A stretch of 33,104 nt of DNA from NCBI GenBank assembly GCA_964473825.1, contig CAYYQL010000029.1, forward strand, positions 1 through 33,104, in the 5' to 3' direction. The stretch is from an uncultured archaeon (GTDB lineage Archaea > Asgardarchaeota > Thorarchaeia > Thorarchaeales > Thorarchaeaceae). Made by a program: the position numbers and the translations under genes. The notes under the pieces were generated by a model, which was not told the origin of the DNA, did not search any database, and saw nothing but the letters and a program-made list of their open reading frames with translations. Shown here piece after piece: positions 1 to 33,104 of the stretch. The stretch's first letter is position 1. Each line of letters begins with the position of its first letter.

Positions 1-204
1 CCTTTCATTGACAAGGTGATGGAGATGAATCGGGAGGTCTACATAAAGTCGATGCCCAAGACCTATGGTTCATCTGATGTCTTGAGGGTCTGGATCTCTG
101 CACGAAGTGAAAACGAAAAAGAGCTGACTCAGAGAGTGAACGAAACTATTGCCAATCTTGAGGCAATCTCAGGCCTTCAGTCAAAACCCGCAACCGAAGA
201 GTAA
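1..204 (+). CDS. C-terminal fragment of a CinA-like / molybdopterin-binding domain protein (5' truncated by window edge)
   Basis: Frame is open from base 1: PFIDKVMEMNREVYIKSMPK...LRVWIS. This resembles the 'P.I..VM....VYIKS.PK' C-terminal domain of archaeal CinA-related proteins. Confidence 0.6.
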   Translation, partial: PFIDKVMEMNREVYIKSMPKTYGSSDVLRVWISARSENEKELTQRVNETIANLEAISGLQSKPATEE

Positions 205-347
205 AAGATGAATCCTACGGAACTCCAGAGAATAAGCGGCGTACTTAGCTTGTTGTCGAAACACCGAGAAACACGTGCCGATAAGTATATGCAGTAGTAC
301 TGGCTGCAAATGACGCTAGGAGATGTACACCGGTGCAAGTCGAGCTG

Positions 348-1097
348 ATGATTGACCTCAATGACATCATTGTGTACTTCATCGCCTTGATTTATGTCGT
401 GATTGTCCTGACCACGGGCGATGTTCTCAGAAGAAAGCTGAACTTGGGTCCTGACTTCACACGGAAGGTCATTCATCTCTTTGCGGGGGCAGCCATCTGG
501 ACCACGCCCTACTATACACATGCATGGGTTGCAACACTGGTTGCCCTAACATTCGTTGTATTCCTCTGGCTTGCCAGTGATGAGAGATTCGAGAGATTCT
601 TTTCTGCCATGGCACGGCCCGAAGACCTTGAACACCACAGTGTGAGAGGACCGTTTTGGTACGCAGTGAGTATCACAATTCTGACGGGCTTCTTCACACT
701 CACCGGGAATGAGAGCCTCTATTTCGTGGGAGCTGCAAGCATCCATATCATGATGCTCGGCGACGGAATGTCTGCACCCATTGGCATGAGATTCGGCAAA
801 AACCATACACGCGTGATTAGCGGCTCAAACAGGTCTCTTCATGGATGTCTAGCACTTTTCGCATTCGGATTCTTGGGAGCTATGGTTGCATTCTGGTTCT
901 TCGGCATTCTGAACTATGGAGTCTTTCTCAGTGGGGGACAGGTGCTTCTTCTCGAGATGACGGTAATAGCACTAGTTGGTGCAATCTCAGCCACCCTCAT
1001 CGAGCTTGTAAGCCCAAAAGGCAAAGACAACATAACGGTCCCACTAATCACAACTGTAATCATGTATCTCGTAGGGCTACTGCTCGGCGTAGTCTAG
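348..1097 (+). CDS. Polyprenol/dolichol/phytol kinase family (SEC59/DGK1/VTE5, CTP-dependent) membrane protein
   Basis: Motifs TRKVIHL.AG, RGPFWY, LGDGMSAPIG.RFGK, RSLHG and ELVSPKGKDNITVP; multiple TM helices. ATG at 348 preferred over GTG at 333. Confidence 0.85.
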   Translation: MIDLNDIIVYFIALIYVVIVLTTGDVLRRKLNLGPDFTRKVIHLFAGAAIWTTPYYTHAWVATLVALTFVVFLWLASDERFERFFSAMARPEDLEHHSVRGPFWYAVSITILTGFFTLTGNESLYFVGAASIHIMMLGDGMSAPIGMRFGKNHTRVISGSNRSLHGCLALFAFGFLGAMVAFWFFGILNYGVFLSGGQVLLLEMTVIALVGAISATLIELVSPKGKDNITVPLITTVIMYLVGLLLGVV

Positions 1098-1107
1098 ACA
1101 ACAATAT

Positions 1108-1668
1108 CTATCGAGCGGCATCCACAACTAGGCGGTAGTAGTAGGTTCTACCTGCGGTCGGACTCTCTCGCTCAATCCTAACAACCTGACCAGGACGTGC
1201 GCCCAACACTCTCACGGCCGGATCATCCCTCAGAATTCGAGGCAACTGCGGCTTGTCTATGCCATAGTGCTCAAGAACTAAATCCACTTCTTCGGTGCTT
1301 GCCACAGTATGCTTCGGCACCAGTTGATGGTCGAAGAGGTCAAAAGATGCGTAGTTCCCTTCAACTAGTTCAACACGATTTGCGCGGGCATGCTTCTTTG
1401 CTGCTGGAGTGAATCGGCTACCTCCCACAATCATTCCCTGAAAAGCCTCGTACTCCTCCATGTCCCTCACAAGGTCCTTAACATAGGCAACACCGATGAC
1501 TTTCTGCTCTTTGAATATCCAGACCAGCATCCTGATAGTGTACTCGCCAAGCTGGCGATCAGGAATCATCTCGTAGCGGTCCTCGTATTCATTCAATTCC
1601 TCTACTCTGTAGCCGCGTAGATTCAGTAGTTCCCTTGTCTTTACTACATAACTTGGAAGTTCTGCCAT
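1108..1668 (-). CDS. rpoH: DNA-directed RNA polymerase subunit Rpo5/RpoH with an extra N-terminal RPB5-jaw / restriction-endonuclease-fold-like domain
   Basis: The C-terminal ~75 aa is unmistakable Rpb5_C (H.LVPKH, QLPRI..DDP, GA.PG.VV.I.R.SPTAG...YYRLVV). There is an N-terminal extension of ~105 aa, and an SD-like GAGGAG at 1677-1682 (minus strand). Confidence 0.92.
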   Translation of the reverse strand: MAELPSYVVKTRELLNLRGYRVEELNEYEDRYEMIPDRQLGEYTIRMLVWIFKEQKVIGVAYVKDLVRDMEEYEAFQGMIVGGSRFTPAAKKHARANRVELVEGNYASFDLFDHQLVPKHTVASTEEVDLVLEHYGIDKPQLPRILRDDPAVRVLGARPGQVVRIERESPTAGRTYYYRLVVDAAR

Positions 1669-1715
1669 GGCATTGACTCCTCAAAGAAGCTCATTGGTTC
1701 GCCCTTTAGTGAGCA

Positions 1716-1721
1716 TATAAA
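1716..1721 (-). promoter_or_regulatory. Putative TATA box (TTTATA) for the rpoH/RPB5-like gene
   Basis: TTTATA on the minus strand, ~48 nt upstream of the ATG at 1668. Confidence 0.5.
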
Positions 1722-1781
1722 GATTATCAACTGTATAAGCAAATGATGTCAGCAAGCATCTGAAGATAGACCTTGGAGGAC

Positions 1782-1901
1782 CTACTCTTCATACAATCGC
1801 ATTGGCTGATTGCAGCATACTAAAGTGCCTGCACCTGACTTCTTCACGACAATGACCTGCTGGCAAATGTCGCACACATATGTTGCTCCTTCTTTGGCCA
1901 T
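1782..1901 (-). CDS. Desulforedoxin-like small Fe(Cys)4 protein (39 aa; not in ORF track)
   Basis: Manual translation MAKEGATYVCDICQQVIVVKKSGAGTLVCCNQPMRLYEE*. It matches the desulforedoxin/Dfx N-domain pattern Y.CxxC-x15-CC.QPM. An SD-like AGGAG lies upstream. Confidence 0.85.
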   Translation of the reverse strand: MAKEGATYVCDICQQVIVVKKSGAGTLVCCNQPMRLYEE

Positions 1902-2020
1902 AATGATTAGCTCCTATCTGGCGCACTAGCATACAATCGCGCTTTAACACTATCGCTACAGACGTAAGACCTGCAGAGTTAAGTGGAGAACTCTTGCACT
2001 CATGGTCAGGCTGACCTCCA

Positions 2021-2899
2021 ATGCAATCCAGAAACTCAGCGAGAGCACTAATGATGATGGCGGCTATCATCTGGGGCTCCACATTCGTGGTGGGGCGGGT
2101 CACCGTGACGAACGCCGACCCTCTGGGCATCACCTTTCTACAGAACTCTATAGGAGCGCTGATTCTGATAACCGCACTTGTTTGGAAGAACAGAGAGGCA
2201 AACTCACAGGGGCTCGAGTTCTTCAGCCATCGGGCACTGGTTATTTTGGGGATACTTAATGGATTGGGCTATGCCTCGAACTACATCGCCCTGTACTACA
2301 CAACTGCAATCAACACCAGCCTGCTGGTGAACTTCGGTATAGCATTAGTTCCCGTATTTGCATTCTTAATCGGTCGCGAGAGAGTGTCCCATCGAAACAT
2401 CGTAGCACTTGTGATAGGCATTTTCGGAACAGTTCTTGTGACCACGGGGGGTGATCTGGGTGCTGTGGTCGAAGGGCAGTTCATCGGAGACCTGCTGGCA
2501 CTCTTTGCCGGACTCGTCTGGGCACTCTGGATTGTTCTTGCGTACAATGCCATGAAACAGGCACAGGGGCCTCTCCAAGTTGCAGCTCCAAACGCCGCAT
2601 ATACCGCAATTGTTCTAGGTGTTTCAGTCTTCATCTTCTCGAATCCATCAGGAATACAGACAGCTTCCACTGCGACTTGGGCAGGAATCATCTATCTGGG
2701 CGTATTCTCCATCGGCATAGCTTTCCTCCTGTATTACGAGGGGCTGAAGCATCTTGGTGGCACGGCCTCGGCAGTCTATCTGCTGTTGCAGTCCGCAGTT
2801 GCTATCTTCCTCGGTTTCTTCTTTCTAGGAGAATCATTGACGCCTGTACAGCTCATAGGAACATGCATGATAATGTCCGCGGTGGTCATTACCGACTAG
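2021..2899 (+). CDS. DMT superfamily (EamA) transporter
   Basis: IWGSTFV start motif, GD.LAL.AG..WA motif, two EamA repeats, ~10 TM helices, LGE.LT..Q.IG ending. Confidence 0.9.
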   Translation: MQSRNSARALMMMAAIIWGSTFVVGRVTVTNADPLGITFLQNSIGALILITALVWKNREANSQGLEFFSHRALVILGILNGLGYASNYIALYYTTAINTSLLVNFGIALVPVFAFLIGRERVSHRNIVALVIGIFGTVLVTTGGDLGAVVEGQFIGDLLALFAGLVWALWIVLAYNAMKQAQGPLQVAAPNAAYTAIVLGVSVFIFSNPSGIQTASTATWAGIIYLGVFSIGIAFLLYYEGLKHLGGTASAVYLLLQSAVAIFLGFFFLGESLTPVQLIGTCMIMSAVVITD

Positions 2900-2989
2900 A
2901 TACACGAAGAATGTATATCGGAGTCTGATGTACGAACATAAATATAGACGAAATGTCTTGACATAACAGAGCAGCGAGAGGCGATTTGT

Positions 2990-3415
2990 GTGGCCGGATT
3001 GACAAAAGGCATGATTGCGGACGTCAAGAAGAAAGGTGAGATCAAACTCCCAGAGGATTTCTTTGAGAATCCCGAACTAAAGGACATGAAAGCTGCGATG
3101 GTTATCTACTTCGAGAAATCTGGTGAGGTCAGGCTCATCCCCATGATGAAGGAGGGTGGTGCTCGAGTACGACTCGAAGTTGAGAAGGTCAATCCAGCAC
3201 TCATGCAGACAATGACGAGTCTCTTCAAGCAGCACGACTTGAAGGTCCTGTTCACCACTGGCTTCTGTTTCGAACAGAACAGATGCGTCTATGAGGTGTA
3301 CTTTGCAGCAGACTCGATTAGAGAGAAAGAGAGGAATATCAGAAACACAATCGACAGTATTCCCGGGCTTTACAAAAGCGAGTTTGAGATTCTCGAAATC
3401 GGCCTCGAATGGTGA
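2990..3415 (+). CDS. Putative regulator: AbrB/SpoVT-like N-terminus plus ACT-like C-terminal domain
   Basis: IADVKKKGEIKLPEDF resembles the AbrB swapped-hairpin motif (V..KG.I.IP). The C-terminal half has an ACT-like beta-alpha-beta-beta-alpha-beta pattern. Confidence 0.5.
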   Translation: MAGLTKGMIADVKKKGEIKLPEDFFENPELKDMKAAMVIYFEKSGEVRLIPMMKEGGARVRLEVEKVNPALMQTMTSLFKQHDLKVLFTTGFCFEQNRCVYEVYFAADSIREKERNIRNTIDSIPGLYKSEFEILEIGLEW

Positions 3416-3417
3416 AT

Positions 3418-4020
3418 TCATACCATCCTGAGGGCAACGTTCTCCTTGGCATGAGTTTCAACCAGTTCTAGATCAAGTTTCAGAAGTGAAGCAAGATATC
3501 CATGGATGAACGGGGCCGGGTAGAATGGACTGCCAATCACAATCTTGTCATCATGTACTGATATTGAGCCCCAACCGTGTTCTTGAAGCAGTTCGAAGAC
3601 CAGGTGTCGTGCGTCAACATCAGAGGGGTTCTTGTCGTAGTATATCTTGACAATATCAGCTATTGGTGACTGACTACCAGCAGTGACACCAAGTTCATGT
3701 TGCTCCGAGGGAGTCAGTTTAGAGAAGAACAGAGAGGATTGGCTGTCAGACTCGAACACAACGCGACAAGAGTCTATGTATATACCTCGTTCCCCCCATT
3801 TGTGGGCAGTGAAATCAATGAACCACCTAACCGCATCTTCTATCATCTGAGCCCGTGACCGCGCAACTCGTTCTTGAACCAGTTCATCTATGCGCTCTAC
3901 AAGTGACTCACTCATAGTGATGCTGATGATTTTTTTCTTGTCACTGTGAGAACTGCTCGACTTCTTCTTGGAATCAGGAGACATTCCCGTTTTCACATCC
4001 TGCCCCTTAACCTCAGGCAT
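3418..4020 (-). CDS. CopG/ribbon-helix-helix regulator fused to a V4R-like ligand-binding domain
   Basis: KKIISITMSESLVERIDELV...SRAQMIEDAVRWF is an RHH motif. The C-terminal ELG..AG, GWG.I.V and F.HGYL..LL segments fit a V4R/Bet3-like fold. Confidence 0.7.
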   Translation of the reverse strand: MPEVKGQDVKTGMSPDSKKKSSSSHSDKKKIISITMSESLVERIDELVQERVARSRAQMIEDAVRWFIDFTAHKWGERGIYIDSCRVVFESDSQSSLFFSKLTPSEQHELGVTAGSQSPIADIVKIYYDKNPSDVDARHLVFELLQEHGWGSISVHDDKIVIGSPFYPAPFIHGYLASLLKLDLELVETHAKENVALRMV

Positions 4021-4139
4021 TACCTCGACAAACTGTTAGTGCGTATTCAAAGATACGCACCCTTACTAACATCGAGGTGAACATACTATAAGAACTCTTT
4101 GGGAAATGGCTCAGAATCCTCCATAAACAATAGAGTCAA

Positions 4140-4478
4140 ATGTGTTCACTGGTTTTGCATTCTGAAACCACATCGCTGGTGGATTCTGACAGGAAGATGA
4201 TACCCTTGGCGTATTGCGAGCTTTGGCTTGAGATGAGAAGCATAGAGAGAGCGTTTCGAGTTGCTCTACTTGTCCCCCAAGGAGTGGAGATTCCTGAGGA
4301 TTTCTTCAAGTCGGAAATCCAGAATGAACTACCGGAGAAGGAGCTCTATTTTTCGGAATGGTTCTCAGGCATTGCCTCAGCGAAAGACACAATGAATGAT
4401 GCCGCCTCTTTCTACAATGAGCGCTCTATACAGTTCTTGTTCTTTCGAGAGATTCGACCTATGACACAGTGCGAATGA
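4140..4478 (+). CDS. Hypothetical protein (true start may be downstream, at MIPLAY...)
   Basis: Fills the gap between real genes, has a globular-protein composition and is divergent from the RHH gene. Confidence 0.6.
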   Translation: MCSLVLHSETTSLVDSDRKMIPLAYCELWLEMRSIERAFRVALLVPQGVEIPEDFFKSEIQNELPEKELYFSEWFSGIASAKDTMNDAASFYNERSIQFLFFREIRPMTQCE

Positions 4479-4500
4479 AACGAACGAAAAGAAAATAGAA

Positions 4501-4519
4501 TGAGGGGCGAAACCCCTCA
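4501..4519 (-). terminator. Hairpin plus T-rich tract terminator downstream of 4533..5183
   Basis: TGAGGGG-CGAAA-CCCCTCA forms a 7-bp stem. On the minus strand it is followed by TTCTATTTTCTTTT. Confidence 0.6.
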
Positions 4520-4532
4520 AACAGCATACACT

Positions 4533-5183
4533 TTACGTAGGCCAGGGAATTACAAGACCCAGAGTCACCGGACTCAGTATCACGACTACTCCGACAGCAA
4601 TTGCCGCAAGACCAATAATAACGCTGACAGGAGTGCTGGCAAAGACCTTTCCAATCAGCTGAATGAGCTTGATAACGAGGCCTCCCAGTACGTAGACCAC
4701 ACAAAAGATGATGACGCCGATAACAACCATCCACTTGAGTGAGATGATCTGCTGGACGTAATCACCTATAACGGCCATCTCGGCATACGGGGCAAGAAAG
4801 CCATAGAGTGTGAACGTACCAAATATTGCTACTGCCAGTGCAAACACAGTGGCTAATGGAAACTTGTCTAGCAGTCGCATCACAAGAGTGAACCCTATGA
4901 TGACCAAGACTGCGGCAACAAGTGCACCGCCAGGATTAGTCGTATAGACAACATACCCAACGAGGATATCCAGCGCCCCGACAAAGAATCCTAAGAAGGA
5001 CCCTAGTTTGACGATCACGTCGAATATCCATCCAAGGAGGGGAATGGGATCCGTTATGTTTTCCAGAAGCCATGCGGCTGCAAGAATCCCTGAGCCAATC
5101 AACACCCAGCCCACGACCCACGGGTCCTGGAAGAAGAGCATGATTTCGTCGAGAGAGAGGTCGAAAACACCAAATTGTAACAT
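4533..5183 (-). CDS. Hypothetical multi-pass membrane protein
   Basis: 216 aa, about 6 hydrophobic helices, no recognised motif. Confidence 0.8.
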   Translation of the reverse strand: MLQFGVFDLSLDEIMLFFQDPWVVGWVLIGSGILAAAWLLENITDPIPLLGWIFDVIVKLGSFLGFFVGALDILVGYVVYTTNPGGALVAAVLVIIGFTLVMRLLDKFPLATVFALAVAIFGTFTLYGFLAPYAEMAVIGDYVQQIISLKWMVVIGVIIFCVVYVLGGLVIKLIQLIGKVFASTPVSVIIGLAAIAVGVVVILSPVTLGLVIPWPT

Positions 5184-5248
5184 TAATCACACCTCAGTCT
5201 AACCACTCGCAGCATAGTCTTAGCCGTTAAAAAACCTATGTCATCCAG

Positions 5249-6769
5249 CTAGAAACCCAGAAGATTTGATGAGGCTGTGAGCGCAAGCCAGTAGAGGAAG
5301 CCGCAGATGACTCCGAACAGCATCGACTTCGAGCCTCCTACCATTCTGGAGTTCTGATAACCCGAAGAAACTGCGGTTATGAAAAGGAGTGATGAGAGGG
5401 GAAGCATGTCGATCATAGTCACGGAACCGGGAGTCCAAGAAGGTCCTTCTGATAACAATGAGCCTATGTAGAGATATGGAGCGAGTGAAGAGAGGAGGCC
5501 AAGCACTACAGAACTCGTTATTGACAGAAGATACACTTTCAGTCGCTGGGCCTGAATTATTGACTCTCTCTCACGTAGGATAGCAGATCTCGCTATCAGA
5601 CGAGATGCAATGCGCGAGAGTCTATCGCCTGCTTCCTTTGTGGAGAACTCACACATGCGAGGAATCATCCGATACATGTTCGCTACTCGCTGCCCCATGG
5701 CATACTCCGCAGAGTCGTTCATGGCCTCCTCAATCCCTTTAGACTCCCAAGTAATGGACCTGATTGTGGAATCCAATAGTGGTTGTACCCGTGGAGAAGT
5801 ATCATCGCGAACTTCAACAAGTGCGACCTCTAATGTGTCACCAGTGTTGAGCCGCTCTGCAAGCAGAACCATGAAGTTGAGGAACTCATCATACTCTGCC
5901 ATTATCTCACTCTGCGAAGGAGGGCTTGGACTCATCTTCTGAGGTCTATCGAAGTATGCAGCAAACCCACTTGTGAAACGAATACGGAATAGCGCGTTCA
6001 GACCGATAAGAAGAGGGACAAAGAGAAGTATGATAGGGTCGGTTGCCATTCCAGTCAGTGCTAGGGAAAGAGTAAGCAGAATTGGAACATAGGTTACGAG
6101 AGCTGCTACAACTAGAAGACGACTCTCGAGCTCGAGATTCCTAGAACGCAATGACATGTCCGCTTCGAAGGCCTGCCCGGAGAGTTCATCAAGCAAGTCC
6201 GTCTTTTGCTCCAAGGCAGATATCACAGCAGTGATGTATCTTCGTACATCGTCAGAGGGTTGGTTTCTTGCGAACTCCATCAACGATTCCTCAGGAGGTA
6301 TTCCATCTGCTGCATCTCTCAAGATGCGCTGGAAGGCAGATGAGAGGTACGGATGATCAGACTTTGCCACCAAGGAGATTGCATCGAAGATTGTTCCCCC
6401 GGATTGAAAGACCAGGATGAACTGCTCGAAAAGCAGATCGGCCTCTTCAGCTAGACTCAACCTGTAGCTGTTCATTCTCGACACGGGGTAGTTCACTGTC
6501 ACATAATATGTGATGATACCGGTGATCAGTGAGAGAGGGATGATAACAACCAGCTGAAGATTAAGGACAAAAGCAGTCAGACTGCTGAGTATGATGATGA
6601 CTGACGATAGAAAGTAGGCTATCGAAAAGACGCCCTGGGTACTGATGTCTAGCAACGGACGAAGAAAGGCTACAGCCTGCTCCAGTTCGTAATCGTTCCT
6701 CTGACGCCCGAGTTGAGAATACACAGGGATGCGTTCTCCAAGCCTACTGAGTTTCTCATACAGAGCCAT
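5249..6769 (-). CDS. Type II secretion system F (TadB/TadC/ArlJ-like) membrane platform protein with two T2SSF domains
   Basis: Two repeats (QSGGTIFDAI...YLSSAF.RI...GIPPEESL..FA and TGDTLEVAL...GIEEAM), each followed by TM helices. Confidence 0.8.
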   Translation of the reverse strand: MALYEKLSRLGERIPVYSQLGRQRNDYELEQAVAFLRPLLDISTQGVFSIAYFLSSVIIILSSLTAFVLNLQLVVIIPLSLITGIITYYVTVNYPVSRMNSYRLSLAEEADLLFEQFILVFQSGGTIFDAISLVAKSDHPYLSSAFQRILRDAADGIPPEESLMEFARNQPSDDVRRYITAVISALEQKTDLLDELSGQAFEADMSLRSRNLELESRLLVVAALVTYVPILLTLSLALTGMATDPIILLFVPLLIGLNALFRIRFTSGFAAYFDRPQKMSPSPPSQSEIMAEYDEFLNFMVLLAERLNTGDTLEVALVEVRDDTSPRVQPLLDSTIRSITWESKGIEEAMNDSAEYAMGQRVANMYRMIPRMCEFSTKEAGDRLSRIASRLIARSAILRERESIIQAQRLKVYLLSITSSVVLGLLSSLAPYLYIGSLLSEGPSWTPGSVTMIDMLPLSSLLFITAVSSGYQNSRMVGGSKSMLFGVICGFLYWLALTASSNLLGF

Positions 6770-7001
6770 CGCAATTCCGCCTTCTCATGCTGGCCCGACT
6801 CTCTTAAATCACCGTTCATTCTATGTTGGACAGACTTGAACACCAGAGAGTTGTCCCCCTAAGTAACGGTACTGGGTGGTCTCCGTCGTGGTCAGAGATG
6901 GTGTGTGAGGGCCCAGCTCTCAATCATAGGCTGGAGGATATAAACTCTTACGCTGAAAGGTCCAACTTCGTCCAAGTCTTCTGTAGCTGTTGGTGTACCC
7001 G

Positions 7002-8258
7002 CTAGAAAAAGTCTGTCAGTCTGCTCTGAGTGATAAAATGTTTGTAAGTCTCGCTCGCATCCAGATAACTATCTAATGAGTTCTGGAGCGTTGTTCCCAC
7101 AGCCATCAACGCTTCATCAAGGCCACTGAACTTACGTGGTTTCATCTCCAACCCTCTTCTTGCTATCTCCCTGAACCGCCATACACCGAGTGGCACCCAT
7201 TTTCTGGGGTCAATCTCCATGAAGACGATGACACCCGCCTGCCTTCGCATCTCAACTAGACGCTCTAGGACTGGGAGGCGAGTTGCATAGTAAGCGCCCG
7301 TGACATCCTTAGCATACTCTTTTCGGCCCTTCGCAAACTCATGGTCAGATATGACATGAGGCGCACGGCCACTCAGCCAACACTCTAAGGCTTCGAACTG
7401 CCAAGAGTTGGGCATCATCAAGATTGTGACTCGGTTTCCAAGAGCGTAATCGGTGAAAACCAGATAGTCATTGATCCATCTGAAGCGAAGAATCTCCTTG
7501 TGCAACTCCTTTGCGATGATATCATCCACTGCCGTGATGCTCCACTCTGTGGGAACAAGACGTCGTCGCTTCTTGGCCCCCAGCATTCCAATCGAGAAGA
7601 GTCTAGTGACCTGTTGCTGGTGGATGCCCTCTTCAAAGAGGGTCGTAACACCTGTAGTTGCATCTAGGTCGGTATCAGAGGTCACCTTGTCCACAGCCTT
7701 CGGGACTGCAGGATTGTCTTCCAGTCTGAAGCTCCGAAGGGGCGCCGATGGACCGATGGGAAGCGTTCGCCCCGAGAACACTCGCGTAAAACTCGGACGT
7801 TTGATTAGCGTCGCCTCTGACGAGGCAGGAGTCTCGGATAGTGCCATTGTCTGGGTCTCATGGAGAAGACGAGGGGGATCCATCGCTGCATCAACAGGAA
7901 TGGGCCGCTTTGTTCGGATTAGGCTGAATCGCAGAGCCAGAATCTCATCGAGGGTCTTTGTCAACCAGAGATCGGGTCGTTCCATAATCGCTGATTCTCC
8001 ACTCCTGACTGGTGGCACCAATGGACCAGCAAGAACCTTGGGATAACCATGACTGCCGACGAAGACGGAGGGTGGTGATGACCCAGTGAGGTTCATCCCT
8101 CTCACAGCGGATTCAATGTTTGCGAGCGCTTTGGCCCGCATAAGCAAGGGGCAGGGACTCACCCCGCATAGGGCGCGATGCCCCATACACCTAGAACAGA
8201 GTCGCTCATTGAATGAGGGGCCATGTCCGCCCTTCGGTTCTAGACGACTCTGAGCCAT
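7002..8258 (-). CDS. nreA: Nre family DNA repair protein with C-terminal PIP box
   Basis: N-terminal C..C.G...LCG..PCP, GSSPPSVFVG..GYPKV..GP, R.LVPT.WSITAVD, G.YYA.RL, PLGVW..RE and terminal PIP QSRLTDFF. Start moved to ATG 8258 because the longer ORF overlaps the divergent gene. Confidence 0.93.
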   Translation of the reverse strand: MAQSRLEPKGGHGPSFNERLCSRCMGHRALCGVSPCPLLMRAKALANIESAVRGMNLTGSSPPSVFVGSHGYPKVLAGPLVPPVRSGESAIMERPDLWLTKTLDEILALRFSLIRTKRPIPVDAAMDPPRLLHETQTMALSETPASSEATLIKRPSFTRVFSGRTLPIGPSAPLRSFRLEDNPAVPKAVDKVTSDTDLDATTGVTTLFEEGIHQQQVTRLFSIGMLGAKKRRRLVPTEWSITAVDDIIAKELHKEILRFRWINDYLVFTDYALGNRVTILMMPNSWQFEALECWLSGRAPHVISDHEFAKGRKEYAKDVTGAYYATRLPVLERLVEMRRQAGVIVFMEIDPRKWVPLGVWRFREIARRGLEMKPRKFSGLDEALMAVGTTLQNSLDSYLDASETYKHFITQSRLTDFF

Positions 8259-8360
8259 CACATATCTTTCTCCGCGTTCTCTCTGGGAACTAGCTGCAAT
8301 TCTCACCTTAAAGTAGTAATCCTCAAGGTATATCTTCGCATATGCATTCCGAACTCCTTG

Positions 8361-8660
8361 ATGAAGACACGCAGGGAGAGAATAATCGAGCTCTTGGAGA
8401 GAACCGAGCATCCCATGACTGTACAGGATCTTGCTGAATGGTTGGATATTAGGAATAGGTCCACGCTCTACGAAGACTTAGAACATGTGGCTAAATCGGT
8501 ACGAGCACAGGGGAAACAGCTGTTGATGCGTCCAGCCAGCTGTGGCAAATGCGGGTACATATTCAAGCATAGAAACACACCGAAGAAACCCACAAAATGC
8601 CCGGAGTGCCGCTCGGAGTGGATTCTACTCCCAGCCTATATCATCCGGGACAAAGAGTGA
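8361..8660 (+). CDS. Transcriptional regulator, HTH fused to Zn-ribbon (COG3357-like)
   Basis: TRRERII.LL...YEDL.HVAKS....G..L.M.PA.C.KCGY.F.....KP.KCP.C.SEWI pattern. Confidence 0.88.
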   Translation: MKTRRERIIELLERTEHPMTVQDLAEWLDIRNRSTLYEDLEHVAKSVRAQGKQLLMRPASCGKCGYIFKHRNTPKKPTKCPECRSEWILLPAYIIRDKE

Positions 8661-8661
8661 C

Positions 8662-8970
8662 TCAGTCGTCGAATCGTATTGTTCGCTGTATCCCTGACCC
8701 CTTGTGTTTGACGTTAGTCACGCGCGTCACATAGTAATCCGAGAGTCCTCTTTCAGCCTCCTCGACGTAGCCATGGATAATGACCTTCATCCCGACACGC
8801 GGAAGGAAGTTGCATCTCTTCATGGTATTGGAAGAGATTCGCACAGAGTAGGTCTTCTTACTCTCTTCGTCCTGAACAACCATCGTTGTTGAACCGTACC
8901 ATCTTTGGGCACTGATTCTCGTGGTAGTGCTCTTTCCTACCTCTCGTATAACCCCTTCAATGACTGTCAT
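8662..8970 (-). CDS. Small OB-fold protein
   Basis: IEG.I.EV...VVQDE....Y.V....PRVGMKV.I.G.V is a typical OB strand pattern. Its start overlaps the EndoQ stop (ATGA). Confidence 0.7.
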   Translation of the reverse strand: MTVIEGVIREVGKSTTTRISAQRWYGSTTMVVQDEESKKTYSVRISSNTMKRCNFLPRVGMKVIIHGYVEEAERGLSDYYVTRVTNVKHKGSGIQRTIRFDD

Positions 8971-10244
8971 TCTTCATCCAATCCCGGAATCCTCACAACT
9001 TGGCCGTACCTTCCGCCGCCACCCGGTCTATACTCAACTTCCCCGCGGCGATATGCATCGACCATTCTCCCGACTCGAGGGTATAGACCAGAGATCTTCC
9101 CACAGTCAACCTCGGTAAGGATGGACGTCTCCGTACCCAGATTGGCCACTAATCGATCATAGGCATCTCTTACCGTCTTCGAAGATCTACTCTTCATACC
9201 AAATGCAACGGCAATAAGCTCTTGCAACGGAGGCATATGGATGTAAGGCGGCCGATTCTCGGGCGAATGGTGTTTGGCACTTCCAATCATCAATGCACGG
9301 TCTCGCACTCCGAGCCGCAGGTTCTTCCCGCATGCAGGGCACTTCACTTTCCGAGCATGGATGTCTGCCAGCAGCCGGTCTACTTCGTCAGCAGTGTCGA
9401 CGTAAAAGTAGATATTCAGGTCATCAAGAGAAGGCGGGCCATCACCCTCATCGAGAATCAGTGTTCTTCTACAACCTGAGCAAAAAGACAAGAAGTACTT
9501 GCCGAGCCGTGGATCAAATCCAACGTTCAAGGTGGGCCTCCGACCACCTTTCTTGATTATGGCAAAGCGCAGCTCGTGAAAACTTGGAGCCTCCATGCTG
9601 AAGCGAACATACTCTCTGCCGAGCTTGAGTGGAGTGGGAGAGTGTGCATCACTACAAGTAAGGAAAGTTAGGTGATGAAGCTCGCCAATATAATCGCCAA
9701 TTGAAGAATCAGCAGAGAGACCGAGCTCGAGGAAGTGTATGTTCTTGGCCTGTGACCTGTAACAGTCAGCCAGTGACTCGTATCTTCCCTCCCTGAAAAT
9801 CGACCTGTAGGGCGTGAAGGCGTGAGCTGGACCTATAAGCCCTCCCAAATCCTGAACCACTTCGGCAAGGCTCTCAGCATCCATGTCAACTCTGGGGCGT
9901 CCTGCCCACTTACCATCAATGTCGGATGTGTGTCCTCGAAGAGATTCTCTTAGGTCTTCTGCAGAACTGATGTCTGGTAGGAGGATTAGATGATGGATTG
10001 ACTCACAATCTTCAATCTCCGTTGTGATGATGAAATTGATTCCCTTGTGAATGTAGCATTCCGAAACCCTTTCTAGATTCGCAGATAGATGGCCCAACCA
10101 GTCTGGCTGAGTTGCATCGCCGGTGCCGAGAATATCAAGCCCCTTCATTCTAGCACCTTTTGTAAGTTCAGGAATGGTCATTCTAGGACTCACGCCGATA
10201 GAGTATGGAGAATGTAGATGAAGGTCGGCGTTAAAGGAATCCAT
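8967..10244 (-). CDS. endoQ: Endonuclease Q (PHP-domain DNA repair endonuclease, TIGR00375-like)
   Basis: ADLHLHSPYS, GTGD, IHHLI.LP, GPAHAFTP, ELGLSAD, SDAHS...LGRE, DPRLGKY, two CxxC pairs, GVRDR and PGGGGRYG motifs. Confidence 0.9.
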   Translation of the reverse strand: MDSFNADLHLHSPYSIGVSPRMTIPELTKGARMKGLDILGTGDATQPDWLGHLSANLERVSECYIHKGINFIITTEIEDCESIHHLILLPDISSAEDLRESLRGHTSDIDGKWAGRPRVDMDAESLAEVVQDLGGLIGPAHAFTPYRSIFREGRYESLADCYRSQAKNIHFLELGLSADSSIGDYIGELHHLTFLTCSDAHSPTPLKLGREYVRFSMEAPSFHELRFAIIKKGGRRPTLNVGFDPRLGKYFLSFCSGCRRTLILDEGDGPPSLDDLNIYFYVDTADEVDRLLADIHARKVKCPACGKNLRLGVRDRALMIGSAKHHSPENRPPYIHMPPLQELIAVAFGMKSRSSKTVRDAYDRLVANLGTETSILTEVDCGKISGLYPRVGRMVDAYRRGEVEYRPGGGGRYGQVVRIPGLDEE

Positions 10245-10254
10245 TAATTAGACC

Positions 10255-11244
10255 TCAGATATTGATGATTACTTTCGAAACATTTTCCTGTGATGCGTAT
10301 TCGTACGCTTTTGCACCTTGCTCAAGTTGAAACTCTCTGCTGATAAGCCGCTTTACTTCAATGCGTCCCTTTGCCAGCATGTCAATAGCTGCATCGAAAG
10401 GTCCACGGCTTGTGCCAATAATCTCTATCTCGCGGTTCACTACATCAGTGGTGTCGAGCGGGACATCCTTCCCGTGCATACTCTTCATAGCAATTGTCCC
10501 GTGGCTCCTTACAACAGAAAGAGCCATGTCCAAACCCTCAGGAGAGCCTGTGGCCTCAACGACAACACAAGGTCCAACATTCTTAGTCTTCTTCAGAATC
10601 TCCTCCCGCCAAGCGGTTCTGCTCATGTTGATTGTGTTCAGCAGGCCTAGTTGCCGAGCCAACCCCAGCTGAAACTTGTTGCGGCCGATGAGGTGTACCT
10701 CAGCCCCAAATGCATCATAGACTTGAGCCACAAGGATGCCAATCTTCCCTGTGCCGAGAACTGCCATCGGCTCGCCATCTCTCACAGGACTTCTGTTCCA
10801 TGTTTCAATGGCTGATGCCAAGGGTTCCACAAATGTTGCAGTTGTGGTATCAACATCTTCAGGCAGGATGTGAACCAAGTCGACAGGAACGCTTACAAAC
10901 TCCGAAAGACCGCCATCTACAGTCATGCCAAGGGTTTGTCGTTCGAGGCAGAGGTGCTTCATGTTCCGTTTGCAATACCAGCATCGTCCACAGCTGAGGT
11001 CAATCTCGGTGGTGACAGGTGTTCCCGGAGACAGGTCGGGCGTACTGCTTTCGTGAACTACACCACCTATCTCATGACCCAGAACCAGGGGCAGTGGTGC
11101 ATCGAGATCACCATTCCACACAGAGATGTCAGTATTGCATATTCCCACAGAACGAATCTCTATCCTGACCTCACCGGGCATCACCGGGGGGATTGGGGTG
11201 TCAGCGAGCTGCAGACCATCATTTGTTAGTACAAGCGACTTCAT
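10255..11244 (-). CDS. Zinc-dependent medium-chain alcohol dehydrogenase (MDR)
   Basis: GICNTD, LGHE..G.V, structural Zn site C..C..C.......C, EPLA and Rossmann G.GKIG motifs. Confidence 0.95.
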   Translation of the reverse strand: MKSLVLTNDGLQLADTPIPPVMPGEVRIEIRSVGICNTDISVWNGDLDAPLPLVLGHEIGGVVHESSTPDLSPGTPVTTEIDLSCGRCWYCKRNMKHLCLERQTLGMTVDGGLSEFVSVPVDLVHILPEDVDTTTATFVEPLASAIETWNRSPVRDGEPMAVLGTGKIGILVAQVYDAFGAEVHLIGRNKFQLGLARQLGLLNTINMSRTAWREEILKKTKNVGPCVVVEATGSPEGLDMALSVVRSHGTIAMKSMHGKDVPLDTTDVVNREIEIIGTSRGPFDAAIDMLAKGRIEVKRLISREFQLEQGAKAYEYASQENVSKVIINI

Positions 11245-11537
11245 TGAATCATCCTTCGTTCGTAGTTGAATAGATGTGAACGCGAGTGCAACAGCTCAAC
11301 AGCTAGACTGACATCCTCCCCATGTCGCAATGCCCCCGCGGCATTAACAATGGAGGACCTATAGCGGCATGATTCGGAATCTTCGGCATGACAATCCAGC
11401 AATGCTCTCTTTCTAAGCAACAAGCTCTAGCCCTCACGGTTCCAATATTAAAGCTGCGGATGCAATAAGAGCTTCGATTTGTACGGAAGATGTAACCGAC
11501 GGGTTCATCTTGGAGTCAACCATGTTATGGGACAGGA

Positions 11538-12608
11538 TTGAGCACATTGGTCAAGATTAGCATTGAGTTGGTGCCTGATGAATCAATAGAACATCTAGTG
11601 GACTACTCAGTTGCCGCCGAAGAAGCGGGATTTGATTTCATATGGGTCACCGACCACTACAACAACAGGAACCTATGGTGTACTCTGACAGCAATCGCGT
11701 TCGCAACAAAGAGAGTAATGATGGGCCCCGGAGTGACGAACCCCTATCATACTAGTCCAGCTCTATCGGCTGCCGCTGCTGTCACTTTGAATGAGATCAG
11801 TGAGGGCAGAGCTGTAATAGGCCTGGGGGCAGGAGACAAAGTCACACTTGAGGCCCTAGGAATTGAACGAGAGAAACCTGTTTCGACCGTGGTCGAGAGT
11901 ATCCAGTGTGTTAAGGCTTTGACACAAGGCAAGAGGGTGAGCATGGATGGTCGTGCCATCAGATTTCAAGGGGCAAAGCTCTCGATGGTAGAGAGAGAAC
12001 CATTGCGTGACGGCCAGGGGAATCCCGTGTTCAAGGATGGCAAGAGAGTCAGAATTGGACCCAAGATTCCCGTCTATGCTGGGGTTCAAGGCCCGTTGAT
12101 GATCCAAGAAACTGCTGCCGTAGCGGATGGCCTGTTAATCAACGCGAGTCACCCGCTTGACTTTGAAGTAGCAATGAACATCATTCGTAAGGGTGCAACG
12201 AAGGCAGGAAGAGATATCAAAGAACTCGACATCGGAGCATATACAGCTTGTAGCATTGCGAAATCACGAGGTGAAGCCATGAGCGGTGCAACGAAGATCA
12301 TCGTGGCCTATATCGTTGCGGGAGCACCTGAAGCAGTTCTTATTCGTCACGATCTCAATCTTAAGAAGTGTCAAGACATAAAGAGAGCACTAAGGAGAGG
12401 TAGACACAGGCTGGCACACGAAAAGGTCTCAGATAGGATGGTTGAGGCTTTTGCCATCGTAGGGAACCCTGAGTATTGCATCCAATGTATGGAGGAGCTA
12501 AGGAAGACGGGGGTGACACATTTTGTCGCAGGTTCTCCTCTTGGCCCAGACAAGATAAATGCAATCAAGATGATTGGTCAACACGTAATTCCTCACTTCC
12601 GGCAGTGA
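11538..12608 (+). CDS. mer: F420-dependent 5,10-methylene-H4MPT reductase (luciferase-like LLM family)
   Basis: WVTDHYNNRN, GPGVTNPY, GRA..GLG.GD, IPVY.G.QGP, ADG.LINAS.P.D and GSPLGPD are Mer-specific motifs. Confidence 0.9.
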   Translation: MSTLVKISIELVPDESIEHLVDYSVAAEEAGFDFIWVTDHYNNRNLWCTLTAIAFATKRVMMGPGVTNPYHTSPALSAAAAVTLNEISEGRAVIGLGAGDKVTLEALGIEREKPVSTVVESIQCVKALTQGKRVSMDGRAIRFQGAKLSMVEREPLRDGQGNPVFKDGKRVRIGPKIPVYAGVQGPLMIQETAAVADGLLINASHPLDFEVAMNIIRKGATKAGRDIKELDIGAYTACSIAKSRGEAMSGATKIIVAYIVAGAPEAVLIRHDLNLKKCQDIKRALRRGRHRLAHEKVSDRMVEAFAIVGNPEYCIQCMEELRKTGVTHFVAGSPLGPDKINAIKMIGQHVIPHFRQ

Positions 12609-12623
12609 GCGGGAGGACGCTCC

Positions 12624-13517
12624 ATGAAAAAAGGGGACACAGTCTTCATCAAGAGAATCGGCAGGTCGGATATTGATTCCTGGCTCGATATACCCGAGAT
12701 CCTTAACGACGGACAAATCACAACGGACAGGCAGTCCTTCAAGCATCTGCTGGATCTATCAGATGATATTCTGCTCTATATGACAGTTCTTGATCAAGAG
12801 CCAGTAGGCGGAACAGCATTGTTCAGAGACAGGAACAGATTGGGTCTGGCACTGATAAGCGTGCGTATGGCACAAGAACACGTGCAGAATCTCTTGGCAA
12901 GCACGATAAAGGCATCCTTACCATTCTTCAGAACAGCCGCAATCAGAGATGTAGACGCGGTCGTCAGCAACGAAACAGATCGGCTACTCCCATTCCCTGG
13001 GAACACATACCTCAGCCGAGAACTATATGGGGTACTGAGAGAGATTGGCTTTGAAGATATAGGTACCCTGTTCTCGGTCAAGTTTGAAAACAGCATAGGA
13101 CCAGACTGGGAGAAACAAGAAATCGAGAGAAGCGGGTTCACAGAGGATGTGAGGAGTTTTCTGTGGAAGCAGATGGACAAGACAATGATTGATTGCTCTC
13201 ACACCTGGTTAAGTGTTCTCCAGTTGGCTTCTACTGGTAGCCTGTTTGTGTATCGTTCAGGGGACGTGGCTGCAGTTCTTGGATTCGTGGAGCACGGGAA
13301 ACGGCTGGTTATCCCCGTTATCGGCTATGACTCTGATGTGGTAGAGCCCTCGACTCTTGCATCCGCCATCGTATACGAGGCGGCCGAGCGGAGGGTTCAG
13401 TGGATTGACATTCGACTCCTCGCAGAACACGACAGTCCAGTGATTGATACTCTGGAGAAGATGCTATCTGTTGATGCCCTTGTAACAAGGCATTGCTTGA
13501 TGAGAAAAGGATTGTAG
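12624..13517 (+). CDS. Hypothetical protein, possible tandem GNAT-like fold
   Basis: Long ORF co-oriented with mer. Segments such as LYMTVLDQEPVGG and L.EIGFE.IG resemble GNAT beta and motif-B regions. Confidence 0.6.
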   Translation: MKKGDTVFIKRIGRSDIDSWLDIPEILNDGQITTDRQSFKHLLDLSDDILLYMTVLDQEPVGGTALFRDRNRLGLALISVRMAQEHVQNLLASTIKASLPFFRTAAIRDVDAVVSNETDRLLPFPGNTYLSRELYGVLREIGFEDIGTLFSVKFENSIGPDWEKQEIERSGFTEDVRSFLWKQMDKTMIDCSHTWLSVLQLASTGSLFVYRSGDVAAVLGFVEHGKRLVIPVIGYDSDVVEPSTLASAIVYEAAERRVQWIDIRLLAEHDSPVIDTLEKMLSVDALVTRHCLMRKGL

Positions 13518-13584
13518 GAGTATCACAATCTGATGATTTCAGAAACCCTTTTCAGAGCCTCCAAAACCCCTAGCTTGAAACGTC

Positions 13585-14589
13585 TTGTCGGGTCTCAGAG
13601 TTGTCAAGGAAGGAACTGGTGTCTTCATAGAATATGGAGATGTCAGCCTAGGTCTTGACGTTGGACATCCCGATATCACTACACTCCTCTCACATGCGCA
13701 TTTTGACCATCTAGGTCGGATGAAGCTAGCTAGCGAGGTTATCACAACGCAGGGAACACTGGATGTGTTCAGAGCTCGAGGAGGACGTGTTAAGTGGAAG
13801 TACGCGGTGGGGCAATACGACAGGACAATGTTTCATGAAGAGACGTTGATCACTCCTATCGATGCTGGTCATGTGTTAGGGTCTGCAATGTTCCTGATCG
13901 AGTTCAATGATGGCATGAGACTTCTGTACACTGGTGATTTCAATAACGTAGACAGTATCGTCCATAGGGCAGCCTCAGCCGTAGATGCTGACGTCTTGGT
14001 AATGGAATCAACATACGGAACGCCAGAGTGGGTATTTCCGAAGAGAGAACAGACTCACTCTCAAGTGGTGGCCAAGGCAGAAGAAGTCCTGTCTGTGGGA
14101 AAGGTCCCTCTGTTCAAAGCTTACTCCTTGGGAAAGGCACAAGAAGCCATTGGACTGCTCCAGAGAGAGGGCTTTACAATCATGGCGGGGAATAGCGCGA
14201 TAGATTCTGTATCCATGGCATATAGAAGGCATGGATGTAAACTCGAATACATCCCCACGAATCGAGAAACAGTCCGAACATTGGTAGAGGAGGATGTTGT
14301 CATCATATCATCTTCGCCAGGCCATATGAGAAGACAACTTGTGAAATTATTAGGCAGCATGATAACGCGAGATCTTGAGAGCAGAATCGTGGAGTTCGAT
14401 CTCTCAGGATGGACATTGACTGAACAGGGACGACAAGGATTTCCTCTTAGTGCTCATGCAGATTTTCCTGGCCTCATTGATTTCGCCAAAGAGGTGGACC
14501 CGAAAATCGCATATTGCTTCACTACCAATGCCAGTTCACTCGCGAAGCATCTCACAGACGAGGGAATCAACGCAGTCCCCTTGGAGTGA
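13585..14589 (+). CDS. Metallo-beta-lactamase / beta-CASP family nuclease
   Basis: SHAHFDH, DAGHVLGS, YTGDF, MESTYG, YSLGKAQE, LSGW and SAHADF motifs. Confidence 0.9.
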   Translation: MSGLRVVKEGTGVFIEYGDVSLGLDVGHPDITTLLSHAHFDHLGRMKLASEVITTQGTLDVFRARGGRVKWKYAVGQYDRTMFHEETLITPIDAGHVLGSAMFLIEFNDGMRLLYTGDFNNVDSIVHRAASAVDADVLVMESTYGTPEWVFPKREQTHSQVVAKAEEVLSVGKVPLFKAYSLGKAQEAIGLLQREGFTIMAGNSAIDSVSMAYRRHGCKLEYIPTNRETVRTLVEEDVVIISSSPGHMRRQLVKLLGSMITRDLESRIVEFDLSGWTLTEQGRQGFPLSAHADFPGLIDFAKEVDPKIAYCFTTNASSLAKHLTDEGINAVPLE

Positions 14590-14594
14590 ACGAT

Positions 14595-15164
14595 ATGGTA
14601 GAATTCGAACTAGCAGATGTTGAACCGGTTCATGCAGAGTCCTTCTTTTCTGTTGCACGTTCAGGAGAGGTTCATGAAAGGCTCTATTTCGAATACCGCG
14701 ACTACGACGGCTACTACGCCGAACTACTTAGAGATAGCGAATCTTTCGGTGAGGAGATTGGGAAGCTCAGCACAAATCTTCAGTACTACCTTGACCAAGA
14801 AAGAGTTGAGTTCAATGGAGAGGAGGTCAAGTCCATCGTTCGTTACACGGACATCGTCATGAAGGGAGTCACCAACTTCGTGGCCGTTCTGTACCTGATC
14901 GACTTCGCTGGCAGATTTGCTCCCACAAAGAACATCATTGAGACGTGGCTCGAGCGAGAGACTGCCCCTTATGACTTCGAAATCATCTGGAGGTTCCCTG
15001 CAGGAACGAAAATCGAGAAGGTGGATACGGAACTTGAGTATGAGGTCTATGGCGATTTCATAGTCCTATGGGCTCTTGAGGGCGACGAAGTCGGAGGATA
15101 CGAGAAGATGGTCTTTGAGTTTCCTGAGAATGTTCTCGATACAAGAAGTATCGTGGGGGACTAA
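14595..15164 (+). CDS. Acidic hypothetical archaeal protein
   Basis: ATG at 14595 directly follows the MBL stop. NLQ.YLD.E.V..NG and E.APYDFE..W.FP.G segments look family-like. Confidence 0.7.
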   Translation: MVEFELADVEPVHAESFFSVARSGEVHERLYFEYRDYDGYYAELLRDSESFGEEIGKLSTNLQYYLDQERVEFNGEEVKSIVRYTDIVMKGVTNFVAVLYLIDFAGRFAPTKNIIETWLERETAPYDFEIIWRFPAGTKIEKVDTELEYEVYGDFIVLWALEGDEVGGYEKMVFEFPENVLDTRSIVGD

Positions 15165-15165
15165 C

Positions 15166-15417
15166 ATGCAGACTGTTGATCCACTCGCCATCATTGGAAT
15201 CCTCATCTTGGTAGTGGGACTCCTCCTCATAGTGTTAGGACTCTTTCTCAAGACACACGAAGCTGAAGGAAGCAACAAACAGGAAACCAAGAGCAGAGGC
15301 ATTATCCTGATAGGCCCAATCCCCATATTCTGGGGCTTCGGCTCCAAGGGTAGAGTCATCGCTATTCTGGCAATCGCTCTATTTCTCGTAGTCTGGCTGC
15401 TCCTATACTACTTGTAA
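15166..15417 (+). CDS. DUF131 / TIGR00304 family small membrane protein
   Basis: Signature G.ILIGPIPI.WG between two TM helices; ATG at 15166. Confidence 0.85.
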   Translation: MQTVDPLAIIGILILVVGLLLIVLGLFLKTHEAEGSNKQETKSRGIILIGPIPIFWGFGSKGRVIAILAIALFLVVWLLLYYL

Positions 15418-15668
15418 CTCCAGCCACATTCGGCACATATCATACCCTCAGGAATCAGACGAACAATCCGGCCATTGACAAGACACTCAGGACATATCAC
15501 AAATGGCTTTCCACAGACCAGACATTTCGCCTTCCGCCCCAAGTCACGGATACAAGTAACAGTTCCACATCCCTCACACCTGATGGAGTGGTCCATGCAA
15601 AACTCATTGCCACACTTATCGCACCGTATCTTGGGCTTCTCTCTGCACAACGCACAGGTTCTTCCCAT
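15408..15668 (-). CDS. Cys-rich multi-zinc-finger protein
   Basis: 86 aa with six CxxC pairs plus a CxxH (FCMDH, AN1-like). Confidence 0.75.
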   Translation of the reverse strand: MGRTCALCREKPKIRCDKCGNEFCMDHSIRCEGCGTVTCIRDLGRKAKCLVCGKPFVICPECLVNGRIVRLIPEGMICAECGWSYK

Positions 15669-15795
15669 CTTGCTCGCCCCTGTGAGTCAAATCCAGCTTG
15701 CGTGATACATAAACTTAGCCTTGAGCGAGTATTACAAGCAGATTACCAATCCTAATAGAGTGAATTAGCATCAAATAGTATGAGGATATGGAATC

Positions 15796-16062
15796 ATGAT
15801 ATTCAAATGCCGGAACTGTGGTAAGACCTCCAGCGACATTGACATGGTACTTGACGGTACCTGTGAATGCGGTTGTGCTCACTTCGAACTGACGTCAGAA
15901 AAACCCTTCATGACCGGAGAAGCAGTATCTCCGAAAGAAGCGCTACGCAGAGACCTTCACCTCTGGCTTGATTTGAATATCGACTCGATAGATGTCGAAA
16001 GCCTGCACAATATGAGAGTCCGATTAGAGTTCGATCAAGGGAATGCCGACCTGCAGGGCTAG
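15796..16062 (+). CDS. Zn-ribbon protein, OapC/ArvC (DUF2072)-like
   Basis: N-terminal C..CG......VL.G.C.CG...F resembles the OapC/COG3364 ribbon. Confidence 0.55.
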   Translation: MIFKCRNCGKTSSDIDMVLDGTCECGCAHFELTSEKPFMTGEAVSPKEALRRDLHLWLDLNIDSIDVESLHNMRVRLEFDQGNADLQG

Positions 16063-18701
16063 TCCTCTGAGGCCCTCTCCCTGGCCGCTTTCTCTATCTC
16101 CTCAAGAGGACGCTCAATCCTTGCTATTTGCCCCTCTATCTCCTCTCCCAGGTCGGTCTTACCTGCCACGGCCGCAATCCGCTGCACCGCTTTGAGATTA
16201 TGAATGACAGAATCCAGCCACGAATAGATATCTCCAGGATATGCCCACAGCTGGAACTTCTTCAACATCTCTTGGGACAGACCCGAGGGATTCAGACCCT
16301 CCTTTCTTCTCTTTATGAGCCATTTTCCAAGCTCGATCTTTCCGTGGTCACACTCAGGGAAGAGCTTACAACCGCAATTGAAGAATGCGTCAGTCCACTT
16401 CGAAAAGAGCTCGAAAACCCACTGAGGGAGCCGTGCAGCCCCTCCGGGTCTTTGGGATAAATCGCCCAAATCAAGAAACACGCCAGAAAAGAATCGAGTG
16501 GGCATGTGCGTCCTGAAAGCAGTGTTGATCTCACCTTGCAGGCGAGAGCTCAAGTACACGTTCTCGAAGGGTTCAAGTTTGACAGCAATGTCCAGTACAT
16601 CCATCTCAGTAGTGAGCTTCATAACCTCGAACCCCTCAGTGGGTGTCAAGAAGGACAGAGCCGTAGCTCGCCCCAGATCGGTCGGATACACACTGCCCCC
16701 CTTTACGCGGATCATTCGACGTTTCAGCAAGAACTTGAGTGCATCAGAGGGGGGTACCGAGGTTGAAAGCATCTTGAGGTAGACTCCTGCAACATCCTTA
16801 AGATTGACAAGGCCGGTGCCGCAGATTGTTGCGAGTATTTGTTCTGCTGAATGCTCTGTGTCTGCAAACGGCTCAACATCTTCGATGACACCATTCAGGA
16901 TATCTACCGCAATCTGATCTTCTGTTCGGTCCTGACCAGAGTGATATTTCCTGTCGGGCTCAACGAGGAGATAGACTCTGCCTCTGTCGTGCTTACCTAG
17001 TCTGCCTGCACGGCCCAGCATCTGTTCAAATTCTGCTGTCGAGAGCCAGTTCGCACCCATTGCGAGAGTCTCGAATACCACCTGCGATGCGGGCAGATCA
17101 ACCCCTGCTCCCAGCGCCGCGGTTGTCACGACACAGGCATACTTCTGTTTTGCATAACGCGATTCAACACTCCGACGTTGGTTGTATGATAATCCACCAT
17201 GGTATACAGTGGCCCATACCCCATGCTCTCGAAGCCAATCCGTTAGAGCGTGCGCTCTACGTCGAGAGTAGGTAAAAACAATTGATTGACCCTTGTTGCC
17301 GCTGCTACTCACATGGTGAAACGCGTTCAACACCAATCGTCGAATGAGATGTTTCTTCTCTTCCTCATTTCTAGCGAACACCAGATGACGCTCAAGTGGT
17401 ATCGGTCTTCCTGTGTAGTTCACGAGATCCATGTCGAGCTCTTCTGCGAGTTTGTCGGGAGAACCGACTGTTGCGGACAGGGCAATGACTTGGGCGTCAG
17501 GAGCATGAAACCTCATTCTGGATATTATCCCATCCAATTCAGGACCCCTTTCTGGTTCTGCGAGATTCTGTATCTCGTCAATGATTATCGTTCCTACTTC
17601 GCCGAGTTCTTCAGTACTGCCCGAGCGGAAGATGAGGTCGAGGGCCTCATAGGTTGCACAGACGAGATCTGCCCTTCTCAAATCAGTATCAACGATCGGA
17701 CGACCCTCTTTCCCCACATCCAAACGAGACATGCCTACTTTGATGCCGGTTCTTAGGCCAATCTCTCTGTATCTTCTTCGAAACTGCTCATACTTCTCAT
17801 TTGTCAGCGCGACCAGAGGAGACATGTATACCATCTTCTTTCCCTCTATCGCCTTTGGAACTCCAGCAATCTCGCCCAAGAGTGTCTTGCCGGAAGATGT
17901 GGAAGACACTATCAGAAGGTCTTTACCTTCAAGAAGCCCTGCTTTCACAGCCAGCTCTTGGACGGGAAGGAGGCCCTTCAAACCAGCCTTGCCAAGCAGA
18001 TGCTTAAGTTTGTCCGGAATGGCAAGATCATCGACATCCATAGTCGACTTGATGTCGCCGGCCTCGATGACATCGAAAAGGGTGAGATCGGGCTCGGTGG
18101 TGGGATCGAAACCAGGAGTCAACATCTCTATCAGTCGGGGCACAGATTTCACCTTGGAAACCTGGTGTTCTAATTGACGTATCATTCCCGGGGACATCTT
18201 TATCCCAAGAGACTTGAGCTCCGTCTTTAGGTCGGCCTGAGCACACGTTGAACACAAGACTTGGTTCTTCGACACCTTTACTGCATTCCTGCGAGTCAGT
18301 ACGGTAAGTCTATCTGCTCTGAGGCAGTTCATACAGAACGGAACAACTCGAGGACTGGGAGCCTGTATCCTCTCCAAGAATCTATCAAGGTCATCTACGA
18401 AGGGAGGTTTCTCCTGTCGAGGAATCAAGATGTGCTTCGAGTTCCTCAGCATATCATGGAACTCCTTCGGTTGATAGTAAACAGGCTTGTTGTACTTCAC
18501 AAACCAGGAACGGCGGATTTCGAGAAGTCCGTCCTGACGGTGGCCCCATTCGACCATTCCCGATAGCTTCGACCTCTGCCGGTCGCGCAAGACGTCAGAG
18601 AACACTTCTATACGAGTCGCCATCTCTTGGCGAGTCTGCCTTATCACCAGTGAGTATGGTTTGGCAAGTATTCTCTTGACATCTGCGTCAGCGACTTCCA
18701 A
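16059..18701 (-). CDS. Archaeal SF2 DEAD/DEAH-box helicase (COG1202 type, C-terminal DUF5814-like domain)
   Basis: LLPVQ Q-motif, S.TSSGKTL, DEIQ, LSAT, RPIPLERH, YHGGL, LGAGVDLPASQV, QMLGRAGR and C-terminal C.C...P.C.HG motifs. Confidence 0.93.
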   Translation of the reverse strand: MEVADADVKRILAKPYSLVIRQTRQEMATRIEVFSDVLRDRQRSKLSGMVEWGHRQDGLLEIRRSWFVKYNKPVYYQPKEFHDMLRNSKHILIPRQEKPPFVDDLDRFLERIQAPSPRVVPFCMNCLRADRLTVLTRRNAVKVSKNQVLCSTCAQADLKTELKSLGIKMSPGMIRQLEHQVSKVKSVPRLIEMLTPGFDPTTEPDLTLFDVIEAGDIKSTMDVDDLAIPDKLKHLLGKAGLKGLLPVQELAVKAGLLEGKDLLIVSSTSSGKTLLGEIAGVPKAIEGKKMVYMSPLVALTNEKYEQFRRRYREIGLRTGIKVGMSRLDVGKEGRPIVDTDLRRADLVCATYEALDLIFRSGSTEELGEVGTIIIDEIQNLAEPERGPELDGIISRMRFHAPDAQVIALSATVGSPDKLAEELDMDLVNYTGRPIPLERHLVFARNEEEKKHLIRRLVLNAFHHVSSSGNKGQSIVFTYSRRRAHALTDWLREHGVWATVYHGGLSYNQRRSVESRYAKQKYACVVTTAALGAGVDLPASQVVFETLAMGANWLSTAEFEQMLGRAGRLGKHDRGRVYLLVEPDRKYHSGQDRTEDQIAVDILNGVIEDVEPFADTEHSAEQILATICGTGLVNLKDVAGVYLKMLSTSVPPSDALKFLLKRRMIRVKGGSVYPTDLGRATALSFLTPTEGFEVMKLTTEMDVLDIAVKLEPFENVYLSSRLQGEINTAFRTHMPTRFFSGVFLDLGDLSQRPGGAARLPQWVFELFSKWTDAFFNCGCKLFPECDHGKIELGKWLIKRRKEGLNPSGLSQEMLKKFQLWAYPGDIYSWLDSVIHNLKAVQRIAAVAGKTDLGEEIEGQIARIERPLEEIEKAARERASED

Positions 18702-18756
18702 TACTCAGTCCTCAGATGCTCTCCAACAACAAGTGGCAAAGACTCTTGTGGTATCA

Positions 18757-19539
18757 TCAGAGTGGATAGATGAACGAATCCTCATTGTTCATCACATCTT
18801 CAAGAGTGAGGTCGTATTCATTCCTCATTGCTTCGATGCCTGACTGAGATTCCATCCCGGCCTTCTCCACAATCATCCAATCCGACATGACTTCGATGTC
18901 CGCGAAGCTCGTGAACTTGTCGAAAGGCAGCGCAAATACCTTCATCCTCTCTGCATTCATAAAGCCGTGGCTGTTGTAGTGTTGCACGAAGGGTTTGTAG
19001 AGTGGGCCATTTGTTCCCGCAAGAATGAACTTCGCACGCTGCTGTCCCGATATGTGATTGACCCTGATTTTCTTTAGAAGGTCGATGCCATGAGCAACCG
19101 TAGGAAGGCCGCCTCGCTGCTGGATTCTTATTTCGAGTTCGCCGCTGAGTACGTTGCCCTTCTCGACATAGAACTCTCGGACCATGGTCACGATGTCCTC
19201 GGAGTTTCTGATGGCTAGAGGATCGATGACCTCGGGGTTTATCACATCAACAAGCGGAACAGGCTCCTCCATTCGGAGAACAGTCGGGTCAAACATTAAT
19301 GCACCCATGAATTCAAGTATTTCGACACGTCTGTTTCCACTTTCGGCAACCCCCTTGAATACGCCCGGACCGATTAGTACAGATACGACTTTGTCCTCTC
19401 TAATCAGAGACCATAGCTGTGAGGAGAGAATGAGAGCCTTACCTGTCAAGTCTGTGTCCTTGAGAACGCCTATATCAAAATCATAGGTTTCAACATCCAA
19501 CAACCAATAAAGGGGGCTGCTCCGCATCAACATACTCAC
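18757..19539 (-). CDS. Hypothetical protein
   Basis: 260-aa ORF overlapping the upstream stop by 4 nt (GTGA); no recognised family. Confidence 0.75.
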   Translation of the reverse strand: MSMLMRSSPLYWLLDVETYDFDIGVLKDTDLTGKALILSSQLWSLIREDKVVSVLIGPGVFKGVAESGNRRVEILEFMGALMFDPTVLRMEEPVPLVDVINPEVIDPLAIRNSEDIVTMVREFYVEKGNVLSGELEIRIQQRGGLPTVAHGIDLLKKIRVNHISGQQRAKFILAGTNGPLYKPFVQHYNSHGFMNAERMKVFALPFDKFTSFADIEVMSDWMIVEKAGMESQSGIEAMRNEYDLTLEDVMNNEDSFIYPL

Positions 19540-20711
19540 CTGTCATAGCAGTGTTCTTTGATGAACTCATGGATGAACTCTGCTGCGCTGCTCTCTCGAT
19601 TCTCCAATGGAACAACTGAAACATTCTCTTCAAACGCATCAACCAGACGTTCAAAGTCAACATTCTCAATTTTAAAGCGTTCAGCTATCTCGTGAAGACT
19701 GTTTTGAACAATCTTGTCAATCTCATGGTTCTTGTATCTCAACACTCTGATTACTCGAGCTATCTTCTCACGTAAGAACAGGTCCTGCTCGCGCTCATGA
19801 CGCCTGGCCGCCAAGTAGATGTCTCGCTCCAAGAAGTCAAACGGAGATTCCATGTCTGGCTCGGTCTTGTCGCCTCGAGAAGATTGGCCCGTAAACTGAA
19901 CATAGGGAGATTTGTCACCTCTTCCGGTGGGCCGAGGTGCTACATGTAGAATCAGATGAGAGAGGGGGCGCAGGCCCATCGTTTCAACATCTGAATCGAA
20001 AGCCCCCACTAAATCGTTCACTTGCTGGACATAAGAATCGATTGTGGCGGAGTCTTCAGCTTTAGATAGTCGCTGTATCAGCAGCCTGAAGAAGGCCTGC
20101 ATTCTTCGCTTCTTCCGGTTTATCTTCCCCTTCAGAGTACTTGGACCCCAATCTGTAATCGGCAGACAAAAGGCTATCATGGCATCAAACGTCGAAGCCT
20201 TCGGATGCTCGCGCATCCACGTTTCGAGAATCGGAAGGATATATGCCTCGGCCAGTTGTCTCCTACTGCGTAACACGGTGATAGCCGATTCTACCGTCAT
20301 CTTCTCATGGTTCAAGGCCTCTTCTAGATTTGCCAAGTCGCGGGTCTTTCGCTCCAAGTCACTAACAAATCGCCCCTCAATGTATTCAACCCATTGCCCT
20401 TCTTTGAGGGCAAACTCCATTATATTACCGGGGAGATTGGGGACATCCTCGCCCACACTTGCACGCCTCTGAAGCTCTCTAGATATCTTCTGAACAGCCT
20501 CTTTTCGCCCAAGAATGCCTTCCATATCAAGAACCTCTGCAATGATTGCGATTTGGAGAGGGCATGATAGCTCTGCCGCAAGATTGCGGGCTTGGTCGAT
20601 GTCGATTCTGTCAGATCGAACCTTCAGATCAGTATAGTTCTCTGCAAACTCGTGAGTCAACTGTTTCCTGCTGTTGACAGCCATCTCGTTGAGTTCAGAG
20701 TCACGTTGCAC
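19536..20711 (-). CDS. Hypothetical alpha-helical protein
   Basis: 391-aa ORF with helical composition and a polar motif-rich segment (PRPTGRGDKSPY...RGDKTEPDM.SPFDFLERDI). Confidence 0.8.
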   Translation of the reverse strand: MQRDSELNEMAVNSRKQLTHEFAENYTDLKVRSDRIDIDQARNLAAELSCPLQIAIIAEVLDMEGILGRKEAVQKISRELQRRASVGEDVPNLPGNIMEFALKEGQWVEYIEGRFVSDLERKTRDLANLEEALNHEKMTVESAITVLRSRRQLAEAYILPILETWMREHPKASTFDAMIAFCLPITDWGPSTLKGKINRKKRRMQAFFRLLIQRLSKAEDSATIDSYVQQVNDLVGAFDSDVETMGLRPLSHLILHVAPRPTGRGDKSPYVQFTGQSSRGDKTEPDMESPFDFLERDIYLAARRHEREQDLFLREKIARVIRVLRYKNHEIDKIVQNSLHEIAERFKIENVDFERLVDAFEENVSVVPLENRESSAAEFIHEFIKEHCYDR

Positions 20712-20874
20712 AGTGGGTTCCTCTCGCGTTTATGGAGTATATGGGGCGGTCTGGTCCATGAATCGATAGAGTGTGTTCTAGATATGAATGATATTCGTAT
20801 AGGCCCATTCCACTGTCTGTGCTAGAGAACAGACTTCCTGAGTGAACTCGTCTAGAGAAAGACTTGGTCAAGAA

Positions 20875-21087
20875 CTAGATTCCGAAAGATAGTAGCAGGA
20901 AATGAATGCCGAAGCCCAGGAGAAACGCACCAAGAAAGAGAGACAGAGCGATTCTCGGTATGGAGTAGTGACGACTGTGCTCCACATGTACGACCAACCA
21001 TCCAAACGCCATGAGTGCCAGTACAATGAATACTACTGAAAGAGGGAGGAATAATGATTCGAAGTATATCTGGAGCATCGGTTTCAT
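20875..21087 (-). CDS. Small two-TM membrane protein
   Basis: 70 aa, two hydrophobic helices linked by VHVEHSRHYS. Confidence 0.7.
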   Translation of the reverse strand: MKPMLQIYFESLFLPLSVVFIVLALMAFGWLVVHVEHSRHYSIPRIALSLFLGAFLLGFGIHFLLLSFGI

Positions 21088-21155
21088 CTCTTTGCTATCT
21101 TCGAAAGATTCGCTCTTGCAGGGAATTTAAAGGTCACGGTCATCCAACGGATGTT

Positions 21156-21920
21156 TCAGACGAAAAATGAGTACTCCTTCTGGTACTCGTTTCCATCAAC
21201 ATCCAGTCGTCGAACGAGTCTACCCTTCTTCTTTGCTCTCTTGCGTAGTTCAGTAAATGACATACCCTTTTCCTTTGGAATCTCTATGTCTTCGATGACG
21301 ACATCTTGATGGAGATAGAGGTTCTTGACATCTTCAGTGATGAGTTCTTTGAAATCAGGGAGAATTTCGGACACAACGATCTCCATGGTCTGGTCATTTC
21401 GATCCATTGCTCCCTTGACAAAGCTAGGATTCTTCTCGTCTTCCTCATCGTCTGAAGTGCGCCCTTTCGGAAAGGACTTCTTTGTTGTCAGCTTCCAGGG
21501 TTTGCCGCCAGATTTTGGACTCATGCTGAGCAAGAAGAATGTTGTGGGGCTTCTGATCTCTATGAGCTCGCGCAGATGCTCACCAGGGATACTACCCTTT
21601 GCATCAGCAGTGTAGGTTGTCGCACGTTTACCGCCAGATTTCTTCCACGTCAGAGGCATCTGGATTTGCGCGTACTCATCCCGACGGTCTTCGTAGGTCA
21701 CAACCTTTCCCGAGACCTTATGATTACCCTGCGGTGTGCCTGTGAGATAGCCTCGGAAAAATATCTCTTCAAACCCCAAATCAGCGTAGAAGGATATCCT
21801 GTTTGAGGTGAGCCTGAGTTTGACTCTAGGGCCAGGGTGTGTTCCTATTCCGTACTTCAGAAGTCTTGCATGGCAGAATTCGTCAGCCTTGTCTTCGATG
21901 ATTTTGTGAATCCAGTTCAT
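21156..21920 (-). CDS. Hypothetical basic protein
   Basis: 254-aa ORF. The N-terminal MNWI.KI.E...DE..H and C-terminal AK.KG.L.R...VDG patterns recall an uncharacterised archaeal family. Confidence 0.75.
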   Translation of the reverse strand: MNWIHKIIEDKADEFCHARLLKYGIGTHPGPRVKLRLTSNRISFYADLGFEEIFFRGYLTGTPQGNHKVSGKVVTYEDRRDEYAQIQMPLTWKKSGGKRATTYTADAKGSIPGEHLRELIEIRSPTTFFLLSMSPKSGGKPWKLTTKKSFPKGRTSDDEEDEKNPSFVKGAMDRNDQTMEIVVSEILPDFKELITEDVKNLYLHQDVVIEDIEIPKEKGMSFTELRKRAKKKGRLVRRLDVDGNEYQKEYSFFV

Positions 21921-22099
21921 GAGTGCATGCCTCTTTTAGTGCCGCCTTCTGCGGAGGATTTAAGCTCTTCGGGAATGGCGAGCCATCGGAGTTGATGATG
22001 GAGTAATGATGGAATTTGCTCACTCGACAGTGTGTGCGGTGCCCATACTTGTTGCTCGTTTCTCCGGATTGTGTGGATGGGCTGGCGTGAATCTACAAC

Positions 22100-23008
22100 T
22101 CAAGGAAGGTTAGTTTCATCCTCAGATGGGGTCTCACTTTTTTCCAGCTCGTAGGAACGCTTCCTCTTCGATGATTGTCTTTCGGCTTCGTAGACAATGA
22201 CGAAGCCTGCTAAAGCTGGTAAAATCAGAAGCAGAATCTCGGTACCACTCTGAGCCATTACAATCAGGGGCAGACGAAGGGCTCCTATCATGAGGCCAAT
22301 CAAGAACGCAAGTGTCTGTCCTCTATAACTGGCTAGCAGTTTCTTCAGTAGGTGTGAGAAACTGATGACACCTATGAGACCTCCAATTCCGAAGACTACA
22401 AGGTCGAACAACACTATGTCCTTGATTATAGTGATGATGAACTCATACTGCCCAAGCAACAGCAGGATGAAGGCACCTGAAATCCCTGGAAGTATGAGCG
22501 CGATGATTGATAGTGCACCTGAGAGGAACGTCATGAGAGGGCTGTGGACCACAACATTGGCGGTTTCGCCCGATAAGACAAAAGCGATAACAAAACCGAC
22601 TGCAGCAAACACCAGATTGCCAATCGAGAATCTCTCTTCAGATCGGTAGATGAAGACCGCAGACGCTAGGATCAGACCAAAGAAGAACGCATATGTTGGT
22701 CCCGGGACGATGTCTAGTACGTATGCTATCACATTAGCGAGCATGAACATAGCGGCTACATTACCAAGACCAAGAGGCATAAGGAAGGAAAAGTCAATAC
22801 TCCTGAGCGACAATCGGATACTACTGATTTTTCGAATGAGCTTCGGATAGATCCCAGTAATTAGCGCGATGGATCCACCAGAAACACCTGGAACGATGTT
22901 CCCCAAGCCCATTGCCAGCCCTTTCAGAAACACCAAAAAAGCTTCTCTTGCGGTAGTCGGTTCTTCGATTTCATCTGCCCTTTGAGGTTCTTCTTCCTGG
23001 CCGTTCAT
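22100..23008 (-). CDS. DUF368 family polyprenyl-phosphate translocase
   Basis: KG.AMG..N.VPGVSGGSIA.ITGIY and A.ILPGISG.FILLLLGQY signature repeats. Start moved to ATG 23008. Confidence 0.92.
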   Translation of the reverse strand: MNGQEEEPQRADEIEEPTTAREAFLVFLKGLAMGLGNIVPGVSGGSIALITGIYPKLIRKISSIRLSLRSIDFSFLMPLGLGNVAAMFMLANVIAYVLDIVPGPTYAFFFGLILASAVFIYRSEERFSIGNLVFAAVGFVIAFVLSGETANVVVHSPLMTFLSGALSIIALILPGISGAFILLLLGQYEFIITIIKDIVLFDLVVFGIGGLIGVISFSHLLKKLLASYRGQTLAFLIGLMIGALRLPLIVMAQSGTEILLLILPALAGFVIVYEAERQSSKRKRSYELEKSETPSEDETNLP

Positions 23009-23199
23009 GCGAAGCCCGCAGGTTCTCTGCAATATGAACGTTACCGTTCGTTGTGAAACATCAAGACGTGGATACAAGTCGGGCTTGCACTTCAAGAGAA
23101 CACTATTGTTACGCGAAATTTATGGAATCGGAACAATGCTCAAGAATCCCAACAACTAGAGAAAGCCTCTCTCACAGACCGCTGTTCGGAACAGCATGG

Positions 23200-24963
23200 C
23201 TAGAGTACCACCAGACCCAAGAATGCCCAGATATAGACAACCAGTAAGGTGACGACCAGAATAGCAATCAGATCTACGACCAAGCCCGTCGAAACCATCT
23301 CCCGCAGCTCCACTTTCCCAGTGCTATATGCTATAGTGGATGGAGGAGTTCCCGTAGGTAGAGCGAAGTCCATAGACACGGCGATGGCAATCACCATGGT
23401 TATGAGGATAGGGTCGATGCCAAGTTCTGTCGCCAAGGGAATTGCAATCGGAATCAGAATAACTGCTGCACCTGTATTCGATGCGACCATTGTCACGAGA
23501 ACTGCAACAACTCCAATGATCACAATGACTGCTATTCCCGGCAGTGTTCCAAGTCCTCCTAATTGGTGAGCAATATATGTTGACAGACCGGTGTCGATTA
23601 TCGCACCTCCTAGAACGATACCACTGCCCAATATTAGCAATGATGACCAACTGATCTCCGAGGACACATCCTTCTCATCAAGCAATCGAAGGATAAGAAG
23701 TGCAAGACCTCCCAAGAGGGCGACAATTGAGCTAGAAATACCATGTCCACTCCACCCGATAAGACCGGCAACAACATCAGGAACTCGTTCAGTCAACCAC
23801 AAGGCAACGACACCGGCAAATATCAACACAACCAGCTTCTGATCCATGGACATTGACCCAAGCTTAAGATACTCGTTCTCCGAAACTTCCTTCAAATCTC
23901 GAATCTCTTCGATGTCCTTGGGCAAGTCAAATCGAAACATCAACCATTGCCAGATGATAGGAATCATGATGAATACCACTGGCAGTCCGTAGGGAATCCA
24001 GCTGATGAAAGAAAGATCTCTTCCCAAGAAGGACTTGACATAGGTAGCTGCCAGGGGGTTTGGCGGAGAGCCAACCAGAGTGGCAACTCCACCCACTGTT
24101 GCCGCGTAAGCAACCCCGAGAACCAAGACTTTTCCATATTTGCTACGGACCTCCTCACTCTGTATCCTGGAAATGACAGCGAGGGCAATAGGAATCATGA
24201 TTGCAGCGGAGGCAGTATTAGATATCCACATTGAAAGAAAAGCACTAACAGCCATAACTGTCAATATGAGGCTTGACCCAGAACTGGCGCTTCTTGAAAG
24301 AATCATCAGCGCCAACCGCTTGTCTAAGTCGTACTTGCTTAGAGCACGCCCGATGAGGAATCCACCGAATATGAGAGCAACAGCAGGGTCGAAGAATGGT
24401 GCAAGTGCGGCTTGTGGGCTCTGGATGTTCGTCAATACTATCAACACAGGAATCAGAACGGAGGTTGCTACGAGACTGATTCCCTCCGTGAACCAAAGAA
24501 TTCCCACCACTCCAAGGATTACTGTAGCATTCTGAGAGTTAACGAGGGGTTGATACTCGACATAGAAGTCTTGGCCGTCCTGTCGAGTGGGTCGAAGGGT
24601 CAGGTTAAGCACGCCTGTCTTGTACAGTTGAATGATTATTTGTTCTGCACGAAGGCTACTCCCTGAAGCCTCGATAATGAAAACCATCTGAGTGCTTGTG
24701 GCTAACGGCACTTCGTTAGTGAGGGTGACCACAACATCTGTTGATGAACCGTTGAACGTGAGAGTAGATTCAATCTTCTCTCCAGTTTCTTTGAATGAAA
24801 TGTCGAAGGTCTCTGAGAGCTCAAGACCAGGCGAGTCGATGATGAGTTCAGCCTGATAGACGCCGGGCTCAAGCGGCGCAGGTGCGATGCTGTGGAGCAC
24901 GAACCCTGCGATAACTGAGATGATAATGACAACCACAGTCTTCTTTGAGACCTCTTGCGGCAA
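23200..24963 (-). CDS. SLC13/DASS family anion (carboxylate/sulfate):cation symporter with inserted soluble domain
   Basis: LSMWISNTA, IPIA, GG.ATLVGSPPN, ASNT and FALP.GTPP..IAY motifs. The likely start is TTG 24963, after a GGAAGGAAG purine tract. Confidence 0.9.
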   Translation of the reverse strand: MPQEVSKKTVVVIIISVIAGFVLHSIAPAPLEPGVYQAELIIDSPGLELSETFDISFKETGEKIESTLTFNGSSTDVVVTLTNEVPLATSTQMVFIIEASGSSLRAEQIIIQLYKTGVLNLTLRPTRQDGQDFYVEYQPLVNSQNATVILGVVGILWFTEGISLVATSVLIPVLIVLTNIQSPQAALAPFFDPAVALIFGGFLIGRALSKYDLDKRLALMILSRSASSGSSLILTVMAVSAFLSMWISNTASAAIMIPIALAVISRIQSEEVRSKYGKVLVLGVAYAATVGGVATLVGSPPNPLAATYVKSFLGRDLSFISWIPYGLPVVFIMIPIIWQWLMFRFDLPKDIEEIRDLKEVSENEYLKLGSMSMDQKLVVLIFAGVVALWLTERVPDVVAGLIGWSGHGISSSIVALLGGLALLILRLLDEKDVSSEISWSSLLILGSGIVLGGAIIDTGLSTYIAHQLGGLGTLPGIAVIVIIGVVAVLVTMVASNTGAAVILIPIAIPLATELGIDPILITMVIAIAVSMDFALPTGTPPSTIAYSTGKVELREMVSTGLVVDLIAILVVTLLVVYIWAFLGLVVL

Positions 24964-25046
24964 TTTCTCTACTTCCTTCCGAAATTCTGAGCAGAACGGA
25001 ACTGTTTCCACTAAAAAGCGAATCCCTACGGCAATCCGAATGCTGT

Positions 25047-25409
25047 TCAATCAATAGGCCGTGCATCGAGAATTGACTGGAACTTAGATGTTGGAAGTGT
25101 GTAGCCCTTCGTTCCGATGATGGTAAGGCTCTTCTCGATGAACGCGGCTGTCCTCTCTTCAAGAATGTCCACAAGCTCATCAAACTTCTCGACCGGACCT
25201 TCATATACAGTAAACCCGGTATACGGCGTTCCAAAAGCACCATATCCCTCAGTCACAATCCTTAATCCGGACGGAAGATGGCTACGGATAACAGCCCATT
25301 CCTTGAACCACGCGCGTTTCTCCTCATCCGATAGAGTGCGAAGTCTATACAGGACCAAGAATACAAAATCTGATCCTCCAACATCACGTGGTAGTCTACT
25401 GCTGGACAT
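25047..25409 (-). CDS. Hypothetical protein, possible ferredoxin-like (GYD/DUF3303-like) fold
   Basis: FLVLYRL...W...YGAFGTPYTGFTVYEG...F pattern of a dimeric alpha/beta barrel. Confidence 0.65.
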   Translation of the reverse strand: MSSSRLPRDVGGSDFVFLVLYRLRTLSDEEKRAWFKEWAVIRSHLPSGLRIVTEGYGAFGTPYTGFTVYEGPVEKFDELVDILEERTAAFIEKSLTIIGTKGYTLPTSKFQSILDARPID

Positions 25410-25616
25410 ACCTTGGTCTATCAGGACTCGGGCTTATAATGATAATGAAGAAGTTTCTCACTCATATTGTTTGATGATAGTGATGGACTTACAACTCTCA
25501 TGAGGAGAGCATAGGCTGATAGTTCCGTAACTGGGAACCATGAGGAATAGCAATTCGGCAAGACTATATAACAAAGCGTGGTGTTGTGATAGGTAACCCA
25601 TAAGGGGAGATAAGAT

Positions 25617-26234
25617 ATGGTTAGGCTCACAACATTCAGCAATATCCTGGCAGGCATAGGCCTGGCAATTCTCGGCGTCGCAGCTGTCTTCAAGTACGTG
25701 CTAGAAAGCGTGGGTGTCACGGAATCACAGATTCCGCTATACTCATGGCTCATAGCAGTGGGTCTGTTGGCAGTAGTAGTGGTCATGAGTGTGCTCATCA
25801 CGTTCACCGAGGTTGCCGGGTATGTCCACCCCGAAGACAAACTCGTCGGCAACATGTTCGTGTTCTTGATGACCATTGGAGCTATTCTCATGTTTGGTAT
25901 ACTGGACGAGGGTCAATCGTACCAGAACCAGCTCTTCGACATGGCATCAATGATGGTGATCGCATACGTGTTCCTGTTCATCTTCGTCTTCTTCATGAGG
26001 ACGATTACCGAAGGCGGCGAAGTGGGACAAGTCAAGGAGATGACAGCAAGATTCATGCTCGTCGCGCTCTTACTCGGGGGAATCATGGCGGGGATACTAT
26101 TCGTTCTGGAAGCAATTCAAACGGCATTCGCCTCGTACGAAATCGCAGCGGCCACACTGGGCATATTTGCAGTAGCGCTGGTGGTGGTTGTCGTCTTTGC
26201 CTTAGGACGAAGATACGAACCTGTCGGCGAGTAG
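25617..26234 (+). CDS. Hypothetical 6-TM membrane protein
   Basis: SD-like GGGGAG upstream, six hydrophobic helices, downstream terminator. Confidence 0.85.
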   Translation: MVRLTTFSNILAGIGLAILGVAAVFKYVLESVGVTESQIPLYSWLIAVGLLAVVVVMSVLITFTEVAGYVHPEDKLVGNMFVFLMTIGAILMFGILDEGQSYQNQLFDMASMMVIAYVFLFIFVFFMRTITEGGEVGQVKEMTARFMLVALLLGGIMAGILFVLEAIQTAFASYEIAAATLGIFAVALVVVVVFALGRRYEPVGE

Positions 26235-26263
26235 ACGCTTCAGGTCCAGTTCCGCAAAGGTTT

Positions 26264-26299
26264 CAGCTCCTCCAACAGGAGGAGTTGCTCCTTTTCTTT
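26264..26299 (+). terminator. Hairpin plus T-rich tract terminator
   Basis: CAGCTCCTCC-AACA-GGAGGAGTTG forms a 10-bp stem (one G:U pair), followed by CTCCTTTTCTTT. Confidence 0.65.
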
Positions 26300-26405
26300 C
26301 TCCGAAGACATTTGAGAAAATCAATTAAGTGCCCAAGATAGAACCTCCCGAGAGCGGATGGTACATCATCGCGTTCTAATATACTTATCAAACGAATCTT
26401 GTTGA

Positions 26406-28337
26406 GTGGTGCTCCAAGTGACGAAAGACAAGCTCTGGCTCGGACTGTATCTAGATGAAGAAGGAAAAAGGACGGACAAGAAGTTCGAAATAAGCGTTGA
26501 TCTGCTTAGAAGACATGGCGGAGTCTTCGGGTCTACTGGTTCAGGCAAGACTGTCTTGAGCAAGGCCATCTTGGAAGAGGCTGCGCTCCAAGGCATACCT
26601 GTGATTGCAATGGACCCCCAGGGAGATATCGCGTCGCTCATGATTCCTGGTGACCCAAAAGAGCTCGAAACAAAGGGAGTAGATCCCGCTAGACTCAAAG
26701 AGTATCTCGATAAAGTGATTGTGAGAGTCTATACCCCTGCGAGCAGTAAGGGGCTTGCAATATCAATCAATCCGTTGAAACTACCAGATAAGAATGCAGA
26801 TCCAGATGATATGGTCCGTCTCATGGACAACTCGGCCCGGACCTTGGTGAAGGTTCTTTCAAAGGTAGCAGGCCTATCTAAATCATGGGAGAGCAAGTCG
26901 TTTGCAGTTCTCTACGAGTTGTTGAGAACCACTTGGGAAAAAGACGTGAAGGTCAAGGACCTGGCTGAGCTGGCCAATCTCCTCGTGGCCCCGGTTGACG
27001 AAGTTGGAGTGGACCTTGAACCATACATGAAGCAATCAGAACGCGAGAAACTGGCAACCTCTATTAGAAGTCTGACCGTGGGGTCTTCTCAGTTGCTTTT
27101 CAGAGAAGAAGGACAAATCGATTTCGATGAACTCATCAAACCTGTCAATGGTAAGACACCAATCAACGTTCTCTTTCTGAAGACACTGAGAAGTGAAGAG
27201 GAGAAACATTTCTTCATTGCAATAGTCCTCAACCAGCTCTACTCATGGATGCTGCGACAAGGATTCACAGAGCAGCCCAGACTCGTTCTCTTTCAGGATG
27301 AGGCTGCACCGTTCATTCCGGCAGGAATGAAGTCCCCAGGCCCCAAGGAAACCTTCCTCCTGCTCTTTCGACAGGCAAGGAAATACGGGGTAGAGTGCTT
27401 GGTTGCGACGCAGTCCCCCAAAGACGTTGACTATAAGGCATTCGAGCAGACCTCGCTTATTGCTAGTGGGCGCATCAGCAGTCATCAGTCCCTGAAGGTG
27501 CTTGAGAGGGTTCTAGAACCGATAGCAGGAGAAAAGGGGGCCGAGGAAATCATCAAGCATCTTCCTGCCCAACCGACTGCCTCCTTCATAATCGCATCAG
27601 CAGATATGAAACCGAAGGTGAATCACGTGGGTGTTCGCTGGCTTCTCACGAAACACATCACACTCACAGAACGCGACGTTCAGAAACATATGGTTGAACT
27701 CAAGAAGGACCAAGAGAAGATACTCAGAGAAATGGAGAAACAAAGGCTAGAACGAGAGAAGATAGTGGAAGAAAAACATCGAAAGCTTGCCGATGAGCGT
27801 CGAAAGAAGAAAGAGGAAGAGGAGCGGCTCAAGAGGGAGAAAGCAGAAAGAGAAAGGCAGGAGGCCGCAATGGCTGCGAAGCGCGAGGAATTCGTGTCTG
27901 CACCACCCGACGCCAAGGTCTTCGAAACCAAGGGTAAGCAGAGCCTATCGTATGAAGACATCATCAACGCATTCATTGCCAGAATCGAAGGAATCGCGCG
28001 GACAACCTTTGGGCTCCCGTTCCTGAAGGAACTGGTAAGGCGCGAGCAACTCGTCTATGAGAAGGCCATGTCATTCTATCTGAAAGAAACCAAGGCCGCC
28101 ATCAAGTATGGTCTCGCCAAACGTGTGAAGGGGCCCCACAGAGGTAGGCAGACTTGGCTCATCATGTACGATTTTGATCACGTTCTGGACGAGGTGCTGA
28201 AGTCCACCGGGATCAAGCAACCAGAGTACGTGGACAGGACGCGTCTCAAGAAGCGTTTTGAGGAGCTGGTCAAGAACGCAGAGAAGAACAGCATTCTGGA
28301 GAGAATCGTGCTTGGTGAACCCCTCTTGGATTTCTAG
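26406..28337 (+). CDS. HerA/FtsK-like (DUF87/DUF853-type) ATPase with charged helical stalk and C-terminal domain
   Basis: RH..VFGSTGSGKT Walker A, DPQGD, LFQDEA Walker B and RQARKYGV..LVATQSP.D.D motifs. Confidence 0.88.
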   Translation: MVLQVTKDKLWLGLYLDEEGKRTDKKFEISVDLLRRHGGVFGSTGSGKTVLSKAILEEAALQGIPVIAMDPQGDIASLMIPGDPKELETKGVDPARLKEYLDKVIVRVYTPASSKGLAISINPLKLPDKNADPDDMVRLMDNSARTLVKVLSKVAGLSKSWESKSFAVLYELLRTTWEKDVKVKDLAELANLLVAPVDEVGVDLEPYMKQSEREKLATSIRSLTVGSSQLLFREEGQIDFDELIKPVNGKTPINVLFLKTLRSEEEKHFFIAIVLNQLYSWMLRQGFTEQPRLVLFQDEAAPFIPAGMKSPGPKETFLLLFRQARKYGVECLVATQSPKDVDYKAFEQTSLIASGRISSHQSLKVLERVLEPIAGEKGAEEIIKHLPAQPTASFIIASADMKPKVNHVGVRWLLTKHITLTERDVQKHMVELKKDQEKILREMEKQRLEREKIVEEKHRKLADERRKKKEEEERLKREKAERERQEAAMAAKREEFVSAPPDAKVFETKGKQSLSYEDIINAFIARIEGIARTTFGLPFLKELVRREQLVYEKAMSFYLKETKAAIKYGLAKRVKGPHRGRQTWLIMYDFDHVLDEVLKSTGIKQPEYVDRTRLKKRFEELVKNAEKNSILERIVLGEPLLDF

Positions 28338-28545
28338 CAGCTAGGCTTCACTCCGAAAGAGAATGGGTGTTCATTCAGCTGAGCACGCAATCCGCTCTTT
28401 CACCACTTGATGGGGCCACTTAACTGCGAAGGTCCGTTGTTGACGAGTCAGGTCCGGTACACCATAGACTATCAACGGAGCTCTCGACACGGTCTTTGCA
28501 ATGCGGTTCCCTCGGAGTCGTGTGAAACGAGGACCACCAGATTCG

Positions 28546-29361
28546 TCAGATGAGTTCAACTATCTCTTCAAGACTGTCTACTTGAAAATCGGGGGTCGTA
28601 TCCAGCTCACCAGACTCAAATGCTATGATATCATCCGGATTACGATTGACCAACACGGTAGTCATGCCTGCAGCATTGCCACCAGCTATGTCAGATCTGG
28701 GATTATCTCCAACCATCACAGCATCGGTACAAGAAAAGCCTAAGGACTCGACGGTGGTCACGAATATCTCTGGTAGAGGTTTCCCAACAGTTGTCGCTGT
28801 AACATCAGTGGCATCCTCGATGGCGGCTACAATCGACCGCTCCCCGATGAATATGTCTTCTCTTCCAAGATAGACCCCTGGATAGGAACGGCTACCACTC
28901 ACACAGATGAGCTCGGCTCCTTCTGACACCATCCGAGTGGCGAAGTTTAGCTCCTCAAAGGTCATTCCTCTGTCAGCTGCTACCGCCACGTAATCAATCG
29001 GGGGATTGCGGGTGACATGAAGGCCCTTCAGAAGAAAGTCCTCCGTTGTGCCTCCCTCGCTTATCACAAAGCATCTGGCATCTGGACGCCTGCTATACAC
29101 ATACGCGGCGGCAGCTGCGCCAGCACTGAAGGTCTTATCTAAATCGAAGCTGAATCCGGCCTGAACCACGGCTCTATGAATGACACGAGAGGAGAGACGT
29201 CCCACATTGGTGAGGATTCCCAAGACCTTGCCGCGATTCGCCAGTGCCTTCACCAAGACAAGCGCGTCTTCGAAGGGGTCAGGGTGCTCTACATCCTTGA
29301 TGAGGGTGTTATCGACATCAAACAGCCAGAGTCTGCAGTCAGCAAGTTCATCTTTGCTCAT
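28546..29361 (-). CDS. HAD-IIA family hydrolase (NagD-like phosphatase)
   Basis: FDVDNTL, LTN, VGKP and MVGDNP.SDI.GG..AG motifs. Confidence 0.92.
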   Translation of the reverse strand: MSKDELADCRLWLFDVDNTLIKDVEHPDPFEDALVLVKALANRGKVLGILTNVGRLSSRVIHRAVVQAGFSFDLDKTFSAGAAAAAYVYSRRPDARCFVISEGGTTEDFLLKGLHVTRNPPIDYVAVAADRGMTFEELNFATRMVSEGAELICVSGSRSYPGVYLGREDIFIGERSIVAAIEDATDVTATTVGKPLPEIFVTTVESLGFSCTDAVMVGDNPRSDIAGGNAAGMTTVLVNRNPDDIIAFESGELDTTPDFQVDSLEEIVELI

Positions 29362-29449
29362 AAGACCCGATATGGACTGCCTTGAACAAAAGCTTAGCGG
29401 ATTCAGATACCCATGAGCTGATTCCGTGGGCTAGCCTCAAACAACCGCT

Positions 29450-29797
29450 TCACTCTTCGAGTAACGGGATGACACATATGAACCTGAACGGATCCTTTCC
29501 CTCGGAGTTATCGTAACCGTGGGGTTCATCGGGTTCGATGAATACAACATCGTCCTTCTGAGCGGTCATACCCTCTTGCCCACCTAGCAGCTCTGCCTTG
29601 CCCTCAAGGATGAAAATCTCATGCTCCTCTGGATGTTGATGAAGAGGGATTATGCCGCCTGGCTGAATCTCAAAATACCGCATCGCATATGTTCTTGCTC
29701 CTGACCTCCGGCCTACCAGCCAGCGCATCGTGGTTCCCTTGGAGCCGGGCATATCAACAGGTATCTCGTCACGTTCTTGATAATCAACAACATACAA
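29450..29797 (-). CDS. Cupin domain protein
   Basis: PGG.IPLH.HPEEHE.F.L.G and D.VFI.P..PHGY.N motifs; TTG start after GGAGG. Confidence 0.92.
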   Translation of the reverse strand: MYVVDYQERDEIPVDMPGSKGTTMRWLVGRRSGARTYAMRYFEIQPGGIIPLHQHPEEHEIFILEGKAELLGGQEGMTAQKDDVVFIEPDEPHGYDNSEGKDPFRFICVIPLLEE

Positions 29798-29995
29798 GGC
29801 CTTATCCTCCAGAGTGGGTAGAGTATATCAAAAAGAGAGGGTCGTAGCTCTGTATAATAAGATTAGGATATGGTTCCGGTTCCATTCCAATAAGACAAAA
29901 ATGCTGAATAACACAGAAAGGTTAATCTGAACCGAGAATACTCTGATTTCTATACCTGATGTCTACTTCCTGACCAAAGTATAGGGGAATCTGCC

Positions 29996-30514
29996 ATGGG
30001 AGAAGAAGAGACCTACATTCGTGCGAAGCTCACAGAAATCAATACTTCGATTGACCGGCTGACAGACTTGCTCAACAGAATGATAGAAGTCATGACAAAG
30101 ATTACCGACCTTGAGGATTCGACCTCTGAACTGGCGCTGGCGGTAACAGCAAACGGTGAGAAGATAGATGACCTGACACAGATGGTTAAGAAGCTAGGGA
30201 AACAAGCGTCTGTTCCAGCTTCGAGCGGTGCCATCGCGGAAAAGGGAGTAGTCACGGGACTCAGCTCGGTTCTTGATAATCTTGACAGTCAAGTGAGGGA
30301 AGGAATCATAGCCAGCGACTTGGCAACCAAAGTTGATGATGCAGCTGAAACACTTGAACAGAAAGGTGCAAGCAGCTCCCTCGTCGTTAAAATGCAGCGC
30401 TGGGTACGAATTCTCAAGACATATGGACCGGTCGATACCGTCAGTCCAGCAGACCTCGCCAAGCTACGCGGGGATCTGAAGGACTGGCAGAAAGAAATCG
30501 GTCAGATGAGATAA
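29996..30514 (+). CDS. Coiled-coil protein with a Vps28 C-terminal-domain-like helical bundle (tentative)
   Basis: Heptad repeat over aa ~12-67, a low-complexity linker, then an ~88-aa helical domain that aligns by eye with the Vps28 CTD. Confidence 0.55.
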   Translation: MGEEETYIRAKLTEINTSIDRLTDLLNRMIEVMTKITDLEDSTSELALAVTANGEKIDDLTQMVKKLGKQASVPASSGAIAEKGVVTGLSSVLDNLDSQVREGIIASDLATKVDDAAETLEQKGASSSLVVKMQRWVRILKTYGPVDTVSPADLAKLRGDLKDWQKEIGQMR

Positions 30515-30634
30515 TACCTGCAAAGAAGGGACAAACTCTTCGAAAAATAGAAGCTCTCATGCGAGTGGTCAATCCTTAATAGGGTTCACTACAGCTTTAT
30601 AGCTGACACTGCCGGGACACAGAGGTGACACTGA

Positions 30635-30973
30635 ATGATACCTGAGGAGATTGATGACAGGATTCGGACTACCATTAAGGAATTTCCCAACCCATATTGC
30701 CAAGAGATTCTCACCATTTGGGATTCTTGGATTGCGACCAATCCTGAAGCGCCGTACTACCTTGGCTGGTCTGAGTTTGCCTCTCAAGATGATGACGAGA
30801 GATCATTGTTCAACGAAGAGAGGATATACATCAAGAAGATATCTAATGAGCTACGAGATTTAGAGGTTCCAAAGACACTCTGGCAGAAAGTGGCAAAGGC
30901 GCTTGCAGCCGTTGCGAGTATGTTCCTTGTCGTATTCTTAGCACTATCAAGAGTGTCGAGAGCTGCAGAATAG
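30635..30973 (+). CDS. Hypothetical protein with a single C-terminal hydrophobic helix (tail-anchor-like)
   Basis: SD-like GAGGTGA upstream; C-terminal ALAAVASMFLVVFLALSR. Confidence 0.75.
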   Translation: MIPEEIDDRIRTTIKEFPNPYCQEILTIWDSWIATNPEAPYYLGWSEFASQDDDERSLFNEERIYIKKISNELRDLEVPKTLWQKVAKALAAVASMFLVVFLALSRVSRAAE

Positions 30974-31038
30974 TCGCCAACTCGTTAGGTCAGAGAGGCC
31001 TACTTATATTTGGCAGCCCAGAGTTTCACTAGAGGACA

Positions 31039-32526
31039 ATGGATTCTGCAGGCATAGATGTTCCTGAAGGCATGCTTCATAGACTGCACACGGCGGTACG
31101 TGCGGTACAGAACTCTGAGAAGGCTCTAGCATTCTCACATATCGATGCAGATGGAATTACGGCTCTAGCAATTGTGGTGCAACTTCTGCAACGTGAGAGC
31201 ATCCAAACTGAATGGGCCAATATCCACCAGTTGAACTCGGAATCTATCATCGAGGTCAGAGATTCAATCCTCAAAGGAAAACCAGACCTTGTCATATTCA
31301 GCGATTTTGGGACAGGCCAGATGGATTTAATCCGGGAACAAATCTCACCGCTGGAATCTGTAAGAAAGATAGTCGTGCTGGACCATCATCTCCCCAAAAA
31401 GAAATCTGAACAGAACACGTCCAATGGGAAGATTATCGAGGTCAATCCATGCAATCATGGCCTGAGCGGCAGTAAGGATGTTTCAGGTGCAGGAGTTGCA
31501 TTTCTATTGGCGCTGCACACCTCTCTGGAAAACACAGACCTATCAGAGCTGGCGATAGTTGGAGCCTCTGGAGACCTCCAGGATTTCTATGGGAAAGGCT
31601 TCAGGGGGATAAATGCGGACATTATCAGACTAGGCGAGGCGGCAGGATACGTTGCAGTGGATAAGGATCTTACATTCTTTGGGATTAACACCAGACCCCT
31701 CCCCTTCCTGCTTGAGTATGCTACTGAGCCCTATCTGCCTGGGATAACAGGAAACAGGGATGCATGCTATTCCTTCTTTGAGAACCTTAGAATTCAGATG
31801 AAGAATACAGACGACAGCTGGAGAACGTGGAGTGACCTTCAGGATAGTGAGAAGCAGCACGCGATTCAAGCCCTCTTCCACGAGATTCTACAAGCCTATG
31901 ACGACCCAAAGATTGCCAAGGGTATCATTGGAGATGTGATAACACTCACACGTAGGCCGCTTAAGAGTGAGATGAGGAACGTGAAAGAGTTCTCCACACT
32001 TCTGAATGCATGCGGGAGAAACAGAGAACCCGAGGTGGGTGTCCGCATTTGTCTTGGAGATGAAGATGCATATGTACGAGGAAGGACACTGCTTCAGACT
32101 CATAGATCCAATCTTGCCCAAGCTCTGCGAAGAGTAGAGCAACAGGGTTACGATGAGAGGAAGGGAATGTATCTGATAGACGACAACGAAACCCCTGATA
32201 CTATCATTGGCATCGTTATTGGCATGGCCCAAGGAGCTCGTCTTGTCCCTATAGACAAACCGGTGATTGGGGTAAGCAGGAACACCACAGGTGAAGGTCC
32301 GAAGCTGAAGATCTCTGGCAGAGCGAGAGGTTCCTTGATAAAGAGAGGACTCAATTTGAAAGAGGCCTTCGTTGAAGTAGCCGAGATTCTGAATGAACAA
32401 CATGGTAGAACAATAGCAGAAGCAGGAGGTCATCCAATGGCGGCCGGAGCATTTGTGCACAATAAGCATTTGAAAGAGTTCCTCGATATGACCTCGGATA
32501 GACTTGCTGAAATGCTCACCAAGTAG
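31039..32526 (+). CDS. DHH-family phosphoesterase, archaeal RecJ/Cdc45 (GAN)-like
   Basis: SHIDADG, SDFG, LDHH, VSGAG, GASGDLQ, EFSTLLNACGR, KISGR and GGHPMAAG motifs. Confidence 0.92.
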   Translation: MDSAGIDVPEGMLHRLHTAVRAVQNSEKALAFSHIDADGITALAIVVQLLQRESIQTEWANIHQLNSESIIEVRDSILKGKPDLVIFSDFGTGQMDLIREQISPLESVRKIVVLDHHLPKKKSEQNTSNGKIIEVNPCNHGLSGSKDVSGAGVAFLLALHTSLENTDLSELAIVGASGDLQDFYGKGFRGINADIIRLGEAAGYVAVDKDLTFFGINTRPLPFLLEYATEPYLPGITGNRDACYSFFENLRIQMKNTDDSWRTWSDLQDSEKQHAIQALFHEILQAYDDPKIAKGIIGDVITLTRRPLKSEMRNVKEFSTLLNACGRNREPEVGVRICLGDEDAYVRGRTLLQTHRSNLAQALRRVEQQGYDERKGMYLIDDNETPDTIIGIVIGMAQGARLVPIDKPVIGVSRNTTGEGPKLKISGRARGSLIKRGLNLKEAFVEVAEILNEQHGRTIAEAGGHPMAAGAFVHNKHLKEFLDMTSDRLAEMLTK

Positions 32527-32540
32527 AAAAAGGAGTAGAT

Positions 32541-32561
32541 GGGGGATGGTTCCCCCGTTTT
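32541..32561. terminator. Hairpin between convergent genes, possibly a bidirectional terminator
   Basis: GGGGGA-TGGT-TCCCCC followed by GTTTT on the plus strand, with a TTTTT run nearby on the minus strand. Confidence 0.55.
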
Positions 32562-32567
32562 ATGCTA

Positions 32568-33026
32568 CTAATAGTCCTCTGCAGTCAGTGATGCACCGAT
32601 TATTCCGGGAACGAAGAGCAAAGCAAAGGAAACACCCAAGTCAATCACAGCATTCTCAGCCACAGCCAACAGGGCATTGGGATCAAGAGCCATACCAAGG
32701 TATAGCATGACGTATCCAAGGAAGAAGAGTACCATGGCAATGATGGATACAAAAAGCATGCGAACGCCGCTCTTAGAAATGAGTCCGGCAATGAAGCCTG
32801 CAACTCCAAGTGCTACCAATGGGGCATATGCCCCACTTAGCGCAAAGGTGTACGGGAATATCAGTTCTGCAAAGAGTATAGCTCCAAGACCCTGAAGTGC
32901 ATCCACAGGATCGGCACTCTGCAGTATTGCCTGGATTGCGGCCATATCGAGACCAAGAATCTGGAAAGCCCCGATTATGATGGCCACAACAAGGGCAATC
33001 AGTAGGGCAATTATTGTTCTGAACAT
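32568..33026 (-). CDS. Hypothetical ~4-TM membrane protein
   Basis: 152 aa, highly hydrophobic, AGFIAGLISKS motif; SD-like AAGGAG upstream. Confidence 0.8.
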   Translation of the reverse strand: MFRTIIALLIALVVAIIIGAFQILGLDMAAIQAILQSADPVDALQGLGAILFAELIFPYTFALSGAYAPLVALGVAGFIAGLISKSGVRMLFVSIIAMVLFFLGYVMLYLGMALDPNALLAVAENAVIDLGVSFALLFVPGIIGASLTAEDY

Positions 33027-33104
33027 ATGTTTGGCAACTCCTTAGTGATTGGAATCTTGTCCCCGTACAGGTCACTCGCTTTTATATCTCTTCGCCATCA
33101 GAGG

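Follow-up and report, generated by a model that had tools for sequence, protein, structure and literature searches.

A gene encoding a long form of the RNA polymerase subunit Rpo5 (RpoH) was identified at positions 1108..1668 on the minus strand of the window (the whole stretch of DNA analyzed, 33,104 nucleotides in length). Its product is very probably a two-domain subunit with an inactivated Mrr-type N-terminal domain, homologous to the jaw module of eukaryotic Rpb5, which would be placed at the jaw of the polymerase. The ORF starts with ATG and runs without interruption through 186 codons to a stop at 1108-1110, and the initial annotation, which read it as a two-domain archaeal Rpo5 of 186 residues, agrees with the ORF list and its translation as well as with the matches obtained in Pfam and NCBIfam. 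The N-terminal domain (residues 1-107; 1348..1668, minus strand) is a dead Mrr-type PD-(D/E)XK fold and the counterpart of the Rpb5 jaw domain according to the AlphaFold2 model, hhalign, and the profile matches in the PDB, and the C-terminal assembly domain (Rpb5_C or RpoH, residues 108-186; 1111..1347, minus strand) is recognized by Pfam PF01191.

Typical archaeal Rpo5 subunits consist of a single domain of about 80 residues, the gene of which heads the rpoH-rpoB-rpoA cluster (PMC10833476, PMC3906176). In comparison with these canonical subunits (4qiw_H, 8cro_H, and 2waq_H, approximately 75-85 residues), the long form carries 107 additional N-terminal residues in the form of a folded domain, and its gene is not located 5' of rpoB and rpoA. 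As in the case of canonical RpoH, it is the sole gene of its kind: a six-frame search of the 103 contigs of the genome to which the window belongs (95.7% complete) gave a single Rpb5_C match. rpoB was located on contig C2 and the long rpo5 on contig C29. Since there is only one Rpb5_C gene and rpoB lies on a separate contig, this is the only gene for subunit H and is located apart from the polymerase operon; it would encode the organism's only Rpo5/H subunit, in a two-domain form. Two motifs were noted on the minus strand by sequence inspection: a TATA-box-like TTTATAT (1715..1721, 47-53 nt 5' of the rpo5 ATG), which is a candidate promoter belonging to the gene itself, and a putative Shine-Dalgarno-like site, GAGGAG (1677..1682, 9-14 nt 5' of the ATG). 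The neighboring genes are unrelated to rpo5, and include those encoding a membrane protein, a desulforedoxin of 39 residues, and an EamA transporter, among others. The desulforedoxin gene, which immediately precedes rpo5 and has the same orientation (1782-1901, minus strand), is absent from the ORF list; its 39 codons match Desulfoferrod_N, a desulforedoxin-type Cys4 domain (E 1.1e-12), and are fewer than the usual ORF cut-offs, so that annotation easily overlooks it.

The long ORF might have resulted from mis-assembly or from a mis-called fusion between a small Mrr-like gene and a normal short rpoH, all the more as some database entries cover only the C-terminal part (an "RpoH" of 91 residues is found among proteins of 189 residues, for example). 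An artefact of this kind is however extremely improbable, given the unbroken frame with its ATG and Shine-Dalgarno-like site, the recurrence of the same stop-free frame of 184-190 residues across hundreds of assemblies obtained independently, some of which are single-contig genomes, and the fact that both domains are conserved together. A total number of 387 relatives were found; the best 120 of these 387 are 61-70% identical to the query and 177-209 residues long (most of them 184-190) and, where they are named, they are RpoH proteins of Thorarchaeota or Lokiarchaeota MAGs. The NCBI "RpoH" entry of 91 residues shares a 90%-identity cluster (P0175) with proteins of 189-191 residues, which suggests that some annotations take an internal codon as the start of rpo5, thereby concealing the N-domain.

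As regards the domain composition, residues 110-181 matched RNA_pol_Rpb5_C (PF01191; E 3.9e-28, 97.5 bits versus a cut-off of 23.5), and the C-terminal part matched the RpoH equivalog NF007129 of NCBIfam (99.8 bits versus a cut-off of 83). The modeled C-domain shows 56-57% identity with subunit H of Thermococcus and Pyrococcus, with a predicted rmsd of 1.2 A and a TM-score of 0.88. It is through the Rpb5_C/Rpo5 assembly domain that the subunit is attached to Rpo1, the largest one, and the C-terminal 79 residues would have this role here. Residues 12-105 matched Mrr_cat (PF04471; E 8.1e-9, 36.1 bits versus a cut-off of 21), and residues 11-96 matched NA-iREase1, a Pfam family of inactive restriction-endonuclease domains (E 3.7e-6). 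The order of the two domains is that of the eukaryotic-type Rpb5, i.e., an N-module followed by Rpb5_C. Of the two N-domain families proposed for checking in the initial annotation, Mrr_cat was matched by the 186-residue protein, but RNA_pol_Rpb5_N gave no Pfam match at E-values up to 10. In a set of 21 diverse long forms, Mrr_cat matched all 21 and RNA_pol_Rpb5_N matched four (best E 0.0027).

The relationship with RPB5 emerges when profiles are used. Residues 1-108 taken singly gave no match with the PDB by phmmer, and profiles built on the N-domain only, excluding the C-domain, were required; these were searched against 177,635 PDB sequences. With a mixed Asgard and Bathyarchaeia profile, the 11 best matches were all eukaryotic RPB5 chains (human 2.3e-7, Drosophila 7e-7, Arabidopsis 3.4e-6, yeast 3.3e-4, and S. 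pombe 1e-3), query positions 7-95 being aligned with residues 10-111 of Arabidopsis RPB5, and nuclease chains were absent from the matches at E-values up to 10. The Asgard-only profile matched human (1.4e-7), Arabidopsis (6.7e-6), and yeast (1.1e-3) RPB5, and the Bathyarchaeia-only profile matched the Drosophila (2.5e-7) and human (2.9e-6) proteins. In these three broad profiles, RPB5 chains accounted for the top 8 to 11 matches and no nuclease ranked above them; a Thor-only profile was weaker (E 0.015) and gave the same ranking. A control profile of true Mrr_cat nucleases, in contrast, matched LlaBIII (3.7e-5) and AF1548 (1.3e-4) and reached RPB5 only at 0.76, so that the N-domain proved to be closer to RPB5_N (1.4e-7 to 1e-3) than Mrr nucleases are, as opposed to clustering with the latter alone.

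The alignments with human RPB5 drawn by eye in the initial annotation were reproduced by HMMER: phmmer aligned residues 46-181 with human residues 71-209 in a single stretch running through the domain junction, and the N-domain profiles matched the helix that terminates in RGY to human residues 10-35, and residues ~37-96 to 61-117. The resemblance to Mrr-like endonucleases noted on the same occasion was likewise recovered, both by Pfam and by hhalign, which aligned the N-domain with an Mrr_cat nuclease profile over 99 columns (probability 99.4, E 5e-22); in a search among 1.8 billion proteins, Mrr_cat nucleases ranked next after the long Rpo5 forms. The eukaryotic N-domains used with hhalign were those of kinetoplastid/euglenozoan RPB5 only, the kinetoplastid sequences being divergent; the match of the archaeal N-domain with them was weak (probability 20, E 1e-3) and was judged no better than that of Mrr (probability 7.6). 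Since the N-domain matches Mrr_cat and sits closer to RPB5_N than Mrr nucleases do, it forms a sequence bridge between the two: judging from its sequence, it is a member of the Mrr family which is specifically nearer to RPB5_N than real Mrr nucleases.

The fold was analyzed on AlphaFold2 models. The full-length model, built from an alignment of 33 homologues, had a pLDDT of 83.5, with a linker at residues ~107-117 falling below 50, and the N-domain modeled alone had a pLDDT of 92 and a pTM of 0.83. The predicted elements of the N-domain are, in order, a helix at residues 6-17, four or five strands, a helix at 60-72, a strand, a helix at 88-96, and a strand; in the model, this order is that of the PD-(D/E)XK core. 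The full-length model was aligned by Foldseek with eukaryotic RPB5 over ~200 columns (E 1.8e-13), the rmsd over both domains being ~7 A, which means that the domain orientation of RPB5 is either not reproduced or not fixed by the model. The superposition of the N-domain on the RPB5 jaw anticipated in the initial annotation was obtained: the modeled domain was aligned with residues 4-130 of Arabidopsis RPB5 (7eu0_E) over 102 residues (VIA-align Z 8.7, rmsd 3.4 A), and had a Z of 7.9 with RPB5 of ASFV (8q3b_E) and a Foldseek TM-score of 0.63 with 1dzf. Arabidopsis RPB5 came third in VIA-align, after AF1548 (1y88, Z 10.3) and NucS (2vld, Z 9.6), and in Foldseek EndoMS (4.8e-5) and MspJI (3.8e-4) ranked first, RPB5 being sixth and seventh (1.9e-3 to 2.6e-3). 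Since nucleases score as well as RPB5 or better, the fold alone cannot separate RPB5_N from nucleases; similar scores are to be expected because RPB5_N itself has been classed as PD-(D/E)XK (PMC3424549).

These similar fold rankings would also be compatible with two independent fusions, one of an Mrr-like domain to archaeal RpoH and the other of a PD-(D/E)XK domain to the Rpb5 of stem eukaryotes, in which case the architecture would be convergent and the archaeal domain might have a function unrelated to the jaw. Mrr-like domains are common and mobile, the match with Mrr_cat is far above that with RPB5_N both in hhalign and in Pfam, and the occurrence of two or three tandem domains before Rpb5_C in some Asgard archaea indicates that this N-terminus accepts domain accretion. 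Such a double origin nevertheless seems unlikely to us, since the Asgard-only and Bathyarchaeia-only profiles each found their best match in RPB5_N (E ~1e-7), above the solved Mrr nucleases, which the Mrr profile did not do, and since the position, the domain order, the collinear alignment across the junction, and the arginine of the RGY motif, which is essential in yeast (PMC1802627), are all common to the archaeal and eukaryotic proteins.

The residues of the nuclease active site were compared in a joint alignment of 70 long Rpo5 sequences and seven Mrr nucleases. All seven nucleases have the catalytic residues D, D, Q, and K without exception. At these columns, the 186-residue protein carries E29, E33, W50, and F52, in line with the initial annotation, where no clear PD-(D/E)xK catalytic residues had been seen. 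The catalytic lysine occurs in none of the 70 long forms in this alignment, its position being occupied by a hydrophobic or aromatic residue (F, L, I, V, or Y) in 66 sequences and by A, T, or S in the remaining four; the glutamine is kept in one out of 70, this position being mainly Trp or Arg; and the Asp positions vary, an Asp being present at the second of them in some long forms, including 6 of the 20 from Bathyarchaeia. From these residues it is concluded that the nuclease active site of the N-domain is lost.

It could still be imagined that the N-domain is a working or conditional nuclease, or a sensor of modified DNA, tethered to the polymerase for the purposes of defence or repair: the Pfam cut-off for Mrr_cat is passed, the second catalytic Asp persists in the long forms just mentioned, and Mrr-family enzymes bind modified DNA. 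This role is very unlikely in view of the complete loss of the lysine and the near-complete loss of the glutamine, the Trp and Phe present here in their place, and the match with the inactive family NA-iREase1, as well as the fact that the gene is single-copy, universal within the family, and conserved like a core subunit. Mrr_cat domains (PF04471; AF1548 1y88 and LlaBIII 4xqk) and NA-iREase1 (PF22722) have the same fold as the N-domain of the long Rpo5 and match it over the full length of the profile, and Mrr_cat shares with it the landmarks GY, VGV, and FT..A....IEL; the catalytic D...D...Q-x-K of Mrr_cat is not kept, the Arg preceding GY shows no variation in the Rpo5 form alone, and the Rpo5-form domain is always fused to Rpb5_C.

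This arginine (R18, in the RGY motif that closes helix 1) was found in all 70 long forms, as against two of the seven nucleases, and is aligned in the N-domain profiles with the human D-R-G-Y motif, in a sub-alignment that is not significant when taken alone. Helix alpha-1 of the yeast protein is essential, R26E in the invariant DRGY motif being a lethal substitution (PMC1802627). Helix 1 and the invariant R18, equivalent to the Arg of yeast DRGY, might be the critical element of the archaeal domain as well.

The nearest known system to the two-domain Rpo5 with an inactivated Mrr-type domain is eukaryotic Rpb5/RPABC1 (PF03871 plus PF01191; 1dzf, 5iy6_E, and 7eu0_E) along with its NCLDV homologues (ASFV 8q3b_E). 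In both the eukaryotic and the long archaeal proteins, an N-module with a PD-(D/E)XK fold is followed by the Rpb5_C assembly domain, and the nuclease residues are lost; both share the invariant Arg of the RGY motif closing helix 1, together with a conserved VG(V/I) turn and T-P-x-A-K segment, and the N-domain profiles match RPB5 residues ~10-118 with an E-value of about 1e-7. The N-domain is shorter in the long Rpo5 (~105 residues versus ~140 in eukaryotic Rpb5), and in the model it lacks the helical insert which separates helix 1 from the first strand in Rpb5, the predicted helix 6-17 running straight into the strands. In addition, unlike that of eukaryotic Rpb5, it is found as Mrr_cat by plain HMMs and fails PF03871, and the subunit serves one polymerase, whereas eukaryotic Rpb5 serves three.

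The N-module of Rpb5 occupies the distal part of the lower jaw, and can be cross-linked to downstream DNA ~15 nt ahead of the bubble (PMC1802627). On the strength of homology, the 107 N-terminal residues, an Mrr-family fold without an active site, would be the archaeal homologue of this module: once incorporated into the polymerase, the domain would presumably be positioned at the lower jaw, where it may contact downstream DNA, dock factors, or both. Another archaeal add-on, the Rpo13 subunit of Sulfolobus, adjoins Rpo5 and touches double-stranded DNA near the jaw (summarized in PMC13257274), and because of this location it might be a functional analogue of the N-domain; the two are unrelated, Rpo13 being a small helical protein and a separate subunit present in some Thermoprotei only.

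Rpo5 was present in 375 of the 400 species genomes of the Asgard phylum. Long forms occur in most of the 33 Asgard families sampled, whereas seven families (f4, f5, f6, f21, f22, f23, and f29, together comprising 160 genomes) carry short genes encoding only the C-domain; the remaining matched families, amounting to ~215 genomes including that of the window, carry long forms, these assignments being extrapolated from the match ranges of one or a few genomes per family and from the scores. One of the short-form families, f21, includes single-contig genomes of 4.4 and 6.0 Mb. The named long forms belong to Heimdallarchaeota, Jordarchaeia, Helarchaeota, and Asgardarchaeum, and two Baldrarchaeota genes are short. 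In a further sampling, 48 of the 80 loci fetched were long, and 41 of these 48 were labelled Bathyarchaeota or Bathyarchaeia, the other seven being labelled Jordarchaeia (three), Helarchaeota, Asgardarchaeum, "uncultured archaeon," and Krumholzibacteriaceae (one each). Among the fetched loci, the gene was short in other Bathyarchaeia, at three Hadarchaeales loci, and in Thermoprotei and Nitrososphaeria. Four other genomes, three from Bathyarchaeia and one from Jordarchaeales, likewise have the long form as their sole copy. The full-length form reported for this archaeon in the initial annotation is thus present, but it is peculiar neither to this archaeon nor to the Asgard archaea, since Bathyarchaeia commonly have it as well, in at least 41 species.

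A maximum-likelihood tree of 74 long forms, drawn without a fixed root or order of events, has the Bathyarchaeia long forms together on the same side of one branch (support 86/88, 94% of the bootstrap trees); the Thor-like and Jord long forms each form a clade, and the long forms labelled "uncultured archaeon" and Krumholzibacteriaceae nest within the Bathyarchaeia clade. This pattern fits with an old and mainly vertical inheritance within each phylum, as opposed to recent exchange, as far as these sequences can tell. Two archaeal rpo5 contigs, L028 (DATKLC010000100.1) and L068 (JAJPJY010000079.1), are deposited under bacterial labels (Krumholzibacteriaceae and "bacterium"), which are likely to reflect mislabelled or contaminated bins.

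Within the Asgard archaea, the long form is found in lineages labelled Thor, Heimdall, Hel, and Jord and is absent from other families, and it is present in Bathyarchaeia too; because of this patchy occurrence, it is a useful character in studies on the evolution of archaeal and eukaryotic polymerases. We regard it as fairly probable that the Rpb5 jaw module did not originate in eukaryotes, and that an Mrr-type nuclease domain was captured and inactivated in archaeal Rpo5, either before the split between Asgard archaea and Bathyarchaeia or with one ancient transfer, later disappeared from lineages such as the Loki-like, Odin-like, and Baldr ones, and passed by inheritance to eukaryotes, in which the helical insert was gained. 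If this is so, the long forms of archaea would represent extant intermediates, in terms of sequence, on the way from a defence nuclease to a core part of the polymerase. The idea put forward at the outset that the protein is an intermediate in which a dead nuclease became the RPB5 jaw is consequently upheld in terms of sequence similarity, and not in that of a demonstrated ancestor.

Rpb8 was later found in archaea as well. The long rpo5 family would parallel the case of Rpb8, leaving one fewer supposed eukaryotic innovation in transcription and dating the origin of the module to the archaea. The Rpb5 N-module has been described as eukaryotic (PMC1802627), and RPB5_N was listed under "Eukaryota" and classed as PD-(D/E)XK by its fold (PMC3424549). 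A 2026 survey on archaeal small subunits presents models of the Thor and Bathy Rpo5 in which the second domain is unmentioned (PMC13257274), and no description of a two-domain archaeal Rpo5 was found in the openly searchable full-text literature. The present data would provide the module with a concrete origin, an exapted and inactivated Mrr-type nuclease, which now has support at the sequence level and formerly had that of fold classification only (PMC3424549). The archaeal long forms could also serve as simpler, insert-free versions in which to probe the function of the jaw module.

Variations on the single-gene, two-domain pattern were also observed. Many genera of the family to which the window belongs (g12, g13, and g16) carry two or three long-form genes in tandem, approximately 100 bp apart (G364:C207:2660-3836, G360:C85:239-1434, and G371:C31:10606-11834, for example), whereas the genome of the window has one. 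In some Asgard lineages, Rpb5_C proteins reach ~440-560 residues, with two or three tandem domains resembling Mrr or the Rpo5 N-domain ahead of Rpb5_C (examples are G042:C157:3507-4406 and G055:C4:294099-294950, in families f9 and f10, and the proteins P0137, with 481 residues, and P0139, with 561). In other parts of the window, genes having no link to rpo5 encode an Nre protein (7002-8411, minus strand), a DEAD-box helicase with a C-terminal DUF5814 (16059-18701, minus strand), and a DHH/DHH_CID/DHHA1 protein of the GAN/Cdc45-RecJ type (31039-32526, plus strand).

Follow-up and report, generated by a model that had tools for sequence, protein, structure and literature searches.

A 172-residue protein of Thorarchaeota, here called family A, ends in a four-helix bundle that profile comparison identifies as distantly homologous to the C-terminal domain of Vps28 (Vps28-C) and begins with a long coiled coil. 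We give a probability of roughly 0.6 to the reading that this protein forms a soluble, probably trimeric rod whose Vps28-C-type heads, held on flexible tethers, bridge membrane-trafficking partners, which would give it a role in membrane remodelling. The features of the family A locus in the window, meaning the whole stretch of 33,104 nucleotides that was analysed, are listed in Table 1 together with the three paralogues encoded elsewhere in the source genome.

Table 1. Features of the family A locus and its paralogues (positions are those of the window unless a contig, C, or locus, L, is given).
Feature	Position	Strand	Basis or remark
Gene for 172-aa coiled-coil plus Vps28-C-like protein (family A)	29996..30514	+	ORF, homologue and family-profile searches
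N-terminal helix, aa 3-70	30002..30205	+	AlphaFold model; parallel in-register homotrimeric coiled coil in complex model
Asn53, polar core layer of coil, 99% conserved	30152..30154	+	Conservation; 53-53 contact in trimer model
Flexible linker, aa 71-80, poorly conserved	30206..30235	+	pLDDT<50
Four-helix bundle homologous to Vps28 C-terminal domain, aa 83-172	30242..30511	+	Profiles and structure searches
Family-specific conserved basic stretch, helix 3: K132, R135, R138, K/R141, Y143, around invariant W136	30389..30430	+	Conservation
G159-D160-L161-K162, aligned to F-D-L-E of Vps28 (human F206/D207/E209)	30470..30481	+	Only Asp conserved
Downstream 112-aa protein, one C-terminal hydrophobic segment	30635..30973	+	Usual, non-obligate neighbour
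Paralogue B, 248 aa	C38:14372-15115 (L035:6373-7119)		
Paralogue C, 338 aa	C37:8080-9093		
Paralogue D, 299 aa	C4:33440-34336 (L037:7438-8337)		

The peptides quoted in the sequence-only reading lie inside this open reading frame, which its 216 homologues at E<=0.001 mark as a real gene; the named homologues are nearly all from Thorarchaeota, and the best 120 of the 216 share 54-97% full-length identity. Among the matches listed, none of the homologues carries a Pfam domain. The family A profile matched 79 of the 85 genomes of the source organism's own family and the sole genome of its sister family, and essentially nothing in the rest of the phylum; a search for longer fused versions found none, which is weak evidence. 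No transmembrane segment was found in the 172-aa protein. A sigma-70 promoter scan scored at chance level, the sigma-70 model being unsuited to archaea. The fold, homology, architecture and distribution of family A are established in this way and by the comparisons below.

We modelled the bundle by itself (pLDDT 94.6) and searched 48,161 chains with VIA, which placed yeast Vps28-C first (Z 11.5, rmsd 2.5, 90 residues aligned; next match 10.1), although Z values under about 13 are common among helical bundles. Foldseek also placed Vps28-C at the top with both the bundle-only model (E 0.16) and the full-length model (E 0.22), neither value being significant, and Vps28-C stood in row 2 of the Atlas search. 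With the full-length model, VIA gave Vps28-C a Z of 11.9, tied with a CheA HPt domain at Z 11.4. By itself, the structural match makes Vps28-C probable, yet for a helical bundle it is weak evidence and could reflect a common arrangement.

We therefore rely on profile comparison, which decides where structural margins alone do not. A profile of Vps28-C built from canonical Asgard Vps28 loci matches Xenopus 2J9W at 1.9e-13 and yeast Vps28-C at 2e-7, and hhalign aligned the family A profile to it with a probability of 85 (E 6e-6, 83 columns), compared to less than 1 for reversed-profile controls. Among 127 alignment segments taken from the loci, only Vps28 itself and the bundles of family A and paralogue C exceeded a probability of 8, and segments of unrelated neighbour families reached at most 3. 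A pan-Asgard bundle profile raised the probability to 95.9 (E 6e-9), which stayed at 90 after removal of fusion proteins, and one wider relative exceeds the Pfam VPS28 cut-off. Searches of Pfam, PDB sequences and family profiles gave no direct match to eukaryotic Vps28. These comparisons indicate that the family A bundle is a distant homologue of Vps28-C, as the sequence-only reading had proposed by eye for residues ~85-170. The register that it proposed without gaps between Trp136 and the Asp-Leu motif was recovered by hhalign through a chain of alignments to Xenopus and yeast Vps28-C; in helix 1, different profile pairs place the register four residues apart, which leaves residue matches in that helix uncertain. 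That reading had also proposed as checks the Pfam VPS28 profile, which gave no hit to the protein, and AlphaFold with Foldseek, which returned Vps28-C first with the same topology.

The tie with CheA and a bundle identity to Vps28-C of only 11-14% are what would be expected of a convergent four-helix bundle, HPt-like or generic, sitting on a structural coil and without kinship to Vps28. This is very improbable and largely refuted by profile matches that span the full domain with clean reversed and decoy controls, and by a search of 27,789 six-frame ORFs with the canonical Vps28-C profile, which put A, B and C first, with weak and partly coil-driven E-values. An HPt domain was rejected because the phospho-accepting His is not conserved (in any one column, at most 28 of 106 members have a His).

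Homology to the domain does not make family A a Vps28 orthologue. The Pfam PF03997 cut-off was reached by neither the 172-aa protein nor any of 106 family A members, and canonical Asgard Vps28 (100/95) and family A (100/98) formed separate groups in a tree of only 95 columns with unresolved deep forks. Binding of CHMP6 requires F206, D207 and E209 of human VPS28 (PMC4772496); at the aligned positions of family A, residue 159 is variable, D160 is 99% conserved and residue 162 is Lys or Arg. The conserved positions cluster instead at two sites, the basic helix-3 residues and the opening 30 residues of the coil; residue 145, an Arg in 95% of family A, is Pro in this protein. Lacking a Pfam match and a steadiness box, placed in its own clade and with a degenerate F-D-x-E motif, family A is a diverged carrier of Vps28-C. 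The role of ESCRT adaptor suggested for it is putative: of the CHMP6-binding residues only the Asp is kept, and gene context offers no link to ESCRT.

AlphaFold places helices at residues 3-70, 77-102, 106-122, 127-141 and 151-171. The first takes the place of the steadiness-box hairpin, which is absent from family A, and the N-terminus compares to Asgard Vps28 N-termini with a probability of 0.27. The sequence-only reading was thus right that a coil and linker replace the Vps28 N-terminal hairpin, and too short in its length for the coil (~55 residues, against ~68). When three copies of residues 1-72 were modelled together, the complex scored 0.68 compared to 0.01 for the best control, with runs sharing at least 92% of contacts at a pLDDT of at least 86. 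Of 30 solved homo-pairs, 20 attained the score mark used, compared to 1 of 23 single chains, figures that transfer only approximately to a trimer. For coiled coils such a prediction is easy to pass, perhaps through likeness to solved trimers. The modelled homotrimer supports self-association of the coil, in line with the self-oligomerising stalk suggested earlier, and leaves its stoichiometry unfixed. Outer-face residues 6-30 are nearly invariant across family A.

The polar Asn53 core layer, together with weak matches to Syntaxin (E 0.086) and Synaptobrevin (E 0.8), could also describe a SNARE-like protein working with the downstream tail-anchored protein. We consider this barely credible, as a Pfam search with 106 members of family A placed no SNARE-motif family in its top 25, family A has no membrane anchor, and the tail-anchored gene, found next to the family A gene in 62 of 68 loci, is missing in the other 6. 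SNARE identity was rejected for want of a SNARE motif and a C-terminal membrane anchor, and SNARE-like genes are reported absent from Thorarchaeia (10.64898/2026.10.19.760048).

The conserved gene order runs HAD hydrolase, cupin, family A, tail-anchored protein, RecJ-type nuclease. The tail-anchored gene can be missing from it, whereas the nuclease is retained in 60 of 62 loci and the cupin in 67 of 69. The arrangement looks like ordinary synteny without a functional lead; the cupin, HAD hydrolase and nuclease have no trafficking link. The 112-aa tail-anchored protein has several conserved Trp residues, and neither a family match nor an Atlas match was found for it. The conserved downstream nuclease (31039-32526) is of the DHH/DHHA1 RecJ type with a CID domain (GAN/Cdc45-like), and positions 26406-28337 encode an ATPase of the HerA/DUF87 type that has a charged coil and whose C-terminal region is unannotated.

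We then compared family A with the ESCRT machinery of its host, which encodes ESCRT-II, ESCRT-III and Vps4. The ESCRT locus lies on contig C10, placing the family A gene outside any ESCRT cluster as first noted, and comprises genes for Vps22 carrying an N-terminal hairpin, Vps25, Vps4, ESCRT-III and a zinc-ribbon/PH/steadiness-box protein but none of the four paralogues; a second ESCRT-III gene lies on contig C4. A 778-aa ORF outside the locus (G000:C4:133438-135771) has a Vps22-like end region (BLAST 5.5e-19 to Vps22). No ubiquitin domain was found in the 96%-complete genome, which supports the possible ubiquitin independence raised earlier, and absence of ubiquitin from Thorarchaeota is also published (PMC9192718). 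A canonical profile search of 87 Thorarchaeota-order genomes (24 of high quality) gave no convincing match to canonical Vps28-C, three of the four weak matches being paralogue C. Weak PF03997 matches occur in 27 of the 85 family genomes; those inspected were rejected as canonical Vps28, each proving to be noise, the Vps22 hairpin or an all-helical protein of 425 aa. The 425-aa protein (G000:C37:10006-11283; L036:8504-9781) is encoded two genes upstream of paralogue C, and its Thorarchaeota orthologues give weak full-length PF03997 matches, with E down to 1e-5, that are possibly compositional.

These absences, with the Vps28-N hairpin joined to Vps22 in Thorarchaeota while ESCRT-II, ESCRT-III and Vps4 are present, would suit a split ESCRT-I in which family A or its paralogues supply the Vps28-C head and recruit ESCRT-II/III without ubiquitin. 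We regard this as doubtful. Lineages with canonical Vps28 also carry coil-plus-bundle proteins, and such proteins therefore did not arise as replacements; moreover, the F-D-x-E motif of family A is degenerate, it has no steadiness box for joining the headpiece, and all four paralogues lie away from the ESCRT locus. For family A itself, direct binding to ESCRT-II/III is likewise rather unlikely, and binding to another trafficking protein is a possibility we hold tentatively.

Paralogues B, C and D share the coil and C-terminal bundle with family A (hhalign 93-96 to A) and differ from it in their longer stalks and, in D, a winged-helix-like insert. They were found in 80, 77 and 56 of the 85 family genomes, respectively. 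Families A, B and C are thus each present in about 90% of genomes, nearly always as a single copy, and this pattern, together with homologous coils in A and B (probability 94.5) and nearly invariant outer coil residues, could reflect a hetero-oligomeric rod in which A, B and C each contribute a different head to a stalk like that of ESCRT-I. We think this unlikely, since the genes are dispersed, each inside its own conserved neighbourhood, and A by itself models as a confident homotrimer. Paralogue B is flanked by two Ras/Rab-like GTPase genes with a CBS protein adjoining. Downstream of paralogue C and co-oriented with it, L036:1693-5601 encodes a protein of 1302 aa that has a winged helix of the TrmB type at its N-terminus and also contains apolipoprotein-like repeats. 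Paralogue D groups with proteins from other Asgard lineages (L187, L202, L216 and L221).

The co-occurrence check across Asgard genomes showed relatives to be widespread, a joint bundle profile of the paralogues matching 227 of 400 genomes. In 15 genomes inspected, none of the matches was canonical Vps28; the majority were coil-plus-bundle proteins of ~190-420 aa, and some were Arf-like GTPase fusions or long proteins. Two (L185:1462-2643 and L192:577-1710) combine a Longin-like domain, an Arf-like GTPase and a Vps28-C-like bundle in a single chain, and small GTPase genes adjoin several other relatives. In three Asgard genomes (L199, L206 and L214), a coil-plus-Vps28-C-like gene interrupts a ribosomal protein operon.

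Evidence on the partner of family A comes entirely from these relatives. In the soluble rod that we favour, the N-terminal helices would zip copies together in parallel, most simply as the modelled homotrimer, and the flexible linker would free one Vps28-C-type bundle per chain at one end of the rod, allowing multivalent binding. The conservation of the outer face at residues 6-30 suggests that it may bind a second partner or a paralogue. The diverged bundle would itself bind via a family-specific, probably basic, surface, and the fusions and neighbours of its relatives point to an Asgard trafficking network of small GTPases, coat-like proteins and ESCRT proteins as the setting.

The question addressed is how ESCRT-III is recruited in Thorarchaeota without ubiquitin, UEV-Vps23 or Vps28. 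In the Thorarchaeota genomes examined, Vps28-C-type domains were detected only in family A and its three paralogues; these proteins are easy candidates to test because they are near-universal in the lineage, small and soluble. A bolder proposal, which we consider improbable, is that Thorarchaeota re-partitioned ESCRT-I, with the hairpin on Vps22 and trimeric (possibly A/B/C) rods whose Vps28-C heads recruit ESCRT-II/III, perhaps under GTPase control; coil-plus-Vps28-C proteins would then represent an ancestral class of Asgard adaptors out of which Vps28 itself was assembled. As it stands, the finding extends the described repertoire of Vps28-C domains and leaves the picture of that repertoire unchanged.

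The sequence-only reading had called the protein unrecognised, which prior work contradicts at the level of the class: Makarova et al. 2024 (PMC10936438) describe Asgard Vps28-C fusions that include a Thorarchaeota helical-plus-Vps28-C protein, and report that some Asgard encode Vps28-C separately, that many multidomain proteins carry it fused, and that these could reach ESCRT-II without core ESCRT-I. Their Table S3 gives the Thorarchaeota protein as KXH73277.1 (~235 aa, helical N-terminus, Vps28-C at 155-235, HHpred 84), which by size may be paralogue B. In SMTZ1-45, paralogues B and C are KXH71483.1 and KXH70935.1; family A in SMTZ-45/SMTZ1-45 is KXH74182.1/KXH72234.1, accessions not found in the supplementary tables of that paper as available to us.

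Compared to Vps28-C of ESCRT-I (C-half of PF03997; PDB 2J9U, 2J9V, 2J9W and 2G3K), family A shares a four-helix bundle of equal size and topology, its C-terminal position on a flexible tether, the conserved Trp in helix 3 and the Asp-Leu in helix 4. It differs from Vps28 in having a long self-associating coil instead of the steadiness box, in having lost the F206 and E209 equivalents, and in its low identity and position in a clade apart from Asgard Vps28. With the Asgard Vps28-C accessory proteins (PMC10936438; Liu et al., 10.1101/2020.10.19.343400), it shares the reuse of Vps28-C outside canonical Vps28, and it has their features of a Vps28-C on a non-Vps28 N-terminus and a host with ESCRT-II, ESCRT-III and Vps4. 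Where Makarova et al. call the N-terminus BAR-like and the Vps28-C families patchy (PMC10936438), the N-terminus of family A models as a parallel trimeric coil, and A, B and C occur almost throughout Thorarchaeota.
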